A stretch of DNA of 64,000 nucleotides, from NCBI GenBank assembly GCA_963804165.1, contig CAWDPO010000020.1:1-64000 (forward strand). The letters are read 5' to 3'. Under the pieces are notes generated by a model, which worked only from the letters and a program-made list of their open reading frames with translations, made no database searches and had not been told where the DNA came from. Shown here in pieces: positions 1 through 64,000 of the stretch; positions within the stretch are counted from its first letter, which is position 1; every line of letters begins with the position of its first letter. The DNA is from an uncultured delta proteobacterium (GTDB taxonomy: Bacteria > Desulfobacterota > Binatia > UBA9968). The translations under genes and the position numbers were made by a program.

Positions 1-446
1 ATTAGAATCCCTTCTCGTGGGAAACACATAGTGGTCTTCGCTTTCGGGAGTGCCGAAGAAACTAAATTTATCGAGCTCGTAATCCACCCCGGGTTCATCG
101 AGGACTGCCGCCGAGATGAAACCGCCTGGTGGAAAACCGATGGTCAGGCCGTCCGCGCGGGCAGTTCGATAGATATGGTTTGCCGCCTTTCGGCCGCCGC
201 CGCCGGGCATGTATTCGGGCACGATATTCGGCTGTCCGGGAATATGTTTTTTTAAATAGGGTAATGTGGCCTTCAGCCGCAGGTCTCCCAACCCTCCCGG
301 TTCCTGGCCGCTGATCACGGTGAGGGTCTTGCCTTGATAGAACATTGCCTGGGGCAAGACCGGGAGGCTTGGCACAAGAACAAACATGCCGTCGCCCATG
401 TGACGGCGCCGGCACGGACAGCAAGCGTGCGGCTCTTAGCTTTCAT
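1..446 (-). CDS. Bug/TctC-family tripartite tricarboxylate transporter substrate-binding protein; 5' part only, one frameshift near 350-390, runs off the window
   Basis: Manual translation: ATG at 446 after an AAGGAG SD, signal-like MKAKSRTLAVRAGAVTWATACLFL, then in a shifted frame QAMFYQGKTLTVISGQEPGGLGDLRLKATLPYLKKHIPGQPNIVPEYMPGGGGRKAANHIYRTARADGLTIG, a typical TctC N-terminus. Confidence 0.8.
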
Positions 447-713
447 CAGTGCTCCTTCGCCACCAGTCTATAATGAAACTCGGTTGGCGTCACAGGCCGA
501 CAAACGCTAAAAATTCCGTTGAAATTTATTGAACAACGGCCAAGGTCGCCAACCCGCTGCATTAAGCAAAGCTAGAGACATAGGCTCGAGCCATCGGTGA
601 TTTGACGGATGATCGTGAGATCGTTCTTCCGAGTCTCCTCGTCTACTGTCTCATTGGCCCTGAAAGTGCCTATCAGATCGTCATACATGCGTGTTGCCAG
701 ATTGCGGTCGGCG

Positions 714-1400
714 CTAGTTTGTTTTAACGAGCGCAAAGGCTTCATACGCTTCCGACAGGAACGTTTGGACTTTTTCGCGGCTCTTGCGGCCGGTGGAGTC
801 TTCGACGCCGGTGTGGGAGTCGACTCCGGCCGGCCGTACTTCGAGAATTGCTCCCTTGACGTTCTCCGGCGTCAGTCCACCGGCAAGAATAACCGGTCGG
901 TCGGCAAGTTCCACTAGTCGCCTGCTCACGCGCCAGTCGTGAGTCTTGCCGGTGGCGCCCGAGGCGCCGGTTGTTGGATCGAAGGTGTCGGTGATGAACG
1001 CATCGACGAACGGCGACAGCTCGCTCAGCGTTACTTCGAGAGCTTTGTCATCGCGCATTCCGACGACCAGGCTTTTGATGACCGTTAAGTTCGGATCGAG
1101 AGTTTTTAGACGCTTGAGCTCATCGCGGTCGATGTCACCATGGAGCTGCACGATCCGGGCGCCGAGCGTATGACAGACGGCGGCAATCTCGCTCGCCTCA
1201 GAGAGATACGTGATCAGCACTCCGAATATCGGCGGCGCCAGGCTCTTGACGATCGCTGCCGCGTCTTCCTCGGTGAGATCCTCGCGGTGAACCGGAAGCC
1301 GCAGCGGAAATCCCAGATAACGAACGCCGCATTGCTGAAGCATTTGCGCCTCAGCGGCGTCGATCACCCCGGCAATCTGAATTAAGTTCTCTTCGAGCAT
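714..1400 (-). CDS. trpF: Phosphoribosylanthranilate isomerase (TrpF)-like protein, divergent
   Basis: VQLHG, GATGKTHDW, VILAGGLTPENV and RPAGVDSHTGVE motifs; N-terminal IQIAG in place of VKICG; start placed at ATG 1400. Confidence 0.75.
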   Translation of the reverse strand: MLEENLIQIAGVIDAAEAQMLQQCGVRYLGFPLRLPVHREDLTEEDAAAIVKSLAPPIFGVLITYLSEASEIAAVCHTLGARIVQLHGDIDRDELKRLKTLDPNLTVIKSLVVGMRDDKALEVTLSELSPFVDAFITDTFDPTTGASGATGKTHDWRVSRRLVELADRPVILAGGLTPENVKGAILEVRPAGVDSHTGVEDSTGRKSREKVQTFLSEAYEAFALVKTN

Positions 1401-1444
1401 GAATCCATAGGCACGAGGCAACAGGCATTAGGCAAGATCAAGAT

Positions 1445-1523
1445 CGTTTAAAACGTTCAAGCGTACAACGGCTTTGCGAAGCCTGTCGTGAGCGTAGTCG
1501 AAGACCTCAAGCCGTTCAACGTT
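1445..1523. repeat. Intergenic short-period CGTTCAA-like repeats around a REP-like core CCTGTCGTGAGCGTAGTCGAAG
   Basis: cgtttaa / cgttcaa / cgtacaa / cgttcaa units, with the core at 1482-1503. Confidence 0.5.
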
Positions 1524-1637
1524 ATCTAGGGTCAAATTCGCGCCGTGGTGCACGGTCCCTTCCGCAGCACTTGACAGCATGGGGCGCGCAGCCCTAACAG
1601 TGTGGTTGTAGATCAATAAGAAAGAAGGAGCGAACCG

Positions 1638-2681
1638 ATGGCGGTGATCGATGCTGACGCGCATGTCGTAGAGTGGGAGCGAACCTGGGAATACATGGAT
1701 GAAAGTGAGAGGGCCTTGAGGCCCCGCGTCATGGTGTTTAAAGACGCGGCTCAGAAGCCTTCCGGTCAGAGGGCAGGCGAATACTGGATGATCGGCGGCC
1801 GGGTGTTCGCCAAGGACAGCAACATCGGTTTTGACATTCCCAAAGAGAAGCGCGAGGCGGCGGATATAGAAGCCCGGCTCGCCCACATGGATGACCTCGG
1901 CGTGGACGTTCAGGTCCTTTATCCGAGCCTGTTTCTCAGAATGATGACAGCCTTGCCGCACGTCGATGCGGCGCTATGCAAGAGTTACAACCGCTGGCTC
2001 GCGGCTATTTGGCAGGCCGGCAAAGGTCGGCTGCGCTGGGTGGTGATTCCGCCGCTGCACTACATGGACAAAGCTATCGAAGAATTAAACTTCGGCAAAC
2101 AGAACGGCGCCTGCGGTGTTTTTATACGCGGAGTGGAAGGGGACAAGCTTCCCACCGACCCATACTTTTTTCCTCTGTACGAAGAGGCCAGCCGGTTGGG
2201 GATGCCGATTTGTGTGCACGCCTCACAGGGAAACTTGGAGATGTTCGACGTCTTTGGCCGGGGCGCCAGTCTCGCCCAGTTCAAGTTCGGCCCGATTAAT
2301 TTGTTCGCCAGTCTTATCGGCGCCCGGCTGCCGCAAAAATTTCCAGACTTACGCTGGGCTTTTGTCGAGGTCAGCGCCGAATGGCTTCCCTACGTGATGA
2401 ACCACATGGAGATTGGCACCCGCAGGCAAGGGAATGCTTGGCGCGACCAGGATCTCCTCAAGGACAACCATATCTATGTCGCCTGCCAAACGAGTGATGA
2501 CCTGCCTTATATTCTGGAACACGTGGGTGATGACCATTTAGTCATAGGAACGGACTACGGCCATAACGATACTGCCTCAGAGATCAACGCGCTGAGAAAA
2601 CTCAAAGCAGACGGGAAGATCGCCGCCGCGTCGATCGACAAGATCCTCGGTACCAACTCGCAGGCCCTGTATGGACTGTAA
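1638..2681 (+). CDS. Amidohydrolase_2 family metal-dependent hydrolase/decarboxylase
   Basis: IDADAH metal motif, ICVH, GTDYGH; AAGGAG SD. Confidence 0.9.
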   Translation: MAVIDADAHVVEWERTWEYMDESERALRPRVMVFKDAAQKPSGQRAGEYWMIGGRVFAKDSNIGFDIPKEKREAADIEARLAHMDDLGVDVQVLYPSLFLRMMTALPHVDAALCKSYNRWLAAIWQAGKGRLRWVVIPPLHYMDKAIEELNFGKQNGACGVFIRGVEGDKLPTDPYFFPLYEEASRLGMPICVHASQGNLEMFDVFGRGASLAQFKFGPINLFASLIGARLPQKFPDLRWAFVEVSAEWLPYVMNHMEIGTRRQGNAWRDQDLLKDNHIYVACQTSDDLPYILEHVGDDHLVIGTDYGHNDTASEINALRKLKADGKIAAASIDKILGTNSQALYGL

Positions 2682-3021
2682 GTGCTCAACCTCGGGACGC
2701 TAGGGTCAGGTCCTTACCAAAAGCATTTAAGTGTCCGCGTTGCTCTGAGCGCATCAAATACCGAACATCTAAATGCCCGCATGCGGCACTTCTATTGCGC
2801 TCCGACCAAAGATAACGTTTCGATGATTAGTTCCTCGGGCGGTAGGTTTTTGGCCAAAGACAATTCTTCCTTTCTCAAGACAAACCGCGCCAACAGCTTA
2901 TTACTCCTGTTTTCTTTCCCGTTTCGCTGGGGTTGACTTGCACCGCTGAGCAAACGCTGGATGTGACGTTCAAAACGTGACAGATGAGGCCATCAGTTTG
3001 GTGAAAAACTGGAAATTATTT

Positions 3022-3063
3022 GCACTAAACTAAGAAACTTATAGACAAAATTTCTTAGTGTGC
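3022..3063. promoter_or_regulatory. Inverted repeat (operator-like) overlapping the putative promoter of 3134
   Basis: ACTAAGAAA (3029-3037), N13, TTTCTTAGT (3051-3059), flanked by GCAC/GTGC; TAGACA and TGcTAT promoter-like elements lie inside. Confidence 0.45.
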
Positions 3064-3133
3064 TATCGAAAAGACCTTCACCGCTCCGACCGCGCCAAGC
3101 GCGCGATTTGGACGGTCAAACAGGAGATCCGAA

Positions 3134-3577
3134 ATGAGTCACGCCACGTCACTGAGAACAATCGGACAGTCGCTTGAGAAAGCTCGAGTGACGGTCTTTG
3201 AAATCGAGAATAATCGCGGCAATTATCTCGTCCTCAGCAATTCGTTGACCCATCGGTTGATGCGTTTCAGTTCTGCCGACATTTTGCGGCATGAAGGGCA
3301 GGCAAAAAAGCAGAGACGTCGTCATTATTTTTTTCGCGGATCAGCCAAGAATAAACTTTCCCATGCGCTACGTAGTTTAGGCGATCACCTTGATAGAGCC
3401 GAAGCACTTGCATTTCACATTTCCTGGACGCCTCATTTGGTTCTTGTAAATTCCGCGAGACCTGGTGGACCGAGCGATAGTCGAAGCTTTACGATTAAAG
3501 AGCTGCAACAGCTCGGTTCGCCATCTCGTCGACGAACGACTCGTTTCCAACGGTCGATCGACCTTTCCCAAAGATAA
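3134..3577 (+). CDS. Uncharacterised duplicated-domain protein, paralog 1 (shortest form)
   Basis: AGGAG SD; SLRTIGQSLE...LSHALRSLGDHLD aligns with the ORFs at 6307, 53796, 54449 and 55038. Confidence 0.8.
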   Translation: MSHATSLRTIGQSLEKARVTVFEIENNRGNYLVLSNSLTHRLMRFSSADILRHEGQAKKQRRRHYFFRGSAKNKLSHALRSLGDHLDRAEALAFHISWTPHLVLVNSARPGGPSDSRSFTIKELQQLGSPSRRRTTRFQRSIDLSQR

Positions 3578-3848
3578 GTTGGTAGGGATTCCCTTCATCG
3601 TCCCATCGCGTGTCGGATGTGGCCCTCGACCGTGTCCAAAGCCTCGTTTACCACGGTCGTTGACTCGGCGCTCTTTGCAATCGAGCGTGGCTTCTTCGAG
3701 GATCTTCAAGACTTGAAGGACTCGCATGGTTCGCCCGAATGGTTCTCATGAAAAGGGCTATGACAAAGCGGCTGGACCGCTTCGACGAAGTCTTCGCCGC
3801 CAATGATCCCGACGCAGCCAACCCAGACGTGCAGATCAAAAGCTGCCG

Positions 3849-4082
3849 TCACACCTTGGGCACATACACCCGTCGTCGCTTTCGGGCTTCATTGTGTCGC
3901 GCTCTCTCATCCAAGTCTTTTTTATAGGCTTCTATTTCCCGTTGAGCCGCGTTTTCCGTGAGAGAGTTCTGCAGGGAATCCACTGTCTTCATGTGTTCTT
4001 CTAACTCTCGCTTCTTTTCATGCACGTCGATGGGTTCTTTTGAAGTGTTCGCTTGGAGGTCTGCCTTAGATGGTGCCGGCAT
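3849..4082 (-). CDS. Small hypothetical coiled-coil protein (77 aa)
   Basis: GAGGAG SD, charged helical composition; a sigma54-like TGGACTGTTTGTTGC lies just upstream. Confidence 0.5.
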   Translation of the reverse strand: MPAPSKADLQANTSKEPIDVHEKKRELEEHMKTVDSLQNSLTENAAQREIEAYKKDLDERARHNEARKRRRVYVPKV

Positions 4083-5123
4083 ATGGTTCTCTCCTCGTCG
4101 ACTTCCCTAGAGCAACAAACAGTCCATACGGTAAGATCTTGAAATTTATGTAATTTGGCGCGACAACTGACGGTCACGATGTCATTGCCGTGACAGTACT
4201 GACATTTGGCGAGACAATAGGGAGCCCGATTCAGCAGTCAAATGCTACAAGCATACCCAGCATCGACCATCGTTGCATTCCGTATTGCACCCTGAAGACG
4301 GCGAGCACAGGGACCTGGTCTTCGGCAGCGAAGAAGAACGCGGCTTCACAATCCGCCATACATTCTCTGGCGTTGTCATCAGATTCATGTGATACGGGCG
4401 CAGAAGAACCCGATGTACCGATGCAGCTTGATACCAGCGGCAGGAGCCATTTTCTAAGGCCTGGCTTGTGACGTGCCTATCAGAGGCAGAGTAAGGGTGA
4501 GTCAATGTGGACGACGAACCTGATATGCGGCAAAAATTCATTGAACTTTGGAAATGATGAACCTCAAAGATGAGCCGCAGCATACTCCCATTCTCGCGCA
4601 GGGCATCACACGAAATGGTCCCATCTTAATCCAGGTGGAAGTCTCGAATGGCGAATGGACAAATTTAAAACCCACTTAGGCGTTGAGCTGATACCAAGCA
4701 CCTTCATCGCAAGAGAAGAGGCGTTGCTGGGGTCTGCCGCTATCGTGGCTTACGATATGGATACACGGACTCACCTATCACCTAGGCTGGCTAGTTTTTC
4801 GTGGCACCTGCTCATCGAAAAGAGGATTATCAGACGGTACAAGCTGTTGCAGAAGATCCAGAAGAAATCAGCGCGATTTGCTGGCTCTGAAAACTAGCCT
4901 CGCTGTCCCATTCGTGTCAATCGTGACAAGGAGTGTCAAAAGATCGAGCAGTTTTCGATCGCTTTTGCCAATTGGGTGACGCTTATAACGGCGTGCGTTG
5001 CCCGCCAAATCCCGGAAATTCCACACATTCCTTGCGTTTCTTCCTAGCCAGCAATAAACGCTGATGACCCGGCACACCCATTGCTCTAAAGAGGCGTAAC
5101 TTTTCGCTCTCCCTGGAGAATGA

Positions 5124-5618
5124 ATGCTCAGGAACATAGAAGCAGAGACTAAGCCTATCCCTCTTACCGTGATCGTTGCCGACAAACATCCCATTGCTCG
5201 GGCCGCACTCGCTAGTTTGTTGACGTATGACGGATATCGAGTGTTCCAAGCAGATAGCTTGAAAGCGGCTGTTTCCTATATCAATTACAATGAGAATCTC
5301 TCCGTACTCATTGCCGACCTCGAAATGCCGGACTGGAGATCGATTGTGCGACACGCGGTAAGGACAACCCATGCCCTGGTGATCGGCATGGAGGGGAATC
5401 ATCCAATTTCCGAAATGTATGACCTTCACGATCGCGGTCTTCGGCTCTGTTTGCAGAAACCGATCAACTACAACGACGTGAGCAGAGCGATTGAAGAAAA
5501 TGTGTTACATCGTCGTGTGCCAAAACTTCGGTTAGTCCTTGAGTCATCGAGCATCCCTTTGTCGATTCTGAGTGATGGCCGCGTTTTGCTAAATCAACGC
5601 CAGAAAGCCGAGTCGTAG
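5124..5618 (+). CDS. Stand-alone response regulator receiver-domain protein (atypical)
   Basis: VIVADKH, LIADLEMPD (phospho-acceptor Asp), LQKP; GGAG SD; conserved Thr/Ser position appears substituted. Confidence 0.75.
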   Translation: MLRNIEAETKPIPLTVIVADKHPIARAALASLLTYDGYRVFQADSLKAAVSYINYNENLSVLIADLEMPDWRSIVRHAVRTTHALVIGMEGNHPISEMYDLHDRGLRLCLQKPINYNDVSRAIEENVLHRRVPKLRLVLESSSIPLSILSDGRVLLNQRQKAES

Positions 5619-5637
5619 GCAGCAGACATCGCTTCTG

Positions 5638-5840
5638 TCAATTCACCAGGATTCTCCTTAATAAGTCCGCCGATCGATAACCAGCAAGCATCATCCGACG
5701 ATCCGCCATCTGTCTAGCCGTCACCGCGTAACCGTGTGGCAGCACCGCAGAGTCCTCAACGTCATGGCAATCTTTTCGGTGTCCCTTCGGCGTTCCACGC
5801 AGTCCGCCTTTCTGATACGCAATCTTGGTCGCAATCTCAA
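5638..5840 (-). pseudogene. C-terminal remnant of an S1/P1 nuclease-like gene
   Basis: EIATKIAY...VLPHGYAVTARQMADRRMMLAGYRSADLL resembles the S1/P1 nuclease terminal helix (RRxxLAGYRLAxLL); no N-terminal part present. Confidence 0.55.
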
Positions 5841-5951
5841 CGTAATTAGCCAGCTTGTCACGCAATAGAGAAAGACAACCCTATTACAGAGAAAATAGAT
5901 AAACCGATTTTGATATTGAAGGTTTTTATGCCAAGGCTATGACTGCGCTAC

Positions 5952-6024
5952 GATTTGATTGTAGCGTCGTTCAGTTCAATCTTAGGCTGAATCTAGTCGA
6001 ATGCTTTCCATCGTAAATCTGACT
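5952..6024 (+). repeat. Imperfect direct repeat, copy 1 (partner at 6928-7022)
   Basis: GATTTGATTGTAGCGTCGTTCAGTTCAATCT ... GCTTTCCATCGTAAATCTGACT. Confidence 0.8.
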
Positions 6025-6306
6025 TTCTCTACCTGTGCTCTACGATCCGGGTGATCCGGCAAAGATAGCGGAGTTCAACGAGGCACAGGTCGCAGCTTGG
6101 TAATCATGGCTTTCTAGCTGGTCAAGAACTGAAGGCCTAGAAGTGGCAACATGTTGAACGTTGCCGGTCTCCGTGAAACCTTCCGACATACCGTATCCGC
6201 AAGCTCGACACATTTGACAGTTTAATATAGGCGGGGTTATACCTGCGCCATTCACCGCAACAGAGACTCGCCGCGACTTTACGTGAGATTAGCCAAGGAG
6301 ATCCAA

Positions 6307-6825
6307 ATGCCTTACGCCGACTCTTTGAGAGCAATCGGTCAGTCCCTGGAAATGGTGCATGTTGAGAGCTTTAGGCTGGAAAAAGAAGGCGATTCTTATG
6401 TAGTGCGGAGCGAGTCTCTAACACCGGCCCGGCTATGGATCTTGAGCAATAGTCTCGCCGAGGACATTAGGGACTCTCCACCCCCTGACCCGAAAACCAC
6501 CCAGCTCACTGTGGGTGAGGGATGGTTCTGTTACCGTCCTCCTGATATTGCAAGGCTTGACGCCCAGGAACGGAGAAAAAGACAAAATCACGGTTTCACA
6601 CAAATGCCTCAGAAGACGCTAGCTCAGCTTTTACGTACGCTAGGTGAGTACCTGGATACAAAGGAGGCGACCACTTTTCACATCTCGTGTGCTCCTGATT
6701 CGATGTCGGTTGACTATCAAATGCCGGCCGGCATCTCTGAGCGCAAAGATTTTACCGTCGAGCGACTCCACAAACTCGCTTTGTACTCGAGATTCCGGCG
6801 GGTGCAGCCAACCGATTCTCACTGA
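6307..6825 (+). CDS. Uncharacterised duplicated-domain protein, paralog 2
   Basis: AAGGAG SD then ATG 6307; YADSLRAIGQSLE...LAQLLRTLGEYLD. Confidence 0.85.
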   Translation: MPYADSLRAIGQSLEMVHVESFRLEKEGDSYVVRSESLTPARLWILSNSLAEDIRDSPPPDPKTTQLTVGEGWFCYRPPDIARLDAQERRKRQNHGFTQMPQKTLAQLLRTLGEYLDTKEATTFHISCAPDSMSVDYQMPAGISERKDFTVERLHKLALYSRFRRVQPTDSH

Positions 6826-6927
6826 AGAAATTTGTGTCCGCGAAGAAACTCAACCTTAGCGGTCGCGTGTAAGCGTGCGGCCTAACGCTGAAATCGAACT
6901 GAATTCTCCTACAACCAAATCCTGTGA

Positions 6928-7022
6928 GATTTGATCGTTGCGTCGTTCAGTTCAATCTCAGTCTAAAAATCTGGGTTTTCCCACTCGACGAATATCTGTC
7001 GCTTTCCGTCGTAAATCTCACT
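6928..7022 (+). repeat. Imperfect direct repeat, copy 2 (partner at 5952-6024)
   Basis: GATTTGATCGTTGCGTCGTTCAGTTCAATCT ... GCTTTCCGTCGTAAATCTCACT. Confidence 0.8.
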
Positions 7023-7066
7023 ATCCCTTCCACCGTCCGCGTGATACACAACGAATGATGTATGCA

Positions 7067-7213
7067 ATGAGGAAAGCTGGAGTCTTTTCAATTTTGTTTG
7101 TGGTGATGCTGTTTGCGGTTGCAATCATAGCCGAGGCGCAGCAGCCGGTGAGAATTCCCCGGGGTCGGGTCTTTACCTTTGCTCATCGGTTACGGTTGTG
7201 TTTAGTCGGCTGA
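7067..7213 (+). pseudogene. N-terminal remnant of an ABC transporter substrate-binding protein
   Basis: MRKAGVFSILFVVMLFAVAIIAEAQQPVRIPR is a signal peptide plus the AQQPxxxPR start typical of this family; truncated immediately afterwards. Confidence 0.6.
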
Positions 7214-7391
7214 TCGTGGAATAGCGCAGTTTCAGATACTTCCATTGACTATATTCTGACTATATTCGTGCTCGTTTATCGGCTTCGCAAGCAATTGGTC
7301 CCGTATTCCTCCCTCACCTGGTCAGTTAACTCTTTCAGCCGTAGTCGAAAAATGAAACAGAAACGCCATACATCTAAATCTGATTTGTCTG

Positions 7392-8914
7392 CTACATTCT
7401 CCGATCCAGACTTCTGTACTGAATCGCTTCGGCGATATGCGAGGCTTCGATGTTTTCTGCGCCGGCGAGATCGGCGATGGTGCGGCCGACTTTTAGAACG
7501 CGACCGTACGCTCTCGCGCTCAAGCCCAGTTTATTAATGGCTGTCTCAAGTAACCTCTCTGCGTCGTCTTTCACGCGCAATGGCGCTTGATTTCCCGCGT
7601 GCCCATTTGCGCGTTGGCGTGGAGCTTTGTTTTGTCGAACCGCAGCAGCTGAATCGAGCGAGCCGCATTGACGCGCTGGCGAATGACGTCGGAGTTTTCG
7701 CCGGCGTCTTTGCTGGCGAGCTCCTGATAGCGCAGGCCCGGCACTTCGACTTGAATGTCGATGCGGTCGAGCAGGGGGCCTGAGACTTTCGAGCGATAGC
7801 GCTGGATCTGCAGCGGCGTGCAGGTGCATTCCTTCTGCGGATCGGTCAGGAAGCCGCAGACACAGGGATTCATCGCGGCGACCAGCATGAAATTCGCCGG
7901 ATAATTGATCGAGCCCATCGCTCGTGAAACCGTGATGCTGCCGTCTTCCAGCGGCTGGCGCATGACTTCGAGAACGTTGCGCCGGAATTCCGGCAGCTCG
8001 TCGAGGAAAAGCACGCCATTGTGCGCAAGTGAGACCTCTCCCGGCTTCGGCACGGTGCCGCCGCCCACAAGCCCGGCGTCGGAGATCGTGTGGTGCGGCG
8101 AGCGAAATGGCCGCGTGGCGATGATTGCCTGGCCGTTGAGCAAGCCGACGACGCTATGAATTTTTGTCGTTTCGAGAGCTTCGGACAGCGTGAGATCCGG
8201 CAAGATCGTCGGCAGTCTTTTGGCCAACATGGTTTTCCCGGATCCAGGAGGGCCGACCAGTATCACGTTATGGCCGCCGGCCGCGGCGACTTCCAGCGCG
8301 CGTTTTACGTGTTGCTGTCCCTTAACGTCGTTGAAGTCCGCGTTGTAGTGCGAATGCTGGTTAAAAAGATCGTCGAGATTGACAGCGGTGGGCTCGATGG
8401 CCTGGGCGCCGTTGAGAAACTCGACGACCTGCGGCAGGTCGCGCACGCCAAGCACTTGGACTTCTTTCACAACCGCGGCTTCGGGGGCGTTTTGTTCAGG
8501 CAGAATGATGCCTTTGACTTTTTCTTTTTTCGCCGCCATTGCCACCGACAGCGCGCCGCGCACCGGCTTGACCGAACCATCCAGGGAAAGCTCGCCGATG
8601 AGCAGGTAATCTTCCAGGCGATCTTTCGCGATCGAACCCTCGGCGGCCAGTATGCCGATGGCCATCGGCAGGTCGTAGGCCGAGCCCTCTTTTTTAATGT
8701 CCGCTGGGGCGAGATTGATGGTGATGCGTTTGGCGGGGAAGGTGTAACCGCAGTTTTTTACCGCGGCGCGAATGCGATCCTTACTTTCTTTGACGGCGCC
8801 TTCCGGCAAGCCGACCGTGGCGAGTTGCGGTAGACCGGAAGCGAGATCGATCTCCACTTCGACACGGAGAGCATCGATGCCGTAGAGCGCTGCACTGTTA
8901 ACTTTGGCGAGCAT
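7392..8914 (-). CDS. comM: YifB/ComM Mg-chelatase-like AAA+ ATPase; 1-nt frameshift near 7575
   Basis: [32 protein letters not shown]; the C-terminus [19 protein letters not shown] continues in the 7392 frame. Confidence 0.92.
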
Positions 8915-9165
8915 GGTCGAGCGTGAAGCGCCCGTACGCTACCAAAGGGAGTGGAGAATAACAATGACAAAAGACCGGAGCGGAACTAAAAGCGATCTGC
9001 GTACAGTTTCACCACTTGTTTGTCTGGCGGATTGACAAGCGGCGGTTTGATAGCTTACGCTTCGCGGCGACGGTGGATTTATCAACGCGCCGATTTTTGC
9101 CGCTTCTTAGGCTCGCGATGTTCTCACGTTGCAACCGGTATCTGCGGCAACCAAGGAAATAAGAC

Positions 9166-9480
9166 ATGGGTGATCTAGAAGTCAGCACAGAGGCTTTGGA
9201 ATCGACGCTGGTTTTACACGTCGTCGGATCCGTGGATGGCAATACGGCATCACAGCTCCAGGAGCCCTTGTTGCGCGCCGCCGAGGATCCCAAGAGCGCG
9301 GTGCAGATCGATCTGGCCAAAGTTCCTTTTATGAGCAGCGCAGGGTTGCGCGTGTTGTTGCTCGCGGCCAAGGCGCTGCAAAAACGCAGCGAGCGGCTGC
9401 AGCTCGTCAATGTCCCTCCGCATATCTACAATGTCTTGAACATTGCCGGTTTTACCTCATTCATCGACGTCAAATCCTAA
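9166..9480 (+). CDS. STAS-domain anti-sigma factor antagonist (RsbV/SpoIIAA-like)
   Basis: DLAKVPFMSSAGLRVLL with the phosphorylatable Ser. Confidence 0.92.
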   Translation: MGDLEVSTEALESTLVLHVVGSVDGNTASQLQEPLLRAAEDPKSAVQIDLAKVPFMSSAGLRVLLLAAKALQKRSERLQLVNVPPHIYNVLNIAGFTSFIDVKS

Positions 9481-9526
9481 GTCGCGATGCCATTTGACAG
9501 CGGGCGCGGCGCAGCGTGAGTGCGCG

Positions 9527-11257
9527 ATGAAGATAGAAGCCAACGTCTGGCAGAAAGTACCCGATAGCGACAGCGTCGAAATTTTTCCCATTATCACCAA
9601 GCCCAGCATCATTTCTTCGAACTGCTATATTCTGTCGGCGCCGCGGGCGATTGTCATTATCGACCCGGGCGCCAATTCCGAGCAAACCAAGCAGATCGGC
9701 GTGGTCGTGAGCGATGCCCTGCAGTTGTCGCCACGTCCAGTGCTGATGTTTTTGACCCATTGCCATCAAGACCATTCGCAAGAATCAACGGGCTTTCAGT
9801 TGCCGCCGGCCGCGGAAATCAAACGGTTTGCACACACAGCGGGCGCCCAAGCGCTCGAGCGTGGCGACGAGAAACTGACGGTTGCTTATCTCTACCCGTG
9901 GCGGCCGACGGTCTGCCGCGCGCGTTTCGACTACCAGTTGTTTTCCCTGAACCCGGAATCCACCGTCGTCGCGTCCGAACTCAGCGAAGACGGATGCATC
10001 GAGGTGCACAATGAGCCCGTCAGGATTCCGGCTGGCACCGTATTTCGGCGCCAATGGCTTGGGCTTGGCGGCGGCGAGCGCCTGGAGATCTACCATACTC
10101 CAGGTCATTCTCCCTGCAGTATCTCGCTGCGGGCGGGCTCTTTGCTCGTTCTCGGCGACTTGCCCTTCGCCGTCAATCCCGGGCTTTGTGGCCTCGACGG
10201 TTGGAATCATGTGGATCTTCTGGAGACCCTGGACAAAGTTGACTGGCTGCTGGAAAACACCGGGGTCACGATCTGTTGTCCGGGCCACGGCTATTGCACG
10301 ACTGCAGAGGCGATGCGTGAAAAGCTGCGCTTGATGGCGGACGAAGCTCGCGATCTCAGCGATGTCCAACTGATGAATGCAGATCGCATCACCGGACTGA
10401 AGAGCTACGTCGACGAACTGCTCGAGGAAGCGGCCGCGCTCTTTACTATACTGTCCGGCCGTCTCTACACTGCGTCGTATTATCTTTCGATGTTGGAAGA
10501 AAATGCCGCGGCGGAGCAGGTTCTCGGAGCTGTAGATCTCGATCAGATCGACCGCGTCCTGTCCGAGTTTCGCAGGTTCGTCGAAAGCTTCAATGCCAGC
10601 GCGGTGCCCGAGCTCACGGTTGTGATGAAAGGGGTCCAGGTGGCCGCGACGCTGCAAAAAATCCTGGCTCAAGATCGTGTGACGCAGATTCTCGACCCCT
10701 CCCTGGTCGGCCGCGCCCAACGGCGCCTGGCGGACTACTTGAGCGTGGTGCGCGGATTGCAATTTTTGAATGCCGAAATTCCCGGTGCCGCCAACAACTT
10801 GATTGCGCAAATCTTGCAGCGCGCAAAATCCATCTATGAGCCGGAGGCCGCCGACTTGATGGCGGCGTTAGACAGTGAGTCGCTTTTCCTGGAGGCGCTG
10901 ACGAGGCGATTGGCGACGCATTCACCGCTGCTCGACATCGACTTCGAATTCGTACCGACGTCGCAGTTGACCGACGTCAACGTGGGCGCGGATCGGCTCG
11001 AAGACATTTTGCTCAGCTTGATCGAAGGTCTTGCAGGCGCCGGCGTTCGACAGATTAACATCTCCACCGATGTCGTGATGGGTCAAGTGCTGATCCGGCT
11101 TTCAAGCCGTCAGCCGGTTGCGCTCGCTGCTTTTGGCAACCTCCGGCTCGATCTCTACAATCGGACCCTCGGCTGGCTCGGCGGCAGTCTCGAGCGACGC
11201 CTACAAAATGGCAGCACCGAATTCGTTATCAAACTGCCTCCGCTGCAAATCGGATGA
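9527..11257 (+). CDS. MBL-fold metallo-hydrolase fused to a helical region and a degenerate HATPase-like C-terminal domain
   Basis: THCHQDH, TPGHS, LGD and PGHG metal motifs; C-terminal GADRLEDILLSL...LGGSL...TEFVIKLP. Confidence 0.8.
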   Translation: MKIEANVWQKVPDSDSVEIFPIITKPSIISSNCYILSAPRAIVIIDPGANSEQTKQIGVVVSDALQLSPRPVLMFLTHCHQDHSQESTGFQLPPAAEIKRFAHTAGAQALERGDEKLTVAYLYPWRPTVCRARFDYQLFSLNPESTVVASELSEDGCIEVHNEPVRIPAGTVFRRQWLGLGGGERLEIYHTPGHSPCSISLRAGSLLVLGDLPFAVNPGLCGLDGWNHVDLLETLDKVDWLLENTGVTICCPGHGYCTTAEAMREKLRLMADEARDLSDVQLMNADRITGLKSYVDELLEEAAALFTILSGRLYTASYYLSMLEENAAAEQVLGAVDLDQIDRVLSEFRRFVESFNASAVPELTVVMKGVQVAATLQKILAQDRVTQILDPSLVGRAQRRLADYLSVVRGLQFLNAEIPGAANNLIAQILQRAKSIYEPEAADLMAALDSESLFLEALTRRLATHSPLLDIDFEFVPTSQLTDVNVGADRLEDILLSLIEGLAGAGVRQINISTDVVMGQVLIRLSSRQPVALAAFGNLRLDLYNRTLGWLGGSLERRLQNGSTEFVIKLPPLQIG

Positions 11258-12486
11258 GATCCTTCAGGCGAAACCTGCTCCTCTGTGCTCTGCTGTTCCT
11301 ATCTCCGGATAAACTCTTTGCCGAAGACATTACCATCGGCATGTCGGCGGCGTTTACCGGCGCATCGAAAGACCTCGGAATTGACGTCTACCGCGGAGCG
11401 GCGGCCTATATCGAGCATGTCAATCGAAGCGGCGGCATTCACGGAAAACAAATTATCATCAGGGCCTATGATGACGGCTACAATCCAAACCCCACCATCC
11501 AAAACACGATCAAGCTTGTTGAAAAGGACCGCGTCTTATTGCTTTTCGGTTATGTCGGCGCCCCCACCGTGACCCGGGTGCTGCCGTTGCTCAAGAGCTA
11601 CAGCGACAGGTCGATTTATTTGCTATTTCCCCTTACCGGAGCGCAGCCCCACCGCCAGCCTCCTTACATGCAGCATGTCTTTAGTCTGCGCGCTTCCTAT
11701 GAGGAAGAAACCGCGGGATTGGTCGAGCATTTTCTAGCTCTAGGGAGAAAGCGCGTCGCCGTGTTTTATCAAGCGGATGCCTACGGCCGCAGCGGCTGGG
11801 AGGGAGTAAGAAAAGCGCTCGCTAAGAACGGCGGACTAAAAATTAGCGCGGAAGCCACCTACCGACGGGGGACAATTTTTTCTCAAAGCCTCAACCCGCA
11901 GGTCGATATTCTTAAAAACGCCGCGCCCGACGCCATCATCTCTGTCGGGTCATACTCGGCGTGCGCCGCCTTCATTAGAGACGCGCGTGACAGGGGTTTG
12001 CAGGTTCCGATTGCAAATCTCTCTTTCGTGGGGAACATAAGTTTGGCCGCTCTGCTGAGCGAAAGCAGCCGGGTAACGGGGAACGACTATACCCAGAATC
12101 TTATCAATTCTCAGGTGGTGCCGAGTTATGAGGATACATCCTTGCCGGCGGTGCGAGAATATCGGGAGCTGATGGACAAGTATAAGTCGCTGGACGCGCC
12201 TGCGGTGATTGAAAAGGATTACAATGCGTCCCGACGCGGTTATGTGAACTTCGAAGGATTTCTCAACGCCAAGCTCCTGGTTGAGATTATCAAACGGATG
12301 GGTCCGAACGTCGCGCGCAGGCGCATCAAAGAGGTAACGGAAAGCATAAATGCTCTCGATCTCGGCATCGGCGCGCCGATCTCGTTCAGCTCTCAAAAGC
12401 ACCAGGGTTCGGATCAGATTTATTACACGACTCTCAGCGCTGGCCGCTTTGTGCCTTTGGCGAGCTGGGAGCGATGGAAAAAATAA
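11254..12486 (+). CDS. Periplasmic binding protein, LivJ-like family (no cognate permease or ATPase nearby)
   Basis: Signal peptide; IGMSAAFTG, NRSGGIHGK, YDDGYNP, DAYGRSG. Confidence 0.9.
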   Translation: MRSFRRNLLLCALLFLSPDKLFAEDITIGMSAAFTGASKDLGIDVYRGAAAYIEHVNRSGGIHGKQIIIRAYDDGYNPNPTIQNTIKLVEKDRVLLLFGYVGAPTVTRVLPLLKSYSDRSIYLLFPLTGAQPHRQPPYMQHVFSLRASYEEETAGLVEHFLALGRKRVAVFYQADAYGRSGWEGVRKALAKNGGLKISAEATYRRGTIFSQSLNPQVDILKNAAPDAIISVGSYSACAAFIRDARDRGLQVPIANLSFVGNISLAALLSESSRVTGNDYTQNLINSQVVPSYEDTSLPAVREYRELMDKYKSLDAPAVIEKDYNASRRGYVNFEGFLNAKLLVEIIKRMGPNVARRRIKEVTESINALDLGIGAPISFSSQKHQGSDQIYYTTLSAGRFVPLASWERWKK

Positions 12487-14013
12487 ATGTCGCGGCTATT
12501 TAGAAAAACCCTGGTCCTGATGATCGTCCTATTCGGCATCATCGCCACGGCGACTTCGATCGTTTCGGGTTGGAATTTGTTCCGCCAACTCACCAAAGAA
12601 TACCAGAGTAAAGGCGCAGCCATCGCCAAGAGCATCGCCGACTCCAGCGTGGAAGTGCTCTTGAATCGCGACGCTTCCACGGTTCAAGCGATTCTCGATC
12701 AATTCGATGAAATCGAAGGGGTTGCCTACGTTTTCGTCACCGACAATACGGGAGAATTTATCTCGCACACCTTTGTTCCCAGTGTGCCCGAGGAAGTCAG
12801 AAAGTTTGACGCGGAGATGCGGCAGCGAGGGGGACGCGATCTGACGATAACTAATTTCAGTCGGGAGGGTTTGGGAGACATCATTGATATTGCTTTGCCG
12901 ATCCTCGCCGGCGCGGCCGGTTACGCGCATGTGGGCATGGACCGCGATATTATCAGGGCGAAAATCTGGTCGGCCGTGATAGCGCAACAGGGCCTAATGT
13001 TCGTGATTTTCCTGCTGAGCATCTTGGTCGCTTATGTTCTCATCAACCGCATCTCTCGGCCTCTGAACTTGTTAGCCGACCATGCCAAGACTCTCGCCGC
13101 CGAGGACTTTTCGACGGACTTGAACATTCCCGACCAAATCGATGAGCTCTCCATGCGATCCAAGGATGAGATCGGCAATCTGGCCGGGTCCTTCGTTCAT
13201 ATGCAACGCACGCTGCAGCGCTATCTCATCAACCTGCGGGAAACCACGACAGCCAAGGAAAGAATCGAAAGCGAGTTGAAAATCGCCCACGATATTCAAA
13301 TGAGCATGGTGCCGAAAATATTTCCGCCGTTTCCCCATCGACTGGAGTTTGACCTCTATGCCACGCTGGAGTCCGCGAGAGAAGTGGGCGGGGATTTCTA
13401 TGATTTTTTCTTCATCGACGACGATCATCTTTGCTTGGCGATCGGCGATGTGTCCGGCAAAGGAGTGCCAGCGTCATTGTTCATGGCGGTGACTAAAACC
13501 TTGCTGAAAGCGACAACCCCGAGAGGAGCCAATCCGGACGAGGTGCTGGCTCATTTGAACGATGAACTATGTCGCGACAATTCTTCGTGCATGTTCGTGA
13601 CCTTGTTTAATGCGATCCTCAATATTCGCACCGGGCGATTGGAATACAGCAACGGCGGCCACAATCTGCCTTATCTTATTTCGAATGGACGACTCCAGCC
13701 TTTGGCAAACACCAAAGGCATGGTGTTGGGCGCGTTCGAAGGCGCTGCTTTCGATAGGAACGGGTTGCTTCTTCATCCGGGCGACAGCATCGTCCTATAT
13801 ACCGACGGAGTGACTGAAGCGATGGATGAAAAACAAAGGCTTTTTTCCGAGCAGCGCCTGGAGAAGTTTTTGACGGACGTAAACGGTCATTCTCCAGAGG
13901 AGCTGACTCGCGGTTTGGTCAGTGAGGTGCGGCGATTCTCTGCCGGAACCACTCAATCCGACGATATCACCATCTTGGTGTTAAGATTCAGAGGCAGCGA
14001 AAATCATGGCTGA
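12487..14013 (+). CDS. Membrane HAMP + SpoIIE/PP2C phosphatase (RsbU-like)
   Basis: Two TM helices, HAMP (DEIGNLA), EVGGDFYD, IGDVSGKG, YTDGVTEA, SDDIT. Confidence 0.93.
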   Translation: MSRLFRKTLVLMIVLFGIIATATSIVSGWNLFRQLTKEYQSKGAAIAKSIADSSVEVLLNRDASTVQAILDQFDEIEGVAYVFVTDNTGEFISHTFVPSVPEEVRKFDAEMRQRGGRDLTITNFSREGLGDIIDIALPILAGAAGYAHVGMDRDIIRAKIWSAVIAQQGLMFVIFLLSILVAYVLINRISRPLNLLADHAKTLAAEDFSTDLNIPDQIDELSMRSKDEIGNLAGSFVHMQRTLQRYLINLRETTTAKERIESELKIAHDIQMSMVPKIFPPFPHRLEFDLYATLESAREVGGDFYDFFFIDDDHLCLAIGDVSGKGVPASLFMAVTKTLLKATTPRGANPDEVLAHLNDELCRDNSSCMFVTLFNAILNIRTGRLEYSNGGHNLPYLISNGRLQPLANTKGMVLGAFEGAAFDRNGLLLHPGDSIVLYTDGVTEAMDEKQRLFSEQRLEKFLTDVNGHSPEELTRGLVSEVRRFSAGTTQSDDITILVLRFRGSENHG

Positions 14014-14428
14014 AGTAAGATTGGACATCGAGCTTAGGAATCAACTTTCGGAGCTCGCGAGGCTGACTCAAGCCTTGACTGAATTCGGCGAACGCCATCG
14101 CGTCACACCGGAAGTACTCCTCGACGTAAATCTCGCCTTGGCGGAAGTCGTTACCAATATTATATCTTATGGCTTCAACGACGCAGATGAGCATTCTATC
14201 AGAGTGTCTCTGTCCCTAAACCAGGGAGAACTAAAAGCCGAAGTGGCCGATGACGGCCTACCCTTCAATCCGCTCGACGCTCCCCGTCCCGACACGAAAC
14301 TGCCGTTGGACGAGAGATCCGTGGGCGGTTTAGGAATTCATCTTGTGCGTACGCTCATGGATGAAATCGCTTACCAGCGCAGCCCGACTGGAAATATTTT
14401 GACCATGAGAAAATCACCTAAGGCGTAA
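14006..14428 (+). CDS. RsbW/SpoIIAB-like anti-sigma factor Ser kinase
   Basis: EVVTNII, DDGLPFNP, GGLGIHLV. Confidence 0.92.
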   Translation: MAEVRLDIELRNQLSELARLTQALTEFGERHRVTPEVLLDVNLALAEVVTNIISYGFNDADEHSIRVSLSLNQGELKAEVADDGLPFNPLDAPRPDTKLPLDERSVGGLGIHLVRTLMDEIAYQRSPTGNILTMRKSPKA

Positions 14429-14547
14429 CTTCAGGTAGCTGCCGCGGTTAGACGACTGCAATCGCATCTCTTGCCGCACAGCAGCTCGGATCGAGTGCAC
14501 GAAAAGGCACGGAGAATTTTACCGATGGAAGGGAACAATAAAGAGAA

Positions 14548-14780
14548 CTAGAATTTATCTTTTTTAAACGATTTGAGCGACGATGGACGGGCGCGCAAGG
14601 CATCGTCTTTAGTCACGCGGTCGAAGACATGGACACCGCGATTGTGCAGCAGGGTCGGTTGCGAGATCGAGCGTTTGGCAGACGCGCTGCGGACGGCGCA
14701 ACTTTGAGCGGTTTGCCCGTAACTTTCTGGATGGCTTCGAAGCGGTGTCCTTTGGCGCATTCGTATTCGTAAAGTGGCAT
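14548..14780 (-). CDS. FmdB-family zinc-ribbon protein; frameshift near 14700
   Basis: MPLYEYECAKGHRFEAIQK, continuing as SCAVRSASAKRSIS in another frame. Confidence 0.65.
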
Positions 14781-14898
14781 ATCGGTGTTCGTTGCTATCA
14801 TATCGATATCGCTGCCTCAAGATCGCACTGTTCTCGACCGCTGGAAAGTTTTCCTGGTATAAGATTTCATGTTTGCTTGGAAACACTTGAGCAGCGCT

Positions 14899-14930
14899 AA
14901 AAACCCGGGCGCAGGTCTGGGTTTTTTTTT
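14899..14930 (+). terminator. Intrinsic terminator-like hairpin in the guaB leader
   Basis: ACCCGGGC-gcag-GTCTGGGT stem (two G-U pairs favour the + strand) running into a T9 tract, about 20 nt before the guaB ATG. Confidence 0.7.
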
Positions 14931-14948
14931 ACCTTCGCGCGGAGATGA

Positions 14949-16415
<1,467 letters not shown>

Positions 16416-16419
<4 letters not shown>

Positions 16420-17949
16420 TCCTCGTTCTCGATTTCGGTTCCCAATACACCCAGCTGATCGCGCGCCGGATTCGCGAGTCCAAAGTTTACTGCGAAATTC
16501 ATCCGTTCAATCTCGCGCTGGAGAAAATTAAGCAGCTCGAGCCGGAAGGGATCATTCTTTCGGGCGGGCCGGCCAGCGTTTATCACGAGAACGCGCCCAA
16601 AGTCAGTGACGAGCTTTTCAAATTGCCGGTGCCGTTTCTCGGCATTTGCTACGGCATGGGCATCGTGAATTTAACTTTCGGCGGCGAAGCGGGACGGGCG
16701 GATCGACGCGAATACGGTCCCGCCGAGTTGATCATCGACGACAATGTCGATCTATTTCACGGTTTTTCTCAGAACGAACTGACCCGTGTCTGGATGAGCC
16801 ACGGCGACAAGATGACGGTTTTTCCAAAAGGCTGGAGCGTGCTCGCGCACAGCGGCAATTCGCCCATCGCGGCTTTCGCCAATCCGACCCGGCGTTACTT
16901 CGGCGTGCAGTTTCATCCTGAAGTCGCCCATACGCCGCGGGGACGGGAGATTCTCACAATTTTATTTTTCGCGTCTGTGGCTGCCGGCCCGAGTGGACGA
17001 TGGAGCATTTCATCGAGACTTCGATAAAAGAGATCCGTGAGGAAGTCGGTGACGGCCGCGTTTTGTGCGCGCTCAGCGGTGGCGTGGATTCCTCGGTGGC
17101 GGCGACGTTAATTCATCGAGCTATTAAAGAGCGGCTGGTCTGTGTTTTCGTCAACAACGGGCTGTTGCGCAAGAACGAAGCCGAGACAGGTGTGCGGCTT
17201 GTTCGCTGAAAAGTTTGGCCCGAGCTTTCGCTACGTCGACGCCAGCGAGCGGTTTCTCGCGGCGCTGGCAGGCGTTGAAGATCCGGAGATAAAACGTAAG
17301 CGCATCGGCAATAAATTCATCGAGGTTTTTGAAGAACGAAGCAGGCAAACTGGGCGAGATCCAATTTTTCGCGCAGGGAACACTCTATCCGGACGTGATC
17401 GAGTCGGTATCGGTTCTGGGGCCCTCGGCGACGATCAAATCCCACCATAATGTCGGCGGCCTGCCGCCCAACATGAAATTCAAGCTCATCGAGCCGCTTC
17501 GCGAGCTATTCAAGGATGAAGTGAGAATATTCGGTAAAGAACTTGGATTGCCAAACGAAATGATTCAGCGCCAGCCCTTTTCCGGGCCCGGTTTGGCGAT
17601 TCGCGTGTTGGGCGAAGTGAGCGAGGAGCGCTTGAAGGTTTTGCGCGACGCGGACGTGATCGTGCTCGATGAAGTGAGGGCGGCGGGATTATACGAAAAA
17701 GTATGGCAGTCATTTGCGGTCTTGCTGCCGATCAAAACCGTCGGCGTGGTCGGCGACGAGCGCAGTTACGAGAACGTCATCGCGCTTCGCGTCGTCGACA
17801 GCCAGGACGGCATGACCGCCGACTGGGTGCCGCTGCCGTACGACCTGCTCGGGAAAATTTCCAATCGCATCTTGAATGAAGTACGCGGCGTCAATCGCGT
17901 GGTTTACGATATTTCTTCCAAACCTCCCGCCACGATCGAGTGGGAATAG
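16416..17949 (+). CDS. guaA: GMP synthase (glutamine-hydrolysing); frameshifts near 16960, 17190 and 17335
   Basis: [36 protein letters not shown] and [10 protein letters not shown] spread over four consecutive ORFs. Confidence 0.93.
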
Positions 17950-18021
17950 AATTTTCGCAATTATCGTTGCGCGTTCAGCTTCGATGCGCCTCGTTGACTC
18001 GGTCGGCGAAGATCTTTCCGC

Positions 18022-18810
18022 ATGACAACAAAAAATAGCGACATCGTTGCGCCGCAAGGCTGGGGTTCCACGCCGGGCGCACCTGAAGTGGTGCGCTTTC
18101 TCGAAGGGCCGCAAAGGCGAAGCGCCGAGCTCGCCCGGGCGGTTCGTATCTTCTTCGAGTTTGTGCGCGGCTTTCGCGCGCTGCATTTTGTCGGCCCATG
18201 CGTGACGGTGTTCGGGTCGGCGCGTTTTAGCGAGCATCATCCCTACGACGATCTCGCGCGAAGATGCGGCTTCGAGCTCGCCAAAGCCGGTTTTACCGTG
18301 ATGACCGGCGGCGGACCCGGCATTATGGAAGCGGCCAACCGAGGCGCCAAGGATGCCGGCGGGCGATCCATCGGCCGCAACATCGAACTTCCCAAAGAGC
18401 AGCGGCCCAATCCCTATCTGGACCAGTGGATCACCTTTCGCCATTTCTTCGTGCGCAAAGTGATGCTGGTCAAATATTCCTATGCTTTCATGGCTTTGCC
18501 CGGGGGATTTGGCACTCTGGATGAGATTTTTGAAACAGCGACACTCATCCAACAAACCGCGAAGATCAGCAATTTCCCGCTGGTGCTCATGGTCAAAGAC
18601 TTTTGGCGGCCGCTACTCGAATTTCTGTCCGAACGCATGGTCAAAGAGCAGACCATCGATCAGGCCGACCTCGATCGATTGATCGTCACCGATTCGCCTC
18701 AAGAAGCGGTTGAGCGAATCACTGAGATCGCCATGGGACAATTTGGCTTGTCTTACCGCTCACGCCTCAAGCGGCGCTGGTGTTTCGGCGAGCGCGAGCC
18801 GGCGCGATGA
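18022..18810 (+). CDS. LOG family (TIGR00730) nucleotide phosphoribohydrolase-like protein
   Basis: VTVFGSAR, TGGGPGIMEA, PGGFGTLDE. Confidence 0.9.
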   Translation: MTTKNSDIVAPQGWGSTPGAPEVVRFLEGPQRRSAELARAVRIFFEFVRGFRALHFVGPCVTVFGSARFSEHHPYDDLARRCGFELAKAGFTVMTGGGPGIMEAANRGAKDAGGRSIGRNIELPKEQRPNPYLDQWITFRHFFVRKVMLVKYSYAFMALPGGFGTLDEIFETATLIQQTAKISNFPLVLMVKDFWRPLLEFLSERMVKEQTIDQADLDRLIVTDSPQEAVERITEIAMGQFGLSYRSRLKRRWCFGEREPAR

Positions 18811-18907
18811 TGTAGGGCGCCAGAAGTTGAGGTTAAGGCACTGGCGGCGCGTCTGCTTGTGTCCACCAATGAGTGAGTACGTTCCATTCGTTTAGCCGAT
18901 CGTTGGC

Positions 18908-19357
18908 ATGAAACAAATCGCCCAAGTCCTGTTGTTCGATCGCCAAAATCGCTTGCTGATCTATTTACGCGATGACAAACCGGAAATCCCGTTTCCCAAT
19001 CACTGGGATTTCTTCGGCGGGCACGTGGAAGAAGGGGAGACGCCTGAACAGGCGCTGGTGCGCGAGGTGAGAGAAGAACTCGGAGTGGACTTGCCGCAAT
19101 GGGAATTTTTCAGGTCCTATGAATGCTTGACGGGCGATGCCTATCCCAATATCAAGTATATTTATCGCGCGCGCATCGATAAAACGGCTGAAGAGGTAAC
19201 GCTTCATGAAGGGCAAAGGCTCGTGAGCATCGAAGCGAATGAACGGTCTCATTTCAAGTTCGCCAATATCCTCGGCGCGATCTTGGAAGATTTCATCGCC
19301 GCCGGTGGGTGGCCGCAAGCTGTGGATAACTTTCCCGTGAATTTCGCCGGTAAATAA
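18908..19357 (+). CDS. NUDIX hydrolase
   Basis: Nudix box GGHVEEGETPEQALVREVREELG. Confidence 0.9.
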   Translation: MKQIAQVLLFDRQNRLLIYLRDDKPEIPFPNHWDFFGGHVEEGETPEQALVREVREELGVDLPQWEFFRSYECLTGDAYPNIKYIYRARIDKTAEEVTLHEGQRLVSIEANERSHFKFANILGAILEDFIAAGGWPQAVDNFPVNFAGK

Positions 19358-19399
19358 TTGTCGAGTCGCCGGCTTTGTGGTAGTTGATTAATAGCCCTG

Positions 19400-22914
<3,515 letters not shown>

Positions 22915-22918
<4 letters not shown>

Positions 22919-24219
22919 AGCCGTTGATCTCCACGCACCGTTCCAAAGAGAAGGCCGTCTTGATCGGCGTCGAACTGCCGTCACACGACCACAAACTGCC
23001 GCTGGACGAGAGTTTGCGCGAACTCGAGCGGTTGACTGAAACCGCAGGCGCAACCATCTTGGCGACATTCGCCCAGCAAGTCAGAAGTGTGACTCCGGCG
23101 ACGTTGATCGGCCGCGGCAAGGTCGACGAGATCCAAAGAAGTTTGACCGCAACTCACGCGGATCTGATTATCGTCGATGAAGACCTCACCCCTGCGCAGC
23201 AGCGCAACCTGGAAACTGCGTTCAAGGTTCGCGTCATCGACCGCAGCCAGTTGATTCTCGATATCTTCGCGCAACGGGCGCGCAGCAACGAGGGCAAGCT
23301 GCAAGTCGAGTTGGCGCAACTCGAATATCTGCTGCCGCGGCTGACGCGCCAATGGACCCATCTATCGCGCCTCGGCGGCGGCATCGGCACGCGGGGACCC
23401 GGTGAAACCCAATTGGAGGTCGATCGCCGGCGCATACGCGAGCGCATCGGCCATCTCAAACATCGGCTCAAAACCGTCGAGCGCACGCGCGCCCTGCAGC
23501 GCAAAGAACGCCACGAGGTGCCATTTCCGACGGTGGCGCTGGTGGGCTATACCAATGCGGGCAAGTCGACCTTGATGAATACGCTGACACGCGCCGGGGT
23601 ATTCGTCGAGGACAAGCTCTTCGCCACCCTGGACCCGACCACGCGCGCGTTACGCTTGCCCAACGGCGACAAGGTTATGCTGGTGGACACCGTCGGCTTT
23701 ATCAATAAGATTCCTCATTCGCTGATCGAGGCGTTTAAGAGCACGCTCGAAGAGGTTAGCCGCGCTGATTTGCTGTTGCACTTGATCGATCTGGCCAATC
23801 CACTTTTCCAAGAAGAGGTTCGTGTCATTGAAGATGTGCTGACCGAGATCGGCGCAGGGGAGATTCCTACGGTGTTAGTGCCCAATAAGGTCGACGTCGC
23901 GTCGGCGCTTCCCATTCACCAACTTAAATCCAACGGCGCGCTCGGCGTCTGTCCGATTTCGGCATTGACCGGTGCCGGTGTTGAGCACCTGCTGTACACA
24001 GTCGGAAGTATCCTGGATCGCGACAAAGAGCAGTTCCAAGCGAGCTTCACTCCGGCTCAAGGACCTTTGCTGGCGCTGTTGCGTGAACAGGGCAGGATTA
24101 TCCACGAAGACTATGACGGTGAAGTAATCCGAGTCACCGCTTTGGTGACGTCCAAGTTGGCCGGGCAAATACGCAAGCTGTTGAACGGAAAGAGCGTTCA
24201 GGCAGGATGGCCGACTTGA
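22915..24219 (+). CDS. hflX: Ribosome-splitting GTPase HflX
   Basis: [35 protein letters not shown]. Confidence 0.96.
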
Positions 24220-24225
24220 CGGCTC

Positions 24226-24792
24226 ATGCTGAACCTGCCGAATTTCCTTACGCTCCTACGTATATTGACGATCCCAGTTTTTCTGGAGTTTTTATCCTAC
24301 CATTTTTATTGGGAAGCGCTGGTGGTTTTTATAATTGGCGGCGTGACCGATTTTCTCGATGGATTCACGGCCCGGCGGATGAAGCAGCAGACGGCTCTCG
24401 GGGCGTACTTAGATCCGGTCGCGGACAAACTACTGGTGATCACTTCCTTTGTTATGCTCGGATCCATCGGTGGTATCCCCATGTGGCTTGCCATCGTTGT
24501 TGTGGTGCGTGATGTGTTCATCGTCTTGGGATATGTCATTGTTTACTTTCTGATTGAAGAACGCTTGCAAGTGAAGCCAACTCTTACTGGAAAATGGAGC
24601 ACCACCTTGCAGCTATTAACACTGGGAGTGGCGTTGCTTATGCTGCACGACCCGCGACTTTTGCATCCGCGCATCCTCGATCTTTTTGTTGTCTCGACCG
24701 CCGTTGTAACGGTTGTATCCGGGTGCCAGTATCTCTACAGGGGCTTAGTCTGGCTGCAAAATCGAGCTCCCTCCATCGGCCGTCCTGGTTGA
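24226..24792 (+). CDS. CDP-alcohol phosphatidyltransferase (PgsA-like)
   Basis: NLPNFLTLLR; DFLDGFTAR...LGAYLDPVADK. Confidence 0.9.
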   Translation: MLNLPNFLTLLRILTIPVFLEFLSYHFYWEALVVFIIGGVTDFLDGFTARRMKQQTALGAYLDPVADKLLVITSFVMLGSIGGIPMWLAIVVVVRDVFIVLGYVIVYFLIEERLQVKPTLTGKWSTTLQLLTLGVALLMLHDPRLLHPRILDLFVVSTAVVTVVSGCQYLYRGLVWLQNRAPSIGRPG

Positions 24793-24942
24793 CATACGGA
24801 CTAGAAATTGATAGTAAAATCGATCTCTTGCGCTGTTCACTGCCCCGTTTAAGAGACCCGAACGGGCACCAAGTAACGCCAAACTTAATGCGTTTGATGT
24901 TTATCGGATCCGCTCATTCTAACCGCTGCCGTCAGAGTTCGC

Positions 24943-25017
24943 AGGCACGTAGCTCAGTGGGAGAGCGCTTCCTTGACACGGAAGAGGTCGGCAGTTCAAT
25001 CCTGCCCGTGCCTACCA
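24943..25017 (+). tRNA. tRNA-Val(GAC)
   Basis: Acceptor AGGCACG/CGTGCCT, anticodon arm CTTCC-TTGACAC-GGAAG, TTCAATC T-loop, encoded CCA. Confidence 0.97.
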
Positions 25018-25035
25018 TTTTCTAACCCGATCGCA

Positions 25036-26949
25036 ATGGATAGTATTCACGTCACATTATCTGACGGAAAATCCGTCGACGTTCGTCCTGGCATACGCAT
25101 CGACGAACTCGCGACTGAGGCGGGGAGCAAAAAGGACCTCGTCGCGGCCAAAGTCGATGGTCGGCTGGTCGACCTAAGCCGAACTTTGGACAAAGACTCG
25201 ACGGTGGAATGGGTGTCCGTGGAAAGCCCGGAGGGGCTCGACACTCTGCGCCACTCGACGGCGCATTTAATGGCTCAGGCGGTTCAGAGTCTTTTCCCCG
25301 GCACGCAGGTCACGATCGGCCCAACGATTGAAAACGGTTTCTACTACGACTTCAAACGGGATGCGCCTTTCTCTCCGGAAGAGCTGCAATTGATTGAGAA
25401 GAAGATGCAGGAATTGGTCAAAGCCAATTTGCCGATCGTGCGCGAAGAAATAGCGCGCAGCGAAGCCATCGAGCTTTTTCGCAAAATGGGCGAGCACTAC
25501 AAGGTCGAGATCATCGAAGGAATCGCGGATGACAAAGTGTCGCTTTACCGCCAGGGCGATTGGGTCGATCTTTGCCGCGGCCCGCACGTGCCGAGCACTT
25601 CTGCGATCAAGGCGTTTAAACTGACGAGTATTGCCGGTGCCTATTGGCGCGGCGACTCGCGCAATGAGCAGCTGCAACGAATCTACGGGACGGCATGGGC
25701 TAATCGAAAGGACCTGGATGCCTACCTCAAGCGCATTGAAGAAGCGAAACAGCGCGATCATCGGCGTCTCGGTCCGGCTTTAGATCTGTTCTCGCTTCAT
25801 CCGATCGCGCCGGGATCACCGTTTTTTCATCCCAAAGGCACGATTATCTACAACCGGCTGATCCAATATATCCGCACGCTCTATGAGCGCTACGGTTACA
25901 CTGAGGTGGTGACGCCGCTGATTTACAAAACCGATTTGTGGAAAACGTCGGGGCACTACGAAGCGTTCCGAGATGACATGTTCTTAATGGATGTGCACGA
26001 CGGTGAATACGGTGTCAAACCGATGAATTGTCCGGGGCATTGTTATCTTTTCGCCTCGCGCAAGTATTCCTATCGCGATCTGCCGATTCGCTATGCCGAC
26101 TTCAGCCGCCTGCACCGCTTCGAGCCATCCGGCGTGCTGTCCGGATTGACGCGCCTACGCTCGTTTGCCCAAGACGACGCGCATGTTTACTGTACGCCCG
26201 AGCAGCTCGACTTCGAGCTGGCGCAATTCGTCGCGATGACTCAGGAGGTCTACAAAGTGTTCGGCTTCGATCGTATCGAAGTCACTCTGCAAACCAGGCC
26301 GGAAAAGTTTCTCGGCCGGATCGAGTTGTGGGACGCTGCCGAGGCGGCGCTGCGCCGCTGTCTTGAACAGTCAGGATTTTCCGTGAAACTTCTTCCAGGC
26401 GAGGGGGCGTTTTACGGACCGAAGATCGGCTTCGATTTTCGTGACGTGCTCGAACGCTCGTGGACGCTGGCGACCGTGCAGATCGACTGTGCGATGCCCG
26501 AGCGCTTTGAGCTCAAATACGTAACCCCAGAAGGCACCGAGGCGACTCCGGTCATGCTACACCGGGCGGTTTTAGGTTCCATTGAGCGCTTCATCGCCAT
26601 CCTGCTGGAGCATTGCGCCGGCGCATTTCCGCTCTGGCTGGCGCCCGTGCAACTCAAGATCCTGACCGTTACCGATGACCAACTGGAATATGCTAGAAAA
26701 GTCTTCGAACGGCTGCGTGGCGAAGGATGGCGGGCGGAGTTGGACGGCCGAAACGAAAAGCTCGGCTACAAGATTCGCGAAGCGCAGCTGGCAAAAATCC
26801 CCTACGCCATCGTGATCGGAGACAAGGAAGTCCAGGCGGGTACCGTGGCGCCGCGGCGCCGCGGCGGGGAAAACCTGGCGCCGGCGCCGCTCGCCGATTT
26901 TATTCAGCGGTTGCGCGCCGAGGTTGCGCAAGAAATGGGAGAAGCATAA
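25036..26949 (+). CDS. thrS: Threonine--tRNA ligase
   Basis: TGS domain, RHSTAH, DLCRGPH, KPMNCP, GAFYGPK; start moved to ATG 25036 after the tRNA. Confidence 0.97.
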   Translation: MDSIHVTLSDGKSVDVRPGIRIDELATEAGSKKDLVAAKVDGRLVDLSRTLDKDSTVEWVSVESPEGLDTLRHSTAHLMAQAVQSLFPGTQVTIGPTIENGFYYDFKRDAPFSPEELQLIEKKMQELVKANLPIVREEIARSEAIELFRKMGEHYKVEIIEGIADDKVSLYRQGDWVDLCRGPHVPSTSAIKAFKLTSIAGAYWRGDSRNEQLQRIYGTAWANRKDLDAYLKRIEEAKQRDHRRLGPALDLFSLHPIAPGSPFFHPKGTIIYNRLIQYIRTLYERYGYTEVVTPLIYKTDLWKTSGHYEAFRDDMFLMDVHDGEYGVKPMNCPGHCYLFASRKYSYRDLPIRYADFSRLHRFEPSGVLSGLTRLRSFAQDDAHVYCTPEQLDFELAQFVAMTQEVYKVFGFDRIEVTLQTRPEKFLGRIELWDAAEAALRRCLEQSGFSVKLLPGEGAFYGPKIGFDFRDVLERSWTLATVQIDCAMPERFELKYVTPEGTEATPVMLHRAVLGSIERFIAILLEHCAGAFPLWLAPVQLKILTVTDDQLEYARKVFERLRGEGWRAELDGRNEKLGYKIREAQLAKIPYAIVIGDKEVQAGTVAPRRRGGENLAPAPLADFIQRLRAEVAQEMGEA

Positions 26950-26984
26950 ATATATGGAGATCAAACTGGACACGGAGGTGGCCT

Positions 26985-27488
26985 ATCGCCAGAGAAGCGA
27001 GGATTAATCATCAAATTCGCGCGCGCGAAGTACGAGTGATCGGACCGAAGGGCGAACAGCTCGGGGTGTTGCCGTTGCATGAAGCGCTCAAACAAGTGGA
27101 AGCCCAGGAGCTGGATTTAGTCGAAGTAGCTCCGGACGCGCAACCGCCGGTTTGCCGGATGATGGATTACGGCAAATTTCGCTACGAGCAAAAAAAGAAA
27201 GCCCACGGGCCGAAAAAACATTCGGTGGTCGAGATCAAGGAAGTCAAGATGGGTTCTCGAACCGATGCTCACGACGTCGTGCACAAGGTCCGGAATATTC
27301 GTCAATTCATCGAGAAGGGGCAAAGGGTGAAAGTCTCGGTTTTCTTCCGCGGGCGAGAAATCACCCATCCCGAGCTAGGCCGCCAGATGCTTCGAGGGGT
27401 GGTCGTTCAGGTCCAAGATATCGCCAAACTCGATATTGAACCTCGTCTCGAGGGACGAAGCATGGCGATGTTGTTGACGCCCAAGTAG
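26985..27488 (+). CDS. infC: Translation initiation factor IF-3 with a non-canonical ATC start
   Basis: GGAGGT SD at 26974-26979, then ATC GCC AGA...RINHQIRAREVRVI, PPVCRMMDYGK, FRGRE. Confidence 0.93.
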   Translation: MAREARINHQIRAREVRVIGPKGEQLGVLPLHEALKQVEAQELDLVEVAPDAQPPVCRMMDYGKFRYEQKKKAHGPKKHSVVEIKEVKMGSRTDAHDVVHKVRNIRQFIEKGQRVKVSVFFRGREITHPELGRQMLRGVVVQVQDIAKLDIEPRLEGRSMAMLLTPK

Positions 27489-27533
27489 CGTCAGGCAACG
27501 ATTTTGCGAAAGATCAACCTCAAGGAGTGCACA

Positions 27534-27731
27534 GTGCCAAAAATCAGAACCAACAAATCCGCAGCCAAACGGTTTCGTGTCACGGGAAGCGGAAAGATCA
27601 AACGCAACAAGGGATATAAACGTCATATTCTCTCGAGCAAGAACAAAAAACGCAAAAGACATTTGCGCCAGGCGACTACGGTCGCCGCGGTGGAAGCAAA
27701 GAACATTCGCAAACTTATACCTTATAAGTAA
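27534..27731 (+). CDS. rpmI: 50S ribosomal protein L35
   Basis: GTG start after AAGGAG; [20 protein letters not shown]. Confidence 0.96.
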
Positions 27732-27819
27732 GCAAGACTGAGGACTGAATCACGAGAGCTGAGTACGGAGGCGTGTTCTATCCTATCAGTCAGCGCTAAC
27801 TCAGGAAGGAGTTTTTCCA

Positions 27820-28179
27820 GTGCCCAGAGCTAAAGGTGGAAGCAAATCGCGGCAGAGACGCAAGAAGATCATGAAGCTTGCCAAAGGCTACGTCGGTGGC
27901 CGAGGACGCTTATATCGGTCGGCGCGGGAGACGGTGGAGCGAGCGTTGACGTTTGCTTACCGGGACCGGCGGATCAAGAAAAGAACGTTCCGCGGTCTAT
28001 GGATCACCCGCATCGGCGCGGCGGCGAAAATCAACGGTCTCTCCTACAGCCAATTGATCAAGGGGCTCAAGCAAGCCGGTGTGGAGCTGGACCGTAAGAT
28101 CCTGGCCGAGATTGCGGTGGCAGATATGTCGGCTTTCGGCCAGATCGCCCAGACCGCGAAATCCCACTTGGGCGCTTAA
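27820..28179 (+). CDS. rplT: 50S ribosomal protein L20
   Basis: MPRAK...AYRDRR...FRGLWITRI...LDRKILA. Confidence 0.97.
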
Positions 28180-28200
28180 GCGATCGAGTATTGCAGTCGA

Positions 28201-29241
28201 ATGAACGATTCCGTGGAAACCCTCCAGGGAGAGGTTCTCGCTCGCATTCGGCAAGCCAAGTCGGAGAAAGAGCTGGAACAGATCCGGGTCGAGGTTTTAG
28301 GCCGCAGTGGCAGCGTTACGCTGCGGCTCCGCGGGCTCAAAGATTTGCCGGGAGAAGAGCGACGGCGCGCCGGAGAGCAGCTCAATCAGTTGCGCCGCGC
28401 TCTCGAACAGCGTTTGAACGAACAGCTTGGCGCGGTCAAGCAGCAGGCTAAATCGCAGGCGCTAAAAGAAGAGCGCGTCGACATCACTCTCCCCGGAACG
28501 CGTCGGGCGAGGGGAAGCGCTCATCCGATCACACTCGTTACCGACGAGATCATCGATATCTTCTGGGGCATGGGCTTTGAGATCGCCCGCGGCCCCGATA
28601 TCGAGGATGACTATCATAATTTCGAAGCGCTTAACTTTCCCAAAGATCATCCGGCGCGGGATATGCAGGATACGATCTTTGTGTCGAATAACCGGTTGTT
28701 GCGAACCCACACGTCGCCGGTGCAGATCCGCACCATGGAAGACCGCAAGCCACCGCTTCAAGTGATCGTGCCCGGGGCAGTCTACCGTCACGATGACGAT
28801 GCGACGCATTCACCGATGTTCCATCAGGTGGAAGGATTCATGGTCGACCTGGCCATCGCCTTCTCCGATCTTAAGGGCGTGTTGACGCATTTCTTGCGGC
28901 AAATTTTCGATCGCGACGCGGGTGTTAGGTTTCGGCCGAGCTTTTTTCCTTTTACCGAACCAAGCGCAGAAATCGATATTCAATGTGTGATCTGCGGCGG
29001 GAGTGGAACGCTGCGGGATGGGCAGTCATGCCGCGTTTGCAAGACTTCGGGCTGGTTGGAAATTCTCGGCGCCGGTATGATTGATCCCGCGGTTTTTGAG
29101 TTCGTCGGCTATGATCCGGAAAAGGTCTCGGGCTTCGCATTCGGGATGGGTGTCGAGCGGATCGCCATGCTCAAATACGGGATCGACGACATTCGCCTGT
29201 TTTTTCAAAATGACCTGAGGTTCTTACGGCAATTCGCTTGA
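28201..29241 (+). CDS. pheS: Phenylalanine--tRNA ligase alpha subunit
   Basis: HPARDMQDT, LRTHTS, FPFTEPS, GFAFGMGVER. Confidence 0.97.
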   Translation: MNDSVETLQGEVLARIRQAKSEKELEQIRVEVLGRSGSVTLRLRGLKDLPGEERRRAGEQLNQLRRALEQRLNEQLGAVKQQAKSQALKEERVDITLPGTRRARGSAHPITLVTDEIIDIFWGMGFEIARGPDIEDDYHNFEALNFPKDHPARDMQDTIFVSNNRLLRTHTSPVQIRTMEDRKPPLQVIVPGAVYRHDDDATHSPMFHQVEGFMVDLAIAFSDLKGVLTHFLRQIFDRDAGVRFRPSFFPFTEPSAEIDIQCVICGGSGTLRDGQSCRVCKTSGWLEILGAGMIDPAVFEFVGYDPEKVSGFAFGMGVERIAMLKYGIDDIRLFFQNDLRFLRQFA

Positions 29242-29252
29242 GTGTGCGAAAA

Positions 29253-29302
29253 ATGGAGTATTGGATACCAAGATCATCAGTCCGATAGTTCCAACATTCC
29301 AT
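29253..29302. repeat. Short-period imperfect inverted repeat between pheS and pheT
   Basis: ATGGAGTATTGGA ... TCCAACATTCCAT. Confidence 0.5.
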
Positions 29303-29311
29303 CTCAATTCT

Positions 29312-31396
29312 ATGAAGGTGACTTTCAACTGGCTTAAAGAATTTGTCGATTTCACGGGCGCACCTGATGATCTCGCCAGGTTGCTCACCATGGCGGGCCT
29401 CGAGGTGGAGTCGCAAGCTGCGCTGCGCGAGCCGGAATCCAATCGCGATGATTGGGTGCTCGAAATCGCTGTGACGCCGAACCGCGGCGACTGCTTGGGG
29501 ATCATCGGGATCGCGCGGGAAGTCGCCGCTTTGACCGGAGCAAAGCTCAAAGACGTGCCGTCGAGTGCAACTAGGAAGGATTCCAGCATCAACAAACGCA
29601 TCGCTCTAAAGATTGACGACGCCGGACTCTGCACGCGCTATTCGGCGCGCATCGTGGACGAACTCAAAGTCGCGGCGTCGCCGTCTTGGCTGTGCTGCCG
29701 ATTGGAAGCTTGCGGCATCCGCGCCATTAATAGCGTCGTCGACGCGACCAACTACGTTATGCTCGAAACCGGCCAGCCGCTGCACGCCTTCGACCTAGAC
29801 CGGTTGCCGACGAAAAGGATCATTGTCCGCGCGGCCAAAACGATTAAAAAATTTATCACGCTCGACGGCGTTGAGCGTGAATTGATGCCCGAAGATTTAC
29901 TTATTTGCGATGGCGATATGCCCATCGCTCTTGCCGGCGTCATGGGGGGGATGGATTCCGAGGTGCGCGACACGACGCGCTCGATTCTGCTCGAAAGCGC
30001 GAACTTCGCGCCGTCCAGTATTCGGCGTACGGCTAAGCGCCTGGTGTTGCACAGCGAGGCATCGCACCGTTTCGAGCGCGGTGTCGATCCCGATGCAACG
30101 ATCCGGGCGTTGGACCGGGCCGTATGGTTGATTAAGGAGATTGCCGGAGGGAGTGTATTGGCGGGCGCAGCCGATTGTTATCCCGTCAAGGCTAAACCCA
30201 TGACGCTTCGACTGCGCGAGGAGCGCGTTGAAAGACTCCTCGGCGTTCGCTTCGAACTCAAGCAAGCTGAGAAATTGTTTGCAGCCCTTGGATTGAAGTC
30301 CGAGCGACAGGGGAGAGCGCCAAGCCTGCGAGTCCGTGTGCCGACAAACCGTGCCGACCTTACGCGCGAAGCTGATTTGATCGAAGAGTTGGCGCGTCTT
30401 CGCGGCTACGATAAGATTCCGACCACGTTGCCGCTAACGAGAATCGCAGGGAGTAGTATCGATCCCCGTTTGGCTTGGGAAAGAAAACTGCGCGCCCTTT
30501 TGAGCGGAGAAGGCTTGAGCGAGGTCATCAATCTGCCGTTCACGTCAGAAAAATTGAATCGAAATCTCACCGGTCCGTGGCAGCCCGCGGCTTCGGCGGT
30601 GGTGGTGCTAAATCCCCTGGCGAAAGAAAACGCGGAGATGCGCCACAGTCTGATTCCCGGACTGATCGATAATTTGCGACTCAATCTTACTCACAAGCTG
30701 AAAAGCTTTCATGGGTATCAACTGGGGAAGGTATTTGGTTCGACGGCGGCCGGCGAAATAGATGAGCGGCAGTGCATCGCCGGGCTCTTGTACGGACCGC
30801 GACAGGTTCATGGTTTGCGTCTGGGCGAAGAGGTTTCGGTGGGATTTCTCCAATGCAAAGGGGTGATCGAAGCCATTCTGGAGCTTTTCCGTCTTGCCGA
30901 AAAGGCGTCTTGGTCCCGTGACGACTTGAGGTTTTTGCATCCAGGGAAATCGGCGGCGTTGCGGTGCGATCAATCTGCGTTGGGTTATATGGGTGAGCTG
31001 CATCCCGATTTATCCGATGAACTTGACATTCCCGCATCCTGGGTGTTTGAACTTGACTTAGATAAACTGCTTGAGTATGCTCCGCGCCGAATAGTGATGC
31101 AGACGCTTCCGCGTTTTCCGGCCGTCGAGCGGGACTTAGCCATAGTGGTCGATCGTGATTTTACCTCCCAACAAGTCATCAGTTGGATAAAGGACCTTGG
31201 CGAGTCTTTGATCGAGCACGTTGAAGTCTTCGATCAGTATCTCGGGGCGCCGATTCCAGAGGGTAAGAAGAGTTTGGCTTATAGAGTATCCTATCGCGCT
31301 GAAGATAAGACCCTGACCGACGCGGAGATCAATGGGCTTCACCAGAGACTAGTGAAACGGCTTCAGGATACATTCGGTGTGGAGCAACGCGGCTGA
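29312..31396 (+). CDS. pheT: Phenylalanine--tRNA ligase beta subunit (short form lacking the B2 OB domain)
   Basis: WLKEF, TPNRGDCL, GQPLHAFD, RFERG, DLIEE, FPAVERD, TLTD. Confidence 0.95.
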   Translation: MKVTFNWLKEFVDFTGAPDDLARLLTMAGLEVESQAALREPESNRDDWVLEIAVTPNRGDCLGIIGIAREVAALTGAKLKDVPSSATRKDSSINKRIALKIDDAGLCTRYSARIVDELKVAASPSWLCCRLEACGIRAINSVVDATNYVMLETGQPLHAFDLDRLPTKRIIVRAAKTIKKFITLDGVERELMPEDLLICDGDMPIALAGVMGGMDSEVRDTTRSILLESANFAPSSIRRTAKRLVLHSEASHRFERGVDPDATIRALDRAVWLIKEIAGGSVLAGAADCYPVKAKPMTLRLREERVERLLGVRFELKQAEKLFAALGLKSERQGRAPSLRVRVPTNRADLTREADLIEELARLRGYDKIPTTLPLTRIAGSSIDPRLAWERKLRALLSGEGLSEVINLPFTSEKLNRNLTGPWQPAASAVVVLNPLAKENAEMRHSLIPGLIDNLRLNLTHKLKSFHGYQLGKVFGSTAAGEIDERQCIAGLLYGPRQVHGLRLGEEVSVGFLQCKGVIEAILELFRLAEKASWSRDDLRFLHPGKSAALRCDQSALGYMGELHPDLSDELDIPASWVFELDLDKLLEYAPRRIVMQTLPRFPAVERDLAIVVDRDFTSQQVISWIKDLGESLIEHVEVFDQYLGAPIPEGKKSLAYRVSYRAEDKTLTDAEINGLHQRLVKRLQDTFGVEQRG

Positions 31397-31433
31397 TGTG
31401 CCATGACTGACTGTGCCACGGGAGAGGTGTAAT

Positions 31434-31757
31434 ATGACGAAAGCTGAAATTATCACCCGAATTTACGAAAAGGTTGGGTTTGCAAAAAAAGACGCCACAG
31501 ATGTTGTCGAGGCGACATTCGACATCATTAAAGGCTGCTTGGAGCGAGGCGAAAAAGTAAAAATTTCCGGTTTTGGAAATTTTGTCGTCAATACCAAACG
31601 CCCCCGGAAGGGACGCAACCCGCAAACCGGCGATGAGATCATCATCGTTGGCCGCAAGGTGCTGACGTTTAAAGCGAGCCAGATCATGAAAAAAAGCCTG
31701 AATGGTATTTCTTCGCCTTCGCCCGAGTCGGCGCCAAGCTCGTCCGCGTCGGAATAG
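31434..31757 (+). CDS. ihfA: Integration host factor alpha subunit
   Basis: MTKAEI, VKISGFGNF, GRNPQTG; position after pheT. Confidence 0.92.
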   Translation: MTKAEIITRIYEKVGFAKKDATDVVEATFDIIKGCLERGEKVKISGFGNFVVNTKRPRKGRNPQTGDEIIIVGRKVLTFKASQIMKKSLNGISSPSPESAPSSSASE

Positions 31758-31765
31758 GTCCGGCT

Positions 31766-32119
31766 ATGTCTCCGCGTTTGCCGGAAAAGATCTATTTTAA
31801 GATCGGTGAAGTCAGCGAAATCGTCGGTGTCGAGCCCTACGTTTTGCGTTATTGGGAAACCGAGTTCGACCTGCTGAAACCCTCCAAGGCGCCGTCAAAA
31901 CATCGGTTATATAAAAAACGCGACGTCGAGTTGCTGCTCGATATCAAGCGACTTCTTTACACCGATGGATTCACGATCGAAGGAGCGCGGAAAAAATTAA
32001 AAGAAGCCCGGAAAGAAGAAAAAGACCAACTTAAGCTGCCCCTCTCCGAGCAGAAATACCGAAGCGCTCTCGTGAAGCTAAAAAAAGACTTGGAATCAAT
32101 GCGTCGATTGTTGTCCTAG
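31766..32119 (+). CDS. MerR-family HTH regulator (ihfA-linked)
   Basis: YFKIGEVSEIVGVEPYVLRYWETEF. Confidence 0.9.
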   Translation: MSPRLPEKIYFKIGEVSEIVGVEPYVLRYWETEFDLLKPSKAPSKHRLYKKRDVELLLDIKRLLYTDGFTIEGARKKLKEARKEEKDQLKLPLSEQKYRSALVKLKKDLESMRRLLS

Positions 32120-32241
32120 GCGCGGTCGGCGCAGGCGCGACGGATGCCTATTTGCCGAGCTGACTCACCCCCAATCGAGCGGCCGTGAAATTGATTTGAC
32201 GCGCGGGGAATGCTAAATTTCGCCTACTTCCAAACCAACAT

Positions 32242-32318
32242 CGGGGCGTAGCGCAGCCTGGTAGCGCACACGCTTGGGGTGCGTGTGGTCACCGGTTCAA
32301 ATCCGGTCGCCCCGACCA
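32242..32318 (+). tRNA. tRNA-Pro(GGG)
   Basis: CGGGGCG/CGCCCCG acceptor, CACGC-TTGGGGT-GCGTG anticodon arm, GGTTCAAATCC, CCA. Confidence 0.97.
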
Positions 32319-32579
32319 TTCATTGATCGAGTATGACCACTCAGCAACGTGAATCCAGCGAGTTTCAACTTCGCGGGGAATAGCCAGACGATCGTTCGTA
32401 GCCGAGCGGCGGCGCCTTGCGTCGTTGTAACAAAAAAATCATTCGTGGACTTGTTCGCTGACTCACTGCGCGATGCCGATGCGGCGGGACATTGAAGCAT
32501 TCACTGGGTTGCCCGACTTTGCGAGCATGGGCGGCGACTTCAAGAAAGTCTCTATCGGACGAATGCCCGTTCTCGGCGA

Positions 32580-34658
32580 CTACTGATCAGGCATCGGGTC
32601 GTCATCGGGAATCTGTTTCACTTCTTCAAGCCAGACGGTTGCTTCGCTATCGCTTGGTGCGCGGTAATCGCCACGTGGCGATAACGAGCCACCGGACCCA
32701 ACTTTAGGAGCGTTAGGAATGCAGCTCCGTTTATACTGACTCATCTGAAAAAACCGCCACACGAAGACGGACAGCCAGCGCTTGATGTCGGTGATGGTGT
32801 ATTGATTACGTCTCCCTTCGGCAATATCGGGCCATTCGCCTAGCGTCCGATCCCGCCAAGCGCAATAGGCGAGGAAGGCGATCTTTGAGGGCAAGTAGCC
32901 GAAGCGCGCTGTGTAATAGAGATTGAAGTCTTGCAGCTCATAGGGACCGATCACATCCTCGGTTCTCTGAGCCGGTTGCTCGCCGTTGGGGTCGCTGGGG
33001 ATCAGTTCCGGGCTAAACTCAGTTTCGAGGATGGAACGGAGGATCACGCTGGTTTGTTTGCCCAGTTGGTTTGTTTCAGCCACCCAGCGGATGAGAAACT
33101 GAATGAGCGTTTTTGGCACGCTCGCGTTGACACTATAGTGGGACATGTGATCGCCCACGCCGTAGGTGCACCAGCCAAGCGCAAGTTCACTGAGATCGCT
33201 GGTTCCCAACACCAAAGCTTGATGGAGGTTGGCAAGCCGGAACAGGTGGCTGGTTCGTTCTCCCGCCTGGACATTTTCAAAGGTCACGTCATACACCGGG
33301 TCGCCGTTGGCATAGGGGTGATTGATGTCGCGGAGCATCTGCTCGCAGCTCGGGCGGATGTCCACTTCATGGGCGACACAGCCAATCGCTTCCATGAGCG
33401 CCTTGGCGTTTGTCAGAGTGCGTTGAGTGGTGGCGAAACCAGGCATCGTAAAGGTGAGCAGGTTGGACCGCGGCAGTCCCAGTAGATCCAACGCGCGGGC
33501 AGCGACGATGAGCGCGTGGGTCGAATCGAGGCCGCCGGAGACACCGATCACGATCTTTGATAGGCGGGAACTCTGAAGTCGTTTCACCAGTCCTTGCACC
33601 TGAATGTTGTAGGCTTCGTAGCAGCGGCGGTCGCGTAACACCGGATCCGAAGGCACGTAGGGAAATCTTTCGATTTTGCGCCGGCACAACAAGCGGCCCG
33701 TTCTTGGTAACTCGATGTCGAAACCGATTTTGCGAAATTGGCGCGGCACTTCGCGATAGTACTGGATGCTCTGACCGAAGCTGTTCTGCCGCATACGTTC
33801 CTGCGCAAGTCGTTCAAGGTCAAGTTCCGCTACGATGAGTTGGGAGTGGTAGCAGAATCTCTCGGACTCAGCGATCAGCGTGCCGTTTTCGTAAACCATG
33901 GCATGCCCGTCCCAGGCGAGATCGGTAGTTGATTCTCCGGGTCCGGCGGCGACGTAGAGATAAGAGGCAAGACAGCGAGCGGACTGATTCGCGACCAGCG
34001 CGTGGCGATATTCGTCCTTGCCGATGGTGATATTGGAGGCGGAAAGATTCAAAATCACTGTGGCGCCCGCCAGGGCGGCACTGGATGAGGGTGGAATAGG
34101 GACCCAGAGATCCTCGCAGATCTCCACAAAAAACGTCAACTGCGGCTGCGATTGGCACTGAAATAGGAGACGTTCGCCGAAAGGAATTTGCCGCTGATCC
34201 AGGACGTCGATGGCGCTGCTTAGCCCCGCCGATGCTGCGGCGAATTGGCGATACTCGTAGAACTCCCGATAATTGGGCAAGAATGTTTTAGGAACGATCC
34301 CCAATATCTTACCGTGAGACAGAACGATGGCGCAGTTGAATAGTAAATTGTCAACCTGCAGCGGCATGCCGACTACGGCGACTAAGTTCAAAATTTCGGA
34401 AGCTTTTAATACACGGCTCAGCGCTTCCAACGCGCCTTCCAGCAAGGCCTGCTGGTGAAATAAATCCTCGCATGAATACGCGGTCAGCCCCAATTCCGGA
34501 AAGAGCATGATAGCCGCCTTGTCGCGCTCAGCTCTTTCCATCAATTCGATAGTTCGGGCTTGGTTGAATGCTGGGTCCGCCACGCGCACTTCGGGTATTC
34601 CGACAGCAGTGCGAACAAAACCGTGACTATAAAGGTTGAAAAACTCGCCGTTCCTCAT
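32580..34658 (-). CDS. nadE: Glutamine-dependent NAD+ synthetase
   Basis: Nitrilase domain (FPEL, PKT, EICEDLW) plus [22 protein letters not shown]; start codon uncertain (34658 or 34709). Confidence 0.95.
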
Positions 34659-34984
34659 GGCTTCACGAACCGATGGATGGACTATGTTTGATTTTTTCGC
34701 GGCGCGCAACGCCTCTGTGCGGTTGAGCCGATCGCACGCCGTGACAGACCATTTGTGGTTGTTTCACTCGTTGAACTTCGCGGCGCGATACCGCCTTCAA
34801 GCGGAAGCAATGCGACATCAGTGGCAGCGACCTGGTTGCTTCCTAGGGAGGTTCCAGACTTGACGACCGCGACGGGCGTGATGCAACTCCTCCAGCGGAA
34901 ACGGATCGGCGTCGACTCACGAATCGTGCAACGCTGCCAGGCTTCGTTCGATGAATTCCCGAAGTTGCCGGCGAGGTATCTGCT

Positions 34985-36341
34985 TTACCCGATGAAGGCG
35001 TACTTCGTATGACTTAGTTGGTCATAGAGCGGGTCGGTTTCGACGTTGCTGATAATCACGGCTTCCCCGGTCGCGCCTACCGTGCCGGTGATTCCTAGAC
35101 CTTTCTTGAAGTCCCGGAAAATGGTCGAAAAATCGGCATGCGTCTGGTAACTCGCGCGGGCGTGCAGCATTTCTCGCCGCTCGTCAAAGAGACAAACTCT
35201 CATCGCGTCGAAGCCAAATATCTCGGTGATTTTTCGCACGACCTCTTGGAGGATACTTTCCATTTCCAACGACTGGCTGGCAGTTGCCGTTACGTCGAAT
35301 AGCGCCGAGAGTTCCTTGGATTGCTTTTCCACCTCGGCATACAGACGGGCGTTGTGAATCGCGATGGCGATTTGATTCGACATCGAATTGATCAATTGAG
35401 TCTCGTGGGAGGTAAGCTCGCGGGCGTCTCTGCCCATACACATAATCACGCCCAAGGTCGTGTCTTTGTGTTTGATCGGGAAGCCTGCGAGGAATTTACG
35501 TTCTGTGGAGCGGGCGTGGTTCGAGGAGCTGAGCTCGGCATACCGGGGATCAGTATCGACGTTGCTGATAATCATGGCTTCCCCGCTCTCTCCCACTGTA
35601 CCGACGATTCCTTGCCCCCTCTTGAAGCTCGGTGAGGCGAGCGAGATGTCCGCGCGCGTCAAATAGGACGCCTTAGCCTGCAGTGTCTCCCTCCGGTCGT
35701 CGAAGAGAAAAACTCTTGTGGCATCGAATCCGAAGATCTCGGTAATTTTTCGTATGACTTCTTGGAGGATGCTTTCCATCTCCAGCGACTGGCTCGCGGC
35801 CGAGGTCACGTCAAACAGCGCGGAGAGTTCCTGGGATTTTTTGCTAAGCTCGGCATAGAGCCTGGCGTTTTGAATGGCGATCGCGGCGTGCGCGGCAAGA
35901 GACGCAAGGTGATTTACGTCCTGGTCTCTGAATTCGTGCGCCGTCGTCGTCATGATATCCAGGACGCCTACCGGCTGCTCCGCCACTCTCAGCGGGATAC
36001 CGAGATAGGACACCAATCCATGCGCGCGGTTAAATTCCCTGTGGCGCACCCTCGGATCGTCTTCCAGACGAGGAATCTGGACAGGGATAGGACTGTTCAA
36101 GACCGCTTGTGCAATACCACTTCGTCGGTCCGACAAATGCACTTCGTGCGCGCGCCTCCAGGCTTCCGTGTCGATGTTTCGACAGGACGTCGAAGGCACC
36201 CGTGTTTGGGTTGAGCAACTGAACGGCCATCACCGCGGTGACCGGTACGATCGTTTCGATCCGATCCAGCAAGACCTTCATCACGTCATCCATGCTTAGC
36301 GTCGAAACCATGGCTTGTTCGAACTGGCGCATCGCGCGCAT
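34985..36341 (-). pseudogene. Multi-GAF sensor protein fragment (frameshift near 36190, no output domain)
   Basis: Three GAF units; near-identical repeats AIxNARLYAE...SxELSALFDVTxxASQSLEMESILQEVxRKITEIFGFDA; ends abruptly within the third GAF. Confidence 0.75.
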
Positions 36342-36890
36342 ATGCGACAGAAGTCGCCAAGAGCATCGCGCGTAGCGAGGTTTGGCGTCTGCTCGAAAGA
36401 AGAATAAGGACCTTGCGTGAATCTACAGCTAATCGATTTGGCCCAAGTGCTGGAAGAAGAGCTTTCCGTCGGCAACGAGCTTCGTTGTAACCTGGACGCG
36501 CAAAAACAAGCGATTCTGGTGGGACATCGCGGTGCTGCTCGAGCGAACCAAGTCGCGCCCGAAGGCACTTTGGAGTTCAACCCCGACGGTACGCTTAACG
36601 GCGTCGACCCATTACAGACATTAGTTTGAGTGGGCTCGCGGTTGGCGCGGCCGCCATTGCATTTGCCGGTTCCAACACCGCAGTGTTGGCGCAAACACAA
36701 ACGAACACCACAACGGCTTGCAAGCTCAAATCGCGCGCCTGGACGCGGCCCTCGATCGGATCGCGACTTTTCGCGCCGAAGTCGGCGCCCGTTTGAATAG
36801 CGTCCAGGTTGCCGGCGACGCCGTCGGAATCTTAAAAGACCGCACCTTGGGACAGAGATCGCAAATCGAGGATGCCGACGTACTGGCGGC
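36341..36890 (+). pseudogene. Collapsed flagellar gene relic (flgM-, flgN-, flgE- and flgL-like fragments)
   Basis: ATEVAKSIARSE; LAQVLEEEL...QKQAIL..DIAVLL; GTLEFNPDGTL; LDAALDRIATFRAEVGARLNSV...RSQIEDADV. Confidence 0.6.
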
Positions 36891-37261
36891 TTTGGGTTTT
36901 CCGGATGATCGCCGTTATCGGGGTTGAGCCGATTCAATACCGGCGCCATCAGTTAATCGCCCTTCCTTATTTTGGAATCCATGGATCATGAATTGTCGTT
37001 TCCAGTGATCCATATCCCGATTTAGTCGCCCTGGATTATCGCCGTGCCGGTGTGCCCGGAGATCCTTGCCAGTCTTGAGGCTATGACGGCGTCCAATCTC
37101 GTGCCATTTTTTAATTGTCACCGTGCGCCAGCGGGTCGAGGATATCAGTGTGAATCTCCAAAAGGACCTCTAATCGTGAATTCGGCTGCGTTGATCGGCA
37201 TACAATTTGTAATTGAGGAATACCCGGTGCGCTATACATTGATCCAGCCCGATTTGACAAA

Positions 37262-37729
37262 GTGATTCGTCGTCGCGAGCGCACGGCTGGGGAAAAGATT
37301 GCACTAGATTATGTTCAAAGCGCCAAATTTTCAAAACCCGAGCAAGCGGGAGAGTTCCCGAGATTTCACGCAGACCTCACGACCCAATACTCGGGCGGTT
37401 CACCGTACCCGGCGTCATTGGAGCCGGACATCCGGCTCATGGTGATGCTCCTGGAAGATGCGGTGCAGTGCTACCAACGATATTTCTCGGCGCAGACAGA
37501 CGCAGGAAAAAGAACATTCCGCGACGCCGAACGCTGGCTCTTCGGTCAGACCGAAGACTGGATTTATTCCTTTGAAAACATCTGCGCGTGTGTCGGTATT
37601 AATCCGCAGTACCTCCGCATCGGCTTAAGGCACTGGCAAAAGTCGGCGTCCAGCGAACGGTCAGCGGGCTCACGTCCCGGTCGGCGTGGTCGAACGCCGT
37701 CGGCCCTGCGGCGGGACCCGACGCTTTAA
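37262..37729 (+). CDS. Hypothetical protein (PxxRLMxxxLEDA...WxxSFENIC type)
   Basis: Protein-like motif EPDIRLMVMLLEDAVQCYQ...AERW...DWIYSFENICACVGINPQYLR; start uncertain. Confidence 0.65.
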   Translation: MIRRRERTAGEKIALDYVQSAKFSKPEQAGEFPRFHADLTTQYSGGSPYPASLEPDIRLMVMLLEDAVQCYQRYFSAQTDAGKRTFRDAERWLFGQTEDWIYSFENICACVGINPQYLRIGLRHWQKSASSERSAGSRPGRRGRTPSALRRDPTL

Positions 37730-38250
37730 ACGATCGGCGCGGCGCCAACTCCCCATTGGATCCGATCATTCGGATCAGTCTTCCCGGCCGAAATCCTTTT
37801 AAAAGGCATTAGCGGCGAACAAGTTTGAATCCGCGGAAACGATAACTGATGGGTTCCAACTGCCGAGCCGACCGATCGATGATGAGTCAAGGCGCGGCTC
37901 CCCCGTCACTCGCTTCTGAAGCGCGGTCAGCTCTGACGCCCAGGGCCATTGTCCTAAATCGGCTCGTTCGTGGTCGTGTTCATCGTTTTTCCGACGTTGT
38001 CGATCACGCGGTTCTCCGCATCACACCCCTTGTTTCCATTTTGCCTTTGTTTCGGCGTTTCGGCGATGCGCCGAGCCATTAACCGCGTTCTAATGTCCCG
38101 GTTGCCGGTTTGCTCTAGAATGACAAACTTGACTTTGCAAAGCAGGGCGGGCTACAAGACTCCCTGGTATTTGCGGCATGTGTCTCAATGAGGGAGCCGT
38201 GCTTTCTGACTGGCATCAACAAGTTGCCGATTTCTTGAAGGGCAACAGGA

Positions 38251-38622
38251 GTGAGCAAGATGAACGGACAGTCCGTAGAGCGGCTGATGGATGTTGTACT
38301 GCAGATGAGAATAAATCTGTCCCATATCACCGAGACGCTGCATCAACAAACTTGTGAGATTCGCCTGCAGCTCGATGGGGTGTTCGACGAACGGAAGCGA
38401 GCGCTCGAGAGCTGCCTCAGCGGCATCGATCAAAAACTCATCGAATGCTCGGCCTCCATCATTGAGTACCGGCGGCATTTCGCAGATCTTGCCGTTATGC
38501 GCGAGAAGCTCCTGCAGCTCGGCGCCGATCCTAACGGTCTGCCCGCCGCTTTACCGGGCGAAACTGCATCAGATGTGATTGCCTGGCGTCTGCACGAACT
38601 AAGAGACGAGGGCAGGATTTGA
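38251..38622 (+). CDS. Hypothetical coiled-coil protein
   Basis: AGGAG SD, amphipathic heptad pattern. Confidence 0.65.
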   Translation: MSKMNGQSVERLMDVVLQMRINLSHITETLHQQTCEIRLQLDGVFDERKRALESCLSGIDQKLIECSASIIEYRRHFADLAVMREKLLQLGADPNGLPAALPGETASDVIAWRLHELRDEGRI

Positions 38623-38728
38623 ATCATCTTACTTTGAAACATCTCCGGCCCATCTTCTTGGGCGCTGGGCTTGTCTGCATCACTGGACCGACAATTATCG
38701 TATAATTTGAATCACTGTGGGTCTCATT

Positions 38729-38900
38729 CCCCGCAGCTTGCTGCATGGAGAACTCTTCCAGACCTCTTCACGTCCGTCATTCCCGAATGCTTCTATTGGG
38801 AATCCAGGCGAGCCCGGAACTGGCCCCCCGATTGAAACATTCGGGGGTGGCGTCTTTGGGATAAAGGCTCGACCGTTCTGATACCCGCAGCTTGCTGCGG
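38729..38900. repeat. Composite REP/MITE-like palindromic element
   Basis: CCCGCAGCTTGCTGC at both ends; internal CGTCATTCCCGAATG...GGGAATCCAG and its inverted partner CATTCGGGGGTGGCG. Confidence 0.7.
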
Positions 38901-39101
38901 CGTAGTTCATTCCTCTTCTCCTAATTTTGCATACCTGACATTTCTGGCGGGCTATGCCCGTGTTGTGCTATAAGGGACAATATCGGGGGATTTATTTATT
39001 AAAACCGCACTCCCTTTTAAGACCGTCCGGGTCAATATCGTCGAACGAGCGCGCGTCGCAACTCAGCCAGTGTTTCCCCCGCCCTTATTTATTCTGCGAT
39101 C

Positions 39102-39767
39102 GTGAAACTCTCCGAAGGAAGTCCCAATGACTTTACCTGGGCCAGGGAACGAATGGTTCAGGAGCAGATTGTCGGGCGTGGCATCAGCGATGCCCGGGTG
39201 CTTGCCGCCTTGCGGAGGATTCCGCGGCATTTGTTCGTCGATCCAGGGATCGTCAATCGGGCGTACGATGACAGCGCTTTGCCCATCGGCGAGAAGCAAA
39301 CATTGTCGCAGCCCTACATGACGGCGCGTATGACTGAAGCACTTGCTCTGACCGGCGCCGAAAAAGTGCTTGAGGTCGGCACAGGCTCAGGCTACCAAAC
39401 CGCGCTGCTTGCCGAGCTTTGTTTCAATGTCTTTTCCGTCGAAAGAATTCGGGTCCTCTCGCGCAAAGCGCGAACCTTGTTGGATCAACTTAAATATCAA
39501 AATATCGCGCTACACGTTGGTGACGGCACGATCGGCTGGTCGGAGCACGGGCCCTATGATGCGATCATCATCAGTGCGGGATCGCCATCCATGCCCAAGC
39601 CGCTCCTTGAGCAGCTGGCTTTGTGGGGTCGCTTGGTGATTCCGGTCGGTGACGAACAGAACCAGACGCTTTTGCGCGTGATCCGCACGCGATCCGGGTT
39701 TGAGCAAGAGCAGCTCGGTGAGTGCAAATTTGTCAAGCTATTCGGTAAATATGGTTGGCGGGATTGA
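39102..39767 (+). CDS. pcm: Protein-L-isoaspartate O-methyltransferase
   Basis: PRHLFV, QTLSQPY, VLEVGTGSGYQ, GPYDAI. Confidence 0.95.
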   Translation: MKLSEGSPNDFTWARERMVQEQIVGRGISDARVLAALRRIPRHLFVDPGIVNRAYDDSALPIGEKQTLSQPYMTARMTEALALTGAEKVLEVGTGSGYQTALLAELCFNVFSVERIRVLSRKARTLLDQLKYQNIALHVGDGTIGWSEHGPYDAIIISAGSPSMPKPLLEQLALWGRLVIPVGDEQNQTLLRVIRTRSGFEQEQLGECKFVKLFGKYGWRD

Positions 39768-39863
39768 GGGGGCAGCGAACGCCTTGCTCCAGCGATTATC
39801 CGGCTAGGCGAATCCAGCGCAGGCTACTTTCCTCCTGCATGGGCCGGTGCCGCAGCTTGACCG

Positions 39864-40619
39864 ATGAAATTCCACTTCGGAGTGATTTTCGGACTCAGTC
39901 TCTCATTGCCGCTGCTGTCAAGTTGCGCTCCCCGAATGGCGACTCAGCGACCACATGTTCCACGGCAGTCTCAAGGGATTTATCACGTCGTGAAGCCGGG
40001 CGAAAACCTCTTTCGGATAAGCAAGGCATACGATGTGCCGCTCGAAGAGTTGGCGCGCATCAACGCCATCCGAGACCCAGGCCACATTCGCGTCGGACAA
40101 CGTATATTGATTCCTGGCGCGACTCGACCGCTGCCGGTTGAAACCATCACGCCCACCGAGGACGTGTCGGTGACACGAAGCACCGCGCCGACGCCGGATC
40201 AAACCTATGACGCGCTGCTGGCGCCCGTAAACGGTACAATCAATTCCGGTTTCGGTCCCAGGAATGGGAGCTTTCACGACGGTGTCGACATTGGGGCGCC
40301 GGAAGGTACGCCGATTGTTGCGGTGGCACAGGGCGAGGTGGTTTACAGCGATCAACTGCGCGGCTATGGAAACATGGTGATCGTTCGCCATGCCGGTGGG
40401 ATCGTGTCGGTTTATGCGCATAACCAGATCAACTTGGTGCGCGAAGGCCAGCAGGTCGCGCGCGGCGAAGTGATTGCCAAGGTCGGCAGCACAGGCCGGG
40501 TTAGCGGCCCGCACTTGCATTTCGAGCTCCGCAAGAACAACGCGGCGCAGGATCCAATGCTCTATTTGCCGCAGTTGTGCTGCCCGCCGGCATCCGATAA
40601 TCTGACGCCGAAAGATTAA
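39864..40619 (+). CDS. nlpD: LysM + M23 peptidase lipoprotein (NlpD-like)
   Basis: Lipobox LSSC, LysM HVVKPGENL, HDGVD, YAH, GPHLHFE; follows pcm. Confidence 0.88.
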   Translation: MKFHFGVIFGLSLSLPLLSSCAPRMATQRPHVPRQSQGIYHVVKPGENLFRISKAYDVPLEELARINAIRDPGHIRVGQRILIPGATRPLPVETITPTEDVSVTRSTAPTPDQTYDALLAPVNGTINSGFGPRNGSFHDGVDIGAPEGTPIVAVAQGEVVYSDQLRGYGNMVIVRHAGGIVSVYAHNQINLVREGQQVARGEVIAKVGSTGRVSGPHLHFELRKNNAAQDPMLYLPQLCCPPASDNLTPKD

Positions 40620-40851
40620 TCGCGCACGCGTGCATGAGCCAGTGACGCCAAAAGAACGGAACTGCTTGGTCGTCGGTTGCGTCCGGCCAATGAAGGATCT
40701 GTGGTGGGCAGTTAGCGCGGTGAAGACGAACGGAAACCAAAACCTGAAGCTGTCGTCGAATCCGCCTCGCAGCTGAGGCGGCTAGCGCCCGCTAGACTCG
40801 GAATTTCGAATCTCAAATTTCATAATATTGCAGGAGAGAAGGCGAACGAAG

Positions 40852-41388
40852 ATGAGTAATGATAATGCGATTATCCGCCAGGCGATTCGCGACATTCCAA
40901 ACTTTCCAAAGCCGGGAATCATCTTCAAAGACATCACGCCGCTATTAGCCAACGGGGCGCTGTTTGCCAAAACCATCGATCTTCTAGCCGGTCGCTATGA
41001 CGGCCAAAAGATCGACACTGTGCTCGGCATTGAATCGCGCGGCTTTATCATCGGAGCGGCGCTGGCCTATCGATTGGGCGCCGGCTTCAGCGTCGTGCGG
41101 AAGCCGGGAAAATTGCCTTACGAAACCCATAGCGAGAGCTACGAGCTGGAATACGGCACGGACAAGCTGGAAATCCATGTCGACGCGATTTCCCCTAACG
41201 CCCGGGTCATCATTGCCGACGACCTAATCGCCACCGGTGGCACCGCCGCGGCGACTGCCGCGTTGGTGACCAAGCTCGGCGCCACGGTGGTCGAGTGCGC
41301 ATTTGTGATCGAGCTTTCTTTCCTCAATGGCCGCCAGAAACTGAAACCCTATGCGGTCTATTCGATCGTGCAGTACGACGCGGAATAG
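40852..41388 (+). CDS. apt: Adenine phosphoribosyltransferase
   Basis: FPKPGIIFKDIT, ESRGF, RKPGKLP, DDLIATGGT. Confidence 0.96.
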   Translation: MSNDNAIIRQAIRDIPNFPKPGIIFKDITPLLANGALFAKTIDLLAGRYDGQKIDTVLGIESRGFIIGAALAYRLGAGFSVVRKPGKLPYETHSESYELEYGTDKLEIHVDAISPNARVIIADDLIATGGTAAATAALVTKLGATVVECAFVIELSFLNGRQKLKPYAVYSIVQYDAE

Positions 41389-41540
41389 CCTGTAATTACA
41401 GCGATGTTTTTGCGTTTCCTCTTCCTTGACATCCCCCGGCAATGTTCTATAAGTGAGAGTGAAAGTGGAAACTGACCCATCGTGATGAGGCTTTCCGCTT
41501 CAAACCATGCTGCGCGCCGCAGCTCACATTGAAATAACTC

Positions 41541-42110
41541 ATGAAACGCATCGAAGAAATGTCTCTTTGGGAACGGCTCTATTTCCCGGAGGTCATTCGC
41601 GGCCTGACGGTTACAGGCTATCGATTCTGGCGCAACTTGGGAATTCACATCTTGCAAATGTTCGGCTTGGCGCAAAACGCCTCGGCGGCCATTACCGTGC
41701 AATACCCCGAAGAGCGCTTGCCCTATCCGGATACGTTTCGCGGCCGACACAGACTTACGCTCAAGGATGACGGTTCGGTACAGTGCACGGCGTGCTTTCT
41801 TTGCGCGACGGCATGTCCAGCCGAATGCATCTACATCGAAGCCGGCGAGTATCCGGACAAGTCGGTGGAAAAATTTCCGATTCGCTACGATATCGACACG
41901 CTGCGTTGCATTTATTGCGGCTATTGTGTCGAAGCCTGCCCGTGCGACGCCATTCGCATGGACTCCGGAACGCATCCGGGCAACCTCGGTTTCGGTCGAA
42001 AAGAATTCGTCGAGACTAAAGAGGTTTTAATGAAACGCTCCGAGGATCTCGCGGAGAAGGGAAAAGAAGGCCTCTATGAAGAATACGTCAAACCGTACCG
42101 TCACGTCTAA
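41541..42110 (+). CDS. nuoI: NADH-quinone oxidoreductase subunit I (orphan copy)
   Basis: TVQYPEE, FRGRH, CTACFLCATACP, CIYCGYCVEACP. Confidence 0.88.
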   Translation: MKRIEEMSLWERLYFPEVIRGLTVTGYRFWRNLGIHILQMFGLAQNASAAITVQYPEERLPYPDTFRGRHRLTLKDDGSVQCTACFLCATACPAECIYIEAGEYPDKSVEKFPIRYDIDTLRCIYCGYCVEACPCDAIRMDSGTHPGNLGFGRKEFVETKEVLMKRSEDLAEKGKEGLYEEYVKPYRHV

Positions 42111-44096
<1,986 letters not shown>

Positions 44097-44213
44097 ACGT
44101 CTTTCTAGTTCGGAATTTCTACTCGACTGGCTGGCTCGATGCCGGCCAGTTTAATTTTTGCGTCCAGGATCACCCCCGCCGGCAGCATGATGCCGAGGCG
44201 CGGCGCGAATCTC

Positions 44214-44840
44214 ATGCGGATCTTAATCTACGGTTTCGGTCCCTATCGCCAGTTCCGCGAAAATATCACGGCAAAAATTATCGACGCGTTGCCGCGGCGC
44301 GCGGGGCTTAAGAAGCTTGTCTTCCCGGTCAGGTTTCAGCGCGCGCCATTCGTTCGAGCCTTGAAGCAGCATCATCCGGACATCGTCGTCGGTCTCGGAC
44401 AGAGTTCGCGGCGGGCAATTGAAATTGAAACTAGGGCAGTCAACCGTCGAAGCGTCAGGACACCGGAAAAACTAAGACCTATCTTTACCAGGGAAAACAA
44501 ACAACTGGCGACGACTCTAAACTTGAAAGGCCGTTGGGCGAAAATATCGAAGGACGCTGGTGATTACGTCTGTAACTATTCGATGTACGTGATGTTGCGT
44601 GAAATTGTCCGCGAAAACTTAAATGTCTCGTTCGGGTTTATTCACATACCGCACGATTACAACGAACGCACAGCGCAACGATTCATCGAAGGAGTACTGC
44701 GCCAGTGTTACCGATCAGGGGCGGTAAGAATAACCCACCGTGCGACCAAAGTTTCCTCGCGCGGCACGAAGGTGCTTTCCCCACCGGGCCGGTCAAGGTC
44801 GCGCACAGGCTTTGCTCAATCTAACGGGTTAGGCGCCTGA
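44214..44840 (+). CDS. Pyroglutamyl-peptidase I (C15) family protein
   Basis: [31 protein letters not shown] (Glu/Cys/His triad). Confidence 0.8.
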
Positions 44841-45690
44841 GTGCCTCAAGATATTTTTCCTGGGTTTTCTTGACGATCTCCGGCGGTAGCGCAGGTGGCG
44901 GCGATTTCATATCCCACGGGAGGTTGAGCAAATAGTCGCGCACGAACTGCTTGTCGAAACTATCGGGAGTTTTTCCCGGCGTGTATCCGTCCGCCGGCCA
45001 AAAGCGCGACGAATCGGGAGTCAGCACCTCGTCGATCAGGAGGATGCTATCCCCTTCGATACCGAATTCGAGCTTGGTGTCGGCGATGATGATCCCTTTT
45101 TTTTCCGCCAGATCGCGCGCCCGGCAATAAATCGCGATGGTCGCGTCGCGCATCTTTTCGGCTCGTTGCCGGCCGATTTTACCGATCATATCGTCGAACG
45201 TAATGTTGACGTCGTGGGCGCCCACCGGTGCTTTGGTCGACGGAGTAAATATGGGTTCAGCGAGTCGCGATGCTTCCATCAGTCCATTTGACAGCGATAT
45301 GCCGCACACCGAGCCGGTCTGTTGGTAATCTTTCCAGCCCGAGCCGGCCAGATAACCGCGGACGATGCATTCCGCCGGCGCCGGCAGGCTTTTTTTGACG
45401 AGCATCGATCGGCCCTCCAACGCGGCTTTGTGTGGCTGGCAGACGGCCGGAAATTCTTCGACACGAGTCGTGATGAGGTGATGGGGCACGATACCTTTGA
45501 CGATGCCGAACCAGAATTCAGACATCGCCGTCAGAATTTTGCCTTTATCGGGGATCAGCGTGGGCAGGATCACGTCGAAGGCAGAGATGCGATCGCTGGC
45601 GACTAACAAGAGCTTGTCGTCTAAATCATAAATGTCACGGACTTTCCCGCGGTTGAATAACTTCAGCCCGGACAGGGTTTCGTCAGTCAT
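44821..45690 (-). CDS. purC: SAICAR synthetase
   Basis: [43 protein letters not shown]. Confidence 0.97.
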
Positions 45691-45981
45691 GTGGTTGAAC
45701 CTTTCTGCTAAATTCGGCTGTCATGCTTAGCGGCGCGAAGGTCGCATCGAGACAACTTCTATCCACACCATATCGTTCCGATCGTGTCAATTTATGAATG
45801 TTGAAATCTCAAGATCCGATGGGCGACAATTTAGGAAAAAAGGGGCGACGTGAACTTGCCCCGTGGCGTCGATGCACAGGGCAAGTCCGTTGCAAAGTGA
45901 CGCGCAGAACGGACAGCGTCGCCGATGGCGGGCGCCTAGACGACGCGGTCTCGGTTTGTCAGTAGCAATGATCGAGGGAAC

Positions 45982-46086
45982 TTATTTTTTCTTTATCTTA
46001 CTCTTGAGCGATTCCACTCCGATCATCAGAGCAAGAAGACCAAACCCGGAGGCTAGGATCCAAACGAGGGGTTCCCACTTTCCCAT
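45982..46086 (-). CDS. Unannotated 34-aa single-pass membrane peptide MGKWEPLVWILASGFGLLALMIGVESLKSKIKKK
   Basis: Strong SD AAGGAGG just before the ATG; hydrophobic core with a basic tail; shorter than any ORF in the track. Confidence 0.7.
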   Translation of the reverse strand: MGKWEPLVWILASGFGLLALMIGVESLKSKIKKK

Positions 46087-46099
46087 TTTCTCCTCCTTG

Positions 46100-46149
46100 C
46101 GAAAACGGACAGGCCAGCTGATCTCGATGGATCAGCTGGCCTGTCCGTT
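46100..46149 (-). terminator. Perfect 20-bp hairpin immediately upstream of the peptide SD
   Basis: AACGGACAGGCCAGCTGATC (46104-46123), 6-nt loop, GATCAGCTGGCCTGTCCGTT (46130-46149); on the minus strand it ends in a short TTTT run. Confidence 0.65.
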
Positions 46150-46206
46150 AGTTAGTCCCTCCGCGATATGCGAAGGTACGACCTAATTTACCTGCCCGCT
46201 ATCTAA

Positions 46207-46247
46207 AATAAAAAAGCCGGCCTGAAACACGGTTTCTCAGGTCGGCC
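46207..46247 (-). terminator. Intrinsic terminator of the riboswitch-like leader
   Basis: Minus strand GCCGACCTGAGA-loop-TTTCAGGCCGGC then TTTTTTATTTT. Confidence 0.8.
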
Positions 46248-46249
46248 TA

Positions 46250-46293
46250 TTTCCCAACTGGTTGAGTTCGGTCCACGCCAACCCTTCGGAAAA
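46250..46293 (-). ncRNA. Riboswitch-like aptamer, resembling the DUF1646 (Na+-sensing) motif
   Basis: Minus strand TTTCCGA AG GGTTG...CAACC AG TTGGGAA (P1, AG/AG internal loop, P2); GGTTGGC can alternatively pair with the terminator arm GCCGACC; class assignment from memory only. Confidence 0.55.
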
Positions 46294-46309
46294 TCGTCAG
46301 ACGGTTGTT

Positions 46310-46338
46310 TTTATAAAAATTACCGGCGCAAATGTCAA
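46310..46338 (-). promoter_or_regulatory. Sigma70-type promoter
   Basis: TTGACA-N17-TATAAA on the minus strand; the -35 box overlaps the DUF2294 stop codon. Confidence 0.7.
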
Positions 46339-46712
46339 GACTCCTTTCGACGCGCCAATAGCTTCTCGAGATTGGTTTCCAACGTGAAAACAAACACCCG
46401 CTCTCCTGAAGCGGTGCTGATGTCGGTATGCAAGTCCAAGATCTTCACGCCGGAAATGTCGCCGACGACCTGATCGAGAAGCGGCCGCGCTTTTTCGATG
46501 AGGATCGCGCGCATCTTCTTAACCAGCTCACCGCCATCGGTGGTCTTTGTCAGTTGTTCCTCGGCCGGGGTCAAAACACCTTTGAGCCTGACGACGAGCA
46601 TGTCTTCGATGATGTGGGCGCGCGCTTCTTTTGGGCCGCGCCCCATGTAATCGATTTCAAATTGGACGAGGGCGCGGCTGATTTCCGCTTCGATTTCACC
46701 TTTGGTTTTCAT
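46335..46712 (-). CDS. DUF2294 / MpsC-family protein
   Basis: KGEIEAEIS...YMGRGP...LKGVLTPAEEQL...LHTDISTASGERVFVF. Confidence 0.88.
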   Translation of the reverse strand: MKTKGEIEAEISRALVQFEIDYMGRGPKEARAHIIEDMLVVRLKGVLTPAEEQLTKTTDGGELVKKMRAILIEKARPLLDQVVGDISGVKILDLHTDISTASGERVFVFTLETNLEKLLARRKES

Positions 46713-46773
46713 GCGCAAGCAGTGCGCTGCGAGAACGCGCCGGAGCTACGGCCGTCCGGCGCGAGATGATCAT

Positions 46774-47121
46774 TCAAAGAATTGCTTTGACTTCGGCTTC
46801 GTTGAAGCCCGTGAGCTTCTGCTTGCCCTTGATGATGACGGGGCGTTTGAGCAAATTGGCGTCCTTGAGCATAAGCTTGATTGCCTCGTCTTTGGAGGGC
46901 GGCTTTTGCTTCATGTTTCTTTCCCGATAAAGCGGCGTTCGGGTATTGAGAAAACGCTCGATCGGCTCTTCGCCGATCAGGTCGCGCAGCTCTTTTTCTG
47001 TGAAGGGACTTTTGCCGTATTCGCGCTCTGCGAAATCGATTTTTCTTGATTGCAAGAAACTTCTTGCTTTGCGGCAAGTCGTTCACGTCGCCTTATAGAT
47101 AAATTTGACCTTGTCTGCCAT
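46774..47121 (-). CDS. ArsC/Spx-family thioredoxin-fold protein with in-frame TGA (putative selenocysteine, UxxC)
   Basis: ATG 47121: MADKVKFIYKAT-TGA(47083-47085)-TTCRKARSFL...LLKRPVII...GFNE. Confidence 0.8.
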
Positions 47122-47133
47122 TGGGGCGCCCTT

Positions 47134-48516
47134 TTACTTAAAGAATTTGGCGACCCGCTCGAACGCCGCCGACTCGATTTCGTTGCGCACCGGCCATTCG
47201 GCTTTCGAATTCAACGGTATCGTGGCATCGATGATCGCGACGGTGTCGCCCAGCCAGCCGCGAAAGCTCTGCACTTCGCGGATGATCTCGATATCCTTGT
47301 CCCAATGCACGCGGGTGGCAACCGCCCACATTACTTCGCGTTCATTGAAGACGTCGACATCCTCGTCGACGACGACCGCGAGTTTGAGATTCGGCATCTC
47401 GACGAACGCCTGCATGCCGGCCTTATTGGGCTCGTTTTCGAATTCTTTTTTGATCGAGATGTAGCAGATGCAGCGGCCGCAGCCCGAGGCTGGGAGATGA
47501 ATCGCTTTGATCCCGGGGACATTTTTCCTGATCACGTTGTAAGTGCTGCCCTCTTTGGGAATGCTGCCGAGATTCCAATGATCCATATGGCCGGGCCAGA
47601 AATCTTCGACGATGCCGCCGCGCCGGTGGGTGATTGCGGTAACTTCGATGACCGGCACGTCCATTTTCGGTTGCGCGTAACCGAGAATCTCGCCGAAGGG
47701 GTTTTGCGACTTGCGTTCGCCGGGTAAAATCTCGCCTTCGATGATCACTTCAGCATCCGCCGGAACCATGAATTTATCGCCCCAGGTCGTCGATGGGGTT
47801 AACCGAAGGGGCTCCTTCAAGAACGCCGATGCGGTTAGATAATCGTTGTTCCCCATGGCGGTCATGGCACAGGAGGAGAGATAAAATGCCGGGTGGTGTC
47901 CCAAGATAACGATCACCGGCGCGCGCAGATTCTTTTCCTCGTATTCGCAGGCCATGGCTTCCAGATGGTGATGTTTGTGCGCGGAGAAGCTCATGTGCTG
48001 CGGATCGTGGAATTTGTTTTTCGTGAACGTGATGTCGTAAAAATCGGCGTTCAATCCCTTCATGGCGCAGGTCATCGTGTGATAAGGACCGGCGTCGCCT
48101 TTTTGGTGCATCGGCATCGGCAAGACTCTGAGATCGGCCTTGTCACCGGTGAGTACAACTTCCTTGACGGGCGCTTTTTCAGGCGCAATGACTTCGAGCT
48201 TGCCTTGCTGTTGTTCGAGCTTGGCGACTTCGAGGCTGACTTCCATCGGCGACTTAATGTCGCCCATATCCAACGAGTCTGCGACGTATTGTCGCGTCAC
48301 CCACGGGTTGTAAAACATTGGGAACCCGGATTTCTGGCCGTTTAGGGCTGGAACATTTTCGAATAGAACCATCTTGGGTTCGTTGCGCACGTCGAGGTGT
48401 TTTAGATAAGCAACGGTTTCGTAATTATTCGCATCGATGAAATTTTTCTCACGAATGACTGAACCTTCTCTCTTTGCGCCTTCCTGGGCGATAAAACTCG
48501 GTAGATCTTTGGCCAT
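47134..48516 (-). CDS. UbiD-family (prFMN-dependent) decarboxylase
   Basis: DLRVLP, DAGPY, VPADAEVIIEG, PFGEILGY, VVVDEDVDVFN..EVMWAVATR; AGGAG SD. Confidence 0.9.
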   Translation of the reverse strand: MAKDLPSFIAQEGAKREGSVIREKNFIDANNYETVAYLKHLDVRNEPKMVLFENVPALNGQKSGFPMFYNPWVTRQYVADSLDMGDIKSPMEVSLEVAKLEQQQGKLEVIAPEKAPVKEVVLTGDKADLRVLPMPMHQKGDAGPYHTMTCAMKGLNADFYDITFTKNKFHDPQHMSFSAHKHHHLEAMACEYEEKNLRAPVIVILGHHPAFYLSSCAMTAMGNNDYLTASAFLKEPLRLTPSTTWGDKFMVPADAEVIIEGEILPGERKSQNPFGEILGYAQPKMDVPVIEVTAITHRRGGIVEDFWPGHMDHWNLGSIPKEGSTYNVIRKNVPGIKAIHLPASGCGRCICYISIKKEFENEPNKAGMQAFVEMPNLKLAVVVDEDVDVFNEREVMWAVATRVHWDKDIEIIREVQSFRGWLGDTVAIIDATIPLNSKAEWPVRNEIESAAFERVAKFFK

Positions 48517-48594
48517 GAAAATTCTCCTGTGATTGAATGACTGAAAACGGTATCACACTTTCTTAGTTGAATCGCTTTGTGAGTTCAAGGGTGC

Positions 48595-50124
48595 CTAACT
48601 GCGCATTAGCCCCCTTAGGGCGCGCCATTTGTGGCTCAAGCCGGAGTGACATAACAGGTTGAGGAGATGACGAATTTGCTTCGCTTTCTTTTCCGTTGCG
48701 GGGTACCAGGGGAATTCTTCCTTGAGTCCGAATCGGTCGATGACGATGGTTTTTTGCTGGCAAAACTTGCGGATACCTTCGGCGCCGTGGCGATAACCGA
48801 AACCGCTGTCCTTGATTCCGCCCATGGGCGCGTCGGTAACGATGAAGCTTACTAAACTATCGTTAATGGACACGGAACCACTTTGCAGACCCTCGGCGAG
48901 ACGCCACGCGGCGGCTTTGTCGCGGGAAAAAATGCTGCCGCTCAATCCGTAGCGTGAATCATTTGCCAAGTGCAGCGCCTCGCCGGCGTCTTCAACCTTG
49001 ATGATCGGGATCACCGGTCCAAAGGTTTCTTCACTCATAACGGCCATGGAATGATTGACGTCGACAAGGACGGTTGGCTCATAATAGTAGCCCGCTAAAC
49101 TTGGGTTGCGGCGGCCGCCAGTGAGCGCCTTTGCTCCGTTGGCAATGGCTTCGTCGACCTGCGCCGCAACTTTTTTTAGTTGTGCTTCCGAGGCCATACT
49201 ACCGACATCGACTTCGTCTCTGCTCGGTCCTTGGCGAATCGCGGCAACACAAGCCACGACTTTGTCGACGAATTGTTTATAGACCGGCGCTTCAACGTAA
49301 ACCCGCTCGATGGATGTGCAGATTTGGCCGCAGTTCATCAGCGCGCCCCAAACACATGCGCCGGCTGCGCGTTCCAGGTCGGCATCTTTCAGGATAACCA
49401 TGGGATCTTTGCCGCCGAGCTCCAATGAAACGGGGATCAAGCGATCCGCCGCTCGCCGCATTACCTGTTTGCCGGTTTCGACACTTCCGGTAAACGCGAT
49501 CATGTCGGCGTGGTCGACCAGTGCCTCGCCGGTCGCACCGTAGCCGACGACAACTTGGACGAGATTCTCAGGGAAGCCGGCCCGGAGCGCGATGTCAGCG
49601 CCAAAAATCGCTGAAAGCGGCGTGAGCTCGGAAGGCTTGATGACTACGGCATTTCCCGCCATCAGCGCCGGCAGCGCTTCGCCCAGGGTCATTGTCAATG
49701 GAAAATTCCACGGACTGATGATGCCGATGACGCCGCGCGGCGCATGGACGGAAACCACTTTTTTAGTTTTGAGCAGAGGAAAATGCGGACGAATGTTTTG
49801 CGGACGGAGATATCCGGCGCTCTTTTTCGCCCAAGAGCCGATGGCGTCGCAAAGGTAGAAAAGCTCGTTGCCGTAAACTTCGGCGCGCGGCCTGCCGGTT
49901 TCGGCGGTCAATATATCGGCGAGTCTATCGCCTTCATCGAGCAAGAGATCCCGTAACCTGTAAAGCACTCGCGCGCGCTCACGAAAACTGGTTGTTTGCC
50001 AAGCCGCCTGCACTACGCGGGCGCGACCAACGGCGGCGGCGACATCCGGCGTTTGGGCGACCGGCAATTCGGCAACCGTTTCGAGAGTCGCGGGATTGCG
50101 GACGATGATTGTATGAGCGCTCAC
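48595..50124 (-). CDS. Aldehyde dehydrogenase family protein
   Basis: SPWNFP, KPSE, FTGS, LELGGKD, GQIC, EETFGP. Confidence 0.94.
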   Translation of the reverse strand: MSAHTIIVRNPATLETVAELPVAQTPDVAAAVGRARVVQAAWQTTSFRERARVLYRLRDLLLDEGDRLADILTAETGRPRAEVYGNELFYLCDAIGSWAKKSAGYLRPQNIRPHFPLLKTKKVVSVHAPRGVIGIISPWNFPLTMTLGEALPALMAGNAVVIKPSELTPLSAIFGADIALRAGFPENLVQVVVGYGATGEALVDHADMIAFTGSVETGKQVMRRAADRLIPVSLELGGKDPMVILKDADLERAAGACVWGALMNCGQICTSIERVYVEAPVYKQFVDKVVACVAAIRQGPSRDEVDVGSMASEAQLKKVAAQVDEAIANGAKALTGGRRNPSLAGYYYEPTVLVDVNHSMAVMSEETFGPVIPIIKVEDAGEALHLANDSRYGLSGSIFSRDKAAAWRLAEGLQSGSVSINDSLVSFIVTDAPMGGIKDSGFGYRHGAEGIRKFCQQKTIVIDRFGLKEEFPWYPATEKKAKQIRHLLNLLCHSGLSHKWRALRGLMRS

Positions 50125-50222
50125 GATGATTTTTTTTAAAATTCGATGAGCTGCAATACTCAGATTAAACGAGAGCGAGTAGGCTTATGATCTGACGGAT
50201 TGGTCCAGAAAAATGTTTTAGT

Positions 50223-50996
50223 TCATACCATCGTCTGACCACCGCAGATGTTGATCGCCTGCCCGGTGATTCCCGCGGCGGCATCCGAGGCGATATAGGC
50301 AACGAGCTCGGCTACTTCATTTGCTTCTAGAAATCTTTGGATGGGGACGGCGGCGATCGCCTGGGCTTTGAACTCTTCCGGTGTAATTCCCTGGCGTGTA
50401 GCCGTCTCGTTTATGCCGATGGTCGCCATTTCGGTGTCCACCCACCCCGGGCAAATCGTGTTAACCGTTATTCCTCGGCTGACGACCTCCAAAGCAAGGG
50501 CGCGGGTGAAACCAATCATGCCATGCTTCGTGGTGCAGTACGCTGTATAGCCCGGCACCCCGAATTTTCCCAGGACCGATGAAATGTTGATCACCCGTCC
50601 GCCGGCTTGGTCTGGCATGTGTCGAAGGGCAGCTTTGGTAACGAGATACAAACCATTTAGGTTTGTGTCGACGATGTCAAACCACTTACTATCGTCGGGG
50701 TCATCGATCATACTAGTCCCCGATGTGCCGGCATTGTTCACGAGGATGTGCAGCGCTCCCCAGCGAGACACGATCGCAGTGATCGCACGCTCGACGTCGG
50801 TTTTTTTGCTCACATCCATCGGCAGAGCGAGAACCGACAGGCCGCGGTTTCGGAGCTCTTCAGCGGCACTTTCGACACGGGCCAAGTTGCGTGAAGCGAT
50901 GGCCACATTCGCACCGTTTTGGGCCAATTGTAACGCGATCGCTTTTCCAATCCCCGTACCCCCACCGGTTACAAGTGCGACTTTAGGTCCAGCCAT
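50223..50996 (-). CDS. Short-chain dehydrogenase/reductase
   Basis: TGGGTGIG, NNAG, YCTTK, PGWVDT. Confidence 0.93.
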   Translation of the reverse strand: MAGPKVALVTGGGTGIGKAIALQLAQNGANVAIASRNLARVESAAEELRNRGLSVLALPMDVSKKTDVERAITAIVSRWGALHILVNNAGTSGTSMIDDPDDSKWFDIVDTNLNGLYLVTKAALRHMPDQAGGRVINISSVLGKFGVPGYTAYCTTKHGMIGFTRALALEVVSRGITVNTICPGWVDTEMATIGINETATRQGITPEEFKAQAIAAVPIQRFLEANEVAELVAYIASDAAAGITGQAINICGGQTMV

Positions 50997-51212
50997 CGGT
51001 ATTAGCACCCATTAAAAACAACTCATAAGTATCTGCTTTTAAATATAAAATCAATGTTTTTCACATTGACAAAGACGTTCAGCTCCGGTCATCATAAGAT
51101 ATTGCTTAGAATTGGTACTGTAATTGCTGATAATGTCGAGCGGACAATAATCTTTACAGCTTTCAAGCGGATATAATAAAATCACTAAACCATTCGTAGG
51201 GAGCCGGTCGTT

Positions 51213-52286
51213 ATGGATATCACCCAACTCTTAGAATTCGGCGTGGAACATGGAGCATCTGATTGCCATCTGAGCGCCGGTGAGCCGCCGCTCATACGTA
51301 TCGACGGCGATTTAAAGAAACTTGACAATCCTCCTTTGACTAAGGAAGAAGTCCACGCGTTGATTTATGACATCATGAACGACGCGCAGCGAAAAGCATT
51401 CGAAGAAACTCATGAGTGCGATTTTTCATTTGAGCTGGGCAAGCTGGCGCGGTTTCGCGTCAACGTTTTCATGCAAAGGAAGGGTGAGGGCGCGGTCTTC
51501 CGCACGATTCCCACTAAAATTCTAACTCTCGAAGAACTCGGCATGCCGCCCATACTCAAGCAGATGTGCGAAAAGGAGAAGGGTTTGATTCTGGTGACTG
51601 GCCCAACCGGTTCCGGCAAATCAACGACTCTGGCCGCGATGGTCGACTATTTGAACAGTTCGTTTGAAGGCCACATATTGACCGTCGAGGATCCGATCGA
51701 GTTCGTGCACCAATCGAAAAAGTGCCTAGTCAATCAAAGAGAACTCGGTCCGCACACGCACTCGTTTGCCAATGCGCTGCGGGCAGCCCTACGCGAAGAC
51801 CCCGATATCATCTTGGTGGGTGAAATGCGCGATCTGGAAACGATACAGCTCGCTTTGACGGCGGCAGAAACCGGTCACATCGTCTTCGGCACGCTGCACA
51901 CATCCAGCGCACCGAAAACCGTTGACCGTATCATCGACGTGTTCCCGCCAAGCCAACAGGCTCAGATTCGCGCTCAATTTGCCGAATCAGTCGAAGCCGT
52001 GCTCACGCAAACTCTGCTCAAGAAAAAATCGGGAGGGCGGGTCGCGGCGTTGGAGATTCTGACGGGAACCACCGCGGTGCGCAATCTTATTCGAGAGGGC
52101 AAAATCCACCAGATTCCCGGGACCATGCAGGTGAGCCAAAAAGACGGTATGCAAACCATGGACATGGCCCTGACGAACCTCGTCACTCGTGGGTTGGTGA
52201 CTCGGGAAGAGGCCCAGTCGAAGAGTATGAATCCAAATCTTTTCGGCGCTGCAGGGCCGGCCGCGATCGCCGGCGGTCGCGTGTGA
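51213..52286 (+). CDS. pilT: Type IV pilus retraction ATPase PilT
   Basis: GPTGSGKST, EDPIE, LREDPD, GTLHT, AVRNLIRE. Confidence 0.96.
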   Translation: MDITQLLEFGVEHGASDCHLSAGEPPLIRIDGDLKKLDNPPLTKEEVHALIYDIMNDAQRKAFEETHECDFSFELGKLARFRVNVFMQRKGEGAVFRTIPTKILTLEELGMPPILKQMCEKEKGLILVTGPTGSGKSTTLAAMVDYLNSSFEGHILTVEDPIEFVHQSKKCLVNQRELGPHTHSFANALRAALREDPDIILVGEMRDLETIQLALTAAETGHIVFGTLHTSSAPKTVDRIIDVFPPSQQAQIRAQFAESVEAVLTQTLLKKKSGGRVAALEILTGTTAVRNLIREGKIHQIPGTMQVSQKDGMQTMDMALTNLVTRGLVTREEAQSKSMNPNLFGAAGPAAIAGGRV

Positions 52287-52310
52287 TCGTCCGCTGAGAG
52301 CCTGACTACG

Positions 52311-53486
52311 GTGACCCAAGTGGATATTCAGGATTTTTTTAAAACGATGGTCGAAATGGAGGCGTCGGATCTCTATATCACCGTGGCCAAACCGCCGATG
52401 TACCGCGTGCAGGGAAAAATCGAGGCGAGCGGCGATCATTCGTTCACTCCACAAGAACTTCGAGAAATTGCCCAATCCATCATGAACGAAAAGCAGCAAC
52501 GGGAATTCGCTGAAACGATGGAGATGAACATGGCGATGTCGCTTCCGGGAGTGTCCCGTTTTCGCGTCAATATTTTCCAGCAGCGCGGCTCCGTGGGCAT
52601 GGTGATCCGGCGCATCAAGGCAGAGGTGATGTCGGTGCAGGAATTGGGATTACCCTCGATACTCACGGACATCGTCATGTCGAAGCGCGGCTTAGTTTTA
52701 GTTGTCGGCGCCACCGGCTCCGGCAAATCTACCTCATTGGCCGGGATGATCGATTATCGAAATACCCATGAGGCCGGACATATTATAACGATCGAGGATC
52801 CGATTGAATTCGTGCATCGGCACAAGCAATCGATCGTCACCCAACGCGAGGTCGGATTCGACACCCATTCGTTTCAGTCGGCGCTTAAAAATACCTTGCG
52901 CCAAGCACCGGATGTGATCTTGATCGGCGAGATTCGTGACACGGAGACGATGGAGGCAGCGATCACATTCGCTGAAACCGGCCACCTGTGCCTCGGAACT
53001 CTCCACTCCAATAACGCCAACCAGGCCATCGAGCGAATCATGAATTTTTTTCCGATCGAACGGCATGCGCAGATTTATTTGCAGCTTTCGCTAAATTTGC
53101 GTTCGATTGTTTCGCAGCGATTAATCCCGTCGGTGGATGGCAAACGGGTGGCGGCATTGGAGATCTTGATGGACACGCCGCGCATCAGAGATCTGATCAG
53201 AAAGGGCCAAGTCGATATCTTGAAGGAAGCTATGGAGCAAGGGATCCAGGAAGGGTGTCAAACTTTCGATCAGGCGCTCTTCGCCCTCTACCGGGACGGG
53301 AGTATTGTTTTAGATCAAGCGTTAATCAACGCCGACAGTGCCAATAACCTGAGATTGAAAATTAAGCTCGCGGGACTTAAGGTCGATCAAGAGCCACTGC
53401 CGGCCCAAGCTCCAGGCCCAGGTCAGGATGTGTCTAGGCCGGAGCCGGTTCAAGCCGCCGCGGGGTTTCGTTTACGGAAAAATTAA
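52311..53486 (+). CDS. pilU: PilT-like ATPase PilU
   Basis: GATGSGKST, LRQAPDVILIGE, TLHSNNANQ, QTFDQAL; follows pilT. Confidence 0.93.
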   Translation: MTQVDIQDFFKTMVEMEASDLYITVAKPPMYRVQGKIEASGDHSFTPQELREIAQSIMNEKQQREFAETMEMNMAMSLPGVSRFRVNIFQQRGSVGMVIRRIKAEVMSVQELGLPSILTDIVMSKRGLVLVVGATGSGKSTSLAGMIDYRNTHEAGHIITIEDPIEFVHRHKQSIVTQREVGFDTHSFQSALKNTLRQAPDVILIGEIRDTETMEAAITFAETGHLCLGTLHSNNANQAIERIMNFFPIERHAQIYLQLSLNLRSIVSQRLIPSVDGKRVAALEILMDTPRIRDLIRKGQVDILKEAMEQGIQEGCQTFDQALFALYRDGSIVLDQALINADSANNLRLKIKLAGLKVDQEPLPAQAPGPGQDVSRPEPVQAAAGFRLRKN

Positions 53487-53724
53487 CGGCCCACGCGGAT
53501 ACCCCAAGCGGAACTTCTTCTCAAAGTCTGTATTGATCGATTTGACGAATTCGGCGTTTTAATTAGCGTTGTGGTTTGAGCACGTGTGCTGATTTGGTGG
53601 AGTACGCCACTTGAGAGAGTCTTTCATCCGGTATGTGCTGCCCGGCCAATCACGCGGGAGCTCGGACCATATTTGGCGCGATCAGCGCCGGTCGGACTCA
53701 CTCGGTATAAGATCCTTAATTTTC

Positions 53725-53753
53725 TTGACAATTTGCGGGTTGCAGGGTAAAAA
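53725..53753 (+). promoter_or_regulatory. Candidate sigma70 promoter for the three-paralog cluster
   Basis: TTGACA-N17-TAAAAA, about 40 nt upstream of ATG 53796. Confidence 0.45.
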
Positions 53754-53795
53754 CCAGTTATACAATTTCTCTAGGCAGCCAAATAGGAGCAGCGA

Positions 53796-54398
53796 ATGTC
53801 GCTTATTCAGGACGAAACCACTGCGGTCGGAGGGGGTTTGATGAATGGGATGACAGGCTATGCACAGCCTCTGCGCGCGATAGGTCAAGCTTTGGAGACA
53901 TTGAACTTGCAGAGCTTTGAGTTGGAACCGGTAGGGGAGGGGTTCCACGTCCGGGGGATTTTACTGAAAGCACACCCGGAACTATCGGACGATCTCGTCA
54001 CGGCGGAAAAACTAAACGCGATTTGGGGGACGCCGCCCAACACTAACGCCGATGATCGTTCCCGTCGCGAGGGAAGCAACTCACAGGTCCTATCGCCAAT
54101 CGAATTGCAATATAGTAAGACGGATGTCGATCGACTCGAAGAAGAGGGGCGGGCTAAGAGAGTCGATCCTCATAGGACGCCGGATGCCGCGAGCTTGTCA
54201 CAAATGCTGCGCAGCATCGGTGCATATCTCAATCAGAAACGTGCCAGCCTGCTCCGGCTCTCTCGCGACATCGACTCGGTTTCCGTTGAATATAAGACAT
54301 CCTTGGGGAGTATTCTTCGAGAAACACTTGCGGTTGGCGAGCTGTATGATCTTTGGGTGAGAATGTATCTCCAGAGGGCCGAACGCGTAAGCCAGTAG
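53796..54398 (+). CDS. Uncharacterised duplicated-domain protein, paralog 3
   Basis: AGGAG SD; YAQPLRAIGQALE...LSQMLRSIGAYLN...LYDLWVRMYLQR. Confidence 0.85.
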   Translation: MSLIQDETTAVGGGLMNGMTGYAQPLRAIGQALETLNLQSFELEPVGEGFHVRGILLKAHPELSDDLVTAEKLNAIWGTPPNTNADDRSRREGSNSQVLSPIELQYSKTDVDRLEEEGRAKRVDPHRTPDAASLSQMLRSIGAYLNQKRASLLRLSRDIDSVSVEYKTSLGSILRETLAVGELYDLWVRMYLQRAERVSQ

Positions 54399-54448
54399 AG
54401 TCATATGCCGCTCGGTGGCGTGCCGGAAACGCGCGAGGAACAAAAACG

Positions 54449-55000
54449 ATGATTGAAGACTTTACATATGCCGCATTGCTACGACCCATTGGACAGATGC
54501 TCGAGTCGTTGCGTATCGATTCCTTCGCAGTCAAACCCGACAGCGATGGCTTCGTCATACGAGACAAGACCAGAAATCGCGCTCAGTTGACTCCCAGAGA
54601 AAGAGCTTTTCTCGCCGAGTTGCATTTAAGCCACACTGCCTCCTTGGATAAGGAAGACGCCCTTCGATTAGCTGCCGGCATTTTTGAGTGGCATTTGACG
54701 CCAACGGATCTCGAACGGCTGGAAATAGAGGGGCGTGAGCTGCGGCGAGGCGACAAACGAACTCCGGATTCACACTCAGTGTCGCAAATTCTCCGCGTTA
54801 TCGGAAGCATGCTCGATCAAAAGCGCGGGTCTATGGCTTCCGTGTCGAAGGACGCCCAGATGGTCACAGTGGAATACTCCTTACCGGACGGTAAGCAAGC
54901 GACTGAAGAATTTGCCATGCCTATGCTTTATGACCAGTGGGTACGCATGTATAAAAGACGAACAGTCGACCGCCAAGCGGACCCGATCACAACCGTTTAA
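54449..55000 (+). CDS. Uncharacterised duplicated-domain protein, paralog 4
   Basis: GAGGA SD then ATG 54449; YAALLRPIGQMLE...VSQILRVIGSMLD...LYDQWVRMYKRR. Confidence 0.85.
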   Translation: MIEDFTYAALLRPIGQMLESLRIDSFAVKPDSDGFVIRDKTRNRAQLTPRERAFLAELHLSHTASLDKEDALRLAAGIFEWHLTPTDLERLEIEGRELRRGDKRTPDSHSVSQILRVIGSMLDQKRGSMASVSKDAQMVTVEYSLPDGKQATEEFAMPMLYDQWVRMYKRRTVDRQADPITTV

Positions 55001-55037
55001 CGTCAACCCACGACCTCCAGCTGAATAGACCGGCTCC

Positions 55038-55556
55038 ATGGCGCCGAATTTTAGTTTTTCCCAACTACTTCGTCCGGTTGGCCAAATGCTCGAAGCGCTT
55101 AACGTCGAGTCATTGTCTCTCAAAGTCGAGGACGCGGGCGTATCTGTACACGCGCAAAAACGGCAGGAGCGGCAAACCTCCGCGCCCAATATTTCGCTGC
55201 ACGTGACATGGCAAATATTTCGCCGCAAAAAGCCGGAGACCGAATCCCAACCCTCCTCCGGAGTTTTGGACCTTCATTATTCGCATGATGATATCATGCG
55301 AATGGACTCGGAAGCCCAAACCCAAAGGAGAGGGACCGGGGGAAGCCCGGAAGCCAATACTCTATCTCAAATTCTTCGTGCCGTAGGCGCATTTGTCGAT
55401 CAGAAACAGGGCCGTTTGTTGGGCGTGACGATTGAAGGGCAGGATATCGCGATCGAATACGAGTCGGCTCTAAAAAAAGCATTAACCGAGAAATTTACCA
55501 TTTCCTCGCTCTACGATTATTGGGTCAAATTGTACCTGCGGCGGCGCGACCGTTAG
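55038..55556 (+). CDS. Uncharacterised duplicated-domain protein, paralog 5
   Basis: FSQLLRPVGQMLE...LSQILRAVGAFVD...LYDYWVKLYLRR. Confidence 0.85.
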   Translation: MAPNFSFSQLLRPVGQMLEALNVESLSLKVEDAGVSVHAQKRQERQTSAPNISLHVTWQIFRRKKPETESQPSSGVLDLHYSHDDIMRMDSEAQTQRRGTGGSPEANTLSQILRAVGAFVDQKQGRLLGVTIEGQDIAIEYESALKKALTEKFTISSLYDYWVKLYLRRRDR

Positions 55557-55903
55557 GCCGATCCACGACGATATAATACCTCGCCGAAAAGTTCTCTGTA
55601 AATGGACGGACTCTGACAATGCGTCTTAGCGCTAGCCAAATACGCCGCTACTTGGCTAGTCTTTGGTGGATAGAGTCTCAGCAGCTTGTAATAGCGATCA
55701 ACAACTCTTCCTTGAGCGGATCTTGTCCCGCGTATAGTCGATCAACCCCAAGGAGAAAGTTAGTAGCGACAGCTTCGTTGAAAATTGGGCAACTCCGAGT
55801 GGATGCGTTGTCTGTTGGGTATATTAAAGCTATTTGGCAGGAGCGGCGCGGCTTTCGATCTCTCCGTGATTGCCCATCCGTGTTGACCGTCGGTTTGTTT
55901 AGG

Positions 55904-56239
55904 TCAAATCTTTAACAGAATCCACGCAGTAACAAACGTTCCGACGATCGCTCCGCCGTAGCACAGCACGGCGAGAAGTTTATTGATGGCTTTGAGCCCC
56001 GTGTCATTGAGAGTGAAGTAGAAGCGATGAGCCCAGTGATAGAGGGGAAGAACGATCAGAACAAAGAGATAAAGCTTTACCCACCAGAGGCGGTACAACG
56101 CCCCGGTGTCGGTAGTCCAGCCAAGCGGCACGGCGAAGCCAACTAGAATGATGTGAATGGGAACTAAAAATGCAGCTACTACGCCACCGGCAGAGAAGAG
56201 CCCCCACCAGAGGGGTTCGATGGTTTTTTCTGTCGCCAT
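55904..56239 (-). CDS. frdD: Fumarate reductase subunit D
   Basis: EPLWWGLFSAGG, LPLYHWAHR, CYG. Confidence 0.9.
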   Translation of the reverse strand: MATEKTIEPLWWGLFSAGGVVAAFLVPIHIILVGFAVPLGWTTDTGALYRLWWVKLYLFVLIVLPLYHWAHRFYFTLNDTGLKAINKLLAVLCYGGAIVGTFVTAWILLKI

Positions 56240-56242
56240 AAT

Positions 56243-56656
56243 TCAGCTCTTAAGCGCGAGGAATAAAACTAGCACTGTCACCGAGACCATCACCCATGCG
56301 CCAACGTGCAGCGCCGTAACGATCGGCCGGGAAATTAAACGCTCGCCGATGCGCAGCGGCAGGACAACGGCACTCGACTGAAACCATGTAAAGCTGTGGT
56401 ACAGCGCGAACAGCAGCGCCACCAAGTGGAAAAGAATCCAGCCGGGCGAATTGAGCTTTTGCGTGAAGGCGCTATACGCGTCGGGGCCCTGCGACAACTG
56501 ATATAACTGACAAAGGTAGACAACGAGGAAGAGGGCGATAAAGACACTTGAAAGCTCGCGCAGCATGAACAGAAAATAGCTCTGTTTCGTCAGCCACCAA
56601 GTCGCCGGCATCTTTCGATGGTAAAGCTTGGATGGGTCCGGTCGCACGGCGCTCAT
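56243..56656 (-). CDS. frdC: Fumarate reductase subunit C
   Basis: [10 protein letters not shown]...[16 protein letters not shown]. Confidence 0.9.
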
Positions 56657-57396
56657 CGTTGCCCCCAGGGCATCAGGATTGATTGAAACCAGTTTTTGGT
56701 AGTGTCCACTTTAGAGCGCTGGATCGCCGCGGCGGGATCCACATGCTTCGGACACACGACGCTGCATTCCCCGACAAATGTGCAGTCCCAGATGCCATCG
56801 TGGTTGCCGATGATTTCGCGTTGATCCTTTCCCTGGTCGCGCGAGTCCATGTTGTAGCGGTAGCCGAGCGCGATGGCGGCTGGGCCCAAAAACCTCGGCT
56901 CCAGCCCGTAAACCGGGCAGGCCGCGTAACAGAGCATGCAATTAATACACTGGGTGAACTGATGGAACGCCTCGAGTTCCGCCGGCGTTTGTAAATATTC
57001 ACCTTCGCTGACAGGTTTCTCGTCCTTGCGTATGATCCAGGGTTTAACGCTCTTCAGTTTGTCCATAAAGTCGGTCATATCGATGACCAGATCGCGGATG
57101 ATCGGAAAGTTGACGAGGGGCTCTACCCGAATCTCCTGGGGGTAATAGTCACGAAGGAACGCTGCGCAGGTGAGTTTTGGCGTGCCATTCACCATCATGC
57201 CGCAACTGCCGCATACTCCCATACGACAAGACCAGCGATAACTCAGAGTTCCGTCCATCTGATCCTTGATGTGATTTAACGCATCGAGAACGACCCAGTC
57301 CTCCCGGTAAGGGACGACGTAGGATTGTGTGGTCAGCGCCCGATCTTTATCGGGGCGGTAGCGAGTAACGTTCAATGTGATAGTTGGCTCTGCCAT
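56653..57396 (-). CDS. frdB: Fumarate reductase iron-sulfur subunit
   Basis: [37 protein letters not shown]. Confidence 0.93.
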
Positions 57397-57414
57397 TGTC
57401 TCCTCTTGGAATTT

Positions 57415-57485
57415 AGCACTGAGCGATCAGCGCCGAGTTCAAAATGCGCGTCTGCTAAATTGGCGCGCACTCGGCGCTCAGCTCG
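57415..57485. repeat. Heptamer-periodic inverted repeat between frdA and frdB
   Basis: AGCACTG AGCGATC AGCGCCG units; AGCGCCGAGT (57429-57438) and ACTCGGCGCT (57469-57478). Confidence 0.55.
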
Positions 57486-57491
57486 CGTGGC

Positions 57492-59222
57492 TTAATACTT
57501 GCGCTCCTCCGGCTGCCAGCGGGTAATGGTCACTGGCAGGTATTCGATTCTCGGTCCATCGGGCGTTCGGCAGGCAAGAGTGTGTTTCAGAAAGTTTGCG
57601 TCGTCCCGTTTCGGAAAGTCCGTCCGAGTATGAGAGCCGCGCGACTCCTTGCGCTTGAGCGCGGAATTTGCGACGGTCTCAGCCACGTCGAGCATGTAGT
57701 CCAGCTCGAGCGCGTTCATAAGTTCGGTGTTAAACGTGCTGTCTCGATCTTCAATGATGATGTTCTTAAAACGCTCTCGCAGAGCTCTCAGCGTGTCGCA
57801 AGTCTTCTGCATGCTCTGTTCAACGCGATAGATTCCTGCGCCTTCTTCCATTGTTTTTTGCATCTCTTGGCGAATCGTCGCGATTTTTTCCTTGCCGCCG
57901 TCCTTCTTCAAGAAGTGGCGATCGAGACGCTTTTGTTCGTCGGCCGCGAGCGCCTCGATTTTTGCCGAGGCGGGTGCCGAAGCGGTGGAGGCATAGGTCG
58001 CTGCAGAGCGGCCTGCCCGATTGCCAAAGACCAATAGCTCGGTCAGGGAGTTAGAACCCAACCGGTTGCCGCCGTTAAGCGAAACGCAGGCGGTTTCTCC
58101 CGCGGCGTAGAGCCCGGCGAGATTTGTTTTGGCGTTTATGTCCGTCGAGATCCCGCCCATCATGTAGTGTACCACCGGTCGAACCGGAATGGGCTCATGA
58201 ACCGGGTCGATGCCGACGTATTTGCTCGCTAGCTCTCGGACAAAGGGTAGTTTCTTGTCGATCACTTCCTCGCCCAAGTGGCGCAGATCGAGATGCACGT
58301 AGTGACCGTAAGGGCCGTCGAAGGTGCGGCCTTTGGCGAATTCCTGCATGTGACAACGCGATAGAATGTCACGCGGCCCCAGTTCCATCTTGCGGTGCGT
58401 GGGCGTATCGGTCGGCGGGCCGAGTCCGTAATCTTGGAGATAGCGGTAGCCGTCCTTGTTCTTTAGCCACCCGCCTTCACCGCGCGATGCTTCGGTAATC
58501 AAAATTCCCGTTCCCGGCAATCCCGTGGGATGGTACTGGACGAACTCCATGTCTTTGAGGGGGACTCCCGCTCGATAGGCTGCTGCCATGCCATCCCCGG
58601 TGTTGATCGCGGCGTTGGTGGTGAAAGGGAAGATGCGGCCTCCTCCTCCCGTACATAGGATAACGCTTTTGCCGGCAATGACTTCTACCTTGCCGGTATA
58701 AAGATTGATCGATGTGACACCGCACACTTTGCCGTCATCGACCAACAATGAAGTGAGAAAACACTCATCGTAGCGAACGATGCTTTCATACTTCAGAGAA
58801 GTCTGGAACAGGCTGTGGAGCAAGTGAAAGCCAGTTTTGTCCGCGGCAAAAAGCGTGCGATCGGCGCTCATGCCGCCGAAGGACCTGACGCTCACACGAC
58901 CGTCAGGATCGCGGCTCCACGGGCAACCCCAGTGCTCCAGTTGGATAAGTTCTCCAGGAGCCTCTTGGACAAAAGCCTCGACAGCATCTTGGTCCGCCAG
59001 GAAGTCAGCACCAAAAATGGTGTCCTTCGCATGGAGATCGAGGCTATCGAAATCGCGCATAACTGCCGCGGTTCCTCCTTCCGCGGAAACCGTGTGACTT
59101 CTCATCGGATAAACCTTGGAGATTAATGCGATCGATAGCTTATTCGATATCTCTGCTGCGGCTATGGCGGCGCGCAGGCCGGCACCTCCGCCGCCAACGA
59201 TTACGATGTCATGAGTAAACAT
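57492..59222 (-). CDS. frdA: Fumarate reductase flavoprotein subunit
   Basis: [16 protein letters not shown] (covalent-FAD His), [20 protein letters not shown]. Confidence 0.93.
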
Positions 59223-59374
59223 TTCGAGTTGTCTTATATGCTGACTCGCTAGGTGTCAAGGCAGTGATACGATTAGAGAACAATTTTCCATCCGTACGGC
59301 CAAGAGAGGATCCTGGCTGCACGAACTACTCTGTAATCTTTCTTGGAGACGCAAAGGAAATAGTAAAGAATTGT

Positions 59375-59707
59375 CTACCTTGCCGGCGCGACACCGGCTT
59401 CTTTGGCCTGGTCCGCGGCGTCGAGCTTCATGTATTGCTCGACGATCTGCGGCACATCTTCTTTGGTCACCTTCATATACCACAGCCCTTCGGGCCAAAC
59501 CATCATGTTGGGGCCGAATGCGCAGACGTCTAAACAACCCGATCTGACGACACGAATCTTGCCTTTTAGGTTGCGTTCTTTGCAGACCCTTCTAAGTTCT
59601 TCGACGACTTCTTCCGACCCGCTATAACCGCACGACGGGCTTTCACCGTTGCGGTTGTTGATGCACACGTGGATTTGACGGACATAAGGCTGTGGGCGCC
59701 GAATCAC
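59375..59707 (-). CDS. Thioredoxin-like [2Fe-2S] ferredoxin
   Basis: HVC...SC...SGCLDVCAFGP...PEGLWY. Confidence 0.88.
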   Translation of the reverse strand: MIRRPQPYVRQIHVCINNRNGESPSCGYSGSEEVVEELRRVCKERNLKGKIRVVRSGCLDVCAFGPNMMVWPEGLWYMKVTKEDVPQIVEQYMKLDAADQAKEAGVAPAR

Positions 59708-60038
59708 GGATTGTCCCTTCAGATGTTGGAATCAATGGGTTTATAGCAGAAAAAAAAATCGTTTGCACGCGGCGCGGCGGCTTGATTTCCCCATGCACGC
59801 TACCGTTGAAGTCGGCATTAGGTGCCCGCTGTAACAGCTCGCCGTTTTCATATTCCATCTATTGTCCTTGTCTCAGACTCGCCGAATCCATAGAATCCCA
59901 CCGGGGCGATTGGATTCAAGCTGGAGTGTATTTAACCGGGCTTCTGGACGTTACTTTAGGGGGATACAGCTATTGCCGCGCGCGGTGCCAATCCGGCATG
60001 TAGCGTTGTGTCTGATGTGAATCGGCTTAGAGGAGCGT

Positions 60039-60160
60039 ATGTCGCGGGATAAACCTGTATTGCGGGCTCTAAGACTCCTGTCGCTCATCGAAAAAAACGG
60101 CAGCGGGTTGCGCGTTACGGATATGGCCGAGCAGCTCGGCGCGAATGCGAGAGCGGTTGG
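60039..60160 (+). pseudogene. N-terminal HTH remnant of a transcriptional regulator (possibly WYL-type)
   Basis: GAGGAG SD; MSRDKPVLRALRLLSLIEKNGSGLRVTDMAEQLGANARAV, after which similarity is lost. Confidence 0.45.
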
Positions 60161-60214
60161 CAGGGTCGAGTACGAGGTGGTTCACGTCCTGATCGATCGA
60201 GGTTTCGATCTTGA

Positions 60215-60420
60215 TACGCTTTTTGGCTGGCGTGGCGCGTTGAAACGATCGTCGCGAAGCCGCTGCGTAGATATCCGGGAGAAAAATATTGAGCTACGCC
60301 ACCACCCGGTTTGACGATCCGAATGGACGAGCCTTGATCATCGGGTTTGCCCTTGCGGCTCACGGAGGAAATCGAACCGGACGGATTTTTATGGGAGATC
60401 GGAGCGGCGATTGGCTTGTG
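60215..60420 (+). pseudogene. Degenerate fragment of a second family-5 uracil-DNA glycosylase
   Basis: [37 protein letters not shown] matches the 62437 gene ([37 protein letters not shown]); stop codon and frameshift upstream. Confidence 0.8.
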
Positions 60421-60618
60421 GTCGTTGTTGGTGAAAATTGAATCGTTTACAAATGGGTGGATGTCTCGCTAAAAACAATAACGTGCATGAGAAGATTGCT
60501 GGTATTTTGTCGATGCAGGGGGCGAATGACTAACTTTGTTTACAGTGGGCAGGATTGAGTGACTAAACTAAACAGTCGGCACACACATCGAAGCTTATCG
60601 AAAGCCCGAGTCGAAGAT

Positions 60619-62034
60619 TTATTGGAGTCTTGCTTGTTCTTCCACACCCTGCGGGACTAAATCGCGCTCTATCGATATTCTCGTTTCAGCCCTCTTGTTC
60701 GCATTCTCGGGCTGAATGCCGCCCAATAAATCCTGGGAAGCGGGGAGCAGCATTGTGAACGTTGTTCCGACGCCCTCCTTGCTCTCCACGGCGACGGTGC
60801 CATCGTGAGCCTCCACGATGGTTTTGACTATAAAAAGCCCGAGCCCGGTACCTTCGATGTTGGCAGCTCCTTTGAGACGTCCGTATTCGGAGAACAAGCT
60901 CGAGAGTTCTTCTTTCGGTATCCCCGCGCCGGTGTCCGTCACTTGTATTGAAATACTTTTCTTGACCATTCGAGTGCTCACAGTGATGCTGCCCCCGGCA
61001 GGGGTAAACTTTATGGCGTTGCTGACTAGATTCAACACCGCGCGTTGAAGTTGATGTTCGTCTCCTAGGACCGGTTTTAGTTCCTTATCGAGATCGAGAG
61101 ACAGTTGAAGATTTTCTTCGCGGGCCGTCACCATTTGTTGGAGTACGATGTCTTCGGCGATGGCATTGATCTGAACCAAATTTTTCGCAGAATCTAACGT
61201 CAATGTTTCCAGCTTCGAAACAGCCAAAAAATCGGTGATCAGTTTTACGATACCATCGATATTTTTACGGATGCATGTGATAGAGGACAGCTTTCCCGTC
61301 GAATCCGGCTGGCTGCCGTAATCTGCAGCGAGCAGTTCCGCATGGCCGAGAATGACGTTGAGGGGCGTCTTGATGTCATGCGCGAGGGCAGAAACGAATT
61401 GACGCTTTAACCTCATCGTGGCTTCCATTTTCTCCACCCGTCTCTTTTCTCGCTTAACTTGACTCGCCAGATAACCATAAAAGATGGATATACCGAACAT
61501 GAAGGGCACGCGAATCAAGAAGTTTGGCTTGATGGTCAACACATCTGCCGCATTTGGGGATACAAACACGAGAAACACAAGGCTCAGAAGCACGCATCCG
61601 ACACCAATCTGAATTAGATTTTCCCCTATAGCCGCGATCAAGACGCAGAAAAAAAACAGCAGCAGTAGGTCCCACGGTGCTTCCTGCGTTAGGATAGCGG
61701 AAACAATCAGAATGGAGTCTAGAATGAGAAGGCCGGGCTCAATTAGGTGGTTTTTAAAGGTCTCTTCGGAAATGCGCTTCAGTAAGGAAGCTGATCCAAG
61801 GCATACCAAGATTAATAGTGCCGGGATTGGATCGGTCAGACTCCAATTATTTGCGGCGAATACCAGGTAAGAAGTGCCGATTGCAACCAGCCATTGGATG
61901 GCGATGATAGCGTTCCGGTCTTCTCGGATCGAGGTCCCGTCACGACCGCGTGAACTCCAGGGACCGAGCCATTGCGACATTACTTTGCCGTTTGAAAGTG
62001 AGATCGGCCACTGGAGCGAAGATTCACTGTTCAC
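60619..62034 (-). CDS. Membrane sensor histidine kinase (multi-TM + HisKA + HATPase)
   Basis: LAHDIKTPL, NLVSNAIKF, DTGAGI, GTGLGL; start placed at GTG 62034 after AAGGAG (uncertain). Confidence 0.92.
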   Translation of the reverse strand: MNSESSLQWPISLSNGKVMSQWLGPWSSRGRDGTSIREDRNAIIAIQWLVAIGTSYLVFAANNWSLTDPIPALLILVCLGSASLLKRISEETFKNHLIEPGLLILDSILIVSAILTQEAPWDLLLLFFFCVLIAAIGENLIQIGVGCVLLSLVFLVFVSPNAADVLTIKPNFLIRVPFMFGISIFYGYLASQVKREKRRVEKMEATMRLKRQFVSALAHDIKTPLNVILGHAELLAADYGSQPDSTGKLSSITCIRKNIDGIVKLITDFLAVSKLETLTLDSAKNLVQINAIAEDIVLQQMVTAREENLQLSLDLDKELKPVLGDEHQLQRAVLNLVSNAIKFTPAGGSITVSTRMVKKSISIQVTDTGAGIPKEELSSLFSEYGRLKGAANIEGTGLGLFIVKTIVEAHDGTVAVESKEGVGTTFTMLLPASQDLLGGIQPENANKRAETRISIERDLVPQGVEEQARLQ

Positions 62035-62146
62035 AAACTTCTCCTTCGATAATTTCTCGGATGATGATCGCGCCAGGCCGGCGCCCCAACCTACTTGTTT
62101 TCTAAAGTAAACGGTTGCAATCGATCCTCCGGATCTGATCTTTTGA

Positions 62147-62161
62147 GCATCTTCCGTGCCA
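62147..62161 (-). promoter_or_regulatory. Candidate sigma54 -24/-12 promoter for the histidine kinase
   Basis: TGGCACGGAAGATGC with correct GG-N10-GC spacing. Confidence 0.45.
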
Positions 62162-62436
62162 ACGCCTCGTACCATAAGTTGGTGTCGATTTTTTAAGGAG
62201 ATAGCATTCAGCCGTTAATTGGCCGATGACATATTGGGACATTCTTGGCGGATTTTACCAAAAATGAACTTTTCCAAGGTAGTAGAAGCAAAGCCGCAGA
62301 CTATGCACCTGATGCGAGAGAGTGTTAAAACCATAGTTCAGCCCGGCATCGTCGGGTCGCAGTATTCGCGAGTCTTGAGGGTTTAAGTCGTTAATTCTTT
62401 TCGTTCCCGCACCGTTGTGCTAGCAGAAGAAAAAAG

Positions 62437-63120
62437 ATGGCCGCGATCAAACAACTCAACGAGTCGATCATTCGATGCAAAAGGTGCCCGCGGCTGGTGC
62501 GGTGGCGAGAAGCGGCAGCGAAAAATCCGCCGCGGCGTTATCTCGGACAAAGCTACTGGGCCAAACCGCTGCCGGGATTCGGCGACCCGAAGGCGCGTGT
62601 TCTCATCGTCGGCCTGGCTCCTGCGGCGCACGGCGGCAATCGCACCGGACGCATGTTTACGGGAGACCGCAGCGGCGATTGGCTTTACGGCGCGCTTCAC
62701 GCCGCGGGTTTTGCCAATCAGGCCAATTCCGATCATCGCGACGACGGCCTGAAGCTCCGCGAGTGTTACATCACCGCGGCGGTGCACTGCGCGCCGCCGG
62801 GAAACAGGCCGGCGATTGGCGAATTCCAGCGCTGCCGGCCTTACTTGGTACAAGAGCTGAGACATTTTCGCCAAGTGAAAGTGGTGATCGCGCTCGGCAA
62901 GATTGCCTTCGATTCGTTTATCAAAGCCTATGAAGAAGCCGGTGGAACGATTACCAAACCGCGGCCAAAATTCGGCCATGGCGTCGCGGTGGACTTGCCA
63001 AATGGTCAGCGACTAATCTGCTCGTATCATCCGAGCCAGCAAAACACCTTCACCGGGAAACTCACGAGACCGATGTTTCAAAGTATCTTTGATCGAGCGC
63101 GCGCGATACTGAACGATTAG
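62437..63120 (+). CDS. udgB: Uracil-DNA glycosylase family 5 (Fe-S)
   Basis: [32 protein letters not shown]. Confidence 0.9.
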   Translation: MAAIKQLNESIIRCKRCPRLVRWREAAAKNPPRRYLGQSYWAKPLPGFGDPKARVLIVGLAPAAHGGNRTGRMFTGDRSGDWLYGALHAAGFANQANSDHRDDGLKLRECYITAAVHCAPPGNRPAIGEFQRCRPYLVQELRHFRQVKVVIALGKIAFDSFIKAYEEAGGTITKPRPKFGHGVAVDLPNGQRLICSYHPSQQNTFTGKLTRPMFQSIFDRARAILND

Positions 63121-63134
63121 ATACGCGCCATCAA

Positions 63135-63859
63135 ATGGGAATCGGGGATCTTTTATGCGCTCGTCGCCGGGCTTTTTTGGGGCACGAGTCCGGTGCTGGT
63201 GAAACGCGGGTTGGCGGGTGCCGACGTGAGCGCGGCGACGCTCTACCAACAAGCAACGATTCTTCTAACGCTATTCGTCTCCGCGCTGCTCGAAGGGGAT
63301 TTATTCGCCGGCAAGATCCCTTCGGTCGCCGTGCTTATTTTCGCCGGCACCGGTGTCGTCGGCGCCTATCTCGGCCGGACGCTCTTCGTCAGAAGCGTCG
63401 ATCAGATCGGCGCCTCGCGGGCGCAGTCGCTCAATAACTCCGCGCCTCTGATCACGTTGGCGGGTGTGCTTTTGGCGGCGGCCGTGACGTCGGCGAAGGA
63501 GTCTGTCTTTTGCCGTCCTGATCGGCGTGATGTTTATCATCTCCGGCGTCTTTCTTCGTGCCGAGCCAAATTCGAACGGCTGCGCCGGACGGCAAATCCG
63601 CGACCACGGCGGGTCACTCTGGCTGCCAGCCATTAAGCGACAGCTTTGCGGTTTTCTCTACGCCATCGGTTCGATCTTTACTTTGAAAGCGCTGGTGCAC
63701 GCGCCTGCTTCCATAGTTGCGCCGATCTGGAGCGCGCAGCCTATCGTCAGTTTCTTTTTAGCGAAGACCACGCTCAAGGGCATCGAAGACGTCAAGTTCA
63801 AGGACGGCGCGGCGGCGGCGCTGGTCGTCGTCGGCGTTTTGGTGTTACGGTGGGGATGA
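63135..63859 (+). pseudogene. EamA/DMT-family transporter, frameshifted and apparently internally shortened
   Basis: GIFYALVAGLFWGTSPVLVKRG..., IGASRA, APASIVAPIWSAQP across three frames. Confidence 0.65.
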
Positions 63860-63866
63860 AAGAGTC

Positions 63867-63895
63867 GTTCAAGGGTTCAAGGTTCAAACGTTCAA
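63867..63895 (+). repeat. Tandem GTTCAA units (7-8 nt period, x4)
   Basis: gttcaagg gttcaag gttcaaac gttcaa. Confidence 0.6.
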
Positions 63896-63917
63896 TAGGA
63901 GAATTGCGGAGATTACG

Positions 63918-64000
63918 ATGAGCGTGAAAGAAGGCAGAGATCATTTCGAGATCGAAGCGGAATTAAGAAGGCGAGTTGAAGGCGATATTCACTTCGACCG
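63918..64000 (+). CDS. 5' end of a probable FAD-linked oxidoreductase (runs off the window)
   Basis: GGAG SD; MSVKEGRDHFEIEAELRRRVEGDIHFD resembles the N-terminus of FAD-binding oxidases. Confidence 0.5.
   Translation, partial: MSVKEGRDHFEIEAELRRRVEGDIHFD

Follow-up and report, generated by a model that had tools for sequence, protein, structure and literature searches.

Antiterminators of the BglG/SacY/LicT/GlcT group, which carry CAT RNA-binding and PRD domains, act on RAT hairpins and have sugar PTS targets. In the BglG/LicT-RAT arrangement the regulator gene lies directly upstream and is followed by a promoter and an imperfect hairpin that overlaps the 5' arm of a terminator, and stabilisation of this hairpin leads to read-through. 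HutP of B. subtilis, whose gene is located just upstream of the hut terminator, binds single-stranded UAG repeats and acts by ligand-activated antitermination. The Na+ (DUF1646) and Li+ (nhaA-I) riboswitches are single hairpins with conserved internal loops, the 3' side of which overlaps a terminator, and both are of the ON type. Simple hairpin-type ion riboswitches and tandem riboswitches exist, and to our knowledge neither the Na+ nor the Li+ riboswitch has a fixed upstream protein gene.

The leader RNA described here, which follows a DUF2294/MpsC gene and can form a long imperfect hairpin, hereafter the rod, shares features with each of these systems. It has the BglG/LicT-RAT order of elements and a RAT-like overlap of antiterminator and terminator, i.e., a likeness of mechanism only. 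Whereas BglG/LicT has CAT/PRD, DUF2294 contains only PF10057; the rod is longer than a RAT hairpin, starts at the transcript 5' end, contains a purine-rich 3x3 loop and belongs to a sequence family of its own, and the targets are carboxylation and inorganic-carbon genes instead of sugar PTS genes. HutP and DUF2294 are both small (~120-150 aa) single-domain proteins encoded just upstream of a terminator that gates metabolic genes. However, the single-stranded UAG repeats of HutP contrast with a base-paired rod with covariation, DUF2294 has no HutP domain, and unlike in hut a separate promoter stands between the DUF2294 gene and the leader. The hairpin form, internal loops and terminator overlap of the Na+ and Li+ riboswitches also recur in the leader, whereas its downstream genes are mostly not ion transporters.

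MpsC/DUF2294 (YbcI) is found widely but has no function assigned to it. In B. subtilis, ybcI presumably lies near the ndhF-mpsB-canC operon. A preprint calls the regulation of this operon unexplored (bioRxiv 10.64898/2026.09.08.750065). In S. aureus, according to one study, mpsC lies behind mpsAB, the genes of a bicarbonate transporter; mpsA is expressed less at 5% CO2, and deletion of mpsC gave no growth phenotype, and the gene was set aside (PMC6689103). The literature searched nowhere ties DUF2294, MpsC or YbcI to RNA or regulation, although supplementary motif lists could name the motif otherwise; searches on riboswitch, bicarbonate, carboxykinase and antiterminator gave nothing relevant, and those on ybcI, PF10057 and IPR018745 returned nothing on function by title or abstract. 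The RNA and DUF2294 probably constitute an undescribed gene-control system, in which the RNA family and its candidate protein partner are new, while the principle of a terminator/antiterminator worked by a trans-acting factor is already known.

Layout of the locus

The window, i.e., the whole 64-kb stretch of DNA that was analysed, carries the following features, given in window positions.

46335..46718, minus strand: DUF2294/MpsC gene, 127-aa ORF from TTG 46718, with a likely ATG start at 46712 and the stop TGA at 46337..46335
46310..46338, minus strand: promoter-like element, TTGACA at 46338..46333, 17 nt, TATAAA at 46315..46310 (putative promoter function)
46205..46302, minus strand: leader element A as a whole (rod and terminator), ~98 nt, starting ~7 nt past the -10 element and matched by both models R1 and R2
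46293..46302, minus strand: 5' strand of the basal rod helix P0, GUCUGACGAU, whose partner is 46250..46241 (covariation)
46249..46294, minus strand: P1-P2 hairpin with a tandem A.G/G.A internal loop (fold and covariation), termed the aptamer in the initial annotation
46241..46250, minus strand: 3' strand of P0, AUAGGCCGAC, the switch segment, of which 46248..46241 doubles as the first part of the terminator 5' arm
46205..46248, minus strand: intrinsic terminator A, stem 46248..46214 and U-tract 46213..46205
46102..46199, minus strand: leader element B, a degenerate second copy with rod GCGGGCAGGU/ACAGGCCAGC; it overlaps both a fully paired 20-bp terminator hairpin (46149..46104) and a short U-run
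45982..46086, minus strand: gene for a 34-aa single-span membrane peptide (MGKWEPLVWILASGFGLLALMIGVESLKSKIKKK), preceded at 5-10 nt by GGAGGAG and the first gene after the leader
44821..45690, minus strand: purC (SAICAR synthetase), the next gene after the peptide gene

The initial annotation of this DNA, made from the letters alone, had described a minus-strand promoter, a hairpin and a U-tailed terminator directly behind the DUF2294/MpsC gene, and all of them lie where it had put them. The identity of the gene is given by PF10057 (E 3.6e-36), and the TGA stop of its ORF sits within TTGACA, so that the -35 element overlaps the stop codon. The combination TTGACA-17-TATAAA occurs a single time in the 64-kb window, with 0 occurrences expected (100 shuffles), and the same layout of promoter and DUF2294 stop is found in the printed sequences of the relatives' loci. 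A simple promoter scan passed over the element because its rule demands T at the last -10 position.

Element A starts 33 nt after the DUF2294 stop codon and runs in the order GUCUGACGAU, hairpin UUUCCGA-AG-GGUUGG...CAACC-AG-UUGGGAAA, AUA, and terminator GGCCGACCUGAGAAAC...GUUUCAGGCCGGC with U6. The hairpin, with CAACC-AG-UUGGGAA as its 3' side, together with the terminator is the minimum free energy structure in RNAfold (-37.3 kcal/mol for 111 nt, z -2.57), and 4 of 200 shuffled sequences fold as well; the terminator scan placed the inner stem at 46241..46221. The element scores 92.4 bits with R1 and 78.2 bits with R2 (E 1.6e-18), and it is the only R2 locus of its own 7.5-Mb genome, where nothing else appears at E<=1 and one DUF2294 gene is present. 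The leader is thus a promoter-proximal structured RNA that ends in an intrinsic terminator and has mutually exclusive folds. It shows the generic features of an attenuator, i.e., a G+C-rich hairpin with a U-tract close to a promoter and ahead of a gene, and a conserved alternative helix in which part of the terminator is tied up.

Element B is matched by R2 at 17.8 bits (E 3.6e-4 in 1.1 kb, filters off) and is also seen in the prefix folds; its rod has G-C and U-A pairs where element A has A-U and U-A. The peptide gene behind it has no Pfam family match, and comparison with one sister genome shows the peptide conserved at the protein level. The initial annotation listed neither the second tandem copy nor the small peptide gene. 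Two terminators thus stand ahead of a very small ORF in the window. The stretch would be the 5' leader of a small transcription unit comprising the promoter, leader A, leader B and the peptide gene, and possibly extending into purC. The control of purC by read-through is uncertain because the gene is preceded by its own conserved (invariant) promoter-like element and a terminator-like hairpin. Genes for PurC also occur behind this leader in other phyla. A 48-aa ORF at 46247..46393, which overlaps the leader, was rejected as coding; its conservation tracks base pairing and not codons.

A conserved RNA with two exclusive folds

When the stretch was compared by BLAST with 40 related genomes, six members of the genus proved to have clear homologues, and three had a second type. 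Ten copies align with compensatory changes, and they were used to build the covariance model R1, which includes no pairing of the leader 5' end. With R1 the element was detected in 14 of 31 genomes of the genus and in 39 of 123 genomes of the order, all of one family (38/89; the other two families 0/5 and 0/28). Loci fetched by the DUF2294 protein alone from Elusimicrobia, Omnitrophota, Firestonebacteria and Planctomycetia carried a weak same-strand R1 match directly after the gene in nearly every case, and these foreign loci follow the pattern promoter, 5'-GGAAGAYU, hairpin, RUAAGCCAAC, terminator. In the Desulfobacterota version the 5' strand is GUCUGACGAU instead of GGAAGAYU and the -35 element overlaps the DUF2294 stop codon; here the leader is followed by a degenerate second copy, and the 34-aa membrane peptide beside purC is its first target. 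The window copy has the core rod, the overlapping terminator and the position less than ~200 nt behind a DUF2294 gene by which the family is defined. Homologues and covariation, on which the initial annotation had made its reading depend, are both present within the genus, in the order and in many other phyla, which puts the feature far beyond a chance occurrence.

The Rfam 15 library, which includes the DUF1646 (Na+) and nhaA-I (Li+) models, yielded at gathering thresholds only two tRNAs in the whole window and none at the motif. At E<=10 the stretch 45850..46450 gave nothing but noise of miRNA type where element B has its perfect hairpin, and the homologous sites of 10 loci from other phyla had no match at E<=1. 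The resemblance to the DUF1646/Na+ riboswitch noted in the initial annotation was therefore not borne out, as its model was unmatched in the window stretch at E<=10 and in the 10 foreign copies at E<=1, and the nhaA-I/Li+ model was unmatched in the same scans. The leader represents an uncatalogued RNA family that is conserved with covariation across many phyla.

The pairing that defines the rod became apparent in a structure-agnostic alignment of 69 R1-based hits from the 80 protein-chosen loci. There the ten nucleotides at the transcript 5' end pair with those just ahead of and inside the terminator 5' arm. Over its 22 pairs 83.4% of the alignment cells were paired, compared with 63.7% in shuffles, none of 500 of which reached this value, and with 26-41% when the partner was slid; the covariation score of the rod was 0.476 versus 0.05-0.13. 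For the P1-P2 hairpin, helix 2 was paired in 88% of cells, and all 15 of its 15 pairs have changed on both sides. RNAalifold predicted the basal helix, P1 and P2 de novo from an independently made MAFFT alignment of 41 rods, which were truncated ahead of the terminator 3' arm. Counted over 61 plus-strand rows, the core comprises G5-C91 (59/61), N6.G90 (A.G in 43/61), A7.R89, G8.A88 (51/61), A9-U87 (53/61, with G-C in 5) and Y10-R86 (U-A 25, C-G 21, U.G 12). The universally conserved core amounts to only ~10 nt of one internal loop, and the apical loops are not conserved.

The rod and the terminator are mutually exclusive because both use the 3' strand of P0, AUAGGCCGAC. The terminator helix, at columns 88-96, overlaps the rod columns 86-95 and is 96.7% paired, a count that leans toward the model, which contained the helix. 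In the window the terminator alone is worth -17.0 kcal/mol, whereas P0 adds only about -2.6 kcal/mol; termination would therefore be the default, and the rod would need a stabiliser to allow read-through. One calculation counts against the rod: with the terminator 3' arm blocked in the window sequence, a non-conserved alternative fold of -22.9 kcal/mol beats the rod at -17.9 kcal/mol (nearest-neighbour energies).

The initial annotation had also postulated mutually exclusive folds, and in this it was right, but it assigned the competition to another helix. GGUUGGC is indeed complementary to GCCGACC, and their pairing is the RNAfold optimum for 3'-truncated transcripts of the window, but this helix is lineage-specific and without covariation. 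Across the family it was at chance level, 55.2% paired versus a shuffled value of 55.7%; 368 of 500 shuffles equalled or exceeded it, and it was rejected as the competing helix. The conserved competitor is the pairing of the 5' end with the terminator 5' arm, and the proposed logic, in which a formed aptamer permits termination, would be reversed, i.e., the fully formed rod would prevent it. The observation made in the initial annotation is thus confirmed, and its interpretation is partly supported.

Driven by its own promoter and closed by a strong terminator, the leader would by default yield a discrete small RNA, and the two terminators ahead of the very small ORF fit such a product. The terminated ~95-nt RNA might then be functional itself, either as a trans-acting small RNA or as a decoy that titrates DUF2294, and the downstream genes would not be its targets. 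We consider this very improbable, as covariation links the rod's 5' strand to the terminator arm, which is sensible only for a switch, the unconserved apical loops offer no evident seed, and the element is always upstream of, and co-directional with, a gene from a narrow functional set.

Linkage to DUF2294/MpsC and proposed mechanism

Among the 123 genomes of the order, 36 have both the RNA and PF10057, three have the RNA only, five the protein only and 79 neither. The initial annotation had proposed looking for co-occurrence of the motif with DUF2294 across genomes, and it proved to be tight. Two of the protein-only genomes (G087, G080) show a weak copy after the gene once filtering is switched off, in G064 the contig ends 70 nt past the gene, in G019 a deletion fuses the gene end to a small downstream ORF, and G073 is borderline. 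As for the RNA-only genomes, the copy of G066 lies at a contig end, G003 retains the last ~30 nt of the DUF2294 gene, and G077 has a well-formed orphan copy. PF10057 at E<=0.01 was absent from the RNA-bearing genomes G003 (88% complete), G066 (84%), G077 (99%) and G129 (91%), which counts against strict dependence; the copies of G077 and G129 are well formed. In an Omnitrophota-centred sample of 101 genomes, the RNA and PF10057 occurred in the same two genomes and in no other. Omission of the genomes flagged as unpublished, G093 (one of the 36 with both, with 2 of the 53 copies tallied below) and G005 (one of those with neither), changes nothing.

The linkage is also one of position. Of the 80 loci chosen by protein, 77 were assessable, and in 63 of these a same-strand R2 match starts 30-165 nt past the stop codon; these loci also supplied the hits from which R2 was built, so that 47 of the 63 match by construction and the other 16 are new. 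Conversely, a scan that started from the RNA, with a 20-base degenerate pattern over one genome per species, gave 55 stretches, 46 of which R2 confirms, the other nine looking like chance. DUF2294 ends less than 200 nt upstream on the same strand in 33 of the 44 assessable RNA-chosen loci; four more have it 0.4-3.6 kb upstream, and seven have none within the available stretch. Five genomes of other phyla contain exactly one RNA copy each, beside DUF2294. A tally by hand of 53 copies in the order, with one antisense echo dropped, placed 38 directly behind a type-I DUF2294 gene, six as second copies in the same cluster, eight away from any listed DUF2294 gene and one at a contig end. The RNA is thus tightly co-inherited with DUF2294 and adjacent to it.

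Adjacency cannot separate DNA binding from RNA binding, and in every case the promoter stands between DUF2294 and the RNA. DUF2294 could therefore be a DNA-binding or RNAP-associated factor acting on the promoter behind its own gene, with the leader as an independent or constitutive attenuator, or as one that responds to transcription speed or to NusA/NusG. This is improbable in our view, because conservation across phyla concerns a transcribed rod with compensatory changes and extends neither to the sequence nor to the distance (30-165 nt) of the promoter, the orphan copies retain the rod, and the protein has no helix-turn-helix or other DNA-binding Pfam domain.

The DUF2294 protein of the window matches PF10057 at 124.1 bits against a cut-off of 23, over profile positions 1-110 of 111, and is 55-82% identical to homologues in many phyla. 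Pfam gave PF10057 only, with no helix-turn-helix, other DNA-binding, CAT, PRD, HutP or recognisable RNA-binding domain, and sequence and profile searches of the PDB found no relative. The family is near neutral (median pI 6.8 over 54 sequences) and has ten conserved K/R columns. Longer or fused forms were represented by five matches, none of them informative; the source name 'YbcI' turns up among the longer matches.

We hypothesize that DUF2294, encoded just upstream, attaches to the rod and thereby suppresses termination, the reading that we prefer, though at no better than even odds; the RNA family, its two alternative helices and the genomic coupling are observed, whereas we infer the binding, the ON direction and the signal. 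The leader would act as a transcription attenuator, each copy with two folds, either the long rod or a hairpin with an intrinsic terminator. Unaided, the terminator would win and the default state would be OFF. The likely binding site would be the conserved purine-rich internal loop 5'-G-N-A-G-A-U / A-U-A-R-G-C-3', and the bound rod would keep hold of the terminator arm, so that RNA polymerase could read through (ON), with inorganic-carbon (CO2/bicarbonate) or carboxylation status as the putative signal. The succession of regulator gene, promoter, antiterminator/terminator and target, which is that of licT-bglPH and hutP-hutH, counts in favour of this role for DUF2294, as do the competition of rod and terminator, the coupling of RNA and protein, and the kind of genes downstream. 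The near-neutral pI of the protein, its lack of PDB relatives and of informative fusions, the RNA copies without an adjacent DUF2294 gene and the S. aureus mpsC deletion without a growth phenotype speak against it.

The overlap of the aptamer 3' strand with the terminator 5' arm is at the same time the architecture of an ON riboswitch. The rod could itself bind a small molecule or ion, e.g., bicarbonate, Na+ or a carboxylation-related metabolite, and be stabilised against the terminator, while DUF2294 would be a related passenger such as a pathway enzyme or chaperone, and not the effector. The tandem second copies in 15 of the 63 protein-chosen loci with a match fit such a riboswitch, as do the copies away from DUF2294 (8/53 in the order and 11/44 of those chosen by RNA), the four RNA-bearing genomes without a detectable DUF2294 gene, and a protein without a recognisable RNA-binding domain. 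However, a riboswitch gives no reason for one fixed upstream gene in one orientation at 63/77 and 33/44 loci of many phyla, its gain and loss together with DUF2294 would be unexpected, a universal core of ~10 nt is little for a selective pocket, and no Rfam riboswitch model matches. We regard a true riboswitch, the main rival of our proposal, as possible but doubtful.

Downstream genes and the putative signal

The genes that would be controlled by antitermination through DUF2294 point in a common direction. The 37 ORFs behind the protein-chosen loci include GTP-PEPCK (10), ABC permease (6), hexapeptide proteins (3), PurC (2) and NuoL/MpsA-like proteins (2), and one each of PurE, DUF4914, a P-II-like protein, HtpX, Bax1-I, a cNMP-binding protein and a second MpsC. 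Behind the RNA-chosen units, 40 ORFs include PEPCK (22), PurC (3), PurE (2), a formate-dehydrogenase-like molybdoenzyme (1), ferredoxins (2-3) and MpsC (1). The ABC permeases are of the NitT/TauT type, and the hexapeptide proteins score best against gamma-carbonic-anhydrase/CcmM models, in both cases with scores below the curated cut-offs. Nearly all the gene products listed use or supply CO2 or bicarbonate. This gene content suggests an inorganic-carbon (CO2/bicarbonate) or carboxylation signal, which is a reasonable inference; the place of mpsC behind mpsAB in S. aureus and the response of mpsA to CO2 agree with it.

The gene context differs from that of a Na+ riboswitch, the downstream genes being mainly those for PEPCK, PurC/PurE, gamma-CA-like proteins and NitT/TauT-type permeases; Na+-related genes occur only as single MnhE-like or NuoL-like cases. 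The initial annotation had offered either an ion-sensing switch or a CO2/bicarbonate-responsive (anti)terminator bound by the adjacent protein; the second of these is the reading that we rank first, the likeness to the Na+ riboswitch is not supported, and the inorganic-carbon flavour is shared by the downstream genes.

A farther-reaching proposal, which we put forward tentatively and think more apt to fail than to hold, is that DUF2294/MpsC founds a new family of RNA-binding antiterminators that sense inorganic-carbon status (CO2/bicarbonate or a carboxylation intermediate). With the rod it would form a compact, horizontally mobile RNP switch that governs, in >10 phyla, genes of carboxylation and DIC supply (PEPCK, PurE/PurC, gamma-CA, Mps/Dab-like, ABC uptake). 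If true, CO2-responsive attenuation would have its first dedicated system, and MpsC a function. A regulator-operator pair would enlarge the small set of attenuation proteins by a new RNA-binding fold or family, and would explain how non-autotrophs tune PEPCK, the carboxylation steps of purine synthesis, carbonic anhydrase and bicarbonate uptake. If the RNA alone senses a ligand, it would represent a new riboswitch class. The module is small, with ~100 nt of RNA and a 14-kDa protein, and could serve as a portable switch.

Orphan copies of the RNA precede an ABC permease operon, a binding-protein-like gene, and HdrA-like and MnhE-like genes. At the loci of the second type the first downstream gene is an ABC permease. 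In the window's own clade the first gene encodes a small membrane protein, which has 34 aa here and 52-54 aa in sister genomes.

A candidate selenoprotein gene upstream of DUF2294

The gene that precedes DUF2294 on the minus strand contains a TGA codon in frame.

47121..46774, minus strand: ArsC-family gene just upstream of the DUF2294 gene, with an in-frame TGA at 47085..47083

The TGA sits in the motif K-A-T-[TGA]-T-T-C-R-K-A, at the place of the CxxC motif of the ArsC family, and is followed by a hairpin, CUUGCC...GCAAG. Read as selenocysteine, it yields an ArsC-family protein of 115 aa with the N-terminus MADKVKFIYKAT. The same in-frame TGA occurs in the ArsC-family gene of three related genomes, with the protein conserved on either side of it. 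We conclude that the gene probably encodes a selenoprotein, cut to 93 aa by ORF callers.

Small membrane proteins, purC and thiC

Three further features of the window lie on the other side of the leader, the conserved rod-plus-terminator RNA behind the DUF2294 gene.

45982..46086, minus strand: gene for a 34-aa single-span membrane peptide, behind both leader copies
~45760..45865, minus strand: terminator-like hairpin GGGGC...GCCCC-U6 and an invariant element, in the interval between the peptide gene and purC
42153..44096, plus strand: thiC

The amino-acid sequence of the 34-aa peptide is conserved in one sister genome (MGQWEPIFWIIGSGVGFFALLMLFESLSTKKKKR). The same place in other sister genomes is occupied by a two-span protein of 52-54 aa (MNxTTYIIGG...); neither belongs to a known family. 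The element AATTGACAC...TATGGTnTGGATA is invariant in three genomes and, together with the terminator-like hairpin, separates the peptide gene from purC, which may therefore have its own promoter. The thiC gene often carries a TPP riboswitch; none was found at the Rfam gathering score across the whole window, the region upstream of thiC included.

Leader arrays, deletions and a second DUF2294 type

At the leader site of the window both covariance models also give a weaker match on the opposite strand (46241..46316, plus strand; 27 bits). Such echoes follow from the near self-complementarity of the rod, and we rejected them as artefacts rather than second genes. Two records of Anammoxibacter MAGs, L171 (1420..1920) and L185, carry three or four leader copies head-to-tail; no DUF2294 gene was found in the 6 kb upstream of the L171 array. 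The leader has been deleted naturally at two loci. At L002/L079 (G020:C274) the terminator 5' arm of element A, the first leader copy, runs straight into the interior of the peptide ORF, and at L142 (G019:C15) the 3' end of DUF2294 is joined to the mid-region of the small membrane-protein gene.

The source genome of the window has only DUF2294 of the window's own type (type I). A second, divergent type shares 27% identity with the protein of the window and matches PF10057 at E-values of 1e-8 to 1e-25. It is often encoded downstream of the leader, or of a copy of the kind of element B, the window's degenerate second copy. Examples are:

L003/L004, 2196..2626
G356:C2:71512-71835
G274:C115
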